Source: an uncultured delta proteobacterium
GTDB taxonomy: Bacteria > Myxococcota_A > Polyangia > Polyangiales > Houyiibacteriaceae
NCBI GenBank assembly: GCA_963699755.1
Contig: CAVOVB010000001.1
Span: 928,001 to 992,000 of the forward strand
Direction of reading: 5' to 3'
DNA length: 64,000 nucleotides
Shown here: piece by piece, positions 1 to 64,000 of the stretch
Layout of the letters: each line of letters opens with the position of its first letter
Numbering within the stretch: the first letter of the stretch is position 1
Translations under genes and position numbers: made by a program
Notes under the pieces: model-generated
Databases searched by the model: none
Told to the model about the DNA's origin: nothing
Seen by the model: the letters and a program-made list of their open reading frames with translations, nothing else

Positions 1-363
1 CTCGAAGACATACCGATAGCGAATCCGCGACGCGATCGGCTCCCAGTCGGTCCGAGCCGGCTCGAAGACGAACTGGCGAGCGGCCGCGAGTGCAGCTTCG
101 TCAAACGCCTCTCCTGCTGATAGCAGCACCGTCGCCTCGGTGACCAGCCCATCCTTGCCCACGACGATGTCGAGCTCGACCACTCTCTCCTCTGGCTCTT
201 CGCCTTCGGTTTCGGGGTAGGCGGCCTCGACGAAGCGAATGAGCCTCGGCGGTGTGATCAGGGGTTTGTTCTCGGACTCGGCGCCGGCTTTCGGCTCAGC
301 TTGCGCCTGCGCGCTGCTCGCGAGGATCCATAAGACCAAGAACGCGCCGACCAAGCGAAGCAC
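1..363 (-). CDS. TonB C-terminal-domain protein with signal peptide, probably the N-terminus of a TonB_C-fused TonB-dependent receptor (partial, runs off the window)
   Basis: Not in the ORF track. Manual translation from GTG 363 gives MLRLVGAFLVLWILASSAQAQ...TPPRLIRFVEAAYP...VELDIVVGKDGLVTEATVLLSAGEAFDEAALAAARQFVFEPAR...IRYRYVFE, a TonB_C signature. In-frame stop upstream at 391-393. Confidence 0.75.
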   Translation of the reverse strand, partial: MLRLVGAFLVLWILASSAQAQAEPKAGAESENKPLITPPRLIRFVEAAYPETEGEEPEERVVELDIVVGKDGLVTEATVLLSAGEAFDEAALAAARQFVFEPARTDWEPIASRIRYRYVFE

Positions 364-574
364 CGCGTCAGCATACGAACGGCGCCGAGGTCACACAAAC
401 CGAAGCCCTCGCATGAATTAAGGCGCCCCGACTGCGTGCTCGCGCAGCCGGGGCTGGGTGTTGGATATGCTTGCCTGGATAAGATCTCTGGGAGGTCCTG
501 CTTGGAGAGCTCGAAGCTACGCGATCTCGAAGCCGCGCGGGGTGTCGAGATCGTGAACAGTCGATGACGGTGGT

Positions 575-614
575 CAAAACGAAACCGCCGCTCCCAAACG
601 GGGGCGGCGGCTTC
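575..614 (-). terminator. Rho-independent terminator of the TonB/lipoprotein operon
   Basis: Minus strand GAAGCCGCCGCCCCC-GTTT-GGGAGCGGCGGTTTC followed by GTTTT, 30 nt after the stop of 644..2065. Confidence 0.75.
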
Positions 615-643
615 TCGTCAATTGGATGGTTGAGGCGCTCGGT

Positions 644-2065
644 TCAGTTAGCCGGGAACGCGTTCCAAGCGCCGGTCCAGACAGTGCCCGCGGCGAAGGC
701 GCCCTGGCAGTTGGTGTTGCTCACCGAGTAATCCGGCGTTGCGCTGCCATCGACAGCCCCGCTGAAGTCGCCGAGCTGTGGATCCTCCTCGAGGTTGTTC
801 TGCGCGGGCATGTTGGTGTTCTCCGGCAAGTAGTTGGCGAGATCCGTGAAATCGCCGCTGCCGCTGTAGTCGTCGCAGTCTTCGTCGCCTGTGGGGTTGC
901 CCGGATCGTCCGGGTCTTCCATGCAGCCAACGTCCTCTGGGAAATCCGGGGCGTTGTTGTCAAAGCACGAGTTGGTCACGAGGAGGCCATCGGGCCAACC
1001 ACCCGCAACGTCCCAAGCGCCGTCCCGGATGTCGACGCCAGCGCGGTTCCAGCCAGAGACGACGAGACCGTCGAGGGCGCCCCAGGTGCCACGGCGAAGA
1101 ACGATCCCCTCGTTGTTTGAGGTATCTGGCGATGCCACGAGAGTGCCGTTCCGGACCTCGGGGGCCGAGCGCGGCTGGACGTCGTTGTTCTGGCTGAAGT
1201 TGTCCGCTTCGATCCCGCGGGGATCCTCAGAGCTGCCCGCAAAGTGGTGAACGATGAAGTTCTCCACCTTGCCGCGGAAGCCCTGGTCCCAATCGATTCC
1301 GTCGTCGCCCGTGCCCGAGACGATGACATGGTTGATTTCGGCCGTACCGCCGAAGAACTCCACACCATCGTCGAGGCCCCTGTGGATCTGGATGTAATCG
1401 AGCACCGTATCGCTACCGCAGCCACCGACGGTCAGGCCGTTGAGCTCGTTGCCCTCCGTCCCGCCAAACTTGAAACCTGCGAACTCGATGCGAACGTACC
1501 GGAGCGTGCCGCAGTTCCATGTGTCGTCATTCCCGCCGAACCTACCGCGGGCCTCGCCATCGGGGAGCCCCTCGATGTTGGCTACGCATTCGCCTAGCTC
1601 TCCATCACAAGCCGCGCCGCCCCAGCTGAGCTTCGCCTCCCCGAGAAGGACAACGCCGCCCCAGTCGCCAGCTACGCGCTCACCTTCCGTACGCGACGAA
1701 GTCATGACGATGGGTGCCTCGGAAGTGCCCTGGGCATCGATCGTGCCGCTCTGGGTGACGATCAGCGCCGAGCCATTGTCGCCGCCGACCGTGACACCAG
1801 CCTCGATGGTGAGGTTCGCGCCTACCACATAGGTGGTGCGCGTAAGGACGTAGGTGCAATCGGCGGTGAGCAGAGTGTCCTCGGTGATCTCTTCTGCGGT
1901 GATCAGTACCTGGCCACTGCCGCCGGCGTCCGCGCACAGATCAACCACGCTGCCGGAGCCGCCAGAGCCGCCAGAGCCGCCAGAGCCCCCGTCGCTGCTA
2001 CACGCTGCGATAGAGACGACCATGGCGCCGATAACAGCCATTCCTACATAGTTTTTCATATCCAT
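644..2065 (-). CDS. Surface lipoprotein associated with a TonB-dependent receptor (beta-helix-like, acidic)
   Basis: Lipobox SIAAC, GGS linker, and core motifs GDWGGVVLLG, LRYVRIEFAG, NELNGLTVGGCG, GLDDGVEFFGG and DDGIDWDQG. Last gene of the TBDR operon. Confidence 0.75.
   Translation of the reverse strand: MDMKNYVGMAVIGAMVVSIAACSSDGGSGGSGGSGGSGSVVDLCADAGGSGQVLITAEEITEDTLLTADCTYVLTRTTYVVGANLTIEAGVTVGGDNGSALIVTQSGTIDAQGTSEAPIVMTSSRTEGERVAGDWGGVVLLGEAKLSWGGAACDGELGECVANIEGLPDGEARGRFGGNDDTWNCGTLRYVRIEFAGFKFGGTEGNELNGLTVGGCGSDTVLDYIQIHRGLDDGVEFFGGTAEINHVIVSGTGDDGIDWDQGFRGKVENFIVHHFAGSSEDPRGIEADNFSQNNDVQPRSAPEVRNGTLVASPDTSNNEGIVLRRGTWGALDGLVVSGWNRAGVDIRDGAWDVAGGWPDGLLVTNSCFDNNAPDFPEDVGCMEDPDDPGNPTGDEDCDDYSGSGDFTDLANYLPENTNMPAQNNLEEDPQLGDFSGAVDGSATPDYSVSNTNCQGAFAAGTVWTGAWNAFPAN
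1952..1987. repeat. 9-bp tandem repeat x4 encoding the GGS linker
   Basis: GCCGGAGCC followed by (GCCAGAGCC)x3. Confidence 0.8.
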
Positions 2066-2147
2066 ATCCTCTTCATGGGCGGCCCTTCTTTACGCCGCGT
2101 GATTTTGGTCGTGTCCTGAGCGGACCGTTCGTCCGTCGATTCACGAA

Positions 2148-5100
2148 TCAGTAGATGTACTCCGCACCGATGCTCACGGTCGTCCCGTAGTTCTCCAGCA
2201 AGACCAGTGTTCCGCCTTGCTCGTATCGCTGCTTGGCAAATGCGATGTTCTTCCACTTGAGACCGAGCTTGACGTGTGGCGTTGGCTTCCAGGTCACCAT
2301 GAAGTCGAGCAGATGTTGGGGAAGCTCGTAGACATCGGGAATGATGAAGTCGCCGGCTGCAGATCCCGCTTCGACGATCCTCGGCCCGAATGCGTTGTAG
2401 ACCAAACCCACCATCACGCCCGCGTCAGGATCGTCAAAACGAAGTGACAGATTGGTAACGAAGGGTGATTGATTGAACAGCCGGCGCTGCAAACGGCCGG
2501 AAATTCCTTGATCTTGTGGCAGGTTCGTCTGCGAGCCCATCACGGCGACGTTGCCCAGGAAGAAGAACCTGTCGAGCTTCTCATGAAAGCGGCCGAAGCC
2601 CAAACGGAGCTCAACCTCACCGCCCACGAGCCAAGCGCTCTTCGCGTTCTTGAAGCCCGCGGTGCTATTGACTTGATTGAAAATCACGAACTCGATGGGT
2701 TGGTCGAACCACTTGAAAAAGGCGGTGGCCGCAACGAGGTCCGTCCCACCGAAATAGTACTCGTACCGAGCCTCCGCATTTTGCACCTGGCTGCTCTGTA
2801 GGTCCGGGTTGCCAGCAATGTTCCAGCCTCGAATGAAGTCCGCGTAGGTGAAAGGCGCCAGCTCCCGGATCGCGGGCCGAATGACGGTCATGCCGTAGCC
2901 CAGAGTCACGAACATCTCTTCGTTGACCTCAAAGCGGAAGGTCGCGGACGGCAAGGGATTGAGGTCCGTGCGGTCGGTGCTCTTGAGCTGGCTAGGGTCC
3001 GTGACCTCAGCAAATGGGCTCTGCGACTGCACTCTTTGGGTAAAGGCCTCGAAACGCATGAGCCCCAGGAACTTGAGCCAGGGCGCCAAGGGCGTCTCGA
3101 GCTGCAGATAGCCCGCGAGCAAGCGGTTGCTGGCCACATAGCTATCCTCGATCTGGGTGAGCTCGCGAATCGTCGAAATCCTTCCCAAATTGAGCCCATC
3201 GAAGACTGCCTCGGGGTCGCCAATGAGCTGGGTCGCGCCGAGCTGCTGCTGGACGAAGCGCCGGGCAGTGAAATCACGATCTTGGTATCCGCCGTAGGCA
3301 CCGACCGAGCCATATGCCGTTTTCTCGAAGGCTTGGAATAGCGGAAACCGCGCGCTGCTCTTACCTTGGACGAAATACTGGTTCAGAGTCGCGTAGTAAC
3401 GGCTTGCATTGGTGGTGAGCTGACTCTTGGTGAACTGCTGAATCTCGCGTCGATCCGGCTCATCGCGCCGCCCCAGGCCACCGCTCAAATTCCACTGCAA
3501 GCGCGCTTGCGTGTCCCCAAGGTTGCGGTGGTCGCCCGTGAGTTGATTGAATAAGATCGAGCGGCCGATGAAATTGTAGCTGTTCTTGGACAACAGAAAT
3601 TCGTCTTGGAGCCCCGTGTCCTCCTTGACGCCGAGCTGCGTGAGAGTCGTGTCGTTGCTCACGCGGCTGAACATCGAGGTGATGTTCAGGAAGTTATCAG
3701 GGTCGAGCTCGAGGAACGCGCTACCGAACGTTCCCCAGAGCACCTCCTGCTTTCCGCCCTTGATGTCGAAGTCCTGCAACAAGCGATCGATCTGGCCTTC
3801 CGCATTGAACCGGTAACGCTTGTTGAAACCGGTGCGAATCGCCTCTTCATAATCGTAGATGAAGCTGATCAGGTAGCCCGCTCGCCTACCTTCCTTTTTG
3901 AGGTCACCCGAGTCGCCCACACTGGCTTTGATACTGAGCTGGGGTATCGCGAGCTTGTACTTCGGATTCCAAACGTTCTCGAACTGACGCCCCACCTGCG
4001 CGACCTGGTCTCGGGTTTGATAGCGGCTGCCCGAGCCGGCCCGACCGACATCGAGGCGATCAGCACCGACCGCACCTGGCAGTGCGCGTGTGCCGTCATC
4101 GAACCCGATCCAGTCGCGCCTACCCCCCTGATAGGTGGGCATCTGCTGAAAGGTGCTCAGTGAGTTGACGCCGACCGATGCACCCACTTTGATCGTCAGG
4201 TCGCGTGGATACTTGTTGGTGTCGATGAGCAACAGGCCACCCGCAAAGGAACCCATGAGATCGGGTCGGGGCACCTTGACCACGGCAAGGTTGCTGACGA
4301 TGTCCGTTGGGAAGATGTCGAGACGTATGCTCGGAACATCGGGGTCGACACCCGGCACGGGAACACCGTTGAGCAGGATCAGGTTGTATCGGTCTGCGAG
4401 GCCTCGAACGATGATGCGATCGTCCTCGTCGATCGTCACGCCCACCACGCGTGTCACCGCCCCTTTGGCGGTGCTGTCGCCGGCGCGCTTGATCTCTTCG
4501 GCGCTGATCGCGTCCTGCACGCCCACCGTCTCTTTTCGGATGTTGAGCTGAGCCGCCTCGCTCGAGGTGTCCGCGCGGTAAACGACCTCTTGCTCTTCGA
4601 CGCCGGCGTCCTTTTCACTGATCGGGTCGAGGATGAAGTTGATCCGGCTGAATTTCCCTCGGGTGACGGCGATGTCGTCCCAGCGCGCGCCGTGGTAGAG
4701 GTCGTAGTACGAGCGAAGCGTGTACTTGCCCGGGGGCAAGTAGAGCCGATATCGGCCGCGCTCATCGGTGATGGTGCTCCGGAGCTTGCCGTCTTCTTTG
4801 CCTTTCGCGAGGACGGGCGCGTCGGGAAGGACCTTCTTCGGCTTGCGGGAGACGACCTGCCCTTGCACGCCCGTTTCCTTGTCGGCTCCGGGCTCGAGCT
4901 TGTTCGGGTCTTGAACTTGGACGGCCTTGGAGACGACCGGCGTCGGACTATCCTCGATCTCCTTGCCCTCGGCGTCGGTGACCTGGTCTTCCTCCGTGTC
5001 CGGGCTGGCGCCATACTCGATCACGACTTCGTCGACATCTTCGATCGAGTCTTCTTCCTCTTCTTCTTCGGCGGCCCCCACGTCGGGCGTAATCCACTCC

Positions 5101-5369
5101 TTGCCATCGACATCACGGCGGATGATTTCGTCCTTCTTCTTCTCCGACGGCGGCTCTTCCTTTTTCGCGTCCGAAGGCGCCACCTTGGCGGGCGGCTCCT
5201 CCTTCGCCGGGGGCTCGTCCTTCTTCTGCTCGGACGGCGGTTCGTCAACCGGCGGCGTCTCCTCGGAAGGCGGCGCCCCGGACTCCTGGGCAAGTAGCTC
5301 CCCCGGAATCGACGCACGAATCCCCACGAGAAGGGCTAGTAGTAGCCCTTCTTTAGTCAGCCTGGACAT
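2148..5369 (-). CDS. TonB-dependent outer-membrane receptor with N-terminal low-complexity extension and carboxypeptidase-regulatory-like domain
   Basis: Signal peptide; plug motifs ISAEEIKRAGDS and IIVRGLADRYNLILLNG; barrel motif RPAIRELAPF...GNPDL; C-terminal aromatic GAEYIY. Confidence 0.92.
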   Translation of the reverse strand: MSRLTKEGLLLALLVGIRASIPGELLAQESGAPPSEETPPVDEPPSEQKKDEPPAKEEPPAKVAPSDAKKEEPPSEKKKDEIIRRDVDGKEWITPDVGAAEEEEEEDSIEDVDEVVIEYGASPDTEEDQVTDAEGKEIEDSPTPVVSKAVQVQDPNKLEPGADKETGVQGQVVSRKPKKVLPDAPVLAKGKEDGKLRSTITDERGRYRLYLPPGKYTLRSYYDLYHGARWDDIAVTRGKFSRINFILDPISEKDAGVEEQEVVYRADTSSEAAQLNIRKETVGVQDAISAEEIKRAGDSTAKGAVTRVVGVTIDEDDRIIVRGLADRYNLILLNGVPVPGVDPDVPSIRLDIFPTDIVSNLAVVKVPRPDLMGSFAGGLLLIDTNKYPRDLTIKVGASVGVNSLSTFQQMPTYQGGRRDWIGFDDGTRALPGAVGADRLDVGRAGSGSRYQTRDQVAQVGRQFENVWNPKYKLAIPQLSIKASVGDSGDLKKEGRRAGYLISFIYDYEEAIRTGFNKRYRFNAEGQIDRLLQDFDIKGGKQEVLWGTFGSAFLELDPDNFLNITSMFSRVSNDTTLTQLGVKEDTGLQDEFLLSKNSYNFIGRSILFNQLTGDHRNLGDTQARLQWNLSGGLGRRDEPDRREIQQFTKSQLTTNASRYYATLNQYFVQGKSSARFPLFQAFEKTAYGSVGAYGGYQDRDFTARRFVQQQLGATQLIGDPEAVFDGLNLGRISTIRELTQIEDSYVASNRLLAGYLQLETPLAPWLKFLGLMRFEAFTQRVQSQSPFAEVTDPSQLKSTDRTDLNPLPSATFRFEVNEEMFVTLGYGMTVIRPAIRELAPFTYADFIRGWNIAGNPDLQSSQVQNAEARYEYYFGGTDLVAATAFFKWFDQPIEFVIFNQVNSTAGFKNAKSAWLVGGEVELRLGFGRFHEKLDRFFFLGNVAVMGSQTNLPQDQGISGRLQRRLFNQSPFVTNLSLRFDDPDAGVMVGLVYNAFGPRIVEAGSAAGDFIIPDVYELPQHLLDFMVTWKPTPHVKLGLKWKNIAFAKQRYEQGGTLVLLENYGTTVSIGAEYIY

Positions 5370-5423
5370 TTCTCTCCTTCGACGAATCGGGCCCAGAAGG
5401 CCCGACCTCAGATCGGCATGCTC

Positions 5424-5861
5424 CTAGTCGTGCACGCCCTCCGTGAGGACAGCGATGTGCGCCGCTCCTCCCACGCGCGCCAAATCGAGCGCACGCACGG
5501 CGCGTGAGTACGGCGTTTTATCCGCCGCATCGAAAAACACTTTGCGCTCGCCGCGCGCGATCAAGACACGCCTGAGCTTCTCGGCGAACTCCTCGTCCGG
5601 AACGACCTCTTTGTTGATCTGAAAATGGCCTGCCGGATTCACGCTGATGACCAACGGCTGCTTCTCGCTCGGATCGGGAGGCGTGATGTCCTCGGATTCG
5701 GGCTTGTCCGGCACATGCACCCAGAAGTGCGCCGGCATGAGCGGCATGATCACCATGAAAATGATGAGAAGCACCAAGACGACGTCCACCAGCGGCGTGA
5801 CGTTCATCTCCGGTCTAGCTTTGCTCTTCTTACCTTCAGAGGCTCCGACGTTCATTCCCAT
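5424..5861 (-). CDS. exbD: ExbD/TolR biopolymer transporter
   Basis: EMNVTPLVDVVLVLLIIFMV transmembrane motif with the conserved Asp. Confidence 0.92.
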   Translation of the reverse strand: MGMNVGASEGKKSKARPEMNVTPLVDVVLVLLIIFMVIMPLMPAHFWVHVPDKPESEDITPPDPSEKQPLVISVNPAGHFQINKEVVPDEEFAEKLRRVLIARGERKVFFDAADKTPYSRAVRALDLARVGGAAHIAVLTEGVHD

Positions 5862-5872
5862 GAGATTCGCCT

Positions 5873-6346
5873 TTAGTTGAGGGCCTGCTTGCGCTTGCGA
5901 ACGCTATCGGCGAACGCCGCTGCATCGTCCAGAGCCGCCTTGGTCGCCCGCAGCGCAACCCCCGGGAAACCCACATCCTGCACGACGGCCATGACATCGC
6001 GCACCTTGTCGTAGGTCAGCCGGTGGTCGCCGCGAAGCACGAGTCTTTTGTTCGGGTCGTTCGCATTTGCCGCTCGGAGGTGAGCGCCGAGCGCTTGCCT
6101 GCTCACCGCGTAGTCGTCGAGATAAAGCCGTCCGTCGACGTCTATCGAAAGCACATAGGGGTCAGGCTCGCCCTTGCGTTCCTCGTCCGGGTTCTCGAGC
6201 TTCGCGAGCTCGAGGTTCATGTCGCTCACGGCCGCCGGCAGGATCACCATGAAGATGATCAGAAGCACCAAGACGACGTCCACCAAGGGTGTCACGTTCA
6301 TCTCTGGCTTGACTGGTTCGCGCTTCTTTCGTGAGAGACTAGACAT
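5873..6346 (-). CDS. exbD: ExbD/TolR biopolymer transporter
   Basis: EMNVTPLVDVVLVLLIIFMV and LVLRGD...Y motifs. Confidence 0.92.
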   Translation of the reverse strand: MSSLSRKKREPVKPEMNVTPLVDVVLVLLIIFMVILPAAVSDMNLELAKLENPDEERKGEPDPYVLSIDVDGRLYLDDYAVSRQALGAHLRAANANDPNKRLVLRGDHRLTYDKVRDVMAVVQDVGFPGVALRATKAALDDAAAFADSVRKRKQALN

Positions 6347-6372
6347 GGGCTCGTCCGCTTAGCGGTCCTGGT

Positions 6373-7119
6373 TCATTCGGCCGGAAAGGGTGTCGCCACC
6401 TGACCGTTCATCGCAGTGCTGGGCGGGTCCAAGATCGCCTCGGGGTCGCCACCGAGGGCGCCTGCTTCGAGCTGGTCGACGAGCTCGCTGCCCGCGTTGG
6501 CAAGGCCGGCTTCGTACTTGGAGATGAGGCCACTCAACCAGTTGAAGAGCATCACGGAGGGGATCGCGACCATGAGGCCGTACCCAGTGACGTAGAGCGC
6601 CTCACCGATGAGGGGCCCAATGGTGCTGAGGCCCCCGCCACCGTCCTGTCCGATGACCTTGAAGGCACCGAGAATCCCGAAGACGGTTCCGAGCAGGCCG
6701 ACGAACGGAGCCGTCGAACCGGTCGTGGCCAGCACGCTCATGCCCTTGTTCAGGTTCGTGCTGAGGTTCTCCCCGGTGCGCTCGAGGCTGCGTTGCGTGA
6801 ACTCGGCGGCCCGGTCCCGGCTGTGACCGAGTGCAAGGTTCTCTTGAAAGACCTTGATGCCTTCGAAGATGAAGCGCGCAAGATGGCTCCGCTTCTTCGC
6901 ATCGGCGGCGATCTGCACGACCGCATTCGCATCACCCCGCTCCATTGGCTCTGAAACGTCGGCGGCAAACTTACGCGAGCGCCGCTTCGACATGAACAGC
7001 ATCAGCAGTCGGTCGACGGTGACGGTGACGCCCCAGACCCCCTGAATCGTGAGCACGACTACCGCGCTCTTCACGATCGGGTTCATCGTGTGCCACATCT
7101 CGAGAATGTTGATTTCCAT
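6373..7119 (-). CDS. exbB: MotA/TolQ/ExbB proton channel protein
   Basis: LATTGSTAPFVGLLGTVFGI and EALYVTGYGLMVAIP. Start moved to ATG 7119 (MEINIL) after a GAGG RBS; the longer ORF overlaps tonB. Confidence 0.9.
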   Translation of the reverse strand: MEINILEMWHTMNPIVKSAVVVLTIQGVWGVTVTVDRLLMLFMSKRRSRKFAADVSEPMERGDANAVVQIAADAKKRSHLARFIFEGIKVFQENLALGHSRDRAAEFTQRSLERTGENLSTNLNKGMSVLATTGSTAPFVGLLGTVFGILGAFKVIGQDGGGGLSTIGPLIGEALYVTGYGLMVAIPSVMLFNWLSGLISKYEAGLANAGSELVDQLEAGALGGDPEAILDPPSTAMNGQVATPFPAE

Positions 7120-7133
7120 GGCTAGCACCTCTT

Positions 7134-7856
7134 TCAAATATTGGACGGCTTGAACGTAAACTGTCGCCGGTACGGGTACGGAACCGCGGTACCGTCGGGT
7201 AAGCGCGCTGGCTCGAATCGTTGAGCCAATGCGCACTTGAGAATCGACTCGTCGGGAATCAGCGGGTGCGACGCTTCCATGTCCGCTTTCGCCGGGACTC
7301 CGTCGGGCATGATCAAGAGGCGCACCCGAACGCGAATCGTCTCCGCGCTCGCGCGTACTTCGACCGGCACCTCCGGCGCTCGGCAACCGCTCAAGAACTT
7401 CGGCCGGCGGACGGTTTCGCGCCTCTGACGCGGGCCGGTCTTCTTCTTTCCCTTGCTCCCACCACCGCCGATCATCTCGTCGATGTTGATCTCTTCGACC
7501 TCGGCAAGGCGCCCTTCACTCGCCTCTTGAAGCTCTTCATCGGGGATTTCCTGAGGCGCGCTGAGCCCTCGCTTCTGCCCCGGCTCGGCTTCGACTTCCT
7601 TCGGCGCTTCCTTCTTCTCGACCGGCTTGGGTTTGGGCTTCGGCCTCTCCTGCTCGACCGGCGTCGGAGCCGCAGCGAACTCGACGGCGACGTCGCGCTC
7701 CTGGCGATCCACGACAACCTTTGCCGTCGCAACAGCCGCCGCCACGCCCAGGCCTGCAACGACGTAGACCACCGAAGACACCGCCAGCGAAAGGCCCATA
7801 CGTCCTCTCGACTCGTCAGACTCCTTCTTCTTCTTGTCGAAATCGCTAAACATCAT
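7134..7856 (-). CDS. tonB: Energy transducer TonB-like protein
   Basis: N-terminal TM helix, PKPKPKP linker and C-terminal RFEPAR..G..VP motif; directly upstream of exbB. Confidence 0.8.
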   Translation of the reverse strand: MMFSDFDKKKKESDESRGRMGLSLAVSSVVYVVAGLGVAAAVATAKVVVDRQERDVAVEFAAAPTPVEQERPKPKPKPVEKKEAPKEVEAEPGQKRGLSAPQEIPDEELQEASEGRLAEVEEINIDEMIGGGGSKGKKKTGPRQRRETVRRPKFLSGCRAPEVPVEVRASAETIRVRVRLLIMPDGVPAKADMEASHPLIPDESILKCALAQRFEPARLPDGTAVPYPYRRQFTFKPSNI

Positions 7857-7860
7857 TGAA

Positions 7861-8544
7861 TCACTTCAGTCGGTACCCAACGCCGCGCACGGTTTCGACC
7901 TGGCGTCCGACCTCTCCGAGCTTTTCTCGAAGGCGCTTGACGTGTGTGTCGACCGTCCTCGTTTCGAGGGTGCTGCTGTGGCGCCAGACCGCCTCGAGCA
8001 GCCTCTCTCGGCTGCGGACCAATCCGCGGTGCCGAGCCAGATCGACCAGGAGCTTGAACTCCAGCGCAGTCAGCCCAATGACTTGCCCGTCGACCGTGAC
8101 CTCGTGCCCGGGGACGTCGATGCTGAGTCGGTTGATTTGAAGACGATCGGAATGCTGGCCCGCTCGAAGCTGAGAGCGCCGAAGCACGGCTCGGAGGCGG
8201 AGAGCCAGCTCCCGCGGGCTGTAGGGCTTGGCGACGAAGTCGTCGGCGCCGAGCTCGAAGGCGAGCACCCGGTCGACCTCGTCGTGATCGCCGGAGACGA
8301 GGATGACCGGCTTGCTGCGGGTCTCGGGTCGCTCTCGGACTCGTTTGAGGACCTCGGTGGCCCGCATGTCCGCGAGCTGGTCCTCGACGATGAGGCCCGA
8401 AACCCCCTGCTTGCTGAGGAGCCGAATCGCGCTCTCCCCGTCGCGAGCGGCCTCCAGATCGGGTCCGCTGGGCCCGAGGGACTGCCTAAGCGCCGATAAG
8501 AGCGCGCTGTCACCCGCTACGACGCAACGATCTACCGCCATCAT
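7861..8544 (-). CDS. Atypical OmpR/PhoB-family response regulator (degenerate receiver)
   Basis: wHTH motifs LTALEF...ETRTVDTHVKRLREKL...ETVRGVGY. Receiver has VVAGD instead of VVEDE and Glu at the phospho-Asp position. Confidence 0.88.
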   Translation of the reverse strand: MMAVDRCVVAGDSALLSALRQSLGPSGPDLEAARDGESAIRLLSKQGVSGLIVEDQLADMRATEVLKRVRERPETRSKPVILVSGDHDEVDRVLAFELGADDFVAKPYSPRELALRLRAVLRRSQLRAGQHSDRLQINRLSIDVPGHEVTVDGQVIGLTALEFKLLVDLARHRGLVRSRERLLEAVWRHSSTLETRTVDTHVKRLREKLGEVGRQVETVRGVGYRLK

Positions 8545-8567
8545 CGACGAGAGCTTGAGCAGCCAGC

Positions 8568-8663
8568 GTGACAGGGCTGCGTCGCAAACGTATCGAGATC
8601 GTGATTCGTCCGTGGCGATCCTGTGTCAAGAGGAGGGACAGAGCGGCGACCGGGAGGTGACGC
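8568..8663 (-). promoter_or_regulatory. Array of 11-bp-phased Pho-box-like half-sites upstream of the atypical RR-TonB operon
   Basis: Minus-strand heptamers with lower coordinates 8657 GCGTCAC, 8646 CGGTCGC, 8635 CTGTCCC, 8623 TTGACAC, 8612 TCGCCAC, 8601 GAATCAC, 8590 TCGATAC, 8579 GCGACGC, 8568 CTGTCAC. Confidence 0.5.
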
Positions 8664-8678
8664 GGTGTCGTCGCCCGG

Positions 8679-8700
8679 CTGTCACACAGCTGTCACATAG
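8679..8700 (+). promoter_or_regulatory. Pho box upstream of pstS
   Basis: CTGTCAC-ACAG-CTGTCAC-ATAG, an 11-bp direct repeat matching the classical CTGTCA(T/C) Pho box, 33 nt before pstS. Confidence 0.85.
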
Positions 8701-8733
8701 CGGGCCCAGAGTCGGGGCGATGGAGCGAATACA

Positions 8734-9648
8734 TTGAGAAAAGCGTATCAAAATTACTCGGCTGTTCTGTTTCTCGCAGCGGCCCTCGTTGCGTCGTCGT
8801 GCACCTCGGGCAAGAGCCGGGAGGAGGGCGACGGTTCCAAAGATTCGGCTCAGACCCGTCAGGCCTCCACGCTGACGATCAAGGGCTCCGACACGATGGT
8901 GATCCTCGCCCAGAACTGGGCGGAGGCCTTCATGAAAACGAACCCGGGCAAGGTCGTCCAGGTCTCCGGAGGAGGCTCCGGCACCGGGCTAGCAGCGTTG
9001 ATCAACGGCACCGCAGATCTCGCCAACGCGAGCCGGCCCATCAAAGACAAGGAACGCGAGCAGCTCCGCAAGCGTCGCAACGCCGAGGCGCAGGAGTTCC
9101 GGGTCGCTCTGGACTCGCTTGCGGTCTATGTACCAGCGTCCAACAAGATCGAATCGCTCACAACCCCTCAGCTCAAGAGTATCTTCCGCGGCCAGACCAC
9201 AAACTGGAAAGATGTGGGCGGTGAAGACAAACCCATCGTGCTCTATAGCCGAGAGAACAGCTCGGGCACCTATGCGTACTTCAAGGAACACGTTCTCGAG
9301 GACGAAGACTTCGCCGCGACCGCACAAACGCTGCCGGGCACCGCAGCCGTGATCAACGCGGTCAGCAAGGATGCGGGCGGCATCGGCTATGGTGGCATCG
9401 CGTATGCCGAAGGCGTCCGCACGGTGAAGGTCGCGCCGGCCGGCGGTCAGCCCGTCGAGCCCACGATGCAAAACGCCACGAGCGGCAAGTACCCGCTCTC
9501 GCGTTTCCTGAACATCTACAGCGCAGGCGAGCCCAGTGGAATCGCCAAGGAATACCTGGACTTCGTGCTATCCGACGATGGTCAGAAGATTGTGGAAGGC
9601 GTCGGCTACTACCCGCTTCCAAAGGAAGCGACCCCGGCGGCACAGTGA
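8734..9648 (+). CDS. pstS: Phosphate ABC transporter substrate-binding lipoprotein
   Basis: IKGSDTM, GGGSGTG, ANASR, SRENSSGTY and YPLSR motifs; lipobox VASSC. Confidence 0.95.
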   Translation: MRKAYQNYSAVLFLAAALVASSCTSGKSREEGDGSKDSAQTRQASTLTIKGSDTMVILAQNWAEAFMKTNPGKVVQVSGGGSGTGLAALINGTADLANASRPIKDKEREQLRKRRNAEAQEFRVALDSLAVYVPASNKIESLTTPQLKSIFRGQTTNWKDVGGEDKPIVLYSRENSSGTYAYFKEHVLEDEDFAATAQTLPGTAAVINAVSKDAGGIGYGGIAYAEGVRTVKVAPAGGQPVEPTMQNATSGKYPLSRFLNIYSAGEPSGIAKEYLDFVLSDDGQKIVEGVGYYPLPKEATPAAQ

Positions 9649-10685
9649 CCGAGCAGGTGCTCGAAGGAGGCGAACGTACCCGCGTCGCAAAGACCGAGCG
9701 GCGTACCGGCGTTCGCCGGCGGGGCGCAAAGTCCTCGCTGGCAGGCTCGTTTCACACCCCGCTGTGGCACCGCGTCGCAGAGCGCATGATCGCAATTCTC
9801 GCGCTGGCCGCGGTCTTGGCGATCGCGCTCATCTTCATTTTCATCGCGCGTGAAGCAGTCCCAATGTTCTGGGAGGCGGACTTCGCCGAAGAGGTGAATA
9901 TACGGGACCTCTTCTTCGCGAAAGAATGGAGAGGCTACGATGAGCCGGTGTTCATCTGGCAGCCGGTGGGGGAGCCGGCGAAGTTCAACGTGGTGCCGTT
10001 GTTCATCGGGTCACTCAAAGTAACCTTGCTTGCGATGCTGATGAGCGTTCCACTCGGAGTCGGATGCGCGATCTTCATCGCGCTCTATGCGCCTCGCGCC
10101 GTCCGTGAGGTCGTAAAACCAGTGATCGAGCTCTTGGCGGGCATCCCGTCGGTCGTGCTCGGCTTCTTCGCGCTCATGGTGCTTGCGTCCTGGGCGCAGG
10201 CAACCTTTGGGTTTCATTTCCGGTTGAACGCCATCGTCGCCGCGATGGGCCTCGCTCTTACGATCGTGCCGGTGGTCTTCACGATCTCCGAGGACGCGAT
10301 CCAAAGCGTGCCGGGCACCCTGACCGAGGCAGCCCTCGCGCTCGGAGCCCGCAAATATCAGGTCGCGCTGCGGGTCGTGCTCCCCGCGGCGATCCCCGGA
10401 ATCGCTGCCGGCATAGTCCTCGGATTCGGTCGCGCCATCGGGGAAACGATGATCGTGCTCATGGCTTCGGGCAATGCCGCGATCATGGAGCTCTTCGACT
10501 TCAGCACCAGCGTGCGCACGGTCACCGCAACGATCGCGGCAGAGCTCGGTGAAGTCGCACAGGGCGATCCGCATTGGCGGGTGCTCTTCCTGCTCGGCGT
10601 GATGCTCTTCGCTGTGACCTTCGTCCTCAACCTCCTCGGCGACCTATTCATTCAGCGACTGCAAAAGAGGCTGACTGCGTCATGA
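9645..10685 (+). CDS. pstC: Phosphate ABC transporter permease
   Basis: ELLAGIPSVVLG, GRAIGETMIVLMASGN. Confidence 0.95.
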   Translation: MTEQVLEGGERTRVAKTERRTGVRRRGAKSSLAGSFHTPLWHRVAERMIAILALAAVLAIALIFIFIAREAVPMFWEADFAEEVNIRDLFFAKEWRGYDEPVFIWQPVGEPAKFNVVPLFIGSLKVTLLAMLMSVPLGVGCAIFIALYAPRAVREVVKPVIELLAGIPSVVLGFFALMVLASWAQATFGFHFRLNAIVAAMGLALTIVPVVFTISEDAIQSVPGTLTEAALALGARKYQVALRVVLPAAIPGIAAGIVLGFGRAIGETMIVLMASGNAAIMELFDFSTSVRTVTATIAAELGEVAQGDPHWRVLFLLGVMLFAVTFVLNLLGDLFIQRLQKRLTAS

Positions 10686-11581
10686 GGCACACGAGCAAAG
10701 ACTGGCTGCTCGCAGGCCTGACCGGACTTTCACTCCTGGTGATCCTCACGCTGCTAGCCGTGCTGCTCGGGCAGATCGTCTGGCACGGAGCACCCGTCAT
10801 CTCTGCCGAGTTCCTGAGCCAGAGCCCGGGCGCCGACATGATCAGCGGCGGAATTTGGCCGGCGATCTACGGCACCGTGTTCATGACCCTCCTGATGACG
10901 ATCGCGGGCGTGCCCGTCGGCATCGCCACCGCGATCTACCTGAGCGAGTACGCATCGGCCCGATCGCGCATCGCCAAGGTCGTGCGCATCGCGGTAAACA
11001 ACCTCGCAGGCGTTCCTTCCATCGTGTTTGGGCTCTTCGGGCTTGGATTTTTCATCATTTTCGTCGGCGGCAGCATCGATGCGCTGCTCTACGATGACTC
11101 GACGCCTGTGTGGGGAAAGCCTTCGATCCTCTGGGCCTCGCTCACCCTCGCGGTGCTGACCCTGCCCGTGGTGATCGTGACGACCGAAGAAGCGCTGAGA
11201 ACGGTGCCTCAGGAGTTCCGTGACGCATCGCTCGCCCTGGGCGCCACTCGCTTCCAGACGGTCTACAAGATCGTCCTCCCCAATGCGAAGGGCGGCATCC
11301 TGACCGGCGTGATCCTCGCGGTGAGCCGTGGCGCGGGCGAAGTTGCTCCTATCATCTTTTGTGGCGCAGCCAACTTTCTTCCCTACCTGCCGACCGACCT
11401 TCGTGACATGTTCATGCACCTCGGTTACCACGTCTACGCCCTCGCGACGCAGTCACCGAACGTCGACGCGGCGAGGCCGACCCTCTTCGGCACGGTGCTC
11501 GTCTTGCTCGTACTCACGTTCTCGCTCAATCTGCTAGCGGTGATTATTCGAGCCCGGTCGCGCGCAGCTCTCCGATCATGA
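10682..11581 (+). CDS. pstA: Phosphate ABC transporter permease
   Basis: [26 protein letters not shown] 10682 overlaps the pstC stop (ATGA). Confidence 0.95.
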
Positions 11582-12369
11582 CCAAGCTCAAAGATGCGGC
11601 CGCCGAAGTCCCGAACGACGTGAAGATGGAGACACGGGAGGTCAACGTCTATTACGGGGACAATCACGCGATTCGGAATGTCGACTTCGACATCGTCGAC
11701 CGGAGCGTAACGGCGCTGATCGGACCTTCGGGCTGCGGCAAGAGCACTTACCTGCGCGCGCTCAACCGGATGAACGACACGATCGACATCTGCCGAGTCG
11801 AGGGCCGTATCTTGCTCGATGGCGAGAACATCTACGACCGAAGCGTCGACCCGGTGGAGGTCCGCCGCAGAGTCGGCATGGTCTTCCAAAAATCGAATCC
11901 GTTCCCGAAGTCGATCTTCGACAACGTGGCCTTCGGCCTTCGAATCGGGGGAGAGAAGGACAAGGACATGATTGCGCAGCGCGTCGAGGAGTCCCTCAAA
12001 GGAGCGGCTCTCTGGGAAGAGGTGAAGGACCGTCTCCAGAGCTCGGCGCTCGGGCTCTCGGGCGGCCAGCAGCAGCGCCTCTGCATCGCGCGCTGTCTGG
12101 CGGTCTGGCCGGAGGTGATTTTGATGGACGAGCCCGCCTCCGCCCTAGACCCCATCGCGACAGCGAAGATCGAGGAGCTCATTCGCGAGCTGCGCGAAGA
12201 TTATACGATTGTGATCGTGACGCACTCGATGCAGCAAGCCGCCCGAGTCAGCGATTTCACGGCATTTTTCTATATGGGAGAGCTCATTGAGCACGGCAAG
12301 ACAGACAAGATGTTCACCCGGCCGACCAGAAAGCGTACCGAGGAGTATATTTCCGGTAGGTTTGGATGA
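11578..12369 (+). CDS. pstB: Phosphate ABC transporter ATPase
   Basis: [38 protein letters not shown]. Confidence 0.97.
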
Positions 12370-13067
12370 TGGCCGACTCTAGCCGACCGCTGCGCACTCA
12401 CACCCATCAGGAGTTCGAGGCCGAGTTGCGCAACCTCAAAGATCGGCTCCTCGCGATGGGGGGCCGGTGCGAACAGATGATCAGCAAGGCGGTTCGCGCA
12501 TTCGAGGACCGCGACGTGAGCCTGGCCAACGAGGTCATGATGGCCGACCACCCGATGAACGAGGACGAGGTGGAGGTCGACGACCTCGCGGTGCGCATCC
12601 TGGCGCTGCGGCAGCCGGTCGGCCGCGATCTGCGCTTCGCCGTCGCCGCGGTCAAGGCATCGACCGACCTCGAGCGTATCGGAGACGAGGCCGTCAACAT
12701 TGCGGAGCGCGCGATGGAGATGGAGCCAGCCGACGGTCTGAGCCCGCCCGGCTCCAAGCTTCCCGAAATGGCGCATCGAGCACGCGCCATGCTTCGCGAT
12801 GCACTCAACGCGCTGGTCGAAGAGAACCCGGGCAAGGCGCGCGACGTGTTTGAGCAAGACGACGCAGTCGACGACATCTACGGTGAAGTCATGGGGCTCT
12901 GTCTAGAGTACATGAAGGACGACCCTTCTCATATTCCGGACGGCATGCGGATTTGCAACTGCGCGAAGTACCTCGAACGGATCGCCGATCACGCGACCAA
13001 CATCGCCGAGATGGTGATCTTCATGGTGGATGGCCAAGACGTCCGGCACCGTGCGCACAACGCCTGA
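12366..13067 (+). CDS. phoU: Phosphate signalling complex protein PhoU
   Basis: [35 protein letters not shown]. Confidence 0.95.
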
Positions 13068-13075
13068 AGGCGGCC

Positions 13076-13402
13076 TCAGCGATAGCCGATCGGCGGGTAA
13101 ACTTCGTCAGGCGGCGGGCAGCGGAAAATCTTGCCGGTCACGACCATGGTCATTCCGTCTTCGAGATCGGGGTGCGCCGATTCGAGGAGAATGTGCGTTG
13201 CGCCACGCTCGGCGGCCTGCTCGAGCGCATCTTGGCGAGCATGCTGAGCGTTTCCACCGGCGCCTTCGACCACGCCGAGCTTCTCGCAGCGCGGCTCGGC
13301 GTTCGCCACCCGCACATCCGCCGCGGTTTGGCTGCTCATGGGCTTACAGGCCGCAAACGCAAGGCAAGGCAATACGAGGAAGGCAACGACCAGGCGGCTC
13401 AA
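13076..13402 (-). CDS. Small lipoprotein (DUF4156/RcsF-like)
   Basis: Lipobox AFAAC; CEKLGVVEG...ALEQAAERGATHI...FRC. Start set at TTG 13402, just after the porin stop (uncertain). Confidence 0.6.
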   Translation of the reverse strand: MSRLVVAFLVLPCLAFAACKPMSSQTAADVRVANAEPRCEKLGVVEGAGGNAQHARQDALEQAAERGATHILLESAHPDLEDGMTMVVTGKIFRCPPPDEVYPPIGYR

Positions 13403-13403
13403 C

Positions 13404-14891
13404 TTAGAGCGAGGCCTGGAGTTGGAGACGGAAGACTGTGGAGCCGTCTCCGAAGGTGTTTTCCCAAAGCTGCGAGACATCGGTCTGAATCTTGAACGGG
13501 TGCCGAGCGAAATAGTAGCTCACCGAGAAGGTGGTTCCGTACTGGTCGGTCAAGCTGGTGGCCCCCCTCTTCGAGTTGGCCTTGATCAGCGCGCCGCGAG
13601 CCGCGAACTCGAAGCGCGTCTTTGGAATTAGATACCCGGCCTGGAGCATCCAGCCAACGCCGTTGCGGGGGTCGGTCGGGAGATCTGGGTCGTAGTCGGG
13701 ATCCATTGGTGCGATGTCGCCCACAGTTCGCTGGCCCGTTCGAAACGCGAATTCGCTGATTGCCGAGAAGCCGCGCGCTTTGAAGATCGCATCCACGTAG
13801 ACGAAATGATAGTCGGCCGAGCCACCGTCTGCGAAGGGTACGCCGACCATGCCACGGTTGCGCTCCGCGTTTTGGAAGAAGGAGTACGTGGCGCCGATCG
13901 AGAGGCGCGGCTTGGTTCGAGCGAAATCGACCTCGCTGTAATCTTCAAAGATCCCCATCGGCAGGTACTCGACACGAGCGAGGTAGACCATCGAGAAGTC
14001 CTTGAACTGCGGGTTGTTGAGCCCGTTCCCGGATGAAAGGCCGAGTACGTAGCGCATCTTGTTCTTCCCGAGGAAGTCTCGGGATCGGATGTCGATGCCC
14101 ATGTCGCGGTCGAGCGAGAACTCGGAGTTGACCTGAGATCGGTCGACCATCTGAAGGTCGCCCGAGGAGATCACCCGCGTCCGGTTCGACGAAATTTTGT
14201 ACTGTCCGACACGAACCTGAATGTCTCGGTTCTTCGTGAAGTCGAGGTAGTAGTCGAGGACGACGTTGTCTTTGCGAAGCGGGTCGATCTCGAGCTTGTA
14301 TTGGTTGTGCTTCCCGAAGGCGTATCCCTGGAACACGAAGCGCGCGCGCCGAAGCCGGAAGTCCTGCAGATTGGCTTCAGGCTCGTCGCCTTCATTGGTC
14401 CCCAGGTTCTCGTCATGGGAGTAGGTGTAGAGTATCTGCACCCGGACTCGAATGCGAAGCTGGAACTTGTCGTCGGCGCTGTTGATTTCGACGCCCTTGC
14501 CCGGCCTGAACTTGATGTCTCCACGATCGACGATGTGGTCTCCCATCATTTCGTCTTCGCCCTTGGGATGGAGGTCTTCGCCCGGGACGTCCCGTCGAAC
14601 CCGTTCTTCGGCCGCCGCCTCCTGGTCGGTTTCGGAGCTCGGGTCGTACTCCCGCCTTTCGGCCTCCGGGGGCGGAGCCACGATGACCGTGGTCCCTTCG
14701 GGCGTCTCGGCCTGCTCGAGCGCCTGCTCGACCGCTTCCTTTTGCTTCGGAGGAAGGTCCTCAAGCATTTCCTCGGTCGAAGTTTCCGGCTCTTTCTCAG
14801 AAACAGGTACGTCTTCGGCCAAGACGGGGCGAGCTAAGCTCAGGGCCAGGAGGGCCAGCGAAGCGTGACAAATGAAGCGGTTGGATGTCAT
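13404..14891 (-). CDS. Phosphate-selective porin O/P family protein
   Basis: Signal peptide; FRLRRARF, VRVGQYK, DRDMG and YLARVEY motifs; C-terminal RLQLQASL; Pho box upstream. Confidence 0.8.
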   Translation of the reverse strand: MTSNRFICHASLALLALSLARPVLAEDVPVSEKEPETSTEEMLEDLPPKQKEAVEQALEQAETPEGTTVIVAPPPEAERREYDPSSETDQEAAAEERVRRDVPGEDLHPKGEDEMMGDHIVDRGDIKFRPGKGVEINSADDKFQLRIRVRVQILYTYSHDENLGTNEGDEPEANLQDFRLRRARFVFQGYAFGKHNQYKLEIDPLRKDNVVLDYYLDFTKNRDIQVRVGQYKISSNRTRVISSGDLQMVDRSQVNSEFSLDRDMGIDIRSRDFLGKNKMRYVLGLSSGNGLNNPQFKDFSMVYLARVEYLPMGIFEDYSEVDFARTKPRLSIGATYSFFQNAERNRGMVGVPFADGGSADYHFVYVDAIFKARGFSAISEFAFRTGQRTVGDIAPMDPDYDPDLPTDPRNGVGWMLQAGYLIPKTRFEFAARGALIKANSKRGATSLTDQYGTTFSVSYYFARHPFKIQTDVSQLWENTFGDGSTVFRLQLQASL

Positions 14892-14911
14892 TTGCCGGCG
14901 TGTTACGCGCC

Positions 14912-14944
14912 AAATGTGTCAGCTTGGTGACACGGCTGTGTCGC
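14912..14944 (-). promoter_or_regulatory. Pho box upstream of the porin, embedded in the 3' end of phoR
   Basis: Minus strand GCGACAC-AGCC-GTGTCAC-CAAG-CTGACAC-ATTT, three 11-bp-phased half-sites. Confidence 0.6.
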
Positions 14945-16289
14945 TCTTGGGGCTATCCGCACGGGGTATGCTGAGCTGGAATCGGGTCCATCCGTCGCTG
15001 CTATCGACGTTGATCTCACCACCGATCTTGGACACCAAATGCTTCACGATCGATAGCCCGAGGCCCGTGCCGCCGAGCTCGCGGGACCGGCCCGCATCGA
15101 CTCGGTAGAAGCGCTCGAAGACACGAGGAAGGTGCTTGCTGGGAATCCCTGGGCCCGTGTTGGCAACCTCGATGAACACATCTTCCCCTTCCGGGGCAAC
15201 CTCGACCCGCACTTCCCCCCCCGCGGGCGTGTACTTGATCGCATTGTCGACGAGGTTCACCAGCACCTGTTCGAGCGCGCGCTGCTCGGCCAAGACCAGG
15301 GGCGCATCGTCCAGCCCCGAGCAGATGACCTTCAAGCCTTTCGCCTTCGACTGGGAATCGAGCCCTCGAACGACTTGGTCGAGCAGGGCTCCGGCGCCGA
15401 CGGGCTCCAAGTCGAGCTCCAGATCTTCTCCCTCGAAGCGGCTCAGGTCGGCGAGGTCGTCGACCAAGGCCTGCAAACGCCGCGCGTGCCTCAGAATGAC
15501 GTCGAGGAAGCCCTTGGCTGATTCCGGATCATCGATCGCCCCTTCTCGGAGGGTTTCGGCAAAGCCACGAATCGCGGTCAGAGGAGTGCGAAGCTCATGG
15601 CCCGCGTTAGCCACGAAGTCCCGCCGGACCCGATCCGCAGCTCGTTCAGCGGTCACGTCGTGGAAGAGCGCGACGACGCCTTGATGATTCCGAAGCGGGG
15701 AGACCGATGCCCGGAGAACGTGCCGTCCGTTCTTGTCGAGGCGGTCGAGCTCGATCTCGAGCCGGCCCGAAAAGCCTTGCTGTGCGTCCTCGATCGCTCG
15801 GTGAAAGTCCGGGTGGCGAATCGCTTCGACCGCTGTCTTTCCCTCCGGATCGAAGCCCACCAACTCGGACAAAACCTCGTTGCTGAGCGTGATGTGACCC
15901 GTGGCGTCGGTCACCATGACGGCCTCCGCCATGGCGTCGAGGATGGTTCTCAGGCGGTCCTTCCGGCTCAGCTTCTTCTTTTCGGCAGCGGACAGCTGCT
16001 CGGCGAGGGCGTCGAGGGAGCGACCGAGCCTCCCGATGGTACCTGGGCGCCGCAATCGGGCGCGCCGTCCGAAGTCCCGCTCCTGGAGGGCGTCGGCCAG
16101 CTGCTGAAGGCGCCCGAGGTCCTCTGCGTCCCTGCGGGCCACAATCCAGGCGAGCACGGCGGACAAAGCCATGCCCGCAAGCAAGACGAGCCAGCCGGAC
16201 AGTTCCGGGGAGGCTCTGCGCCAAATCCCATACAAGGCGGATAGCATCAGGGCGATGCCCGCCCCAAGCAGCGCGTAACGTCGAATCAC
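14919..16289 (-). CDS. phoR: Phosphate regulon sensor histidine kinase (HAMP-PAS-HisKA-HATPase)
   Basis: RRDFVANAGHELRTPL, NLVDNAIKY, FERFYRVD..RSRELGGTGLGL. Confidence 0.9.
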   Translation of the reverse strand: MIRRYALLGAGIALMLSALYGIWRRASPELSGWLVLLAGMALSAVLAWIVARRDAEDLGRLQQLADALQERDFGRRARLRRPGTIGRLGRSLDALAEQLSAAEKKKLSRKDRLRTILDAMAEAVMVTDATGHITLSNEVLSELVGFDPEGKTAVEAIRHPDFHRAIEDAQQGFSGRLEIELDRLDKNGRHVLRASVSPLRNHQGVVALFHDVTAERAADRVRRDFVANAGHELRTPLTAIRGFAETLREGAIDDPESAKGFLDVILRHARRLQALVDDLADLSRFEGEDLELDLEPVGAGALLDQVVRGLDSQSKAKGLKVICSGLDDAPLVLAEQRALEQVLVNLVDNAIKYTPAGGEVRVEVAPEGEDVFIEVANTGPGIPSKHLPRVFERFYRVDAGRSRELGGTGLGLSIVKHLVSKIGGEINVDSSDGWTRFQLSIPRADSPKSDTAVSPS

Positions 16290-16325
16290 GCTTGGACAAT
16301 ACGCGGGCCCGGGCCCTTGACCAAC

Positions 16326-17015
16326 CTAAGACTTGAGCGCCCGGTAGCCGACGCCTCGAACCGTCTCGATCTGAGCGGCGCCCGCGCCGAGCTTCTCCCG
16401 AAGCCTCTTGACGTGCGTGTCGACGGTACGTGTCTCCACGTTGGGGGAGTAGCCCCAAACCCGTTCGAGGAGCGCGTCCCGCGATTGCACGCGCCCGGCT
16501 CGGCTCGCAAGGTCCAGCAGCAGGCGAAACTCGAGCGCGGTCAGCAGGATCTCCTCGCCGTCGACCTCGACCCGGTGGGCCGGCACGTCGATGACGAGAT
16601 TGCCGAGCGCGATCACCTGTGGACCGTCCACTTCGGCGGCGGGAATCGTTCTGCGCAGGATCGCGTCCACGCGCAGCACGAGCTCGCGTGGGCTGAATGG
16701 CTTGAGCACGTAGTCGTCAGCGCCCACCTCGAAGCCGACCACCCGATCGACCTCGTCGGTTCGCGCGGTGAGCATGATCACGGGGAGACGAACCGTTTGA
16801 GCACTGCGTCGTAATCGCCTGCATACCTCGAGGCCCGAGATGTCAGGCAGCATCACGTCGAGCACGAGCAAGTCCGGCTGGCTTCGCTGAATCTCCGCGA
16901 GGGCTGTGCTGCCATCATGGGCAATGCTGACATCATGCCCTGCGCCTCGAAGGTTGAATGCCACCAACTCGGCCAGGTCGGTCTCGTCCTCTACGACTAG
17001 GATTCGCGAACCCAT
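16326..17015 (-). CDS. phoB: Phosphate regulon response regulator PhoB/PhoP (canonical)
   Basis: ILVVEDE, LLVLD53VMLP, KPFSPREL, ETRTVDTHVKRLREKL; adjacent to phoR. Confidence 0.9.
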   Translation of the reverse strand: MGSRILVVEDETDLAELVAFNLRGAGHDVSIAHDGSTALAEIQRSQPDLLVLDVMLPDISGLEVCRRLRRSAQTVRLPVIMLTARTDEVDRVVGFEVGADDYVLKPFSPRELVLRVDAILRRTIPAAEVDGPQVIALGNLVIDVPAHRVEVDGEEILLTALEFRLLLDLASRAGRVQSRDALLERVWGYSPNVETRTVDTHVKRLREKLGAGAAQIETVRGVGYRALKS

Positions 17016-17041
17016 ACTCAGATGCTAGAAGCCTGCTCAGC

Positions 17042-17063
17042 TCCTGTGACGTCTCCGTGACGG
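17042..17063 (-). promoter_or_regulatory. Pho box upstream of phoB (autoregulation)
   Basis: Minus strand CCGTCAC-GGAG-ACGTCAC-AGGA, 11-bp period, 26 nt before the ATG. Confidence 0.65.
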
Positions 17064-17208
17064 ACCGGTTCCAAGCGAGCAACCACGAGTCTACGCGTCA
17101 CGGGCCGGATCACAACGCTGATCAGCTCTGAATCAGATGGGATTTCTGCCATCAAACTTAGCATTTGAGCCAGGCTGGAAGGAATGAGAAGGTGGGCGCC
17201 GAGGTGCC

Positions 17209-17883
17209 ATGAGAATACCGCTTGCCAACTTGCTCGCTCGCAACCCTTTGCCCAAGGTCGGCGACCTGATGGCCGAGGTCATCCGGACCAGCGACAAAGT
17301 CCGGGAGTTGATCGAGCTGCTCGCCGCAGGTGATCAGGCCGGCGTCGAGCGCGTCGCCAAGGAGATCAGCGCGCTTGAAGGCAAAGCCGACGACGCGAAG
17401 AACGCGGCCCGGTCGAAGATGCCGGTTCGTCTGTTAATGCCGGTCGATCGGCGGGACGTGCTGAAGCTGATCAGCCAAATCGACGCGATCGCAGATTGTG
17501 CCGAGGACGTGGGCGTGCTTCTGACCATTCGCCCGCTGACGGTGCCCGAGGTCATGAAGCCGATCCTCGAGCTTTTTGTGGATCGGGTCCTCGCGACCAT
17601 CCGAGAGGCAGCAAAGCTCATCGACCTAATCGACGAGCTGGTCGAATCCGGGTTCTCGGGGCCGCCCGCAGAGCAGGTCCTCGAGCAAGCGGCGATTCTC
17701 GGCCGCGCCGAGCACGAGGCGGACAAGATCCAAGATCAGTGCGCCAAGGCCCTGTTCAAGCAAGAGGACGCCATGCCCCCTGCAGCGCTGTTCATGTGGA
17801 CCAAGGTCCTCAACAAGATAGGCGACATGGCCAATCACGCGGAAAACGTAGGGGATCAGTTCAGGCTTTTCGTAGCCGGCTAG
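17209..17883 (+). CDS. DUF47/TIGR00153 PhoU-like Pit accessory protein
   Basis: ISALEGKADD, PVDRRD, IDAIADCAED, EHEADKI, IGDMANHAENVGD; directly upstream of pit. Confidence 0.88.
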   Translation: MRIPLANLLARNPLPKVGDLMAEVIRTSDKVRELIELLAAGDQAGVERVAKEISALEGKADDAKNAARSKMPVRLLMPVDRRDVLKLISQIDAIADCAEDVGVLLTIRPLTVPEVMKPILELFVDRVLATIREAAKLIDLIDELVESGFSGPPAEQVLEQAAILGRAEHEADKIQDQCAKALFKQEDAMPPAALFMWTKVLNKIGDMANHAENVGDQFRLFVAG

Positions 17884-17887
17884 GCCC

Positions 17888-19141
17888 GTGTCCGTGGAGT
17901 TATCGACGATCGTCCTGGCCGTTGCGGCCGTCGCGGGCCTCTACATGGCCTGGAACATCGGAGCCAACGATGTGGCGAATGCCATGGGCACGTCGGTGGG
18001 CTCTGGCGCGCTCACCCTCCGACGCGCCATCATCGTCGCTGCGATTTTCGAGTTCGGCGGGGCCATGCTCGTGGGCGGCACGGTGACCCAGACGATTCGC
18101 AAGGGCATCGTCGATGTGGCCGCCTTCGGCGGGGATCCGATGGTCATCGCGATTGGGATGACCTGTTGTCTGCTCGCCGCTGCCCTCTGGCTCAACCTTG
18201 CGACCTATTCAGGTTGGCCGGTATCGACGACGCACAGCATCGTCGGTGCCGTCGTGGGCTTCGGCCTCGTTGCTGGCGGCTTCGAGGCTGTCAACTGGGG
18301 AGTCATGGGCAAGATCGCCGCGAGCTGGGTGGTTTCCCCGCTGATGGGCGGGACGCTCGGCTATTTCGGTTTTGTGTTCATCAAGCGGCGCATCTTGAAC
18401 GTCGATCGGCCGCTGCTCGCGCTTCGCGGCTGGGGTCCGTTCATGGTGTTTCCGATCTTCGCAATCCTCGCGCTCAGCGTCCTCTTCAAGGGGCTCAAGC
18501 CGCTGAAGCTCGATCTGGCGCTAGGACCTTCGCTGTGGATCGCGGTAGCGGCGGGGCTGTTGGCAAGCTTTGTATCGGTTCCGCTCTTGCGACGAGCTAC
18601 ACGCATCGCATCGACGGATAGAGACGAGCGCACCCACCGCGCTGAACGCGTCTTTCTCGTTTTGCAGGTCTTGACGGCCTGCTTCGTCGCATTCGCACAC
18701 GGAAGCAACGACGTGGCCAATGCGGTCGGCCCGATGGCCGCGGTGTTTGGTGCCACTTCAGGTGAGCTGGGCGCCAAGGTCGAGGTGCCCTACCGGGTGC
18801 TCCTGATTGGAGCAGTCGGCATCGTCGTCGGTCTTGCGACCTACGGCTACAAAATCATGGCGACCATCGGCAAGAAGATTACCGAGCTCACCCCATCGCG
18901 AGGCTTCGCGGCCGAGTTCGGAGCCGCGACCACGATCGTCATGGCGAGCAAGCTCGGCCTTCCCGTGAGCACGACCCATACGCTGGTCGGCGCCGTCATC
19001 GGCGTCGGATTCGCTCGCGGCATCGGAGCCATCAACATGAAAGTCGTGACCGGAATCGTCGCCAGCTGGTTCATCACCGTGCCCTTCACCGCGATCTTGG
19101 CGGCTGCTCTCTTCATGATCGGCAGGCTCTGGCTGCCCTAG
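17888..19141 (+). CDS. pit: Inorganic phosphate transporter, PiT family
   Basis: GANDVANAMGTSVG, PVSTTH (twice), AHGSNDVANA. Confidence 0.95.
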   Translation: MSVELSTIVLAVAAVAGLYMAWNIGANDVANAMGTSVGSGALTLRRAIIVAAIFEFGGAMLVGGTVTQTIRKGIVDVAAFGGDPMVIAIGMTCCLLAAALWLNLATYSGWPVSTTHSIVGAVVGFGLVAGGFEAVNWGVMGKIAASWVVSPLMGGTLGYFGFVFIKRRILNVDRPLLALRGWGPFMVFPIFAILALSVLFKGLKPLKLDLALGPSLWIAVAAGLLASFVSVPLLRRATRIASTDRDERTHRAERVFLVLQVLTACFVAFAHGSNDVANAVGPMAAVFGATSGELGAKVEVPYRVLLIGAVGIVVGLATYGYKIMATIGKKITELTPSRGFAAEFGAATTIVMASKLGLPVSTTHTLVGAVIGVGFARGIGAINMKVVTGIVASWFITVPFTAILAAALFMIGRLWLP

Positions 19142-19176
19142 TGGCCGCGACTGCGGGCGCGCGCTAAGCACCGCCC

Positions 19177-20280
19177 ATGGCTTTATCCGTCGGCATCGTC
19201 GGCCTGCCCAACGTCGGCAAATCGACGCTTTTCAACGCTCTTTCAGAGAAGGAAGCGGAAGCGGCGAACTACGCGTTTTGCACCATCGACCCAAACGTCG
19301 GGATCGTCCCGGTGCCCGACCCGCGCTTCGACAAGCTGGTGGCCCTCTACGGCCCGAAGAAGGTGGTCCCAGCGAGCGTCGAGTTCGTCGACATCGCAGG
19401 CCTGGTAAAGGGCGCCTCCAAGGGCGAAGGAAAGGGCAATGCCTTTTTGAGCAACATCCGAGATGCCGATGCGGTCGCGCATGTGGTTCGTTGCTTCGAG
19501 GACGAGAACATCCTGCACGTCGACAACCGCGTCGACCCGCTGGCCGACATCGAGACGATCGAAACCGAGCTGATCCTCAAGGATCTCGAGACCGTCCAGA
19601 AACGTCTCGACAAGGCCGAGCGCGCCGCCAAAGGGCAGGACGCGTTCGAGAAGAAGGCGCTCGAGGTCTGCAAGCGCCTTGCGGCATCGCTCAACGAGGG
19701 CGAACCGGCGAGTTCGACGGCGCCCCGAGACGAGGACGAGGCTTTGGTGATCCGCGACATGTTCTTGCTCACGAACAAACCCTCCTTTTTCGTCGCCAAC
19801 GTGAAGGACGAACAGCTCGCGAGCCTCGACGAGGATCCACTCGTCGCTCAGGTCCAGGCGCTCGGCAGGGAGCGCGGCGTCCCGGTCGTGGTGATCAGCG
19901 CGGAGATCGAATCCGAAATCATGCAGCTTCCCGAAGCCGAGCGCCCCGAGTTCATCGAGTCGCTCGGCCTCGACGAGCCGGGCCTCCACAAGGTGATCCG
20001 CACCGGCTACGCGACCTTGGACCTGATTACCTTCTTCACCGCAGGCGAGCCCGAGGTGCACGCCTGGACGATCGACCGGGGCACCAAGGCCCCGCAGGCC
20101 GCAGGCAAGATCCACAGCGACTTCGAGCGAGGTTTCATCCGGGCGGAGGTCATGAAGTGTGAAGACCTGTTCGAGCTCGGCTCGGAGCAGGCGGTGAAGG
20201 CCGCCGGCAAGCTCGGGATCGAAGGCAAAGAGTACGTCGTGCAGGATGGCGACATCATGCACTTCCGCTTCAACGTCTAG
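19177..20280 (+). CDS. ychF: Redox-regulated ATPase YchF
   Basis: GIVGLPNVGKSTLFNAL, FVDIAGLVKGASKGEG, HSDFERGFIRAEV, YVVQDGD..HFRFNV. Confidence 0.97.
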   Translation: MALSVGIVGLPNVGKSTLFNALSEKEAEAANYAFCTIDPNVGIVPVPDPRFDKLVALYGPKKVVPASVEFVDIAGLVKGASKGEGKGNAFLSNIRDADAVAHVVRCFEDENILHVDNRVDPLADIETIETELILKDLETVQKRLDKAERAAKGQDAFEKKALEVCKRLAASLNEGEPASSTAPRDEDEALVIRDMFLLTNKPSFFVANVKDEQLASLDEDPLVAQVQALGRERGVPVVVISAEIESEIMQLPEAERPEFIESLGLDEPGLHKVIRTGYATLDLITFFTAGEPEVHAWTIDRGTKAPQAAGKIHSDFERGFIRAEVMKCEDLFELGSEQAVKAAGKLGIEGKEYVVQDGDIMHFRFNV

Positions 20281-21434
20281 AGCTCGGCGTCGTCGTAGAC
20301 CTTGAAACCGGTGATCGGGCCACAGTCGGTCTCGAAAACGGCGACACCGTTCTCGTCGACGCCCATGTCCTGATTGTTGATGCCGCTGGCACCGATCTTC
20401 AGATTGGCATCGGTGTAGGCGAGGAAGTCGCACATCTCGCCGTACTGAAGGCCGCGTCGCAGGGTCTCATCCGTATTGTTGATGAAGCCGCACTCCGAGC
20501 GCAGCTTCGGCGCGCCGTTGTTGTTCATCGGAGGGTCGATGATCGAGCCGATCGGCTCGCCGATCTTGTTCTCGATGTTGAAAATCGTCTGCGTGCTTCC
20601 GTCACCCTGGACGAAGCTCAAATTGAAGGAGTGGCCCCATTGGTGATAGTGGCCGAGCACGTAGTAGACGTTGTAGTCGACCGTGTCTTCGTGAAGGAGG
20701 TCTTGAAACGGCTCTTTGAAGTCGCAAGTCATCGACGTGCGCGACCTCGTCGGCACACCGTCGACCGCAGGGGGAATCGCGAGGTCCCCAATGGCAAAGC
20801 TGAACGGCGTCAGGCGGACGCGAACCTCTTCGACCGGCACGGTCTCGACCTCCATGGTCATCGCGGTCTCGAGGGGCCCGGCGGTGATGTTCAGAAGATG
20901 GGTGCTGCCGACGATCATGCTCCGTGCGGGAATTTCGAGCGCTGCACCGTCCGGAAAGGTCTGAGTCTCTTCCAGAGCCTGGGTCGATTGAGCGAAGAAC
21001 ACGCCTCCCGCCACCGCCGCGAAGTACTCGTGAAAGTCTCGGCCGCTGCAAGACCAGGTGCCCTTGTCCTGGGCGTTCGGACCCTCGCTTGGATTCGGAG
21101 GGAAGAGCCCTTCGGGCACGAAGAACCAGTTCGAGTGATGCCAGCCGCCGTCGTTGCTCTGCCGAACCTTCTTCACGTAGATCGGCTCGTCATTGCCGAG
21201 CACCCAGCTCTGACAGACGTCCGAGGTTTCCTGGGCACGCGCGAGCATCTGCGGCTCGTAGCGGTGGCTCAGAGTCATCGTGGACTCTCCGCTGCCACCG
21301 CTGCCGATGGTCCCGGTACCGCCGCTGCCACCGCCAGCGCTCATGGCTGTGCCGCCGCCGTCGCCGCATCCAAGGAGAAAGAGCGCGAAGGCAAATGATA
21401 AGATTATCAGGCGCATTGGCGTAGGATTCTTCAT
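20277..21434 (-). CDS. Lipoprotein, copper type II (PHM/DBM-like) monooxygenase fold
   Basis: Lipobox FLLGC and Gly-rich linker; WHHSNW, STHLLN, LGHYHQWG and GEMC give the HH/H and HxH/M copper ligand pattern. Confidence 0.7.
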   Translation of the reverse strand: MKNPTPMRLIILSFAFALFLLGCGDGGGTAMSAGGGSGGTGTIGSGGSGESTMTLSHRYEPQMLARAQETSDVCQSWVLGNDEPIYVKKVRQSNDGGWHHSNWFFVPEGLFPPNPSEGPNAQDKGTWSCSGRDFHEYFAAVAGGVFFAQSTQALEETQTFPDGAALEIPARSMIVGSTHLLNITAGPLETAMTMEVETVPVEEVRVRLTPFSFAIGDLAIPPAVDGVPTRSRTSMTCDFKEPFQDLLHEDTVDYNVYYVLGHYHQWGHSFNLSFVQGDGSTQTIFNIENKIGEPIGSIIDPPMNNNGAPKLRSECGFINNTDETLRRGLQYGEMCDFLAYTDANLKIGASGINNQDMGVDENGVAVFETDCGPITGFKVYDDAEL

Positions 21435-22108
21435 TCGCTGGCGTTTGGCAAGATGCTCGCTTCGATGAGCATGTATTCGTTTTGCCCATGGTTATCGACG
21501 TGAAAGAGCAATGGTGTCCCCTCCGGGTAGTCCTTGGGCGCAGTCCACAGAGCGTCGGGGAAGTCGTAATCGACCGGGAGCGTCACGCGATGGTCGAGCA
21601 CCTGCTCATCCCCGATGACGAAGCCAATTCGAGCCGTGCCCGGGACCGGAGCGGTGAGCTGCGAATGGCGGGTCCGCACCTCGACCCGGTCGCCAGCACG
21701 GATCGCGCGGAGTGACGGCTGCTCGAGGGTGATCCAGTTGCAGAGCGGAACCCTATCGTCGGTGGGCATCCGCGTGTAGACCGCCAGCACCGTGAACGCG
21801 TCGAGGCATTCCGGCACGACCGAGGCAATGCAGCTCGGGGTCAGCGCGAAATCGACGCAGTCGTCCTCCGGCCAGGGATACTGGTCACAGTTGATCGGCG
21901 TGAGCTCACAGACCGCGCCCTCGGGGGGCGCACCGAAGAACTCCGCGCCCTTATCGGATTGCACCCACTTCGTGTTGTCGACCAACGGCCCCGGGTCGCT
22001 CGTCACGGCCGCATCGCTGCTCGAGCAGCTCCAGAGCGCGCAGCAAAGGCAGAACGCCACCAAAGCTCGACTAAGCATCCTGCCACCGAGGATCCGTGCC
22101 AAGAGCAC
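21431..22108 (-). CDS. Hypothetical Cys-rich lipoprotein with C-terminal HxxNH motif
   Basis: Lipobox LWSC; Cys cluster; TRHSQL and FHVDNHGQNEY. Its stop overlaps the start of 20277..21434. The start may be ATG 22078. Confidence 0.65.
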   Translation of the reverse strand: MLLARILGGRMLSRALVAFCLCCALWSCSSSDAAVTSDPGPLVDNTKWVQSDKGAEFFGAPPEGAVCELTPINCDQYPWPEDDCVDFALTPSCIASVVPECLDAFTVLAVYTRMPTDDRVPLCNWITLEQPSLRAIRAGDRVEVRTRHSQLTAPVPGTARIGFVIGDEQVLDHRVTLPVDYDFPDALWTAPKDYPEGTPLLFHVDNHGQNEYMLIEASILPNASE

Positions 22109-22114
22109 GCCTGG

Positions 22115-22642
22115 CTAGCTTTCCCGCGGCACGCTGATGCGAACCAGCACGTCCGGTTTGACCTTCAAGGCCCCCAGGGCCGCCGTGAACGGTTTGATCC
22201 CGAAGTCCGGCTGGTGGATCTTCACATCGGCCGTCCATCGGTCGCCCTCCGCGCGGACGCTGGTTTGAATGTTCCGCGACTTGCCGTGCATCTCCAGCGT
22301 ACCCTCGACGGCAAATCCTTCGCCGCGTTCCACCACCTTGGTCGAGTCGAATCGAACCTCGGGATACTTGCGCGTTTGCAGCACGTCCTTGGTGGCGTTG
22401 TCGTAGATCTTCTTCTTGTCGCCCTTGCTGAGCGCAGAGAGGTCGTCGCGCCCATCGACGCGCGCGCAGACGACTTGCACGCTGCTCGGGTCGAAGGTCG
22501 CTTTGATCTGATGGGTCGTTTCGTCGACCTCGATCGAGAAGCGCTCCACCTGCAGCTTGAGGTCGTGAGCGAGCCTGGAGAGCAGCCCGTCTTTGAAAGA
22601 AAAGAGAAGACATTCGGAGTTGTATGCGTCGTACCGAACCAT
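22115..22642 (-). CDS. YceI-family protein
   Basis: KDGLLSRLAHDL, VLQTRKYPEVRFDS, GTLEMHG, QPDFGIKPF..LGALKV. Confidence 0.85.
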   Translation of the reverse strand: MVRYDAYNSECLLFSFKDGLLSRLAHDLKLQVERFSIEVDETTHQIKATFDPSSVQVVCARVDGRDDLSALSKGDKKKIYDNATKDVLQTRKYPEVRFDSTKVVERGEGFAVEGTLEMHGKSRNIQTSVRAEGDRWTADVKIHQPDFGIKPFTAALGALKVKPDVLVRISVPRES

Positions 22643-22695
22643 TGTCGGCGATGTAGCGCACAGCCGAGCGATGGGCCAGTTTCAATACCGTACCA

Positions 22696-24531
22696 TCACA
22701 GTTCCGGCGGTTTGACGTAATACGAACCGAGAAGAAGAAACATCTCCTCTTCGGTGGTGACACCGCCGCCGGCCGGGCAGGCGTCACAAACGCCATCTTC
22801 GCCGCAGACGGAATCATCGCCATCGCAAAGCATGCCTTGGTTCGGGCCGCCGAAGCAGGAGCGCTCCTCTTCCGCACAGCCGCAGGCATAGATGTCGATG
22901 CCCTGCGATCGAGCGAACTGCGCGATCGCGCCGACGAAAGTGCAGGTTTCCGCTTCCGGCTTGAGCGACTCACGCCGAACCTCCATCGGATTGGTCGCAC
23001 CATTGTCGTAGCGGGCGCAGTACCTGAAGGTGCGGTCTTCCTCGTTGGGGCTGTCGAAGGTGAGGATCTCGTCGCCGGTGAAGCGCTGATAGAGTGGATC
23101 TCCATAGTCGTAGCTCGCGTAGTCCGGCTCCCGATCGGCCGGACCGCAGTCCGGGTCACGCGTATTGCAGACCGCATTCGGCGGATACCAAACTCGGAAC
23201 TCCTTGCCGAAACGATGGGTGTGTGAGCTCAGCGTCAGCAACTGCCCATGCTGTGGAATCGTGAATGTCGTGCAGACTTCTTTGGAAGAAAACGCCTCGA
23301 TGCGGCCCATTCCGAAGAGGTCGCCAGCGTCGAAGATCTGCTCGCGCGGGTAGACCATCTCTTCGGCCTCCGCGAACTCGAGGTTCATCCATTGCTCGAC
23401 CGAGGTGTCGGTCTTGGTGAGATTGAAGGCATGGCTGTCCCAAATGACGAAGCCTTTGACTGGCATGAGGGAGAACACATTCGGCGGGTATTTCTCGCGG
23501 AAGGTCGCCTCCTGCGCGGTGGCCAGGTTGAGCCTGACCTCCGCTGCGCCGAAGAGACCCGCTGCGGTCCCCATCTGAGGAGGACCATTGGCGTAGAAGA
23601 TGCACGCGACCGTCGTCGCAGGCGCTGTGGCGCACTGACCACGATCGCCACACTCGTCACTTCCCGGGGCACAGGTCGCGCCCGCGTTCGAGCCCCCGAG
23701 GCAAGTCCAATTCCTCCAGTATTGCTCGTTGTTTGGATCGTACTGGGCTTCTTCGCCTTCGGGCGGAACGTAGAACTCGACGATGCTGTGGTGGGACTGG
23801 GGATCCTGGGCGAGCAACACCTCGTTGTAGGCGAAACATTCTCGTTCGGGACCGCCCTGCGTTTCACCGCAGGGCACCTTGAGCTCCTCCGGGATGCGGT
23901 CCGAGTAGTCGTAGTAGGTGACGAAGCAGACCTCGCCCTCCTGTTCGGCAGGAACCTCCCAGCCGCCGGAATAGAATTGAACGCCCTGATCCGCCGCAGG
24001 CGTCGGCAGCGGCTGAATCTTGTTCGGCGCGATCTCGCCTTCGAGCTCACAGGACGCAAACTGCGCTGAGCCATTGACGATCCCGGTTTCGGGCGCGCCA
24101 CCGCGGATCCATGCGCGCAGTAGGCCTAGATCATCTTCGCTCAGGACAGCATCACCGGTGGGCATCGCGCCGCCGGAAATGCCCAGTGGGCCGAGCTCAA
24201 AGTCCTCCGTCTTCGCGGCGACCTTCTGGTAGAGCAAGCTGAGGTCCTGCTCGGCAGGGAACACCCGGACGTAGTCACCGGAGCTCGCCTCGACGTTGAC
24301 GAGATTCGCGTAGGCCTGCGCCGGTCGAAGGTCGAGCCCTCCATTGGCCGTTTCACCGTGGCATGCCGATGCGGTGCAGCCTTTGGCCTCGAAGATCTGC
24401 TGCTGCACTTGCGCGAAGGTGCTGTCGGCGTCGCACTTCTGACCGGAGGGGACGACGGTCGCGCTGTCGGTGCCACATGCCGCGAGAGTCAGGGTCGCGA
24501 TCGCGGCGATCGCCAATTGAACGGGATTCAT
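22696..24531 (-). CDS. Lipoprotein: cytochrome c-like domain fused to copper type II monooxygenase-like domains
   Basis: Lipobox LAAC; CTASACHG..GGLDL, AMP and WIRGGAP; then SHHS, WDSHAFN, SSHTHRFG and EEMF. Confidence 0.7.
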   Translation of the reverse strand: MNPVQLAIAAIATLTLAACGTDSATVVPSGQKCDADSTFAQVQQQIFEAKGCTASACHGETANGGLDLRPAQAYANLVNVEASSGDYVRVFPAEQDLSLLYQKVAAKTEDFELGPLGISGGAMPTGDAVLSEDDLGLLRAWIRGGAPETGIVNGSAQFASCELEGEIAPNKIQPLPTPAADQGVQFYSGGWEVPAEQEGEVCFVTYYDYSDRIPEELKVPCGETQGGPERECFAYNEVLLAQDPQSHHSIVEFYVPPEGEEAQYDPNNEQYWRNWTCLGGSNAGATCAPGSDECGDRGQCATAPATTVACIFYANGPPQMGTAAGLFGAAEVRLNLATAQEATFREKYPPNVFSLMPVKGFVIWDSHAFNLTKTDTSVEQWMNLEFAEAEEMVYPREQIFDAGDLFGMGRIEAFSSKEVCTTFTIPQHGQLLTLSSHTHRFGKEFRVWYPPNAVCNTRDPDCGPADREPDYASYDYGDPLYQRFTGDEILTFDSPNEEDRTFRYCARYDNGATNPMEVRRESLKPEAETCTFVGAIAQFARSQGIDIYACGCAEEERSCFGGPNQGMLCDGDDSVCGEDGVCDACPAGGGVTTEEEMFLLLGSYYVKPPEL

Positions 24532-24654
24532 TCGTCGCTCCAGATGGGGTTCTAAGCCTAAGTGAGTGGGGGATTGTTCCTGATTGATCTATCGGTGCAA
24601 GTGAAAATGTGAGCCCTTCTCACGATTCGCAGCACGCGTGCAGATTTTGCGCCT

Positions 24655-26430
24655 TTAGGGTAGGGGCTCGGCAACGAAGTAGGAGCCTAGGGGGATGAAC
24701 ATCTCGTCATCGGTCGTGATGCCGCCGAGAAGCGGGCAGGCGTCGCAGACCCCCTCAGGGCCACATACCGAATCGTCGCCTTCGCAGCGCTCGCCCTGCT
24801 TGTCGCCGCCGAGGCAGACGCGCTCCTCCGGCAGGCAGCCGCAATGGGCGAACGGAACGCCGCAGACCGGCGTGTTCGGCTTGGTCGAGTCGCGCTTCAC
24901 CTTAAGAGGATCGTCGGCGCCGTTGTCGTAGACCGCGCAGGCCTTGAGCGTGCGGTCCGCCTCGCCCGCGGAGGAGTAGTCGTTCGGCGGATCATAATAG
25001 GTGTAGAGCGGGTCGTCGTAGAGCCTGCTCTCGTAGTCGGCAGTCGTGTCGGGCGGGCGGCAAGCGCTCGTGCTCGCGCAGGGCTCGTTTGGCGGTAGCC
25101 AAATCCGGAAGAGCTCGCCGCGAATGTGCATGTGAGAGCTCAGCGAGAGGAGCTGTGCGTACTGCGGCAGGGTCCAGGTCATGCAGACCTCCTGCTTGGT
25201 GAAGGGCGCGACTGTGCCCATCGCGAAGATATTGTCCGCTTCGAAGATCTGCCTGCGAATGAACTGTCGCCCCGACTCGGGCACGAAGCTGAGGTTCACC
25301 CACTGCTCAATCGACGTCGCTTTCTTGGTGAGGTTGAAGCCGTGGCTGTTCCACGAGACGAAGCCCTTGAGTGGCAAGACCGAGTAGACACCCGGCGGAG
25401 GGAGGTCGATCGCAGTCGATTCCTGAGCTCCGCCAAGCTGAACTAGTGTGTCACTGTCGGAGGTGAGGAAGCCGGCGCCCACGCCGAAGTCGTCCGGCGC
25501 GAAGCGGTACCCGATGCAGGCCACCGAGGTGCGCACCGGGGTCGTGCACTGGCTCCGTGCGCCGCAGGCATCGGCCTCGGTCGGGTCGCAGGCTTCCCCC
25601 GCTTTGACGCCCCCTAGGCAGGTCCAGGGCCCCCAGTCGCCCCCATTGGGGTCGGACTCGGGCGTGTAAACGCCGATGATGCTGTGGTGTGACTGACCAT
25701 CCTGGGCGAGCTCGTTTCGGCCGAAGGCAAAGCACTTCCGACCTTCGCCGAACTGATCGCAGTCGACCTGGTACTCGGCCGGCACCTGGTCGGTGAAGTC
25801 GTAGTAGCTTGCAAAGCAGACCTCGTCTTCGGACTCGCCGTCGAGGTCCCAACCCCCCGCGTAGAACTGCACGCCTTCATCCTGGGCGGGTGCGGGGAGG
25901 GGATTGATCTTATTTGGCTCCGGTTCGAAGCTGCCGTCGCAACCGAGAAGCTCGAGCGTCCCTCCGACGATCGAATCGGCGGGTGCGCCCGCTCGAATCC
26001 AAATCCGGATCGCCTCGAGCTGGTCGGAGCTCAGCGGCTCCAGACCGATGGGCATTGCTTGGCCGAGAGCGCCTGGGTTGGTGCCTTCCGTTCCCGCCGC
26101 GAGCTTCTTGTAGAGAAGGCTCAGCTCCTCGTCGCCCGGAAGGACCCGCTCGATCGAGGGATCGATCTTGCTCGATCGCCGAACCAGGGCATCGAACGAC
26201 GCACCTGCGCGAAGGTCGAGTTCGCCGAGCATGTCTTTGCCGTGACAGGTGCTTGCGGTGCATCCCTGGGCTTCGAAGATGGTCGTTTGAATCGCGTCGT
26301 AGGTGCTCGCGTAATTGCAATCCTTGAGTGTGCTGCCCGAATTCGAGTCCGAGCTGCAAGCAGCCAAAACGAGCACCGATAGCGCTGAAACGAGAACCAA
26401 AGAAGAGCTGTGTTTCGGCATTGGTCTCAT
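24655..26430 (-). CDS. Paralogous lipoprotein: cytochrome c-like domain fused to copper type II monooxygenase-like domains
   Basis: Lipobox LAAC; CTASTCHG, AMP and WIRAGAP; SHHS, WNSHGFN, SSHMHIRG and DEMF. Start at ATG 26430 or 26421. Confidence 0.7.
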   Translation of the reverse strand: MRPMPKHSSSLVLVSALSVLVLAACSSDSNSGSTLKDCNYASTYDAIQTTIFEAQGCTASTCHGKDMLGELDLRAGASFDALVRRSSKIDPSIERVLPGDEELSLLYKKLAAGTEGTNPGALGQAMPIGLEPLSSDQLEAIRIWIRAGAPADSIVGGTLELLGCDGSFEPEPNKINPLPAPAQDEGVQFYAGGWDLDGESEDEVCFASYYDFTDQVPAEYQVDCDQFGEGRKCFAFGRNELAQDGQSHHSIIGVYTPESDPNGGDWGPWTCLGGVKAGEACDPTEADACGARSQCTTPVRTSVACIGYRFAPDDFGVGAGFLTSDSDTLVQLGGAQESTAIDLPPPGVYSVLPLKGFVSWNSHGFNLTKKATSIEQWVNLSFVPESGRQFIRRQIFEADNIFAMGTVAPFTKQEVCMTWTLPQYAQLLSLSSHMHIRGELFRIWLPPNEPCASTSACRPPDTTADYESRLYDDPLYTYYDPPNDYSSAGEADRTLKACAVYDNGADDPLKVKRDSTKPNTPVCGVPFAHCGCLPEERVCLGGDKQGERCEGDDSVCGPEGVCDACPLLGGITTDDEMFIPLGSYFVAEPLP

Positions 26431-26536
26431 CGTCCCGGCGGGTCTGGAGCTGAAATACAAAAGGTCAACTGATTCCGGTTCAATTGACGGAGAGCGGTGA
26501 TTGGCGCAAGCCTTGCGCCTCTCTGGAGAACCTCCG

Positions 26537-26983
26537 ATGCCGCTCGAAATCCTCTTCAAGACCGCCAACTACGCGATCATTCCGTTCTGGTTGCTGCTGA
26601 TCGTCGCCCCGCGCTGGTCCTGGACACAGCGATTGGTGTACGGGCCAGTCGCGCTTCTGCTGCTCTCGCCGATCTACGCGTACATGCTCTTTGGCTATGG
26701 ACCAGGGCCCGAAGGTGTGGAGTTCCGTTCGCTCTATGGCGTGATGCAAGGGTTTTCGGTGCCGCAGCTCGTGGTCGCGGGTTGGATTCACTATCTGATC
26801 TTCGATTTGTTCGTCGGCGCTTGGGAGACGCGGGATGCACAGCGGCGCGGGATCCCCCATCTCCTCGTGATCCCTTGTCTCATCGCGACCCTGCTGGTCG
26901 GGCCTCTGGGGCTTCTCCTCTACGTGCTCCTGCGCTTCTTCGCCAAGGGGGTCCTCGAGTACGACGAGGCGGGAACCCTTTGA
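26537..26983 (+). CDS. ABA4-like (DUF4281) membrane protein
   Basis: PFWLLLIVAPRWSWT, AGWIHYLIFDLFVG, PCL..TLLVGPLGLL; GGAG RBS before ATG 26537. Confidence 0.85.
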   Translation: MPLEILFKTANYAIIPFWLLLIVAPRWSWTQRLVYGPVALLLLSPIYAYMLFGYGPGPEGVEFRSLYGVMQGFSVPQLVVAGWIHYLIFDLFVGAWETRDAQRRGIPHLLVIPCLIATLLVGPLGLLLYVLLRFFAKGVLEYDEAGTL

Positions 26984-27027
26984 GGCCCCGCGACGCCGGG
27001 CACCTGGGAGCAGGGTCACGGCGCGCA

Positions 27028-27063
27028 ATTAAGTGGGGCCAGCGCCATTACTGGCGCCGGCCC
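27028..27063 (-). terminator. Terminal hairpin (probable terminator)
   Basis: GGGCCGGCGCCA-GUAA-UGGCGCUGGCCC followed by CACUUAAU (weak U tract); lies between convergent units. Confidence 0.55.
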
Positions 27064-27107
27064 TCGTTGATCCGGACTCCCACCAAGGGGGGGAGCTCGC
27101 CTAAGGG

Positions 27108-27164
27108 CTAACTCGCCCGCACCTCCGGTGCGAGTCCGATTCTAGAATTGCTGTCCATATGCAT
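27108..27164 (-). CDS. Possible small ORF (MH)MDSNSRIGLAPEVRAS
   Basis: Strong SD GGGGGAGG (27168-27175) before ATG 27164 and ATG 27158; TAG at 27108-27110. Confidence 0.3.
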   Translation of the reverse strand: MHMDSNSRIGLAPEVRAS

Positions 27165-27390
27165 ATTCCTCCCCCGGCGATGCCGGCGCTCTTGGGTCTC
27201 TGAGCACCATGCCCAGACCACGCGGAGCGTTCCTTGGTGGTTAGACCCACGGATATCGAGGGCCGATTCACGGCAGCGAGTCTCCTTTCGGAGTTCGCAC
27301 CAGCGCGGGGCAATTCACCCAACCGCCGCCAGCGATGAGTCGCATCGCAAAAAGGAGAACCCTTCTTCGGGCAACGCCACTCACGCCATC

Positions 27391-27419
27391 AAGATAGTCC
27401 CTAGGCCCGATCGCGCCAA
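27391..27419 (-). promoter_or_regulatory. Sigma70-like promoter
   Basis: TTGGCG (27419-27414), 17-nt spacer, TATCTT (27396-27391). Confidence 0.5.
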
Positions 27420-27432
27420 GTCCAGAACTGAC

Positions 27433-28200
27433 TCAGAGAAGGAATTCGTCTTCCAGTTGCAAAATCTGAAGGTTACGCCCCGGGATCTGCGCAAGCTCTC
27501 GAAGCACCTTGGCCTCGAACGTGGGCTTGATGTGATAGAGCAAGATTGGAAGCGCATCGGTTTGGGTCAGCTTGTCGAGCTCGGACGAAAGCATCTCCGG
27601 AGTGAGATGCCGAGATGCCCAGGCGAGGTCGGTTTCGTCGTTTGGAAACGAGACTTCCATCATCAGCGCTTGAAGATCGTCGAGTGCGTTGATTCGTGTC
27701 CAAAGATCTTCGGTCGGTCCCGTGTCTCCACCGTAGACGATGCTCTTGCCGTTCTGACGAATGATGAACGCAGAGGTGTCGACGGTGTGGTTCACCAGGA
27801 CCGGCGTGACTTCGTAACCGTCGACAGCGGCGGCCTGGTTCGGCTGCACTTCGACGTAGCGTACCGTCGGTCCGCCCCTGGCATCGATCTGCGTGAAGTC
27901 CGGCCAGAGGATGTCATTGAAGAAGTGCCTTCGGAGCGCATGGATGGTTTCGGGGATTCCGACGATCTCGAGCGTCGAGCCACCTTGCTGGCATCGATTG
28001 TCCGCAAGCGTGGCGAGGTCACGAACGTGGTCCATGTGCGGGTGACTCACGAGGACCGAGCGAATGCGCGCCTGTTCGTCGAGCGAAAGAGAGCTCGTGA
28101 TGGCGCCGGCATCGATCGCCAGGCTGTCGCCTACCATGAAGCTGGAGGTTCGATGTTTGGGCGTTTCACCGCCATGACAGCCAAGCACTCGGAGCAGCAT
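27433..28200 (-). CDS. 3',5'-cyclic-nucleotide phosphodiesterase, metallo-beta-lactamase fold
   Basis: LRVLGCHGG, IDAG, SHPHMDH, HFFNDILWPDF, VNHTV, GDTGPT, EVSFPN, HLTP, YHIKP. Confidence 0.85.
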   Translation of the reverse strand: MLLRVLGCHGGETPKHRTSSFMVGDSLAIDAGAITSSLSLDEQARIRSVLVSHPHMDHVRDLATLADNRCQQGGSTLEIVGIPETIHALRRHFFNDILWPDFTQIDARGGPTVRYVEVQPNQAAAVDGYEVTPVLVNHTVDTSAFIIRQNGKSIVYGGDTGPTEDLWTRINALDDLQALMMEVSFPNDETDLAWASRHLTPEMLSSELDKLTQTDALPILLYHIKPTFEAKVLRELAQIPGRNLQILQLEDEFLL

Positions 28201-28826
28201 CAGGGTGCCCCTGAATTACGGATGAAATCGAGGAACTCGAGGAGCCGCTGGCCGTCTTTGATGAGGACGAATCCGCTCGACACCTCGACGACACCGACAC
28301 GAGTCAGTCGCCGAAGGGCTGCGCGCACTTCGCTCTCGTCGACGCCCAGGGCAAGCGCCAGATCCTTATCGGTCACATGAGGTGCAGCCGAGCTCGTGGC
28401 TCGTTCGAGGATTGCCTGAAGCTCGAGGATCACGCGCGCGGTCGTGTCGTCTTCGAGAAGAAGATCGATGAACCGATTCGCATTCTCGATGCGTTCAGCG
28501 AGCTGTCGAATCAATCGAATCGCAACCTCACCGTTCCCAGCGACCATCTCTTGAAGCTTGGTGGCCGGAATTTTCAAGAGCTCCGCCTCTTCGAGCACCT
28601 CGGCGGTTGCCGTGCGAGGACGACCGGTGACGACAGCCATCTCTCCGAAGAAATCCCCAGGGCCGAGCGTAGTGACGACGCGCTTTTTGCCGTGGGCCTC
28701 TTTGAGGACGCGGATCTTCCCGGCGCGAATGACGTACATCGAGCCACCCGGGTCGCCTTGACGGAAAACCGTCTTACCCCGGGGCACGCGAACACCAAAT
28801 CTGTCAGCCAAAGACTGAGCTGTCAT
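28200..28826 (-). CDS. Crp/Fnr-family cyclic nucleotide-binding regulator
   Basis: VFRQGDPG.SMYVI..G, FFGEMA...RPRTATA and a C-terminal HTH-like segment; start at ATG 28826. Confidence 0.85.
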   Translation of the reverse strand: MTAQSLADRFGVRVPRGKTVFRQGDPGGSMYVIRAGKIRVLKEAHGKKRVVTTLGPGDFFGEMAVVTGRPRTATAEVLEEAELLKIPATKLQEMVAGNGEVAIRLIRQLAERIENANRFIDLLLEDDTTARVILELQAILERATSSAAPHVTDKDLALALGVDESEVRAALRRLTRVGVVEVSSGFVLIKDGQRLLEFLDFIRNSGAP

Positions 28827-28905
28827 ACCCCCACCGCATTCAATGTACTCCGCTGCGAAGTCGACCGCCAGATCGATAGGCCCTAATCTCGTGAAGGAGG
28901 GCTCG

Positions 28906-30366
28906 ATGACGCTCGACTGGCAGCAAGTCCAGGAATTCGCGCCGGAGTTGGGACTGGTGCTCGACTTCATCGTCGCGCTGGCAGCGTCCTCGCACGTCAT
29001 TCTCAACAAGAGCGACACCCGCTCGGCGACGGCATGGGTGGGACTGATTTGGCTGGTTCCGTTCGTCGGCTCGCTTCTCTACATCTTCCTCGGGATCAAC
29101 CGGATAGAGCGGCGCGCGAAGATCCTCAAGTCCGGCGTCACCGACTACAGCGTCCCGCTGGACGAGGCTCCACGTTCGCCGGCAGATTTGGATCGGGAGC
29201 TCGGAAGTAGCCGTGCGCGATTGATCGAGCTCGCCCGAGTGGTGGCCGGCGTCACGGGCCGACCCTTGCTGGTGGGCAACCACGTCGAACGCCTCGTCGA
29301 TGGCGATGAAGCATATCCAGCCATGATCGGTGCGGTTCGCGACGCGAAGGAATCGATCTCGCTCATGAGCTACATCTTCGAAGCCGAAGGCATCGGGGCC
29401 GTGCTGATCGATGCGCTCGCGGAGGCCATCGATCGCGGAGTCGAAGTCCGTGTCTTGGTGGACGACGTCGGCGTGCGTTACGCGCGCCCTCGAATCCATC
29501 GCGTCTTGAGGAAGCGAGGTATCCCGGTCGCGAACTTTCTGCCCGCATTGCTGCCTCGCTCCGTCACGCATTTCAACCTGCGGAACCACTGCAAGGTCCT
29601 GGTCGTGGACGGACGACTTGGGTTCACCGGTGGCATGAACATTCGTCAGGCCTCGGTCTTGGCCTCGAAGCCAGCCTATCCGACCAAGGACCTGCACTTC
29701 CGTGTCCTCGGTCCGGTCGTGGCGCAGCTCCAGGAGGCGTTTGCGCGCGATTGGGCATTCACGACGGGGGAGCGCTTGGCCGGGCGCCGCTGGTTTCCCG
29801 AGCTTCGACCGGCGGGAGAGACGCTAGCGCGTGCCATCGCCGACGGCCCAGATCGGGACCTCAACACGCTACATTGGGTGTTCCTCGCGGCGATTGGTGC
29901 AGCGCGGCGCTCGATCCGAATCATGACGCCGTACTTCTTGCCGGACCAGGTTCTGATCAAGGCGCTTCACCTCGCCGCCCAACGCGGAGTCGAGGTCGAC
30001 ATCATCGTGCCGGAGGTCGGAAACCTCCCGGTCGTGCGTTGGGCAATGTGGGGCCAGTACCGTCAGGTACTCGATGATGGAGTTCGACTCTGGCTCACGC
30101 CGCCGCCCTTCGATCATTCGAAGCTGTTCGTCGTCGATGGCTACTGGTCGTCGATCGGCTCGGCAAACTGGGACCCACGCAGCTTGCGCTTGAGCTTCGA
30201 GCTCAACTTGGAGTGCTACGACGAGGAGCTCGGGGCGAGTCTCGAAGATCACGTCCGAAACCGCCTGCTGGACGCACGGCTGCTGACGGTGGAAGAGCTC
30301 GACGGCCGTTCGCTTTTTCTGAGGCTTCGAGACGGGACCGCGCGGCTCTGGAAACCTTATCTCTGA
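28906..30366 (+). CDS. cls: Cardiolipin synthase (phospholipase D family)
   Basis: PLDc_N helices and two HKD motifs (NHCKVLVVDG, DHSKLFVVDG); AAGGAGG RBS before ATG 28906. Confidence 0.9.
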   Translation: MTLDWQQVQEFAPELGLVLDFIVALAASSHVILNKSDTRSATAWVGLIWLVPFVGSLLYIFLGINRIERRAKILKSGVTDYSVPLDEAPRSPADLDRELGSSRARLIELARVVAGVTGRPLLVGNHVERLVDGDEAYPAMIGAVRDAKESISLMSYIFEAEGIGAVLIDALAEAIDRGVEVRVLVDDVGVRYARPRIHRVLRKRGIPVANFLPALLPRSVTHFNLRNHCKVLVVDGRLGFTGGMNIRQASVLASKPAYPTKDLHFRVLGPVVAQLQEAFARDWAFTTGERLAGRRWFPELRPAGETLARAIADGPDRDLNTLHWVFLAAIGAARRSIRIMTPYFLPDQVLIKALHLAAQRGVEVDIIVPEVGNLPVVRWAMWGQYRQVLDDGVRLWLTPPPFDHSKLFVVDGYWSSIGSANWDPRSLRLSFELNLECYDEELGASLEDHVRNRLLDARLLTVEELDGRSLFLRLRDGTARLWKPYL

Positions 30367-31025
30367 GTGCGAGTGAGCGCGCTCATGCAGCTGGCCGTTG
30401 CGGGGGCTGCGGCCCAGTCGATCGAAAGATGCGCGCGCAGGACGGCCAAGTCCTCCGGCTCGTCGATGTCGTACCAGGGAGGGAGTAGCGCGGGCTCTGT
30501 TGGAGCATTCGCTTTGACCGTGTCTTCGAGCGCAGTTTGCGTAGACCAGTGAACCCCTTCGAAGCTCGGGCAAAGGCCCCCGGAGGCCCCTACGGCATAG
30601 TAGCCACCGTCCTGCGCCGGGCCGAGCACGAACGGTCGTCGTTCCAGTGATTCAAAGGCCGCCCCGATGATCTCGATCGGCAAGGTGGGGATGTCACTGC
30701 CGATGACTACGACGCGCTCGAACCCTCGAAGGCCCTCTTCGAAGACCGCCCGGAGCCTCACACCCAGGTCACCCTCGGGTTGAAGCCGTGGCGAGGTCCC
30801 AAGGCGCTCCGCCCATTCGGAAACGATCGGGTCCCAGCCGTCCGACCAGAGGGCCACCTCGACGCGGCCCGCCGCGCGAACCCGCGCGCAGCGCGCGAGG
30901 GTGTCCTCGACGAACGCCTGGTAGAGCAGAGCCGCGCCCTCCGCTCCAAACCGTGCGGCAAGTCGGGTCTTCGCCCTTCCTGCCTTTGGAGGCCGCACGA
31001 AGACGGCGAGCTGCGCTAGATCCAT
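30357..31025 (-). CDS. TIGR04282/DUF2064 family nucleotide-diphospho-sugar transferase-like protein
   Basis: P..GRAKTRL, Q..GDLG.RL, VIGSDIP, LGPAQDGGYY, WST, DIDEPEDL. Confidence 0.85.
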   Translation of the reverse strand: MDLAQLAVFVRPPKAGRAKTRLAARFGAEGAALLYQAFVEDTLARCARVRAAGRVEVALWSDGWDPIVSEWAERLGTSPRLQPEGDLGVRLRAVFEEGLRGFERVVVIGSDIPTLPIEIIGAAFESLERRPFVLGPAQDGGYYAVGASGGLCPSFEGVHWSTQTALEDTVKANAPTEPALLPPWYDIDEPEDLAVLRAHLSIDWAAAPATASCMSALTRTQR

Positions 31026-31702
31026 GCGTAGCGGCCTAGCAGCCAGAGGATCTTCACGCCCGCACCCAGAGAGCCACGGAGCGTGCCGCTGACCTTCGAG
31101 ACTCCGATTCGCTGGCGATACGAGACCGGCACTTCGCGATAGGGAACCGAACGCTGCGCGGCCTTGATCTGCATCTCGACCGTCCAACCGAAGTTGCGGT
31201 CTTGCATGTCCAAGGCCTGCAAGGTTTGCCAGCGTATCGCGCGAAACGGACCGAGGTCGCTGTAGCGCACGCCGTAGAGCAGCCGAAGCGCGCCACAAGC
31301 GATTGAATTCCCGACACGCTGCTGCGGGCTCAAGGCGCCGCGCTCCCGGACGCCCCGCGCACGTGAGCCGACCACCATGTCCGCATCACCGGCCAAGATT
31401 GGGGCGATCAGGGCGTTGAGCTCGTTCGGATGGTCGCTGTAATCGCCATCGAGAAAGACGACGATCTCGGGCGGGTCGTCGGCGAGGTGGGCGAGCGCCC
31501 TCAAGCAGGCCGCCCCGTAGCCGCGCTCGGGCTCGTGGACCAGCTCGGCCCCGTGCTCGAGGGCGCGCTCCGCGGTGCGATCGGTCGAGCCGTTGTCGGC
31601 AACGACCACCCGCCGAACCGCCGGGCGCGGGATGTCGCCGAGCACCAACGGGAGGGCGGCTTCCTCGTTGAGGGCGGGGATGATGACGTCGACGTTTAGC
31701 AT
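31016..31702 (-). CDS. Glycosyltransferase family 2
   Basis: IIPALNEE, DNGSTD, RGYGAAC, FLDGDYSD, DLGPFRAI, GWTVEMQ. Confidence 0.92.
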   Translation of the reverse strand: MLNVDVIIPALNEEAALPLVLGDIPRPAVRRVVVADNGSTDRTAERALEHGAELVHEPERGYGAACLRALAHLADDPPEIVVFLDGDYSDHPNELNALIAPILAGDADMVVGSRARGVRERGALSPQQRVGNSIACGALRLLYGVRYSDLGPFRAIRWQTLQALDMQDRNFGWTVEMQIKAAQRSVPYREVPVSYRQRIGVSKVSGTLRGSLGAGVKILWLLGRYAWI

Positions 31703-31815
31703 GGGGTGAACGTACGCCGGCCGGGCGGCGTCGTCATCGCGGACTGGGACCTCGCCCAGGGCCTTCGACTGCGCTTTGCCACGCCCCCCGGATATCGCCT
31801 AGCCGACGCGAGCTC

Positions 31816-32436
31816 CTAGAGCCGCTTCGAGTAGTACTCGATGACGAGGTCGATTTCGAGCGCGAAGGGCACCGACTCCACTTTGGGGGAGCCCTTGACG
31901 GTGGCGCTTGCTTTGCCCTCGTCGAACTCGATCCAGTCCGGACGGGCGATGCGGACATCTTCGAGAGACGCAGCGACCGTCGACAGCTCTTTGCTGCGAT
32001 CGCGAAGGCTCACGACGTCACCTTCACGCACACGATACGACGGGATATTGAGCCGCTTGCCGTTGACGAGGAAGTGGCCGTGGCAAACCAGCTGACGAGC
32101 GGCTGGGATCGTCGGCGCGAATCCAGCGCGGAAGACGAAGTTGTCGAGACGACGCTCGAGAAGCTCGACGAGCTTGTCACCGGATGGGTCCTTGCTGTGC
32201 ACCGCTTCCCGGTAGAGCCGCCGGAACTGCCCCTCGTTGAGGCCGTAGTTGAAGCGCAGCTTCTGCTTTTCGAGAAGCTGCTTCTTGAAGTCGCTGATCT
32301 TGCGGCGACGCGCTGACTTGGGCCCGTGGACGCCGGGGGGATAAGGACGATCCCACATCGTCTTGCGCGAAAGACCGGGAAGGTCGATGCCGAGCGCTCG
32401 CATGCGCTTTACCCTGGGTCCTGTGTATCGAGACAT
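31816..32436 (-). CDS. rpsD: 30S ribosomal protein S4 (stand-alone, no Cys motif)
   Basis: MSRYTGP, QLLEKQKLRFNYG, LERRLDN, ARQLVCHGH, VIEYYSK. Confidence 0.96.
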   Translation of the reverse strand: MSRYTGPRVKRMRALGIDLPGLSRKTMWDRPYPPGVHGPKSARRRKISDFKKQLLEKQKLRFNYGLNEGQFRRLYREAVHSKDPSGDKLVELLERRLDNFVFRAGFAPTIPAARQLVCHGHFLVNGKRLNIPSYRVREGDVVSLRDRSKELSTVAASLEDVRIARPDWIEFDEGKASATVKGSPKVESVPFALEIDLVIEYYSKRL

Positions 32437-32437
32437 C

Positions 32438-32499
32438 TATAAGGCTCCTGGCGCGGAATCCCTGGGCTTTTGCCCGCTCCGCGCGAGGCGGCCCTTATA
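32438..32499 (-). promoter_or_regulatory. Structured 5' leader of rpsD covering the SD (candidate r-protein leader)
   Basis: Nested pairings UAUAAGG(G)C/GCCUUAUA, CCU/AGG, GCGCGGA/UCCGCGC and GGGC-AAAA-GCCC; the structure ends 1 nt before the AUG. Confidence 0.55.
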
Positions 32500-32596
32500 C
32501 GGCAATCTGTGGGGGAGGCAAATCGAGGTGGAGATCGAGATTGCAGACGCCTGCAGCCGGCTAGCTCAGGGCCGAATTTCCCGGTAATCAGGCGAG

Positions 32597-34003
32597 GTGG
32601 GGGAGCGTCGGACCATTCATTTCGTGTCGCTCGGATGCGCAAAGAACCGCGTCGATACCGAGGTCATGCTGGGGGTGAGCGACCAGTCGGGCTTCAAGAT
32701 CGTCGAGGACCCAGCCGAAGCGGAGGTGATCGTCGTCAACACCTGCGGCTTCATTGGGCCGGCCAAAGAGGAGTCCATCGATACGATCCTCGAGATGAGC
32801 GCCCACAAGGCCGGCGGCAGCTGCCAGAAGTTGGTCGTGGCCGGCTGCCTCTCGCAGCGCTATCCGGACGAGCTGTCTCGGGAGCTTCCGGAAGTCGACC
32901 ACTTCCTCGGCTCGAGCGACATGCTGAAGCTCGCGTCGGTGCTCGGCGGTGGCCAAGAGCGAATGCTGGTCGGCAACCCGGCACGATACACCATGCGCGC
33001 CAGCGACCCGCGTGTCCTGACGGGTCAGACCCACCGCGCCTATATGAAGATCGCCGAGGGCTGTAACCGCGAGTGTAGCTTCTGCGCGATACCCTCCTTC
33101 CGAGGCAAGCAACGCTCGCGCGACATCACAGACCTCGTTCGCGAAGCTGGAATCCTGGCTGCGGCCGGCGTCGTCGAGCTGAACCTGATCAGCCAGGACA
33201 CGATTGCCTATGGGCGCGATCTTCCCGAGCACCGGTCACTCGCCGAGCTACTCATGGCGCTCGCCGAGGTGGACGGCATTCGCTGGATCCGCGCCCACTA
33301 CCTCTACCCCGAGAAGCTGACCGACTCGCTCATCGAGGTGATCGCCGAGCAGGAAAAGGTGCTCCCTTACGTCGACATGCCGCTTCAGCACGCCTCCGAT
33401 TCGATGCTCCGCGCGATGCGACGTGGTCACGGTGGCGACCGGATGTACAAAGTCGTCGAACGCTTGCGCCGCTCGATTCCAGACCTCGTCTTTCGAACGA
33501 CCTTCATCGTCGGACACCCCGGTGAAACCGACGGGGACTTCGAGCAGCTGCGAAGCTTCGTCGAATGGGCCGAGTTCGATCACGTTGGCGTGTTCCTGTA
33601 TTCGCCCGAGGAAGGCACCCCGAGCGGCGACATGACCGATACGGTGGACCCCGAGGTCGCCAAAGCCCGTTACCACGAGCTGATGGACGTCCAGCGTCCG
33701 CTCAGCCGCGAACGCTTGGAGCTGAGGGTAGGGACCGAGCTCGACGTTCTTGTCGAAGGACTGAGTGACGAAAGCGACTTGCTGCTCCAGGGGCGTTGGT
33801 GGGGTCAGGCGCCCGAGGTCGACGGAAGCGTGTACCTGGCCAATGGAACGGCGCGAGCGGGAGAGATCCGGAGGGTCTTGGTGACCGATGCCGCAGACTA
33901 CGACCTGATGGCAGACTTCATCGATGGGCCAGTCGGCCGAGACGCCCCGCCCGACGCAAAAGATCCCCGAGCGCCCAAAGTTAAGCTACGAACACTAGCG
34001 TGA
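32597..34003 (+). CDS. rimO: Ribosomal protein S12 methylthiotransferase
   Basis: SLGCAKNRVD, NTCGFI, radical SAM CNRECSFC, YLYP and TRAM domain with APEVDG. Confidence 0.95.
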   Translation: MGERRTIHFVSLGCAKNRVDTEVMLGVSDQSGFKIVEDPAEAEVIVVNTCGFIGPAKEESIDTILEMSAHKAGGSCQKLVVAGCLSQRYPDELSRELPEVDHFLGSSDMLKLASVLGGGQERMLVGNPARYTMRASDPRVLTGQTHRAYMKIAEGCNRECSFCAIPSFRGKQRSRDITDLVREAGILAAAGVVELNLISQDTIAYGRDLPEHRSLAELLMALAEVDGIRWIRAHYLYPEKLTDSLIEVIAEQEKVLPYVDMPLQHASDSMLRAMRRGHGGDRMYKVVERLRRSIPDLVFRTTFIVGHPGETDGDFEQLRSFVEWAEFDHVGVFLYSPEEGTPSGDMTDTVDPEVAKARYHELMDVQRPLSRERLELRVGTELDVLVEGLSDESDLLLQGRWWGQAPEVDGSVYLANGTARAGEIRRVLVTDAADYDLMADFIDGPVGRDAPPDAKDPRAPKVKLRTLA

Positions 34004-34728
34004 AGTGGACTGGGCTCGCTCTGCTGCTCGCGTCGCTCGTGGCCCTCACCGGCTGTGCAACCGCGGTTCCAGCGATGAGCGGCGGGTCGACGACTCCGAA
34101 GAACCGCACGGACCTGGGCTTGGGTGGCGCTGCCCGCGTACCCCTCGGCGATCTCAGAGACCCGGCCGTGCTCGACCCGGGTGCCTCGCAATACCGCTAC
34201 GCGACAGACGCCGGCGGCGTCGTTCCAATGGCCTACGGCCGCTACGGAATCGCACGCAACTGGGACCTGGGCTTGATGGTTTCGGGTGCGACCGTCAAAG
34301 CCGAGGCGCGCTACGAGAAAGTACTCCAGGAAGGGACGACTCGATCGAGCTTGATCGTCGGCCTTGCGCCTTACGGCGGTTGGATTCCCGACCGCGATCG
34401 ATCGGGCAGCGGTGGACGTGTGGGCTTCGAGGTGCCGATCGTTTACGGAGTCGACTTCGGCGGTGTCTACGAGCTCTGGATCGGAGCGCGCGGCAGTGGG
34501 GAGTATGTCTTCGGGGACTTTCAGGTCGCAGGCTCCGAGCAAAGGGCCAGTGGAGCAGGGGTCCGAGCGGGGCCCGTCATCGGAATGGCGCTCGGCGTCC
34601 GCCGGGTGCATGCCCTGGTCGAGCTGACGGCCGCGTACGAGCACTGGTTCGTCGACCACGCGGGAGCCTCGCTCGACCGTGGTGGTTTCGTGTTGATTCC
34701 AGGCTTTGGGCTTCGTCTACGGCTCTAG
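34000..34728 (+). CDS. Hypothetical lipoprotein / outer-membrane beta-strand protein
   Basis: Lipobox LTGC and alternating beta-strand pattern; start overlaps the rimO stop. Confidence 0.6.
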   Translation: MKWTGLALLLASLVALTGCATAVPAMSGGSTTPKNRTDLGLGGAARVPLGDLRDPAVLDPGASQYRYATDAGGVVPMAYGRYGIARNWDLGLMVSGATVKAEARYEKVLQEGTTRSSLIVGLAPYGGWIPDRDRSGSGGRVGFEVPIVYGVDFGGVYELWIGARGSGEYVFGDFQVAGSEQRASGAGVRAGPVIGMALGVRRVHALVELTAAYEHWFVDHAGASLDRGGFVLIPGFGLRLRL

Positions 34729-34753
34729 CCGATTCGAGTCGGCCTTCGGCAGC

Positions 34754-35326
34754 TCAGGCGGTCTTCGGCCGGCGCGAGCCCCGCGGCTTCGGGCGCTTGT
34801 TCTTCGGCTGCGGCTTTTCGTTGTCGCCTCGAAGTAGGTTGCCGACAAAGGCCCCCATCAGCGCCATCATCGTAGCCATCAGGACTCCGAGCACATAGGC
34901 GCCCGTCGAGAGCTGGTAGACGTCCGCGATACTCGAGAGGAATACCATGGTGGGAATCGCCGCCAGGAAACCCCCGACCGGTGGCTCGAGAAAGTTCTTG
35001 CCCGGCGAGAGGTAGTTGATCGCTGCGGCGCCGACGAACCAGAGGACGATGATGATGACGATGCCGGGAAACCCCTGCGGATCATAGGTCGGAATGATGA
35101 GAGGCAGGAGTCCCACGGCGAGCGCGGCCATCACGAGAAAGAGCCCGAATGAGATGAATACCCAGCGAAGCTCGAACTCATCGGGTTGATTCCGACGAGC
35201 ATAGAGCTCCTCTTCGCTCAGCTCGGACGCAAGCTCCGACAGGCGCGCCCCGCAGGAACGACAGCGCTCGGAAATCTTCGGATTGCTCGCGCCACATACG
35301 TGGCATTCGATCTCTTCGGCAGCCAT
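34754..35326 (-). CDS. Zinc-ribbon domain membrane protein
   Basis: CHVCG...CRSCG followed by about four TM segments; GAGG RBS before ATG 35326. Confidence 0.7.
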   Translation of the reverse strand: MAAEEIECHVCGASNPKISERCRSCGARLSELASELSEEELYARRNQPDEFELRWVFISFGLFLVMAALAVGLLPLIIPTYDPQGFPGIVIIIVLWFVGAAAINYLSPGKNFLEPPVGGFLAAIPTMVFLSSIADVYQLSTGAYVLGVLMATMMALMGAFVGNLLRGDNEKPQPKNKRPKPRGSRRPKTA

Positions 35327-35423
35327 ATCTTCCTCACTCGACTGGTAGCGTCTCCCCGGGCGCATTGTCTACGGCGGACCGCTGAAGCGCAACTGCCAGT
35401 ACATGCGGGAAAATCGCGCGTGC

Positions 35424-35451
35424 TTGACGCGGGGTGCGAGGCGGCTACCTT
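35424..35451 (+). promoter_or_regulatory. Possible sigma70 promoter of aspS
   Basis: TTGACG, 16-nt spacer, TACCTT. Confidence 0.35.
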
Positions 35452-35490
35452 CCCGCCGTTCCCGAAAAACCGGGCTGAAGGAGGCCTCGA

Positions 35491-37362
35491 GTGGCCCGTT
35501 TTATCGACGAGCTCAAGCGTACGCATAGTTGTGGTGAACTCAGAGAGGAGAACATCGATCAGGAGATCGTCCTCTTTGGCTGGGTGCAGAACCGACGCGA
35601 CCATGGCGGCTGCATCTTCATCGACCTGCGTGACCGCGATGGGCTGACTCAGGTGGTCTTCGACCCAGAGACGACGGACAAAGCCGCCTTCCAGACTGCC
35701 GATAAGGCCCGCTCGGAGTGGGTGCTCGGGGTGCGGGGCAAGGTTCGCGACCGTGGCAGCAAGGATGACGGCACGAGCCTCCACAACCCACGACTCGAAA
35801 CCGGTGCCATCGAAGTCATCGCGCTCGAAGCGACGATCTTCAACAAGGCCGAAACGCCACCGTTCGAGATCGAAGACCAAATCACGACCGGCGAAGACAA
35901 GCGCCTCGAGTACCGCTATCTCGATCTGCGACGCCCGATGCTGCAGAAGAACCTGATGATGCGGAGCAAGCTCAATCATCAGGCCCGCAACTACTTCAGC
36001 GACAACGGCTTCATCGAGGTCGAAACACCGTTCATGGTCAAGTACACGCCGGGTGGCGCACGGAACTTCTTGGTTCCGTCCCGTCTTTACAGCGGCCACT
36101 TCTATGCGCTCGCGGAGAGCCCGCAGCTCTACAAGCAGCTGCTGATGTGCGCCGGCTTCGACAAGTACTACCAAATCGTCCGTTGCTTTCGAGACGAGGA
36201 CCTGCGCATCGACCGGCAGCCGGAATTCACCCAGATCGACATCGAGATGTCCTTCATCAATCAGGACGACCTGTTCAAGGTCCTCGAAGGCTTGGTGTTC
36301 CGGCTTTGGAAAGAGGTCCTCGGAGTCGACCTGCTCCAGCGCTACCCGACCGGCGAATTCCCTCGGATTCCTTACGCGGAATCGATGGAGCGCTTCGGCA
36401 ACGACAAGCCGGACATGCGCTTTGGAATGGAGCACGTCGACCTGACCGAGCTAACCGTAGAGCATGGCGGCGGCGGAATCGGAATGTTGGAGCCAATCGC
36501 GAAGAAGTTCAGCGACGGTGCGTACCGACGCGACCTTCCGACAGAGATCGTGAAGGCAATGGTCGTCCCATCTGGGCACGGTTTCTCGCGCAAGGATCTC
36601 GACGCGCTCGAGAAGTTCGTGCATCAGATGGGCGCCAAGGGCCTCGCGCGCGCGAAAGTCGATGGCGAGGGCAGCTGGCTGCAAAGCCCGCTTGCCAAGA
36701 TGGTTACGCCCGAGTTCCGGAAGGCCGTGAACGAGAGGGTGGGAGCAAAGGACGGAGACCTCATCTTCTTCCAGTTCGGGCCGACGGCGAAGGTTCATAC
36801 CGTGATGGCCAACCTCCGTCTGCATCTGGCGCGAAAGCTCGGCGTGATTCCCGAAACCGGCAGCGGAGGGGACTGGAACTTCCTTTGGGTCGTCGACCCG
36901 CCCTTGTTCGATCGCAACGAGGAGAAGAAGCGCTGGGAAGCCGCGCATCACGTCTTCACTCGCCCCCATGACGAGTGCATCGAGCTGCTCGGCAGCGACC
37001 CGGGAAAGGTTCTTTGCTATCGCTACGACCTCGTGCTCAACGGCTTCGAAATCGCCGGTGGCTCGATTCGATTGCACGACCCGGAAGTCCAGAAGAAGGT
37101 CTTCGAGGTGATCGGCCTGAGCGACGAAGAAGCCCGAGAGAAATTCGGCTTTCTCCTGGATGCCCTGACCTACGGCGCCCCGCCCCACGGCGGAATCGCG
37201 TTCGGCATGGACCGCGTTGCGATGCTGGCGGCCGAGACGGAGTCGATTCGCGACGTGATCGCGTTCCCGAAGACGCAGCGGGCCAACGACCTGATGACCT
37301 CGGCACCCTCCAGGGTCGATCCCGAGCAGCTCTTGGACCTCAAGATCAAGACGCTGGAGTAG
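35491..37362 (+). CDS. aspS: Aspartate--tRNA ligase (likely non-discriminating)
   Basis: RTHSCGELR, RRDHGG, RCFRDEDLR.DRQPEFTQ, GAPPHGG.AFG.DR, VIAFPKT. Confidence 0.97.
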   Translation: MARFIDELKRTHSCGELREENIDQEIVLFGWVQNRRDHGGCIFIDLRDRDGLTQVVFDPETTDKAAFQTADKARSEWVLGVRGKVRDRGSKDDGTSLHNPRLETGAIEVIALEATIFNKAETPPFEIEDQITTGEDKRLEYRYLDLRRPMLQKNLMMRSKLNHQARNYFSDNGFIEVETPFMVKYTPGGARNFLVPSRLYSGHFYALAESPQLYKQLLMCAGFDKYYQIVRCFRDEDLRIDRQPEFTQIDIEMSFINQDDLFKVLEGLVFRLWKEVLGVDLLQRYPTGEFPRIPYAESMERFGNDKPDMRFGMEHVDLTELTVEHGGGGIGMLEPIAKKFSDGAYRRDLPTEIVKAMVVPSGHGFSRKDLDALEKFVHQMGAKGLARAKVDGEGSWLQSPLAKMVTPEFRKAVNERVGAKDGDLIFFQFGPTAKVHTVMANLRLHLARKLGVIPETGSGGDWNFLWVVDPPLFDRNEEKKRWEAAHHVFTRPHDECIELLGSDPGKVLCYRYDLVLNGFEIAGGSIRLHDPEVQKKVFEVIGLSDEEAREKFGFLLDALTYGAPPHGGIAFGMDRVAMLAAETESIRDVIAFPKTQRANDLMTSAPSRVDPEQLLDLKIKTLE

Positions 37363-37578
37363 CGTGCCGGGGCCCGAAGGAGGGCGCAGGGTCTAGACGA
37401 CTAGAAGCCAAGCGACGGGTCGACGAGCCATCTGACCGGAGAAGTCCACGTAAGGAAGGGCATCGGGAAGCAGGTCCCCAAACAGTAGGCCGCAGCCCAC
37501 TCCCGACCGCTGAGACCAACCCCTCTTGAATAGTGGGAGCTTGCGCTGCGTCTGTAATCGCGGACAATGTCAGCAATC

Positions 37579-37902
37579 ATGAAAGTCGTCGTTACGAGTT
37601 TGTTCACCGCTCTGCTGCTTCTCGCTACCACACTGCCCGCTTTGGGTGATGAGGGGGGGCAGGACGACATCAAGAACTGTTACGACATTCACGGTGAGGC
37701 TCGCTATGGAGCGCTCGCATACAAGCACGTCATCATCGTGACCAATCGCTGCGACGTGACCTTGCAGTGCGAGGTTTGGACCGACGTCGATCCGACCCCG
37801 CGTCTACAGGTCAGCGTGGAGCCGAAGGGCACCGCCGAGGTGCTCGCGCGCAACAACTCGCCGACTCGGGTGTTCACGGCGTTTGGCGAGTGTAAGAAGT
37901 AA
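37579..37902 (+). CDS. Small secreted Cys-containing hypothetical protein
   Basis: Signal peptide and four Cys; the start could be 37567. Confidence 0.65.
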   Translation: MKVVVTSLFTALLLLATTLPALGDEGGQDDIKNCYDIHGEARYGALAYKHVIIVTNRCDVTLQCEVWTDVDPTPRLQVSVEPKGTAEVLARNNSPTRVFTAFGECKK

Positions 37903-37909
37903 GGGCTGC

Positions 37910-39004
37910 TCAGTAGAGTGGGTTGTCGTCGGTCTTCTCGAAGAACCGTTCGAAGATCGCGTAGCCGTGTAGCAACTGGTCGAGCTCCGTGTACTCATTT
38001 GGCTGGTGTGCCTGCGCTGCCGTACCGGGGCCGAGGTTGACACCCGGCACTCCAATGGCATCGAAGCGTGCTACGTCGGTCCACGCCTGCTTGCTGCGGA
38101 CGCCGTTGACTCCGCAGCGCATCAGGTGCCGAATGTACGGATCGCTTGCGTGCGGATGGCCGGCCGGTGAAAGGTCGGTCGCTTGAACCCTGCACCGATC
38201 GCCGGCGAGCTCGCGTAGCTCAGCGAACGCTTCTTCCGGTGAGCGGCCGGGCGCAAAGCGATAGTTCACGTTGAGGTCCGCCCTACCGGGAACGACGTTC
38301 CGCGGTCCGCCGCCCTGAATGACGGTCGGAGTCATCACCTCGCGATACAGGTAGCCGTCCAGCTCGACGTCGCGTGGCTCTTGTCGCTCCAGCTCGCTGA
38401 TGAATTTCGCCACTTTGTAGAGGGCGTTGTCTCCTTGCCACGGGCGAGCACTGTGGGCGGTGCGGCCGAGGAAGGTCAGGGTCGCGTGAACCGAGCCCAT
38501 CGCGCCAAGCTGCATCTGATTGTCACTCGGCTCGAGACAGATTGCGAGGTCGAGCTCGTGGAGATCGGGGTGCGTGTCGAGGATCGGTCCGAGCCGGTTT
38601 TCTTCGAATGGGCCTTCTTCGCGTTCGTAGAAGATCAGGGTGAGGTCGCAGGGAAGGGTTTTTCGATCCATGCGTTCGACCAACTCGATCATGATCGCCA
38701 AGCCAGACTTCATGTCGGCCGCCCCGGCGCCATAGAGCCGGTTACCCTCGATGCGTGGCGGGCCATCGTGCTCCGTGCGAACCGTGTCGAGGTGTCCAAC
38801 GAGGGCAATGCGCGGGGCGTCCCGCCGCCGTGCCACCGCATGCACGATCAGGCTGTCGTGGAACCGTGTAATCGCGGCGGAGCCCAGGCTGCTCGTCAGT
38901 CGTTCTTGGACGTGATCGCAAAGCGCCGCCTCTTCACCGATCGGGCTCGGAATCCGAGTCAGGGTGAGCAGCGTGTCGCGAAGCGCATGGTCGAGCTCAG
39001 TCAT
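37910..39004 (-). CDS. dapE: Succinyl-diaminopimelate desuccinylase (M20 family)
   Basis: GHLDTV, G.GAADMKSG, YEREE, AHSARPWQGDNA, KQAWTDVARF, AHQPNE; start at ATG 39004 (MTELD). Confidence 0.88.
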   Translation of the reverse strand: MTELDHALRDTLLTLTRIPSPIGEEAALCDHVQERLTSSLGSAAITRFHDSLIVHAVARRRDAPRIALVGHLDTVRTEHDGPPRIEGNRLYGAGAADMKSGLAIMIELVERMDRKTLPCDLTLIFYEREEGPFEENRLGPILDTHPDLHELDLAICLEPSDNQMQLGAMGSVHATLTFLGRTAHSARPWQGDNALYKVAKFISELERQEPRDVELDGYLYREVMTPTVIQGGGPRNVVPGRADLNVNYRFAPGRSPEEAFAELRELAGDRCRVQATDLSPAGHPHASDPYIRHLMRCGVNGVRSKQAWTDVARFDAIGVPGVNLGPGTAAQAHQPNEYTELDQLLHGYAIFERFFEKTDDNPLY

Positions 39005-39039
39005 CGTGGCGGAGCCTAGCAGGCGGTCCGAGCGGAGGC

Positions 39040-39366
39040 CTATCGATCGACGTCGCTGGGCGAGTCCCAGTCTTCGAGCGCGCGCTCCACCGCAGCGCTG
39101 AACGACAACATATCGACCTCGACGGACGCGAACAGCTCTTGAAATGACTTCTCGCCGCGGGAAAGGGCGTCCGCGACCGTGTGGGCCAGCCGGCGGGCGT
39201 CGTATCGAGCGAGCATCGGCTCCCAGGGCGCATCCTCTGTGCGCGTCGGGGCGACCACCGTGGGGATTGGCTCTGTGCTTCCCCGAACCGAGAGAAGCCC
39301 TTCGTGCTCTCCCATCTGGCGCGACTTTCCACCGACGAAAATTGCGAGGAGGGGACGCGCCGACAT
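39040..39366 (-). pseudogene. mobA: MobA-like (molybdenum cofactor guanylyltransferase) remnant with in-frame internal deletion
   Basis: N-terminal IFVGGKSRQMG joined directly to C-terminal EPMLARY...DWDSPSDV; only 108 aa, with the central region missing. Confidence 0.6.
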
Positions 39367-39372
39367 GAGCGA

Positions 39373-39795
39373 TTAGACCGGAAGCCCGGCATCCCTCACG
39401 AGGCGCGATTCGAGCTTGTCGACGACGCGATTGAGTTGGTCCTGTTGAATCGCGCTCGTGATGAAGTTGGTGACGAATACGGTGGCGTAGGAGGCGACGT
39501 CGAGGATGACCGCGATGATCGAGGTGTCCTGCGCGGGGCCGAGGCCGTTGCGCTCTTCGAACTCGGCGATCTGCTGGGAAATCCGGTAGTCGACCCAGAT
39601 TCCGTAGATCGCGAAGGTGAGCAACACGAACAGGAAGTCGAGCCAATAGCCATGGCCGGTCGGGGTGCGCCCATCGAGCGCTTTGAGGTCTTCGTAGATG
39701 CCGTGGTACCAGAATGGGAGATAGAGCCCAAGGGTGACGATGCTGAGCACCAAAACGAGGGCAGGTTCACGGCGCTCTATCATGGGAGCTGTCAT
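39373..39795 (-). CDS. DUF4234-like membrane protein
   Basis: RREP..VLVLSIVTLGLY..W, LLTFAIYGIW, IQQDQLN. Confidence 0.75.
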   Translation of the reverse strand: MTAPMIERREPALVLVLSIVTLGLYLPFWYHGIYEDLKALDGRTPTGHGYWLDFLFVLLTFAIYGIWVDYRISQQIAEFEERNGLGPAQDTSIIAVILDVASYATVFVTNFITSAIQQDQLNRVVDKLESRLVRDAGLPV

Positions 39796-39863
39796 CGAAG
39801 GGTCCCTTCCCGCTCGCGCGTGGCTGTACGTCGGCTAGGTTTCGTCCCATGAAGGAGGACGCG

Positions 39864-40733
39864 ATGCAAGCGGCAACCATCGCTGTCATTGGTGATGTTC
39901 ATCTCTTCTGGGACGACGACGACGTCGCTTTCTTCAACCGCGGTGGATACGACCTCTTGCTCTTCGTCGGCGATTTGGCGGGATATGTCCAGCATCGCGG
40001 GCGCCGCGTCGCGCGTTCACTGCGCAAGCTTCGCGTGCCGGCGATCTGCGTCCCCGGAAACCACGACGGCCTCCATGCATTTCAGCTCGGTGCCGAAATC
40101 ACACCCCGCGCGCACCGACTTCGAGACGCGTTCTGCCGAGGTCAGGCGGGTCGCTGCGCGAGCCTCGAGCGTGCGCTGGGCGACGTCGAGCTCCTGGGAT
40201 ACAGCAGGCGCCGCATCGCCCCCGCCGGCGTTCCATTGAACATCGTGGTGGGCCGGCCGCATTCGATCGGCGGAAGGCGCCTCGCCTGCGCTCGCTATCT
40301 CGCGAAACAGTACGACATCCACTCGATGGACGCATCGGCGGCACGATTGAAACGTCTGGTCGATAGCTGCGACGACGCGCCGATCTTGTTCCTCGCACAC
40401 AACGGGCCTTCCGGGCTGGGCGATCGCGCGGACTCGATCTGGGGCTGCGACTTTCGCATGAAAGAGGAAGACTGGGGGGACCGGGACCTCCAAGAGGCCG
40501 TTCAGTACGCGAAGGGCAACGGCCGGACCGTGCTCGCGACGGTGGCCGGCCACATGCACCGCAAAACGAAGTCCGGAAAGCGACGCCCCGCGCAGGTCAC
40601 CCAAGACGGCGTCCTCTACGTCAACGCCGCCGAAGTCCCCCGACACCGCGAAGAAAACGGCGAAAAGCTGCGCCATCACGTAAGACTCAGCCTAGGCGCG
40701 AATTCTGCAACCGCCGAAGACCTCTGGGTCTAG
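39864..40733 (+). CDS. Metallophosphoesterase (TIGR04168-like)
   Basis: IGDVH, FVGD, PGNHD, AHNGPSGLG, DWGD.DL, GHMH; AGGAGG RBS. Confidence 0.82.
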   Translation: MQAATIAVIGDVHLFWDDDDVAFFNRGGYDLLLFVGDLAGYVQHRGRRVARSLRKLRVPAICVPGNHDGLHAFQLGAEITPRAHRLRDAFCRGQAGRCASLERALGDVELLGYSRRRIAPAGVPLNIVVGRPHSIGGRRLACARYLAKQYDIHSMDASAARLKRLVDSCDDAPILFLAHNGPSGLGDRADSIWGCDFRMKEEDWGDRDLQEAVQYAKGNGRTVLATVAGHMHRKTKSGKRRPAQVTQDGVLYVNAAEVPRHREENGEKLRHHVRLSLGANSATAEDLWV

Positions 40734-40777
40734 ATCCCGAACCCGAGCGCGAAAGGAATTCGTGACATAGTCCGCCG

Positions 40778-41263
40778 ATGCCGAAGCGCCCGATGAAGCT
40801 CTGGCTCATGAAGAGCGAACCCGAAACCTTCTCGATAGATGACCTCGAGCGAAAAGGAAGGGAGCCCTGGGACGGGGTCCGCAACTACCAGGCGCGAAAT
40901 TTCATGCGTGAAATGGCGGTGGGCGACCTCGTCATCTTCTACCACTCCAACGCAAAGCCCCCCGGCGCAGCAGGCATCGGCCGCATAGCTCGGGCGGCCT
41001 ATCCCGACCCCACTCAGTTCGACAAGAAGAGCGAGTACTACGACCCGAAGTCCAAGACGGAGGACCCGCGTTGGTCACTCGTCGACGTCGAGTTCGTGGA
41101 GAAGTTCGACAAAGAGATCTCACTTCAAGCGCTGAAGGACGACGCGGCCCTAGAAGGAATGCTGGTAACCCGAAAAGGCTCCCGACTTTCGGTTCAGCCG
41201 GTGGATGAGAAGCACTTCAAGCGAGTCCTGGAACTAGCGGGCGCGAAGACGCGAGCTCGCTAG
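40778..41263 (+). CDS. EVE domain protein
   Basis: WLMKSEP, WDGVRNYQARN, FYHSN, SRLSVQPV. Confidence 0.92.
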   Translation: MPKRPMKLWLMKSEPETFSIDDLERKGREPWDGVRNYQARNFMREMAVGDLVIFYHSNAKPPGAAGIGRIARAAYPDPTQFDKKSEYYDPKSKTEDPRWSLVDVEFVEKFDKEISLQALKDDAALEGMLVTRKGSRLSVQPVDEKHFKRVLELAGAKTRAR

Positions 41264-41344
41264 AAGCGCATGACCAGGGCGCGGAAATGAGCGCGAGCCG
41301 TTCTCCGCTTGTATGGCTTGTTCGCTGATTTGACCTGCTTAGCG

Positions 41345-43210
41345 ATGTCAGTCGATCATGGGCGCGCTTTGCGTTCGAACTTGATGAAGGGCCTTCTGGC
41401 CGGAGCTCCACCGCTCATTGCTTACCTGAGCACGACGTCCGGGTACGCGCATTGGCTCGACAGCGGGGAGTTCGTTGCGGCGGCAGCGGACTTCGGGATC
41501 TCGCATCCACCCGGTCATCCACTTGCTTCGATTGTCCTCGGGACAGCGAATCTCCTCCCCATCGGGGCGCTCTCTTTCCGCATCGCGATCGTCTGCGCAC
41601 TGCTTCTGGCGATTGCCGCAGTGGCCCTGTTCTTCGCCTTCGAGACCAGCTTGAAAGTGACTGATGCGATTCGCCCCTCGCTCCGCGCTCCCCTGGCACT
41701 CGGAGCGACCTGGTGGGTTGCTGGAAGTCCGGGCTGGTGGTTTCAAGCTGTCCGCCCCGAAGTGTACGCCCTTCAAGCAGCGCTCCTGTGTATCGCGATG
41801 GAACGCTTGCTTCGCGTTTCCGTGTCGGGAGAGGGAGGCGATGTTCGTCCGCTCTATCAAGCCGCTTTGGCGCTTGGTCTTGCGCTCGCGAACCATCACT
41901 TCATCGCTTTGCTCGCCATCGTGCCTTCGCTCTGGCTCTTCATCGGCATTTGGAAGACCTGGGGTTGGCGGCCATTCGCCTGGTCGATCGGCTTCGTCTG
42001 CGCCGGATTGCTGACCTACCTCTACTTACCTTTGCGCGCGCTGCAGGAGCCATATCTGAATCTCGGAGATCCATCGAGCCCCGGACGATTCATCTGGGTC
42101 GTCACCGCGCAGGCATTTCAGAAAAGCTTCGCTCCCGAAGCCGTCGCGCCCTTCGGGGAGACGCTCGTCGACGTTCTCATCGCCACGGCGGACGACCTGC
42201 ACGTCGTCACGCTCTTCGTGGCGCTACTCGGTGCTTACTTCATGCTCCGGGTCAAATCCTCTAGGAAATACGGGCTCTTCTGGCTGACTCTCTGGCTGGT
42301 GTACCTGCTCGGGCGCGCGACCCTGGGCTTCGTTCGAGGCAACCCCGATGCGATTGCCTATTTCATGGTCTCGTATGCGTCGCTCGCGATCTTTGCCGCG
42401 TTCGCCATCGGCGTCTTGTTGTCCGCTCTTGGAGCGGCTGTGCCTAGCAAGCCGAAGCTGGCTCCCACGCTCGCTGCGATCGTTGCGCTCGCCGCGTCCC
42501 TTCAATTCGTTCGCTCCTCCGATGCATCGACCCTCGCAAGCTTCGCCGATACGGATGTGTTCGACGATGGCCTGCGCCGTTCCCTACCCGCACGTTCCAT
42601 CGTTTTGGCGCACAATCCGCAGACGATCTTTCGCTACTGGGGCGGAGAAGCCGAGGAGCTGAACCGACCCGACGTGACCATGATCCCGCTACCCCTGCTC
42701 AGCTATCCAAAGCTAGTGGACCGCTACGTCAGGGACGAGCCCGAGCTCAAGCCGCTCCTTCGAAGTTATCTGCTCGACGGAACCCTGAGCGCGCCGGAGC
42801 TCCAGAGCCTTGCCGCGATTCGGCCCGTCTATGTCGAAATGGACGTGCGCGTGACCCAAGAGATGATGGACCTGCTAGTACCCGAGCAGCTCTACCATCG
42901 CGTGCTCACCGCGGACACGACCGACACCGACGAGGCGCGAGCGATGCACGACCACGCTGCGCTCTGGGCCGACATCTACCAGCGGATAGGGCAACCGATC
43001 GAAGAGCACACAGAGGTTCAGCTGATCTGGCGCCACTACACGGATTCCTTGTATTTCGCGGGAGTTGGCGACCGCAACGCAGCTCTTCGGACCGTGGCTG
43101 CCGGCCTGGCCCTCAATCCTCACTCCCAAGAGCTGCGGACGCTGCAGGAGGCGTTGAAGAAGTCGTCACCCGGCGAACGGATCGACGTCGCGCCCTTCAT
43201 GATTCGTTGA
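41345..43210 (+). CDS. DUF2723 / GT-C fold membrane glycosyltransferase-like protein
   Basis: DSGEF....FGISHPPGHPL, QAVRPEVY, LANH, YLYLPLRA; multiple TM segments; start uncertain. Confidence 0.8.
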   Translation: MSVDHGRALRSNLMKGLLAGAPPLIAYLSTTSGYAHWLDSGEFVAAAADFGISHPPGHPLASIVLGTANLLPIGALSFRIAIVCALLLAIAAVALFFAFETSLKVTDAIRPSLRAPLALGATWWVAGSPGWWFQAVRPEVYALQAALLCIAMERLLRVSVSGEGGDVRPLYQAALALGLALANHHFIALLAIVPSLWLFIGIWKTWGWRPFAWSIGFVCAGLLTYLYLPLRALQEPYLNLGDPSSPGRFIWVVTAQAFQKSFAPEAVAPFGETLVDVLIATADDLHVVTLFVALLGAYFMLRVKSSRKYGLFWLTLWLVYLLGRATLGFVRGNPDAIAYFMVSYASLAIFAAFAIGVLLSALGAAVPSKPKLAPTLAAIVALAASLQFVRSSDASTLASFADTDVFDDGLRRSLPARSIVLAHNPQTIFRYWGGEAEELNRPDVTMIPLPLLSYPKLVDRYVRDEPELKPLLRSYLLDGTLSAPELQSLAAIRPVYVEMDVRVTQEMMDLLVPEQLYHRVLTADTTDTDEARAMHDHAALWADIYQRIGQPIEEHTEVQLIWRHYTDSLYFAGVGDRNAALRTVAAGLALNPHSQELRTLQEALKKSSPGERIDVAPFMIR

Positions 43211-43219
43211 GCAGGCAGC

Positions 43220-43705
43220 TCAGCGGGCTTGGCGCTCGGCTCGACGCGCGCGCCGATAGACCTCGTAGAGGCTCTGCCGAACCTGTGGTGGCACACTCTT
43301 GCGAAGGTCGATCTTCCAGGCTCGATCCTGCTTGACCAGTACAATCGGCGCGAGCTCGACCGGTGCGGACGCTGCCCGCACCTCAGCGCGCTCGCCTTCG
43401 AGGCTGATCTCGAGCTCGTCCTTGCCTGCGATGAGCTGTCCGAATACGAAGCCACCCAAAGCCTGATCGTGTTCTCCCTGCCAATCCGAAAAGCACGCCC
43501 GGAAGAGCTTCGAATCGAGGAGCTCGAACCGCTCATGGGCTCGGAGTCGGCGTCGCGCTTCCTCCTGAGACATCTCTTGCACGCCATACGCCCGGAAGAG
43601 CGAGTCGATAGCAGCGCTCGGCGACTCGAACCCAGCGGGCGCCGGCCTGCTCTTGCACGAGGCGAGCAGGAGGGCGGCTAGGACACTTAGAAGCGGGGCA
43701 CGCAC
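43220..43705 (-). CDS. Hypothetical lipoprotein
   Basis: Lipobox LLASC; F.SP..A and IVLVKQDRAWKID (NTF2-like end). Confidence 0.65.
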   Translation of the reverse strand: MRAPLLSVLAALLLASCKSRPAPAGFESPSAAIDSLFRAYGVQEMSQEEARRRLRAHERFELLDSKLFRACFSDWQGEHDQALGGFVFGQLIAGKDELEISLEGERAEVRAASAPVELAPIVLVKQDRAWKIDLRKSVPPQVRQSLYEVYRRARRAERQAR

Positions 43706-43780
43706 CCCCTGCTTATTGCCCTGTTTCGGAACGGTGTCTAACTATTGACGTGAACTTCGCCATGGTTAACTTGCGTCGAA

Positions 43781-46360
43781 ATGCGACTCGATAGACTCAC
43801 CACGAAGACGCGCGAAGCCTTGGTTGCTGCCCAGCAGAACGCAGCCGACCGGGGCAACCCGGAAGTGTACCCCGAGCACCTGCTGCTCGAGCTCTTGGCG
43901 CAGGCGGATGGACTTGCACCCGCCATCCTGGAGAAGGCGGGCGCCGATCTGCAAGGAATGATTCGCGCCTTCGGGGCGATCCTCGACCGCATGCCGAAAG
44001 TGGCGGGCGGCGCGGAACCCGGCCTTGCGTCGCGTCTGCGCGACCTTCTGAACAATGCTTGGAAAGAGACCGAAGCGTTCAAGGACGAGTACACCTCGGC
44101 GGAGCACGTGCTCTTGGCGGCATACAGCGACGCTCAGCTGAAGAAAACACTCGCCGCACAGGGTGTCGACCGCTCGAAGCTGCTCGGAGCAGTCCAGCAG
44201 GTTCGCGGGAGCCAACGGGTGACCGACCCGGACCCCGAAGGGAAGTTCCAGGCGCTCGAGAAGTACACCCGCGACCTGACCGAGGCCGCGCGGCAAGGCA
44301 AGACCGACCCGGTGATTGGCCGTGACGAGGAGATTCGCCGCGTCATGCAGGTTCTCTCGCGGCGCACCAAGAATAACCCCGTGCTGATCGGTGAGCCCGG
44401 TGTCGGAAAGACCGCGATCGCCGAGGGCATCGCACACCGCATCATTCAGGGTGACGTCCCGGAAGGCCTGCAAAACAAGAAGTTGCTGGCGCTCGACCTC
44501 GGGGCGATGGTCGCCGGCTCGAAGTACCGCGGCGAGTTCGAAGAGCGACTCAAGGCGGTGCTGAAGGAGATCGAGGATGCCAAAGGCGAGGTGATTCTGT
44601 TCATCGACGAGTTGCACACGCTCGTGGGTGCCGGTGCCGCCGAAGGCTCGATGGATGCGAGCAACATGCTCAAGCCGGCACTGGCCCGAGGCGAGCTACG
44701 ATGCATCGGCGCGACGACGCTCGACGAGTACAGAAAGCACATCGAAAAGGATGCGGCGCTGGCCCGAAGATTCCAGCCCGTTTTCGCAGGCGAGCCGTCT
44801 ATCAACGACACGATTGGCATTCTGCGCGGGCTCAAGGAACGCTACGAGATTCACCATGGCATCCGAATTCAGGATTCCGCGATCGTCGCTGCCGCAACGC
44901 TCAGCGAGCGCTACATCACCGACCGTTTCCTGCCCGACAAGGCCATCGATTGCGTCGACGAGGCCGCATCGCGGCTGAAGATGGAGATCGACTCTCTGCC
45001 CGCGCCGATCGACGACGTCCAGCGAAAGATCACGCAGCTCGAAATCGAGCGAGAGGCGCTCAAGAAGGAGAAAGACGATGCGAGCAAGAAGCGTCTCGTC
45101 GATCTCGAAAAGGAGCTCTCGGATCTTCAAGAGCAGCGCGACACGATGCGCGCGCAGTGGCTCAGCGAAAAGGAGCTGATCACGGAAATTCGCCAGAAGA
45201 AGGAGCTCGTCGAGCGACTCCGCCTCGACCTCGAGCGCGCAGAGCGCACGACCGAGTACGAGGAGGCCGCGCGTCTCCAATATGGTGAGATCCCTGCGGC
45301 CGAGGCGGCTGTCACCCAGGCGCAGCAAAAGCTGGCAGAGATTCAGAGCAGCGCCTCCTTCCTGAAGGAAGAGGTAACCGAAGAAGACATCGCAGAGGTG
45401 GTCTCCAAGTGGACCGGCATCCCGGTGAGCAAAATGCTCGAAGGGGAGAGAGAGAAGCTGCTCCACATGGAAGAGCGTTTGCGCGAGCGCGTAATCGGTC
45501 AGGAGGAAGCCGTGGTGGCGGTCTCGAACGCAGTACGGCGCTCGCGTGCCGGCCTGAGCGAGCCCAATCGGCCGATCGGCTCCTTCCTCTTTCTCGGGCC
45601 GACCGGTGTCGGCAAGACCGAGCTTGCCCGCTCGCTTGCAAATTTTCTTTTCGACGACGACAAGGCGATGATCCGGCTCGACATGAGCGAGTACATGGAA
45701 AAGCACGCCGTGGCCCGTCTCATCGGTGCCCCTCCCGGATACGTGGGTTACGAAGAAGGCGGTCAGCTGACGGAGCCGGTGCGGCGGCGTCCGTACGCAG
45801 TGCTCCTCTTCGACGAGGTCGAGAAGGCACATCCCGATGTCTGGAACGTTCTTCTGCAGGTCTTGGACGACGGTCGACTGACCGACGGACAAGGTCGCAC
45901 GGTCGACTTCAAGAACGTCGTGATCATTCTCACGTCGAACGTCGGCTCGCATCACATCATGGCCCTCGACGACGAGGAGTCGATGCGGAAAGCAGTCTTG
46001 GAAGACTTGCGTGACTCGTTTCGACCCGAGTTTCTCAACCGGCTCGACGAAACGATCATCTTCCACCGGCTCGACCGTGCTCAGCTTCGGGACATCGTCG
46101 ATGTGCAGCTCAAGGGCTTCGAGAAGCGGCTTGCCGAACGAGACCTCCAACTCGAGATCAGCGACGCAGCGAAGGACTTCCTGGCCAACGTCGGCTACGA
46201 TCCGACCTATGGCGCTCGGCCGCTCAAGCGAGCCATTCAGCGATATCTCGAGAACGGTCTAGCCGAAGACATCCTCGCGGGACGCTTTTCGGCAGGCGAT
46301 ACGGTTTACGTGGAGGCGGGCGAGGGAAAGCTCGGTTTTCACAAGGAAAACGCCAGCTAG
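43781..46360 (+). CDS. clpB: ATP-dependent chaperone ClpB
   Basis: Two AAA modules ([16 protein letters not shown]), coiled-coil middle domain, GARPLKR. Confidence 0.97.
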
Positions 46361-46502
46361 CGGGCACGAAACGCGGCTGAGCGACGAATAGGGCTGTACT
46401 TTCGGATCCATACGAGGCCTAGCCGCGGAAAAACCGGCATGCCTTGCGCGCCCGGGTACACTGTGTAAGCCTCCGGCGCTCTTAGAAGGAGCAGAAGCGT
46501 TC

Positions 46503-46730
46503 ATGGTGGAAAGCGTACAGTGCAAGCCTATCGAAGTTCACGTTGGTGAACGTGGACTCGAGCGTGCGGTTAAGCACCTCAAACGCAAGATGGCCACCGA
46601 GGGCATCCTCCGGGAGCTCAAGCGCCGCCGTCACTACATGAAGCCTTCGATCAAGAAGCGTAAGAAAGCCGCGGAGGCCGCGCGTCGCCGCCGAAAGCGC
46701 GTTCGTCAAGTCGCCGAGCGCCCGTTCTGA
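46503..46730 (+). CDS. rpsU: 30S ribosomal protein S21
   Basis: LERAVKHLKRK...GILRELKRRRHYMKPS.KKRKK; AAGGAG RBS. Confidence 0.93.
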   Translation: MVESVQCKPIEVHVGERGLERAVKHLKRKMATEGILRELKRRRHYMKPSIKKRKKAAEAARRRRKRVRQVAERPF

Positions 46731-46734
46731 AACG

Positions 46735-46768
46735 AAGCCTTCGGAATCATTACTCCGAGGGCTTTTCG
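46735..46768. terminator. Bidirectional terminator between rpsU and pfk
   Basis: AAGCCTTCGGA-ATCATTAC-TCCGAGGGCTT then TT; overlaps the pfk stop. Confidence 0.55.
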
Positions 46769-48078
46769 CTTTCCGGCTCGAGACGCCGACCTGGGCTCCA
46801 AGCGTGAAACCGTCCCGTCTGTGCTTCTAGGAAACGCGCGAGGCGGTGAAAGTCGCTTCCGTTCGGGATGAGCCGAACCTCGGTGATGAGCGTCCGCGGA
46901 TTGATCAACTTCGAAAACTCGATGTACTGCAAGTCTAGCTGACCTCTGACGCTGACCATGTGGCCGTCGAGCTCTTCTTCGACGAGGGCACGGTAGGCGC
47001 CGATTCCGAGCTGGCTCGCGAGCATCACATCGAATGCGTGTGGTGGTGCGCACCGCGACTCGTAACCGAGCTGAATGTGCCGGACCTTCTTTCGCGCGCC
47101 AGTGCGTTCCTCGTAGCGGGCCTGGACGCGATCGGAAATCACCTTGGCGAGATCAAAGGCCGCCAGGCGAATATGACCGTGTTCGTCCCGCGGTAGTCCC
47201 GACACCGAATTCTGGGGCAAGAGCTCGGCAAGACCTTCAGCTAAGACAACCGTGCCGTAGAATTGATCGCGTCGTTCGCGTTCGAGCATCATGTCGACGA
47301 TGCGATCGACCAATGCGGTGATTGAAAGCCGGAGCTCCACCGTCTCTATCCCGGTGACCGGGTTGACGCTCACTTCTTCGATCGCCAAGTCGCCCTGCAC
47401 GTCTTCGGTCGACAGCACCATGCTGGCCTCACCAGCGATTGCAACGCCATAGGAAAGCCAACCCGCCTTGCGTCCCATGGTCTCGACGATGAAGTAGCTG
47501 CTCGTGGCGATGCAATCGGCTCGCAGATTCAAGAGCTCTTTGGCCATGACATCGACTGCTGTGAAGAATCCGAAGGTGAAGTCGATGCCGCGATAGTCGT
47601 TGTCGATCGTCTTCGGTAGATGAACGATGCGCACGCGATTCTCCTCGGCGACGTGATGGCGCTGGTACTGGTATAGGAAATTCGCCGTCTTGAGGGTGTC
47701 GTCACCACCGATCGAGATCAGCGCGTCGACCCCGAGGTCGACAAGCGCGTGATGAATCCTTGCGAGACGCTCGGTCTTCTCGGGGTCGAGAAGGTCGGAC
47801 GGAGTCTGAATCGAAGCGCCAGGATTGACGCGTGCCGTGCCGACGATGATGCCCCTGGTATTGCGGATGCCACGAATGTCTGCTGGCGCGAGCGAGCGGT
47901 AGTGCTCCTTCTCGATCATCGGGTGACTGACCGGATCGAAGTCCTGGAGGTTGGTGTACCCGTGAAAGATCCCGAGCACCTCGATGCCAGCCTCCAAGAA
48001 TGAAGTCGCCGCCGCAGCGATCACCGCGTTGGCTGCTGGGGCGGGACCTCCAGAAAAAACGATTGCAACTCTCTTCAT
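46750..48078 (-). CDS. 6-phosphofructokinase, probably PPi-dependent
   Basis: FSGGPAP, IGGDDT, PKTIDND, ETMGR, LGYESR; start at ATG 48078. Confidence 0.88.
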   Translation of the reverse strand: MKRVAIVFSGGPAPAANAVIAAAATSFLEAGIEVLGIFHGYTNLQDFDPVSHPMIEKEHYRSLAPADIRGIRNTRGIIVGTARVNPGASIQTPSDLLDPEKTERLARIHHALVDLGVDALISIGGDDTLKTANFLYQYQRHHVAEENRVRIVHLPKTIDNDYRGIDFTFGFFTAVDVMAKELLNLRADCIATSSYFIVETMGRKAGWLSYGVAIAGEASMVLSTEDVQGDLAIEEVSVNPVTGIETVELRLSITALVDRIVDMMLERERRDQFYGTVVLAEGLAELLPQNSVSGLPRDEHGHIRLAAFDLAKVISDRVQARYEERTGARKKVRHIQLGYESRCAPPHAFDVMLASQLGIGAYRALVEEELDGHMVSVRGQLDLQYIEFSKLINPRTLITEVRLIPNGSDFHRLARFLEAQTGRFHAWSPGRRLEPESEKPSE

Positions 48079-48160
48079 GCTCGTGGCCACGGCGAACTGT
48101 AGGCTTCCGAGCGCCGGATTGCCATCCTCACCGACAGGCGCTCTACTCGGTCCCAGCACG

Positions 48161-49000
48161 ATGGCGATCGACCCCGACAGCTTGGGCTACGAGACCCCAA
48201 CGATTGAGTTCGAGTACGGTTGGCGCGACACCGTGATCTATGCGCTCGGCGTGGGGGCATCAGCCGACGAAGAGCTGAAGTATCTCTATGAGGGACTGGG
48301 GCCGAAAGTTCTCCCGACCTTCAGCACGATCCCGACCTTCGCAGCGTTCGATCCCCTGGTCGATCGGATCGGCTGCGACCGGCGTGGCATGGTCCATCAT
48401 AGCCAGCAGGTGGACCTCTTCGGGCCGCTTCGCCCTGAGGCCAAGCTTCGCCTGATGGGCCGGGTGTCGCGCCTTTACGACCTGAAACGACTGGCCATGT
48501 CGGTCTTCATCATCGAAGCGTTCGACGAAGACGGCCAGCTCGTCATTCGAGGCGAGGTCACCCTGGTCCTGCGAAACGATGGTGGCTTTGGGGGCGCCCG
48601 CCCCCCGAAGACCGAACGAATCCCACTGCCCGATCGAAAGCCGGACTTCGAAGTCAGCGAGAAGATCGCCCCGACGCAGGCGCTTCTCTATCGTTTGAGT
48701 GGCGACTACAACCCGCTTCATGCCGACCCGGAGTTCGCCGCCGAGGCGGGCTTCGACAAGCCGATTCTGCACGGCCTTTGTACCTATGGCTACGCGGGTC
48801 GCGCGCTCACTCGGGGGGCATGTGCCGGGGATCCCGAAAAGCTCGCAAGGTTTCGCGCACAGTTCAGCAGTCCTGTTTTCCCTGGCGAAACGCTGATCGT
48901 GCGCAGCTGGAACGAAGGCGAGCGCGTGATTCTGGGCGCCAGCACCGAGGAACGGCCCGAACAGCCTTGCTTGAGCAACGCCTACGCCCTCTTGCGCTGA
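48161..49000 (+). CDS. MaoC-type double hot-dog dehydratase (enoyl-CoA hydratase 2-like)
   Basis: YALGVG, LYRLSGDYNPLHADP, PILHGLCTYG, FSSPVFPGETL. Confidence 0.9.
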   Translation: MAIDPDSLGYETPTIEFEYGWRDTVIYALGVGASADEELKYLYEGLGPKVLPTFSTIPTFAAFDPLVDRIGCDRRGMVHHSQQVDLFGPLRPEAKLRLMGRVSRLYDLKRLAMSVFIIEAFDEDGQLVIRGEVTLVLRNDGGFGGARPPKTERIPLPDRKPDFEVSEKIAPTQALLYRLSGDYNPLHADPEFAAEAGFDKPILHGLCTYGYAGRALTRGACAGDPEKLARFRAQFSSPVFPGETLIVRSWNEGERVILGASTEERPEQPCLSNAYALLR

Positions 49001-49033
49001 GGGAACGCCGCCTTTTTTCTTCTTGCCGAAGCA

Positions 49034-50176
49034 TTGATCCAAACACAGTGTCCCTTGGTGGAGCGTACTTCGTTTCCAAGCTACCTTTGGATGCTGGTCA
49101 TCTGGGCCGCGTCTGGCTGCACCGGGGCTGCTCCGGCCGCAACTGAAGCGCCTGCCCCACCGGTTCACGCAGCGACCATCAAGCCCCAGGCGGTGACCCC
49201 GACCTCGGTTGCGACCGCCGAGATCCTCGCGAATCGCCATGCGAACATGCGCTCGGAGACCGCGGGTCGAGTCGTCAATGTCCTGGTCGAAGCGGGCGAG
49301 CGGGTCGAGGAGGGTCAGGTTCTGCTGCGCCTCGACTTGGGGCGCCCTGCGTTCGCGTCGCAGGCTGCGAACGCAGCGGTAGCGCAAAGCGAAGCCCGAC
49401 TGATGCAAGCCGAACGCGAGCTTGAGCGAAGCGAGAAGTTGGTGCGCACCGGCGGCCTGCCAGAGCAACGTCTCGATGATGCCCAGGATGCGGTTCGCCT
49501 CGCTTCGGCCGCTCGTGATGCGGCGCGCGCCGAGGCTCGACTCGCTCGACGTGGTCTCACCGAGGCGGTCGTCCGCGCTCCGTTCAGCGGAACCGTGGTC
49601 GAGCGGACGGTCGAGCTCGGAGAGTACTTGGCGCCGGGAAGCCCGATGCTCAGCCTGGCGGACACGAGCCACTTGAAGGCGCGCGTCCTGCTCGATCCAC
49701 GAGAAGCGATCGACGTGTCGATTGGTGCTCCGGTCCGTATTTCGGTCTATGCGAGGCCGGGTGAGGTCTTCAACGGCAAGGTAGTGCGGGTTGGCGAAGT
49801 CATCGACCCCCGCACGCGTCGGCTTGCGGTTGAAGTCGAGCTCGACCCGCACGGCGGACGCCTGCGTCCGGGTCTAGTGGCCAAGTTCGAAGTCGTCACG
49901 GGCGAGCCAAAACTGGAGATTCGAGTGCCCCTGGATGGGGTTTTCGAGCGTTTCGGCAGCCAACACCTGTACGTCATCGAGGACGGAATCGCACGACGTC
50001 GGGCCATCGAGCTCGGTTCGGTGGGCGCCGGCTTTGCAGAGGTCGTCCAAGGCGTCGAGCCAGGTGAGCTCGTCGTCGTCAAGGGTGTCACGCGGGTGGT
50101 CGATGGCTCGAAAGTACAGGTCGTACCGGTCGACGCGGCCCGCGCATCGTCCACCGAGCAAATGAGCCAGCCGTGA
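49034..50176 (+). CDS. RND efflux periplasmic adaptor subunit
   Basis: GRVV.V.VEAGERVEEGQ, VRAPFSG, IDPRTR, LRPG; start uncertain. Confidence 0.88.
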   Translation: MIQTQCPLVERTSFPSYLWMLVIWAASGCTGAAPAATEAPAPPVHAATIKPQAVTPTSVATAEILANRHANMRSETAGRVVNVLVEAGERVEEGQVLLRLDLGRPAFASQAANAAVAQSEARLMQAERELERSEKLVRTGGLPEQRLDDAQDAVRLASAARDAARAEARLARRGLTEAVVRAPFSGTVVERTVELGEYLAPGSPMLSLADTSHLKARVLLDPREAIDVSIGAPVRISVYARPGEVFNGKVVRVGEVIDPRTRRLAVEVELDPHGGRLRPGLVAKFEVVTGEPKLEIRVPLDGVFERFGSQHLYVIEDGIARRRAIELGSVGAGFAEVVQGVEPGELVVVKGVTRVVDGSKVQVVPVDAARASSTEQMSQP

Positions 50177-53100
50177 GCATCCCCGCCTTCTCAGTTCGCC
50201 AGCCTGTGCTCGTCAACATCGTTGCGATCTCGACCGTGCTGGTTGGCGCGATGGTGCTGAGCGTCATGCACCGTGAGTCCCTGCCAACGCTACCCACCGG
50301 TTGGGGAACCGTCACCACGACGTACGTGGGGGCATCGCCCGAGGAGATCGAGCAGCTGGTCACCATACCGGTCGAGAACGCGGTCGGGGATGTCGACAAG
50401 GTCGAAGAGATCTGGGGCGTATCCAAAGAAGGCGTTTCGTACGTGAGCTTCCATCTGGATGATGATGTCGAAGACATCACCAGTGCCATCATGGAGATTT
50501 CGAACGAGATTAACCGCATCGACGACTTGCCTGTCGATGCCGAGCGCCCCGTCGTGCGTGAGGTCAAGGTCGACTTCCCAACGATCACGGTTGCCATTCG
50601 AGGCGAGGTTCCCGAGGTCGTTCTGCGCCAGGTCGGCAAAGACATGGCGGACCGAATCGAAAGGCTGCCGGGGGTCTCAGGTATCTGGCGCAACGGCATT
50701 CGAGATCGGGAATTTCGAGTGGATGTCGATCCCGATCGGCTTGCCGCATACCAGCTCCCCCTCACCGCAGTAAGCAGCGCGCTTCGATTCAGGGCGGCCA
50801 ACGTACCCGCGGGGACGACCAAAGGAGAAGGCGATGCCCGACTCGTCCGCGGGATGACCCGAATCGGTGACGTCGAGGAGCTTGCCGGCGTGGTGATTCG
50901 GCCAGACCATGCGGGCGGGTCGGTGCGCGTAGGAGACGTCGCCGAGGTTTCCGACACCTTTGCAGCCGGAGCATTCAGCGGCCGAGTCAACGGCGAGCCC
51001 GCCGTGGTCCTCACTGTTCGCAAGGAAGAGCAGGCAGACAGCGTACTGATCAGCCGAGGCGTACGCGCCCTGGTCGATCAACTCCGACCTAGGCTTCCGC
51101 CTGGAGTCGAGATCGACCTCTTCGGGGACGCTGCCGCGGAGGTCGAGCACTCGCTCGGCACACTCTACTCGAACGCTGCCGTCGGGCTCTTGCTCGTGGT
51201 GCTTCTTCTCTGGGTGGCGATCGGCGCCCGCAACGCCACGATGGCAGCGATCGGTCTTCCGGTCGCGTTGGCCGGCGCGCTCGTCGCGATGCACATGATG
51301 GGCATCACGATCAACATGATGTCGCTCATGGGGTTGATCCTTTGCCTGGGCGTGGTGGTCGACGATGCGATCATCATCATCGAGAACATCTACCGGCACA
51401 TGGAAGAAGGCATGCCGAGGCGAAAGGCGGCCGTCATCGGTACGCAGGAAGTCTTCTGGCCCGTCGTATCATCGACCCTCACCAGCTGGGCGGCGTTCTT
51501 ACCTCTGCTGATGATGGAGGGCGTTCTGGGAGATGCCTTTGCGATCATTCCCAAAGTCGTCGTGGCTGCGCTCGCCGCGTCACTCATCGAAGCGATGTTC
51601 ATCCTGCCGAGCCACATGTCCGATTTCGGTAAGCTTTCGCATTCCAAGCTTGCGGATTTCGGGCCTCCGAGAACCAGGCTGCAACGGGCAAGCGCCCGCA
51701 TCCTGAGTAGCTACGAACGAATACTTCGCTGGTCGCTGCAGCACCGGGCAATCGTCGTCGTCTCGGCGTACGCCATCTGCTTCGTCATGATCGGCGTCGC
51801 ACTCAGCGCCAAGGACGTGATCCTCCTGACCGAAGGTGATCCGGACATGTTCGATGTTCGGATCCACATGCCGACCGACGCTTCCAAGGAGGAAACCGAA
51901 GCGCTTCTCGCCGAGCTGGACGCGCGCATCATCGCGCTCAAGAACCCGGACGTGGAAGCCACGGTGGCCGTTCGGGGGATGACCCGCACCGACATGGGCC
52001 TGAGCTCGGGCGACCATCTCGGTATGGTCACGGTCTTTGTCGTTCCAGTCACCGAACGAAGCAGCCTGCACGGCGGTCGCGACCTGGTGGCTCAGGTAAG
52101 CGAGCTCTACGAAGACGTGGTAGGCCCGGCACGCCTGGAAATCGTGGAGGTGCGGCCCGGGCCCCCGCGAGGCGCCCCCATCGCGGTGCGGATCCGTGGA
52201 GAGAACTACGAGCGCCTGGTCGAGCTCGCCGAGGAGGTGCTTGCCGAGGTACGCGTGACGCCGGGCACGCGGAACTCCGGCCACGACTACGAGCTTGGAA
52301 AGCAGGAGCTCCAGATCAAAGTCGACGAGCAACGCGCGGCGCTTCACGGCCTCACGCCGGAAATGGTGAGCGGATGGCTGCGGAACGCATTTGGGGCAAC
52401 CCCTGCGGCGACGCTTCGTGAGGGCGACGACGAGATCGACATCGTCGTTCAACTTCGGGAAGACGTCCAAGAGGACCCGGCCCGGATCGCTTCCCTTCAG
52501 TTGATTGCGCCCAACGGCGATGAAGTCGCCATCCGCGAAATCGCCGACATTTCGCATGGAAGGGGCCCGGGCGTGATCCGCCGCTATCAACAGAAGCGGG
52601 TCGTCAGCGTGCTTTCGGGAATCGATGAGGAGGCGACCAATAGCGGAGAGGTCAACTCGACGCTGCAGAAGAGCCTCGCGCGGCTGGAAGCTGCGAATCC
52701 CGACGTCCGCTTTGAATACGGCGGCCAGTTCGAGGAGACGCAGGAATCGGTCGATTCTCTGTTTCGAGCGTTCATCGTCGCGATCTTGCTGATCTACACG
52801 ATCCTCGCAACGCAGTTTCAGAGCTTCTCTCAGCCCCTGGTGGTGATGGCGGCGATTCCGCTCTCCTTCATCGGTGTGACTGGAGGTTTCTTGCTAGGCT
52901 CCAAGGCGATTGGCTTGATCGCGCTGGTCGGCGTGGTCGGGCTCACCGGAATCGTGGTGAACGACTCGCTGGTGCTGGTGGATTTCATCAATAAGCGGCG
53001 CGACCAGGGCATGGCGCTCGACGAAGCGATCGTGGAAGCTGGCAGGCTTCGACTTCGGCCAATCTTTCTGACCAGCATCACCACGATCGCGGGACTCTTT

Positions 53101-53343
53101 CCTCTGTCGCTCGCGACCGAAAGCCTTCCGCACCTGGCGCCGATGGCGCAGGTCATCGTCTACGGCCTGACCTTCTCGACACTGCTTACGCTATTGGTGA
53201 TTCCCTGCCTCTACCGGCTCGACGTGGACTTGGCTGGGCGCCTCTCAAGTTGGTTCGCACCACTGATTCACTGGGCGACGGACCCGGGCGCGGCGGCCGT
53301 GGACGAAGCCCCAGACACGACCGTCCAGACGAGCACAGAGTAG
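50173..53343 (+). CDS. RND efflux permease (AcrB/AcrD/AcrF family)
   Basis: GASPEEIE, GVVVDDAIIIIENI, GIVVNDSLVLVD, RLRPIFLTSITT. Confidence 0.93.
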   Translation: MSIPAFSVRQPVLVNIVAISTVLVGAMVLSVMHRESLPTLPTGWGTVTTTYVGASPEEIEQLVTIPVENAVGDVDKVEEIWGVSKEGVSYVSFHLDDDVEDITSAIMEISNEINRIDDLPVDAERPVVREVKVDFPTITVAIRGEVPEVVLRQVGKDMADRIERLPGVSGIWRNGIRDREFRVDVDPDRLAAYQLPLTAVSSALRFRAANVPAGTTKGEGDARLVRGMTRIGDVEELAGVVIRPDHAGGSVRVGDVAEVSDTFAAGAFSGRVNGEPAVVLTVRKEEQADSVLISRGVRALVDQLRPRLPPGVEIDLFGDAAAEVEHSLGTLYSNAAVGLLLVVLLLWVAIGARNATMAAIGLPVALAGALVAMHMMGITINMMSLMGLILCLGVVVDDAIIIIENIYRHMEEGMPRRKAAVIGTQEVFWPVVSSTLTSWAAFLPLLMMEGVLGDAFAIIPKVVVAALAASLIEAMFILPSHMSDFGKLSHSKLADFGPPRTRLQRASARILSSYERILRWSLQHRAIVVVSAYAICFVMIGVALSAKDVILLTEGDPDMFDVRIHMPTDASKEETEALLAELDARIIALKNPDVEATVAVRGMTRTDMGLSSGDHLGMVTVFVVPVTERSSLHGGRDLVAQVSELYEDVVGPARLEIVEVRPGPPRGAPIAVRIRGENYERLVELAEEVLAEVRVTPGTRNSGHDYELGKQELQIKVDEQRAALHGLTPEMVSGWLRNAFGATPAATLREGDDEIDIVVQLREDVQEDPARIASLQLIAPNGDEVAIREIADISHGRGPGVIRRYQQKRVVSVLSGIDEEATNSGEVNSTLQKSLARLEAANPDVRFEYGGQFEETQESVDSLFRAFIVAILLIYTILATQFQSFSQPLVVMAAIPLSFIGVTGGFLLGSKAIGLIALVGVVGLTGIVVNDSLVLVDFINKRRDQGMALDEAIVEAGRLRLRPIFLTSITTIAGLFPLSLATESLPHLAPMAQVIVYGLTFSTLLTLLVIPCLYRLDVDLAGRLSSWFAPLIHWATDPGAAAVDEAPDTTVQTSTE

Positions 53344-53392
53344 CCGCCGCCGACCCGTGGCAAGCGGCTCGGGGAGCTGCTACGCGCAGGTC

Positions 53393-54190
53393 ATGGCCAA
53401 GCGTTTCGAGAACAAGGTCGTTTGGATCACTGGTGGAGGCAGCGGGATAGGCCGTGCGCTCGCGCTCGGCTTCGCCGATGAAGGTGCCGCTGTGGCCGTG
53501 TCCGGAAGGCGTGAGGAACGGCTTCACGAAGTGGTGCAGGAGCTCGAATCGCGCGGAGCCAAGGGCTTGGCCGTGCGTTGCGACGTTGCCGACGAGGCAT
53601 CGGTCGCCGAAGCGGTTCAGAAGGTCGTTCGAGCTCTCGGCGGCCTCGATGTCGCGGTGGCCAATGCAGGATTTTCCGTCGCTGGCCGAATCGAAAAGCT
53701 GTCTGCAGCAGACTGGCGTCGTCAGCTGGACGTGAACGTCATCGGCGCCGCGATGACGGCCCGCTATGCGATTCCGCCACTACGCGAGCGGAAGGGCCGC
53801 CTGGTGCTCATCGGTAGTGTGAGCTCGATGATCACCACGCCTGGTATGGGAGCGTACTCCGCCTCGAAGCATGCCGTACGCGCAATCGGGCAAGCCCTTG
53901 CAGTCGAGCTCCACGGAAGCGGCGTGAGCTGCACCACCATCCACCCCGGCTACATCGAAAGCGAAATCGCCCAAGTTGACAACCAGGGGCGCTTCGATCC
54001 AGCGAGAGAAGACCGCCGCCCAAAGAACCTGATCTGGTCCGCGGATCGAGCAGCGCGTGTCATGATCGACGCGATCGCAAAGCGAAAGCGCGAGTTCACG
54101 TTCACCGGGCACGGCAAGGCAGCCGCCTTTGCCGGGCGCCACATGCCCGGTGTCATCCACTTCGGCCTCACGCGAAACAAGAAGCCGTAG
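53393..54190 (+). CDS. SDR-family oxidoreductase
   Basis: TGGGSGIG, ANAG, YSASK. Confidence 0.9.
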   Translation: MAKRFENKVVWITGGGSGIGRALALGFADEGAAVAVSGRREERLHEVVQELESRGAKGLAVRCDVADEASVAEAVQKVVRALGGLDVAVANAGFSVAGRIEKLSAADWRRQLDVNVIGAAMTARYAIPPLRERKGRLVLIGSVSSMITTPGMGAYSASKHAVRAIGQALAVELHGSGVSCTTIHPGYIESEIAQVDNQGRFDPAREDRRPKNLIWSADRAARVMIDAIAKRKREFTFTGHGKAAAFAGRHMPGVIHFGLTRNKKP

Positions 54191-54199
54191 GCGCGGTCG

Positions 54200-55150
54200 C
54201 TACTGCACGACGAAGCGGATCATGAAGAGCAGATAGGTCTCTTTGCGACCGCGAACGTCCTGTCGAAGCGCCATTTCTGCGCCGATCTTGCCCTTGGTGA
54301 AGCCAGCGCCCGCCGTGATCTGATTGAGATTTCGACCCTGATCTCGACGGTAACCGAAGCGAAGGGGAACCATCTCGCCGGCGATGTAGCTCACGCCGGC
54401 CCCTGCGATCAGCTCGGTCTTCGGAAAGGTCGTGAAGTCGAAGAGAATATCGCCGCCAATCGTGAAGCTCTCGACCGGGGTGAGGGCGACACTGGAGCCG
54501 GCCATCTGGGGCGCCAGCGAGGAGTGCGTCTTGACGAGATTGTACCCAAGACCTGCAATCTTGAGCCAGGGGATGGGCGTGATGGTCATGGACGCGTCCA
54601 AGGTGATTCCGTCGAACGAAGGTCCCGTCCGCTGCCCTTCGAAGCGTTCCGACTGCAACCGCGCCCATCGAAAGCCGATCCCGATCGCGAGCTGTGGGAT
54701 CGCTTGAATCCCGATGCCGGAGCGCCAATCCCAGCCGGAGTAACGCCGGTTCTCTCCGCTGAACACACCGCGGAAGCTCGTTCCCATCGCGATCTTCTTG
54801 CTGGTCGTCGAGTCGGTGACCGAGCTGCCGATCGTCCAGTACGTGCCCCCACTGCTCTTGCTCCCAGGGATGATCTGGCTGAACGCCTCGACGTGGTAGG
54901 TGCTGACCGCCGCCATGTTGGACGCGTTGTATGCGAGCGCGGAGATGGCTGTGGCACCTGCGCGAACACCCGCGCCCATCGCGAGGCCGTAGCTGGTCTC
55001 GAGTGTGTCCTCTGCCGGAACGAGCGCAGGGTCACCAGGGCCACCGGTCCCCGAAGGCGCCTGGATCTGTCCCAGCACGGACCGAGCCGGGTACAAGGCG
55101 GACAGGAGACCCATGATCACCGCCGCCCACAAAGCTTGTCTTGCCCCCAT
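54200..55150 (-). CDS. Putative outer-membrane beta-barrel protein
   Basis: Signal peptide, AMG...AYN motif like FadL/PorV N-termini, amphipathic strands; start uncertain. Confidence 0.6.
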   Translation of the reverse strand: MGARQALWAAVIMGLLSALYPARSVLGQIQAPSGTGGPGDPALVPAEDTLETSYGLAMGAGVRAGATAISALAYNASNMAAVSTYHVEAFSQIIPGSKSSGGTYWTIGSSVTDSTTSKKIAMGTSFRGVFSGENRRYSGWDWRSGIGIQAIPQLAIGIGFRWARLQSERFEGQRTGPSFDGITLDASMTITPIPWLKIAGLGYNLVKTHSSLAPQMAGSSVALTPVESFTIGGDILFDFTTFPKTELIAGAGVSYIAGEMVPLRFGYRRDQGRNLNQITAGAGFTKGKIGAEMALRQDVRGRKETYLLFMIRFVVQ

Positions 55151-55284
55151 GGGTCTTACTCCCGCGGAAGCTAACAGCGATGGAACACCCCTCCAAATTG
55201 TCGACTCCGGCCGGTCCAAGGCGTGAACGCGGTAGCGCCTCGCTTCGCTTCCGATGGCGTTGCGATTAAGCGGCGAAGCGCTAG

Positions 55285-56238
55285 GTGCCTGAAATGCTCG
55301 ATTGGATACTGGATAAATCCTTTATCGGTTACACCGCCCTGGGATTCCGATGCCGTCCTCATTCGCGAATCGAGGCTGACTTAACGGGTCGCGTCGCCCT
55401 CGTCACCGGGGCGACCTCGGGCCTTGGTCGCGAAACGGCCAAGGAGCTCGCACGCCTCGGGGGAAGCGTCGTGCTGGTTGGAAGAGACCCCGAAAAGACT
55501 AGAGCCGTCGCGGAAAACATCCGCGAGCAGACCGGTAACACCAAGTTGCGCACTGAAATCGCTGACTTGAGCGTGATGGCGCAGGTTCGCGCGCTCGCGG
55601 GTCGGATCGAGGCACCGCTTCACATTCTGGTCAACAACGCCGGAGTGCTCTTGGCTGAACGCTCCGAGACCGAAGAGGGCCTGGAAACCAGCTTCGCTAC
55701 CAACCTCCTGGGCCACTTCCTGTTGACCAACCTCCTCATCGAGAAGCTCGAGGCACCCGCCCGCATCATCAACGTGTCATCGGGCGGCATGTACAGCCAG
55801 CGCATTCGTGTCGATGACCTGCAAATGGAACAGGCCCGGTACGACGGCACGACCGCCTATGCGCGGGCGAAGCGTGGGCAGGTCATCCTGACCGAGCTCT
55901 GGGCGGAGGCCCTGAAGGCGCGCGGAATCGTCGTCCATTCGATGCACCCAGGCTGGGCCGACACCCCCGGGGTTTCGAAGTCCTTGCCGCGATTCTACCG
56001 GCTCACCAAGCCGTTGCTGCGCACGCCCGCGCAAGGCGCCGATACCGTCGTGTGGCTCTGTGCGGCGGACGAAGCGGGGCGCTCAACCGGACGGTTTTGG
56101 CACGATCGGACGGCACGGCCGACACATCGCTTGCCTGGGACGAGGGAAACGGCTGCGGAACGGCAGGCGCTCTGGACGCGATTGGCCGAGCTCAGCGGCT
56201 GGTCTGGTACCTTATCCGAGCTCGCGGAAGCAGGATAG
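55285..56238 (+). CDS. SDR-family oxidoreductase (DHRS12-like)
   Basis: TGATSGLG, VNNAG, VSSGGMY, YARAKR, MHPGWADTPG. Confidence 0.88.
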   Translation: MPEMLDWILDKSFIGYTALGFRCRPHSRIEADLTGRVALVTGATSGLGRETAKELARLGGSVVLVGRDPEKTRAVAENIREQTGNTKLRTEIADLSVMAQVRALAGRIEAPLHILVNNAGVLLAERSETEEGLETSFATNLLGHFLLTNLLIEKLEAPARIINVSSGGMYSQRIRVDDLQMEQARYDGTTAYARAKRGQVILTELWAEALKARGIVVHSMHPGWADTPGVSKSLPRFYRLTKPLLRTPAQGADTVVWLCAADEAGRSTGRFWHDRTARPTHRLPGTRETAAERQALWTRLAELSGWSGTLSELAEAG

Positions 56239-56247
56239 ATTCCCGCC

Positions 56248-57237
56248 ATGGTCAAGCCAGCAAAGCGTGGCCCAACCAGGCGGCGTATCCTCACCATTTC
56301 GCTCTACGCAGTTTGCTGGCTGTCGCTCACCATGCTGAGTCCGTTCTGGCTCGTGCTTGCCGCTTTGGTTGGCCTCGCACGGCGTCGTTCGTTCATCTTG
56401 CTTAGGCTCCTGGTCTTCGCTTGGTTCTATTTCGGCCTAGAGCTGATAGCGCTAGTGCTCGTTGCGTGGACCTTGGCAACGCGGAGGAGCACTGAGTCAC
56501 GGATCGGTGACCTCTACCGATTGCAGGCCTGGTGGGCCAATGCGACCTTGCTGATCGCCACGAAGCTGCTTCGACTTCGTTTCGCCGTCGTCGGTGCCGA
56601 TTGCGCAACGCCGGGGCCGTCGATCCTCTTGATTCGCCATGCGAGCATTCTCGATACCTTGTTGCCGAGTGTGTTCGTTCAGCGCCCTCATGGGTTTCGA
56701 GTTCGCTACGTGCTCAAGCAGGAGCTCTTGTTCGATCCTTGCATCGACATCGTTGGCAATGCGCTGCCGAACTACTTCGTCGATCGCACGGGAAACACCC
56801 AGCGGGAGGTCGCGGGAATCGCGGCGCTCGCAGAGGGCCTCGGGACCGATGGGGTGCTCATGTTTCCCGAGGGAACCCGCTTTTCCCCGCAAAAGCGGCA
56901 AAGAGCGCTCCAGAAGCTCGAGACCGAGGCTTCCCCGCTACTCGCCCGAGCGCACGAGCTCACTCATGTCCTTCCACCAAAACCCGCTGGCGTGCTCGCG
57001 CTTCTCGATGCGCTACCCAAGGTCGACTGCGTCTTCCTGGCACACACGGGACTCGAAACGTTTGCAAAGATTCGAGACCTCATGAGTGGCGCGGTGGTTG
57101 GCTCGACAGTGCACGTTTACTTGTGGCGTGTAGACGCGAACGACATTCCGACGACGACGGATGAACGACTACGTTGGCTCTACGCTCAATGGAGTCGAGT
57201 CAACGCGTTCGTGCGAAACGCGCACGAAACTTTTTGA
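56248..57237 (+). CDS. 1-acyl-sn-glycerol-3-phosphate acyltransferase family protein
   Basis: RHASILD (HX4D), VLKQEL, FPEGTRF. Confidence 0.85.
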   Translation: MVKPAKRGPTRRRILTISLYAVCWLSLTMLSPFWLVLAALVGLARRRSFILLRLLVFAWFYFGLELIALVLVAWTLATRRSTESRIGDLYRLQAWWANATLLIATKLLRLRFAVVGADCATPGPSILLIRHASILDTLLPSVFVQRPHGFRVRYVLKQELLFDPCIDIVGNALPNYFVDRTGNTQREVAGIAALAEGLGTDGVLMFPEGTRFSPQKRQRALQKLETEASPLLARAHELTHVLPPKPAGVLALLDALPKVDCVFLAHTGLETFAKIRDLMSGAVVGSTVHVYLWRVDANDIPTTTDERLRWLYAQWSRVNAFVRNAHETF

Positions 57238-57673
57238 ATTGCCGGTGGAAAAGTTGTGGATGAGACGCACATGATGCGCCGATCACGAGTGATCCCGCCA
57301 CTCAAGAAGTAGTCACAACTGTGAACGAAGTGCGTCGCATGTTGCGCGAACGATAACAAGACGTAATTCGGAATGATTGCAACAGCTTGCCAACAGGTGC
57401 GCGACGACGCGGTAAACTACGCCTTCGTCTGTCAAAAAAACGGCATGTGAATCTTTCGCGATCACAAGTGGTTAGAAATTAGTTCGTCGATCCCCGTAGA
57501 CGCTTGCGAAACACACTGCTAGTTTCGGCGCCCTTCAGTCGAATCACACACGTTGGCCATCGCCATGGTCGGCGAAAATCGATTGTGGGATTGTATTCGC
57601 TCATCGCCGATAGGCTGTGGATTGCCTGTGGACGTCGGTGCCGCATTGCGTGTTTTCTGGGGGCTAGGACTCG
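57238..57673 (+). promoter_or_regulatory. dnaA promoter region with degenerate DnaA boxes (possible part of a bipartite oriC)
   Basis: Lower-GC intergenic region with GGTGGAAAA 57244, TGTGGATGA 57255, TGTGGATTG 57616 and TGTGGACGT 57627. Confidence 0.55.
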
Positions 57674-59032
57674 ATGGAACAATTGTGGGAACAAGCGTTG
57701 GGCAGTCTGAAAGCGCACCTCTCCGCTGAGAACTTCGAGACCTGGCTGCAACCCGTTCAGTTCGGCGGCATCGATAGTGATTCGATCGTCCTCAGGATTC
57801 CCAATCAGTTCTTCGCCGAGTGGATTGCCGCGCACTACCTCGACATGATCCTCGACACCTTGCAGAGCGAGGCCGGCGAAACCCCCATGCCCAAAAAGGT
57901 TCGCTGGGAGCTCGACGAAACCCTGCGTGGCCAGGGGCAAGCTGCGCGTGAAACCCCGCCGCTTTCGGCCCGGCGCGCCCCTCGCGCGACGCCGAAGCCT
58001 CCCGACTCCGCGGACCTCAACCCGAAGTACCGCTTCAAGAACTTCGTCGTCGGCCCGGCCAATCAGCTCGCCCACGCAGCGAGCGTGGCCTGTGGCTCCG
58101 ACCCTGGACGCCGTTACAACCCGCTCTTCATTTATGGTGGTGTCGGACTCGGTAAGACGCATTTGGTCAATGCGATCGGCCACGCAATCGTCCAACGAAA
58201 CCCACGCGCGCGAACGCTCTACGTCTCGGCCGAACGCTTCACCAACGAGTTCATTTGGTCACTGCAAAACCAAGAGATCAATGCTTTCCGGAAGCGCTAT
58301 CGGACGCAGTGCGACGTTCTGCTGATGGACGACATCCAGTTCCTTGCTGGCCGCGAGCAAACGCAAGAGGAGTTCTTCCACACCTTCAATGCGCTCTATC
58401 ACTCCGACAAGCAGATCGTGGTGACCTCCGATGTCTATCCTCGCCAGATTGCGGAGATGCAGGAACGGCTGATCAGTCGATTTCAATCTGGCATGGTCGC
58501 AGACGTTCAGGCGCCCGAGCTCGATACCCGAATCGCCATCTTGCAAAAGAAGGCCGAGAACGAGGGCATCGAGCTCGCCGGCGAGGTGGCGCTTTTCATC
58601 GCGCAGACCATCCGTAGCAACGTCCGCGAGCTCGAAGGCACGCTTCTGCGTGTTGCGGTGAAGGCAGAGCTTCTCGGACTTCCGATGAACCTCGAGTTCG
58701 CCAAGGAAGCGTTGCGGACGGTACTGCCCAATCAGGACACGGCGATGACCGTCGAAGAGATCCAGCGGATCGTCTGCGGTTACTTCGGGATTCGTCTGGC
58801 CGACCTCAAGTCACGTCGGCGGCACCGCGCGGTGAGCTTTCCTCGAATGATCGCGATGTACGTTTGCCGCCAGCGCCTCGGGACCAGCTATCCCGAGCTC
58901 GGCGAGCGCTTTGGTGGCAAGGACCACACCACCGTCCTGAGTGCCGTTCGGAAGATCAGCGGGCTGATGGAGGACCAGGACGAACGCGTCCTCGGCGCTG
59001 TGGGTGCGATTGAGCGCAAGCTCGGCATCTAG
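57674..59032 (+). CDS. dnaA: Chromosomal replication initiator DnaA
   Basis: YNPLFIYGGVGLGKTHL, DDIQFL, QEEFFHTFN, NVRELEG, GGKDHTTV. Confidence 0.98.
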   Translation: MEQLWEQALGSLKAHLSAENFETWLQPVQFGGIDSDSIVLRIPNQFFAEWIAAHYLDMILDTLQSEAGETPMPKKVRWELDETLRGQGQAARETPPLSARRAPRATPKPPDSADLNPKYRFKNFVVGPANQLAHAASVACGSDPGRRYNPLFIYGGVGLGKTHLVNAIGHAIVQRNPRARTLYVSAERFTNEFIWSLQNQEINAFRKRYRTQCDVLLMDDIQFLAGREQTQEEFFHTFNALYHSDKQIVVTSDVYPRQIAEMQERLISRFQSGMVADVQAPELDTRIAILQKKAENEGIELAGEVALFIAQTIRSNVRELEGTLLRVAVKAELLGLPMNLEFAKEALRTVLPNQDTAMTVEEIQRIVCGYFGIRLADLKSRRRHRAVSFPRMIAMYVCRQRLGTSYPELGERFGGKDHTTVLSAVRKISGLMEDQDERVLGAVGAIERKLGI

Positions 59033-59376
59033 TGCGGGTACTCAATCTTGAATTACGAGCGTTTCCACGCCTCGTGGGGCCTCTTGGCGTGGCCTCGCCG
59101 GCCTGGGCCTTCAGAAGGATTTTGGTGTATACCAGCGCCTGTGCACTGGCTGAGATCAGGCTGGGGAGAGCCCCTGTGGACTGCTCGGGGGCTCGGATGT
59201 CCCCAGTCACCTCAAGATCAACACAGGGTTCCGATGTCATCCAAAGCTCAGTTGTTCCGACGGCTTATCTTGCTTCTTCCACAATTCACAGCTGTTAAGA
59301 CGACTACGAATTTTTAAATTAAGAGATCTAGCGAAGTGAGTAAACAGAAAAAGTCCTCTAAGGAGTGAACCGAAAC
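59033..59376 (+). other. Putative replication origin (oriC unwinding region) between dnaA and dnaN
   Basis: DnaA box TCTTCCACA 59275-59283, trio-like TAA GAC GAC TAC GAA 59296-59310, then AT-rich TTTTTAAATTAA. Confidence 0.7.
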
Positions 59377-60513
59377 ATGGAGCTCACGATCGATAAGCAG
59401 CAGTTCCTCCGTGGACTTGCGCGTACGCACGGTGTGGCTGATCGCAAAAGCTCGATGCACATCTTGTCGAATGTCTTGCTCACGGCCGAAGGGCCTGACC
59501 GTCTTCGTCTGTCTGCAACCGATCTGTATCTCGGCGTCACTGCAGTCGTTCCAGCACGGATCAAGAAGGGCGGCAGCATTGCCGTCGCGGCACGGACGAT
59601 CTTCGACATCGTGAAGAATCTACCCGAAGGTGAGGTGAGCTGGAAGCTGAGCGAAAGTCATTTGGTCGAGCTGAGTTGCGGCAAGGTGCGCTATCGCATC
59701 CCGGCCATGCCCGGTGAGGACTTTCCGCCCCTGCCCAATCCTGGCGATGCCGATTTCGCACATGTCGATGCAGGGCTTCTCGCGGAGCTCATCTCGCTGA
59801 CCCAATACTCGATGTCCCACGACGATACGCGGCCGCACCTTGCAGGAACGCTCTTCGAAGGCGACGGAAAGGTGGTCCGTATGGTAACCACCGATGGCCA
59901 TCGTCTCTCGAAAGCGCAGCACAAAATCGCTGGAAAAGGTGCAATGGTGAACTTCAGCATGCTGGTCCCGCACAAGGGAATCAGCGAGCTCAAACGGCTG
60001 CTCGATGACATCAAGGGCAGCAAGGGCAAAGGAGACGAGCCGTCCACCATTGGCATCGCGACCAAGGGGGGCAATGCGTTCTTTCTCCGCGACGATCTCT
60101 GCCTGAATGTGAAGTTGGCAGACGAAAACTTCCCGCCGTACGACAAGGTGATCCCGAGCAAGCAGAGTCGAACGGTGATCGCTGCGCGGGGGCCCTTGGT
60201 CGAGGCGTTGAAGCGAATCAGCTTGGTGGCTAACGACAAGAGCGGCGGCGTGCAGCTGACAATCGAACCGGGCGTCCTACGACTCCAGAGCCAGAACCCC
60301 GAAGTGGGCGAGGGCAGTGAAGAGGTCGACGTCGACTACGCAGGGGACGAGCTTCGTATCGGTTTCAACGCGCGATATTTACTCGATGCGCTGAGTGCCC
60401 TTTCGAATGACGAGATTGCAATCGAGCTAAGCGGTGAGCGTGATCCCGGCGTGCTGAAGCCAGTGGGTGACAACTCCGACTTCATCGGGGTCATCATGCC
60501 CATGCGCATCTAG
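59377..60513 (+). CDS. dnaN: DNA polymerase III beta sliding clamp
   Basis: ILSNVLL, ATDL, TTDGHRL, FPPYDKVIP, IGFNARYLLD, VIMPMRI. Confidence 0.97.
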   Translation: MELTIDKQQFLRGLARTHGVADRKSSMHILSNVLLTAEGPDRLRLSATDLYLGVTAVVPARIKKGGSIAVAARTIFDIVKNLPEGEVSWKLSESHLVELSCGKVRYRIPAMPGEDFPPLPNPGDADFAHVDAGLLAELISLTQYSMSHDDTRPHLAGTLFEGDGKVVRMVTTDGHRLSKAQHKIAGKGAMVNFSMLVPHKGISELKRLLDDIKGSKGKGDEPSTIGIATKGGNAFFLRDDLCLNVKLADENFPPYDKVIPSKQSRTVIAARGPLVEALKRISLVANDKSGGVQLTIEPGVLRLQSQNPEVGEGSEEVDVDYAGDELRIGFNARYLLDALSALSNDEIAIELSGERDPGVLKPVGDNSDFIGVIMPMRI

Positions 60514-60530
60514 TAGAGCAGGGTAGGGCG

Positions 60531-61640
60531 TTGACCTCAGACTTGCGGAGCGCCGAGAACCCAAGCCGTGTCACGTTCCTCCGTGCTCAAGGCTTTCGGA
60601 ATCTGCGCTCCTTGGCGTTCGAGCCCGGGTCGCACTTCAACGTCATCCATGGTGACAACGGTGCAGGGAAATCGAACCTTCTCGAAGCAATTGACTATTT
60701 AGGCGCCCTGAGAAGCTTTCGTGGGGCCAAAACCGAGGACCTGATCGCCCTCGACACCGATACAGCCCTGCTCGAAGCCAGGTTGGAAGGAGGGGCGGCG
60801 GCTCACAAGCTGCGAATCGAGATTGGGCGGTCTCAGCGGAGGGGTTTGCTGCTCGATGGGAAGCGCCCACGTTCGACGAGCGCCTGGCATCAGACGGTCC
60901 GCATGGTGCTGTTCCATCCTGGGGACCTCGTTCTCGCATCCGGCTCCGCAGACAAACGCCGCGCGTTTCTCGACCGAATGCTCGAGCAGATGGATCCGAT
61001 CTATGGCTCCACGCTCACGAGCTATGAGAAGGCCCTTCGCAGCCGCAATCGATTGCTCAAGGAGGAGCGGACCGATCGACGCTCGGTTCGGGCTTATGAC
61101 GCCATTCTCAGCAAGGCAGGGGCGGTGGTAGGCCAGGCTCGCCGCCGCCTGATCGAAGATCTGGCGCCGCGGGTCGTGCGCGCGTTCTCAGAAGTGTTCG
61201 CCGGCGATACCCCTCTCGGCGTTCGCTACCTGCCGCGCGTGGAGCCAACGGAGGAAGCCATTGCCGAGGCCCTGGAGCGTTCGTTCGACAAGGACCGTGC
61301 TCGTGGGTTCACCGTGGAAGGTCCGCACGGTGATGACCTGGAGCTCCAGTTGCATGAGGTAGGCGCGCGGCATCATGGCTCCCAGGGGCAGCACCGAACG
61401 ATCGTGCTTGCCCTCAAGACGGCGGAGCTCGACCTGCTCAGCGAGCGTACGGGCCGGGTGCCGATTCTTCTTCTAGACGACGTTTCGAGTGAGCTCGACC
61501 GAAGCCGAAACCGGCGTTTTTTCGAGGTTCTGAGCCAGACGGGCGGCCAGGTTTTCCTGACGACCACCCATCCGGAGTTCATTCTCTTGGAACAGGATCG
61601 AGTCGATTTCCAAGTCGATCGAGGTCAGGTCACTCGATGA
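60531..61640 (+). CDS. recF: DNA replication/repair protein RecF
   Basis: FRN, GDNGAGKSNLLEA, GPHGDD, SQGQ, LLLDDVSSELD. Confidence 0.95.
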   Translation: MTSDLRSAENPSRVTFLRAQGFRNLRSLAFEPGSHFNVIHGDNGAGKSNLLEAIDYLGALRSFRGAKTEDLIALDTDTALLEARLEGGAAAHKLRIEIGRSQRRGLLLDGKRPRSTSAWHQTVRMVLFHPGDLVLASGSADKRRAFLDRMLEQMDPIYGSTLTSYEKALRSRNRLLKEERTDRRSVRAYDAILSKAGAVVGQARRRLIEDLAPRVVRAFSEVFAGDTPLGVRYLPRVEPTEEAIAEALERSFDKDRARGFTVEGPHGDDLELQLHEVGARHHGSQGQHRTIVLALKTAELDLLSERTGRVPILLLDDVSSELDRSRNRRFFEVLSQTGGQVFLTTTHPEFILLEQDRVDFQVDRGQVTR

Positions 61641-62307
61641 TTCGGGCGCTTCTGATGTAGTCGAGCTTGGGGAAGCTCTTCTTCAGGTAGCTGTTGCCCT
61701 CTGTCTGCATCTGTGCTTGCGAGGGCCCGCGGCCGCGAGGCGCGCCTTCGCCGTAGCCGTCATAGAGGGCATCGACCGGAGCCATGTCTTTGACCTTGCC
61801 GAACGGCGCAAAGCCCATTGCGTCGAGACGGGAGTTGTCGCCGAAGTTGATGAAGAACTGCGTGGTGCGCGAATTGGGTCCCGAGGTCGCAAACGACACG
61901 GTGCCGCGCATGTTACTGGCTTTGACGGGGTCGTCAGGGATCCGCTTTTCGCGCCATTCGGCGTTGAGAGCAGGATCGCCGCTGATGCCGCCCTGCGCCA
62001 TGAAGCCACTGATCACGCGGAAGAAGGCCACGTCGGTGAAATACCCATTTTGGACAAGCTCGTAGAAGCGGTCGGCTCCGTGCGGGGCCCAATCTCGACG
62101 CACCTCGAGCACGATTGCGCCTTTCGTCGTGTCGAGCTCAACCGTGTACTGACTCGGGGCCGCACCCTGGCCCAGGGTCGTCGGGCTCCTCGCCTTTGAG
62201 CTGGTCGCCTGGCTCTCTTCGCCCTGGGTCCTAGGCTCAGTTTCTTCTTCCTTGGGGCAGCCGACGAGAAGGACGCCGGCCAACAAACACAAAACTGCGG
62301 TTCGCAT
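61630..62307 (-). CDS. Cyclophilin-type peptidyl-prolyl isomerase (lipoprotein)
   Basis: Lipobox LVGC; WAPHGADRF, FFRVISGF, RTTQFFIN, FAPFGKV; start at ATG 62307. Confidence 0.9.
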   Translation of the reverse strand: MRTAVLCLLAGVLLVGCPKEEETEPRTQGEESQATSSKARSPTTLGQGAAPSQYTVELDTTKGAIVLEVRRDWAPHGADRFYELVQNGYFTDVAFFRVISGFMAQGGISGDPALNAEWREKRIPDDPVKASNMRGTVSFATSGPNSRTTQFFINFGDNSRLDAMGFAPFGKVKDMAPVDALYDGYGEGAPRGRGPSQAQMQTEGNSYLKKSFPKLDYIRSARIIE

Positions 62308-62353
62308 GGGCGTACCTTGGCAAGCCCCCGCCGGAGCGCAAGCTCGCCTGCCT

Positions 62354-63448
62354 TCAGGAGTCGAATAGGCCTCGAAGCTTCTTGAGGAAGCTGGCTCGCT
62401 GCGGGAGCGTTTCGTCACCGATCTCCGCGGCAAGCTCGGTGATCAACTTACGCTGACGCCGGCTGATCTCCTGGGGCACCTCGACCACTACCGTGACGAG
62501 CTGATCGCCCTTGCCGTAGCCGCCATAGACAGGAATTCCTTTGCCTCGGAGACGGAATGCCTTTCCTGATTGGGTCCCGGGAGGGACCTTCATGATGACC
62601 TTTCCCTCGAGCGTGGGGACGTCAATGCTGGCACCAAGCACGGCCTGAGGAAAGGAGATGGGAACGGAAACCAAGATGTCGGCGCCGTCGCGCTGAAAGA
62701 GGCTGTGATCGGTGACTTTGATGTTGATGTGAAGGTCGCCGTTTCCTTCGGGACTTGCCTCCCCTGCGCCTCTGACCGTTCGGACCGCGCCATCTTTGAC
62801 GCCCGCGGGGATCTTCACGCTCAGCGATTCGGCGCGCATCTGTGTGCCGGACCCTTTACAGGCCTCGCATGGCGTTGGGATCTTCTTACCCGTGCCGCGG
62901 CAGGCATGACAGGGGCGCGCTGCGGCAAAAAGACCCCGTTGATACTTCACTTGTGCGCGTCCTTGGCAGACGTTGCACTTGTGGACCGGTGTTCCCGGCT
63001 TTGCGCCGCTCCCGTCGCAGGTCGTGCAGGCGGCGGGGCGCTTGATGTCGATCTTCTTTTCGACGCCGAGTGCGGCTTCGATGAACGTGATCTCCAAGTC
63101 GTAGTTGAGGTCTCGCCCCGTGCGGCGCTTGCGACGGCCCCCGCTAAACACCTCACCGAAGAGGCCTTCGAGAATTTCGCTTACGGCACCGAAATCGCCG
63201 GCTTCAAAACCAGGGCCCCCGCTCTCGAATGCGCCGTGTCCATAGCGATCGTATTGCCTGCGCTTGTCCGGGTCGCAAAGGACGGCGTACGCCTCAGTTG
63301 CCTCTTTGAACAGATCCTCGGCCGCCGGGTCGTCCCTATTGCGGTCGGGGTGATACTTCATCGCGAGCGCGCGATAGGCTTGCTTGATCTCGTCGCCCGA
63401 TGCGGTTCGGCTGACTTCGAGAATCACGTAATAATCACGCTTGGACAC
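62354..63448 (-). CDS. dnaJ: Molecular chaperone DnaJ
   Basis: KRDYY, YHPDRN, four CxxCxG zinc-finger repeats and C-terminal domain; start probably GTG 63448. Confidence 0.93.
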
Positions 63449-63527
63449 TGGCTTTCGGAGTGTAGGCGCCGGGCCTCGGGGTGCAAACGGCATGGAATCC
63501 CACCCGATAATGTGGGAGGGGAGTCAG

Positions 63528-64000
63528 ATGCCGGCGGTCGAGCTCGAGATCGAAGAAGATGAGGCCGGGGAGCGGCTCGATGTCCTCCTTGCGCGTCGGG
63601 TTCCCGAGCTCAGCAGGGCCAGGGCCAAGCAGCTCATCGGGCGAGGCGAGGTTTTGGTCGATGGCCGGCGGGCTAAGAAAAGCCATTTGATGCTGGTTGG
63701 CGAAAGGGTGACGCTCAAGAGCTCGCCCGGTCCATCGGACTTTCACGCCGCGCCGGACGAGGGCTTGGTGCTCCAGGTGCTGTTCGAATCAGAAGACTAT
63801 GTCGTGGTCGACAAGCCGGCTGGAGTTCCGAGCCACCCATTGAAAGAAGGAGAGGTCGGCACCCTGGCGGGGGCACTGGTCGCTCGATATCCAGAAATGC
63901 GCGGAGTGGGGTACAGCAAGCGCGAGCCGGGCATCGTTCACAGGCTCGACACTGACACGTCAGGCGTGATGCTCGCGGCGCGCAACCAAGAAACTTTCGA
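63528..64000 (+). CDS. RluA/RluD-family pseudouridine synthase (partial)
   Basis: Not in the ORF track. Manual translation gives GERLDVLL...SRARAKQLI (S4 domain), VDKPAG..SHP and PGIVHRLDTDTSG. Confidence 0.9.
   Translation, partial: MPAVELEIEEDEAGERLDVLLARRVPELSRARAKQLIGRGEVLVDGRRAKKSHLMLVGERVTLKSSPGPSDFHAAPDEGLVLQVLFESEDYVVVDKPAGVPSHPLKEGEVGTLAGALVARYPEMRGVGYSKREPGIVHRLDTDTSGVMLAARNQETF

What the first reader, a model, noticed from the sequence alone, without database searches (positions are those of the whole stretch)
27028..27419. Unassigned ~355-nt structured minus-strand RNA with its own promoter and terminal hairpin
Seen: a TTGGCG-N17-TATCTT promoter (27419-27391). Hairpins CUCC-GAAA-GGAG, UCUGGGCA-UGG-UGCUCAGA, CUCGCACC-GGA-GGUGCGGG and GGGCCGGCGCCA-GUAA-UGGCGCUGGCCC follow, with GNRA loops and G-U pairs that favour the minus strand. 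Long-range repeats are CGGCCCUCG (27265-27257) with CGAGGGCCG (27066-27058), AUCCG with CGGAU, and CCACCAAGG (27240-27232) with CCUUGGUGG (27088-27080); together they close a ~208-nt domain. It lacks the hallmark sequences of RNase P RNA, tmRNA and SRP RNA. Inference: a novel sRNA or regulatory RNA.
Basis: partly seen in the sequence, partly recalled or inferred. Interest (0 to 1): 0.75.

Follow-up and report, generated by a model that had tools for sequence, protein, structure and literature searches.

The report
Structured myxobacterial mini-mRNA, two ribosome sites
This is a real stand-alone gene, shared by many myxobacteria and absent from the RNA family library, for a folded RNA of about 355 bases that carries a tiny reading frame with one ribosome-binding signal before its start and a second at a fixed distance before its stop, which suggests it works by being translated rather than through its peptide.

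Summary
The motifs lie where stated. The element is a single-copy gene (promoter 27419-27391, RNA ~27384-27030, terminator) with no Rfam match. RNase P, tmRNA, SRP and the 6S locus lie elsewhere in the genome. Homologues occur across the order (22 of 24 other genus genomes; 94 of 121 in another family), in eight more families of the class and in one family of another class. Helices covary and neighbouring genes flip orientation.

It is kept in 87 of 88 loci and 15 of 15 later hits, at 12-23 codons with all three stops, while the peptide drifts. A second SD-like GGAGG ends 11 nt before the stop in 42 of 59 homologues; anti-SD pairing there is seen in 58 of 61, against 85 of 700 control genes. 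The proposed 208-nt closure is not supported; a rival ORF:3' helix covaries.

Best reading: a structured mini-mRNA that works by being translated and holds the terminating ribosome (inferred). The closest kind is rreB, whose extended SD is absent here. The scan's earlier notes show similar kinds, not this family.

The parts
27391..27419 (-). sigma70-type promoter: -35 TTGGCG (27419-27414), 17-nt spacer, -10 TATCTT (27396-27391); start inferred at ~27384
   Evidence: conserved in genus; matching pattern upstream in 31 of 60 diverse homologues vs 6.0 expected; not found by strict scan
27335..27384 (-). P0, 5' leader hairpin; sequence kept in the genus only
   Evidence: inner stem 145 of 154 cells paired in genus
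27273..27329 (-). 5' four-way domain: P1 (27329-27324/27278-27273), P2 (27320-27308), P3 (27307-27296, loop consensus AAUGGU), P4 GNRA hairpin (27293-27282). Reduced or different in distant families
   Evidence: P3 37 of 37 paired at all three pairs, third pair CG 19 / GC 16; P2 paired in 30 rows, 6 rows not parsed; P1 cognate -14.1 vs non-cognate -12.1 kcal/mol
27244..27264 (-).
   Evidence: 142 of 176 cells paired, 6 two-sided changes in genus; a hairpin at this place in distant homologues
27174..27232 (-). most widely conserved module: unpaired GAA (27232-27230), P6 (27229-27187, variable tip), P7 CCGGC/GCCGG (27186-27174) abutting the first SD
   Evidence: P6 first five pairs 40-42 of 42 canonical with CG/UA/GC/AU swaps; P7 44-45 of 45 for four pairs; P6 in 14 of 15 later hits although its 5' arm was not in the model
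27168..27175 (-). SD1, GGGGGAGG; GGAGG ends 9-10 nt before the start codon in 46 of 61 homologues
27108..27158 (-). short ORF, 16 codons plus TAG, MDSNSRIGLAPEVRAS
27120..27126 (-). SD2, internal GGAGGUG; GGAGG ends 11 nt before the stop codon (8 nt before the P-site codon of a terminating ribosome)
   Evidence: 58 of 61 homologues vs 85 of 700 control genes; spacing histogram
27074..27137 (-). P8 rod: ORF arm 27137-27127 pairs with 27084-27074 and buries SD2 and the stop region
   Evidence: cognate -14.5 vs non-cognate -11.3 kcal/mol over 39 diverse homologues; 231 of 242 cells paired in genus; probability 1.0 in window
27028..27063 (-). intrinsic terminator hairpin 27063-27036; U tract weak here, stronger in relatives
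   Evidence: not called by strict scan

Best explanation
A stand-alone, single-copy, structured mini-mRNA of Polyangia and some related Myxococcota whose function lies in being translated, not in its peptide. Shown by comparison: own promoter and terminator, covarying helices, an SD-led 12-23-codon ORF, and a second SD tied to the stop codon. Inferred: (1) the GAA-P6-P7 module next to SD1 positions the 30S subunit; (2) the elongating ribosome melts the P8 rod that hides SD2; (3) at the stop codon SD2 pairs with the 16S anti-SD at start-like spacing and holds the terminating or post-termination ribosome on the RNA. The RNA would thus tether ribosomes, or report translation and recycling capacity through its fold or stability. 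Step odds: translated ~0.9; peptide not the main product ~0.65; SD2 engages the ribosome ~0.5.
For: ORF present in 87 of 88 distinct loci, the exception a contig end; shuffle rate 8.8%. Also 41 of 41 structure-anchored loci (some repeating earlier loci) and 15 of 15 later hits. Lengths 12-23 codons and stops TAG 27 / TGA 22 / TAA 12 in 61 diverse homologues; the SD-to-start spacer varies by single bases. Selection is on nucleotides: Glu codon GAG 34 vs GAA 1, third codon AGT 32 vs AGC 1; GGAGG is read in another frame in 8 of 59. SD2 is 10-12 nt from the stop in 49 of 59 but 21-50 nt from the start. A downstream start codon near the stop is present in only 4 of 61, so not re-initiation. Neighbours (yceI, phosphodiesterase, vWA, ychF) recur but flip side and strand. 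RNA-library contigs of 3 of 4 studies cover only 27014-27369 (weak hint).
Against: No ribosome data at all. SD2 may be only a helix arm (CUC..GAG hairpin or post-stop CUCC); it is mostly paired in predicted folds (mean unpaired 0.20, SD1 0.27), and its pairing with post-stop sequence shows little cognate excess (p 0.16 and 0.03). Profiles R2, R3 and the nhmmer model contained the ORF region, so later hits are biased towards having start, SD2 and stop. One homologue (L234) has a 41-codon frame and was left out of the 61. P8 is weak or absent in several families: the cognate partner is in the best decile in only 28%. Relatedness inflates the permutation p-values. Contigs give no strand, ends or level, the runs were chosen for holding the stretch, and run X2 also covers the flanking genes.
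Confidence: 0.45

Rival explanations
1. An mRNA for a functional micropeptide (M-x-S-T...GLSPEV..S) under heavy structural control; GGAGG is just a helix arm that also encodes Glu-Val.
For: Frame, start and stop are strictly kept; Glu at -5 in 35 of 61, Val at -4 in 31 of 61 with all four Val codons, Ser/Thr-rich N-terminus.
Against: Synonymous codons are hardly used at the Glu and Ser positions; peptides of distant families share almost nothing; GGAGG is kept in shifted frames; no modifying enzymes or transporters recur nearby.
Confidence: 0.2
2. A dual-function trans-acting regulatory RNA (SgrS/RNAIII/SR1 type, recalled) whose pairing seed or protein site (loop AAUGGU, the ACAGUAC after the start, or CUCUC) is exposed or hidden by translation of the ORF.
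For: Own promoter and terminator; conserved single-stranded motifs; nucleotide-level selection. An Hfq-independent pairing sRNA is reported in M. xanthus (10.1101/2025.09.11.675593, passages).
Against: No target search was run. No Hfq or CsrA in this genome. It does not explain why SD2 tracks the stop codon. The 5' domain with the AAUGGU loop is lost in distant families.
Confidence: 0.22
3. A cis-acting leader (attenuator or riboswitch) for the downstream gene.
For: Leader-peptide-like ORF, alternative helices and a terminator; yceI follows on the same strand in L024, L036, L037, L042 and L065.
Against: In this genus the next gene is convergent. By an automatic ORF pick the downstream ORF is opposite in 32 and same-strand in 25 of 62, none in 5 (some picks are wrong, e.g. 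L001). yceI lies upstream and divergent in L080, L184 and L237. No amino-acid codon run; P8 does not overlap the terminator in most families.
Confidence: 0.05
4. A purely non-coding housekeeping RNA (divergent 6S-like or protein scaffold) whose ORF is accidental.
For: Single copy, rich covarying structure; RF00013 finds nothing in this genome.
Against: 6S is found at other loci in 25 of 41 relatives, including carriers of this RNA, and the orthologous locus lies on contig C2 here (80-82% identity). Frame-preserving indels and stop-to-stop swaps are not expected of non-coding RNA.
Confidence: 0.06

Closest known systems
rreB/rreR small mRNAs of Alphaproteobacteria (Hahn et al., PMC5711450; abstract, introduction and first methods read, part 1 of 6)
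   Same: Stand-alone small transcript with a ~14-codon ORF; the paper reports an unstructured peptide, tight 30S binding and control at the RNA level.
   Different: rreB is 165 nt with a 17-nt extended SD. Here the longest perfect match to the 16S tail is 4-8 nt, the RNA is about twice as long with a multi-domain fold, and a second SD sits before the stop.
Ms_IGR-5 (Rfam RF02471), named as an SD-plus-mini-ORF RNA in earlier scan notes
   Same: Per those unchecked notes: a folded small RNA with a mini-ORF whose position, not peptide, is conserved.
   Different: No match of RF02471 to the element or genome (that search had no positive control). No extended SD here.
Dual-function sRNAs (RNAIII/hld, SgrS/SgrT, SR1/SR1P; recalled, no call)
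   Same: Independent RNA gene with structure plus a short ORF.
   Different: Their peptides are conserved and functional and they have pairing targets; neither is shown here.
Pxr sRNA of Myxococcales (RF01812; PMC8538405 passages)
   Same: Myxobacterial stand-alone regulatory RNA.
   Different: Reported to have arisen in Cystobacterineae; no match here; 109-position model against a ~355-nt RNA.
Leader-peptide attenuators and type I toxin mRNAs (recalled, no call)
   Same: Short ORF coupled to alternative long-range pairing and a terminator.
   Different: No fixed downstream gene and no regulatory codon run; peptide polar and variable; single chromosomal copy; no antisense partner looked for or seen.

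Membership tests
rreB/rreR | at least 16 nt complementarity to the 16S 3' end upstream of the sORF | tested here: not met
   longest perfect match 4-8 nt in 61 homologues
rreB/rreR | stand-alone small transcript with a 14-18-codon ORF | tested here: met
rreB/rreR | co-sedimentation with 30S subunits | not testable with these tools
   needs gradients
6S RNA (RF00013) | covariance-model match; the genome's 6S locus | tested here: not met
   no match; orthologous 6S locus on C2
RNase P RNA, tmRNA, SRP RNA | model match; the genome's own copy | tested here: not met
   true copies on C3, C8 and elsewhere on C1; none in window
Pxr (RF01812) | covariance-model match | tested here: not met
   no positive control rang, also 0 of 151
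Ms_IGR-5 (RF02471) | covariance-model match | tested here: not met
   no positive control rang
CsrB/RsmZ-type sponge | CsrA in the genome and many GGA loops | tested here: not met
   no CsrA found (controls rang in 3 of 14)
Leader-peptide attenuator | fixed co-oriented downstream gene | tested here: not met
Dual-function sRNA | base-pairing targets in trans | not tested
   no target prediction run
Dual-function sRNA | peptide conserved at amino-acid level | tested here: inconclusive
   partial motif, but codon use points to nucleotide selection

The most novel reading that the evidence does not exclude
A new class of housekeeping RNA in myxobacteria: a mini-mRNA built to capture a ribosome twice, at initiation (SD1 plus a conserved GAA-P6-P7 module) and at termination (SD2 unmasked by the ribosome itself). 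It would store ribosomes or sense release and recycling activity, and be a natural case of an SD selected for the stop codon.
Probability: 0.3. Interest if true: 0.9.

Novelty: new variant of a known kind. Interest (0 to 1): 0.72.

Why it matters
It is a widespread, single-copy RNA gene family missing from Rfam, in a group that includes large-genome relatives likely to be cultured, so it can be tested. An SD held at a fixed distance from a stop codon across ORFs of 12-23 codons is a natural experiment on whether SD:anti-SD pairing acts at termination and recycling. It also widens the small set of translated small RNAs whose peptide seems not to matter (rreB type) and gives myxobacteria outside Myxococcales a first candidate conserved regulatory RNA, as far as the paper searches here reach.

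Tried and rejected
Rfam at gathering and at E-value gave only chance hairpin hits plus two real tRNAs. A 6S reading was dropped. A CsrA-sponge reading was dropped. Re-initiation after SD2 was dropped (4 of 61). A pseudoknot between the AAUGGU loop and the CCA before GAA was judged by eye: no covariation. Pairing of SD1 with upstream or ORF segments shows no cognate excess (p 0.36 and 0.93); SD1 with post-stop sequence is weak (p 0.04). Model R1 was too genus-bound (10 of 151). The SD-pattern search outside the order was at about control level; of 17 fetched hits, 10 looked real (one, L234, with a 41-codon frame) and 7 were chance. In one search, 8 of 10 inspected hits weaker than 1e-5 were ordinary sequence and 2 were real. 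Rows P3, P6b and P0a were mis-registered and are not used. No match in viral contigs for one pattern. Pxr was sought to mark Myxococcaceae in the phylum draw and found in 0 of 151, so presence in Myxococcus is untested. The peptide could not be looked up in the protein collection (16 aa). No protein fold or complex job was run. Paper searches with no relevant hit.

Full report
Setting. The element lies on the minus strand between a metallo-beta-lactamase/class II cAMP phosphodiesterase gene (28200-27433, same strand, behind a CRP-like gene) and a convergent ABA4-like gene (26501-26983). Named homologous records are almost all MAGs labelled Polyangiales, Sandaracinaceae, SG8_38, Myxococcota or deltaproteobacteria; one true hit (L149) bears a non-myxobacterial submitter label.

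Observation. All listed motifs are at their coordinates. The minus strand folds at z -5.19, the plus strand at -4.27. Rfam has no match at gathering in the window and only chance hits at E up to 10 or in 12 diverse homologous loci. RNase P RNA, tmRNA and SRP RNA lie elsewhere in the genome. RF00013 finds no 6S here, but 25 of 41 relatives have 6S at other loci and the orthologous locus is on contig C2.

Distribution. BLAST finds it in 22 of 24 other genomes of the genus, mostly once, and a distant homologue as query reaches other families (72 of 301, some chance). A pattern from the 5' domain alone gave 96 matches among GTDB species; 51 carried the downstream module too, 3 more were recovered by profile, and the rest are mostly chance hits in unrelated taxa. 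Model R3 finds 33 of 151 in the class, including families f26, f66, f68, f73, f74, f77, f81 and f83 but none of 17-18 genomes each of f63, f69 and f70, and 22 of 151 in the phylum, including family f53 of another class. One pattern found nothing in viral contigs. Whether Myxococcus has it is untested.

Structure. Anchored by hand on 37-45 diverse homologues: P3 pairs in 37 of 37 with CG 19 / GC 16 at its third pair and loop AAUGGU in 21; P6 pairs in 40-42 of 42 over five pairs with several pair types; P7 is nearly invariant. P2 pairs in 30 rows (6 not parsed) and P1 shows cognate excess. For long-range pairing I compared each homologue's segments with its own and with other homologues' partners (39 rows; 5 skipped for lack of an anchor or terminator, L234 left out). 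Kinship inflates both p-values, and P8 is weak in several families. Within the genus CCACCAAGG/CCUUGGUGG plus SD1:CUCCCCC stays 93-94% paired and only 2.8 kcal/mol behind in constrained folds, so an SD1-hiding alternative fold is possible there. In distant families the 5' domain is reduced; P5, GAA, P6, P7, SD1, ORF, SD2 and terminator persist.

The ORF. SD1 (27175-27168) is followed by ATG 27158 and TAG 27110-27108. Of 130 profile hits, 129 parsed and 88 were distinct; 87 have a start 8-14 nt after the SD and a 12-25-codon frame, the exception a contig end, against 8.8% in shuffles. The same holds in 41 of 41 structure-anchored loci (20 of the 63 loci examined did not fit the anchor pattern, among them chance hits and some true homologues) and 15 of 15 later hits. 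L234 has a 41-codon frame and was dropped from the 61 representatives. Lengths run 12-23 codons and all three stops are used, yet conserved residues use one codon (GAG 34 vs GAA 1; AGT 32 vs AGC 1). The profiles contained this region, which biases later hits; the first BLAST and 5'-pattern sets did not require it.

The second SD. With the genome's own 16S tail, the segment 19-9 nt before the stop pairs at -6 kcal/mol or better in 58 of 61 homologues, against 85 of 700 long genes of this genome, and in 14 of 15 later hits. GGAGG ends 11 nt before the stop in 42 of 59 and 10-12 nt in 49, but begins 21-50 nt after the start; it is in another frame in 8; a downstream start is near in only 4 of 61. 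That leaves 8 nt to the P-site codon of a terminating ribosome, within the 5-9 nt given for initiation in PMC5711450 (introduction). Against: it is mostly paired in predicted folds and could be a helix arm only.

Stand-alone gene. A promoter-like site lies upstream in 31 of 60 against 6.0 expected, and a terminator-like hairpin was found after the stop in 34 of 35 representatives by a permissive search. Neighbours recur (yceI, phosphodiesterase, CRP, vWA, ychF) but change side and strand. Twenty-four public runs share words with the stretch. In 3 of the 4 laid, from four studies, contigs cover only 27014-27369; the fourth also covers flanks. Contigs show no strand, ends or level, so this is a weak hint. 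No Hfq or CsrA was found in the genome.

How it works. Shown: an independent structured transcript with a frame under translational selection and an SD tied to the stop. Inferred: the GAA-P6-P7 module helps seat the 30S at SD1; the elongating ribosome opens P8; SD2 then grips the anti-SD at the stop and holds the ribosome, making the RNA a ribosome tether or a sensor of translation and recycling (0.45). Rivals: trans-acting dual-function RNA (0.22), functional micropeptide (0.2), non-coding RNA with accidental frame (0.06), cis leader (0.05).

Known relatives. It works partly like rreB (PMC5711450; part 1 of 6 read), to which earlier scan notes led me, but fails that family's defining 16-17-nt SD. 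It is not Pxr or Ms_IGR-5 by model (no positive controls rang). Eight paper searches found no description; one search listed Pxr papers (search listing and abstract starts only) and the rreB paper. The library lacks most subscription papers. The M. xanthus ncRNA survey was seen only as a reference entry, and the supplements of the TRIC-seq preprint (passages read) are closed; either could hold a Myxococcus relative. No earlier scan finding matches the sequence.

Verdict. A real, uncatalogued family of structured mini-mRNAs with a stop-anchored second SD; new variant of a known kind; interest 0.72.

Noticed in passing
G000:C1:805815-805966 (outside the window): A 152-nt, 85%-identical copy of the 16S 3' end (anti-SD) and the start of the spacer lies 5.3 kb downstream of the true 16S end on the same strand.
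   Followed up: partly
window 22696-24531 and 24655-26568 (-): Two long lipoprotein-like genes lie between the ABA4-like gene and yceI; the one scanned has no Pfam match.
   Followed up: no
L258, L260, L269, L274, L276, L278: tRNA-Gly(CCC) lies within about 200-400 nt of the RNA in 6 of 35 loci scanned, all in family f17; one such locus (L230) has a phage integrase gene next to it.
   Followed up: partly
window 27433-29018 (-): A CRP-like cNMP-binding regulator and a class II cAMP phosphodiesterase-like gene form a pair that stays near the RNA in several families; a cAMP link is possible but untested.
   Followed up: partly
L234 (G050:C1:~1849800): Homologue with a 41-codon frame instead of 12-23, and an altered 5' domain.
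   Followed up: no
L048, L040, L105 downstream of the terminator: Short tandem repeats follow the terminator in several homologues.
   Followed up: no
G016:C303 and C82; G131:C19 and C74: Two copies in these assemblies; may be strain mixture or contig overlap rather than paralogy.
   Followed up: no
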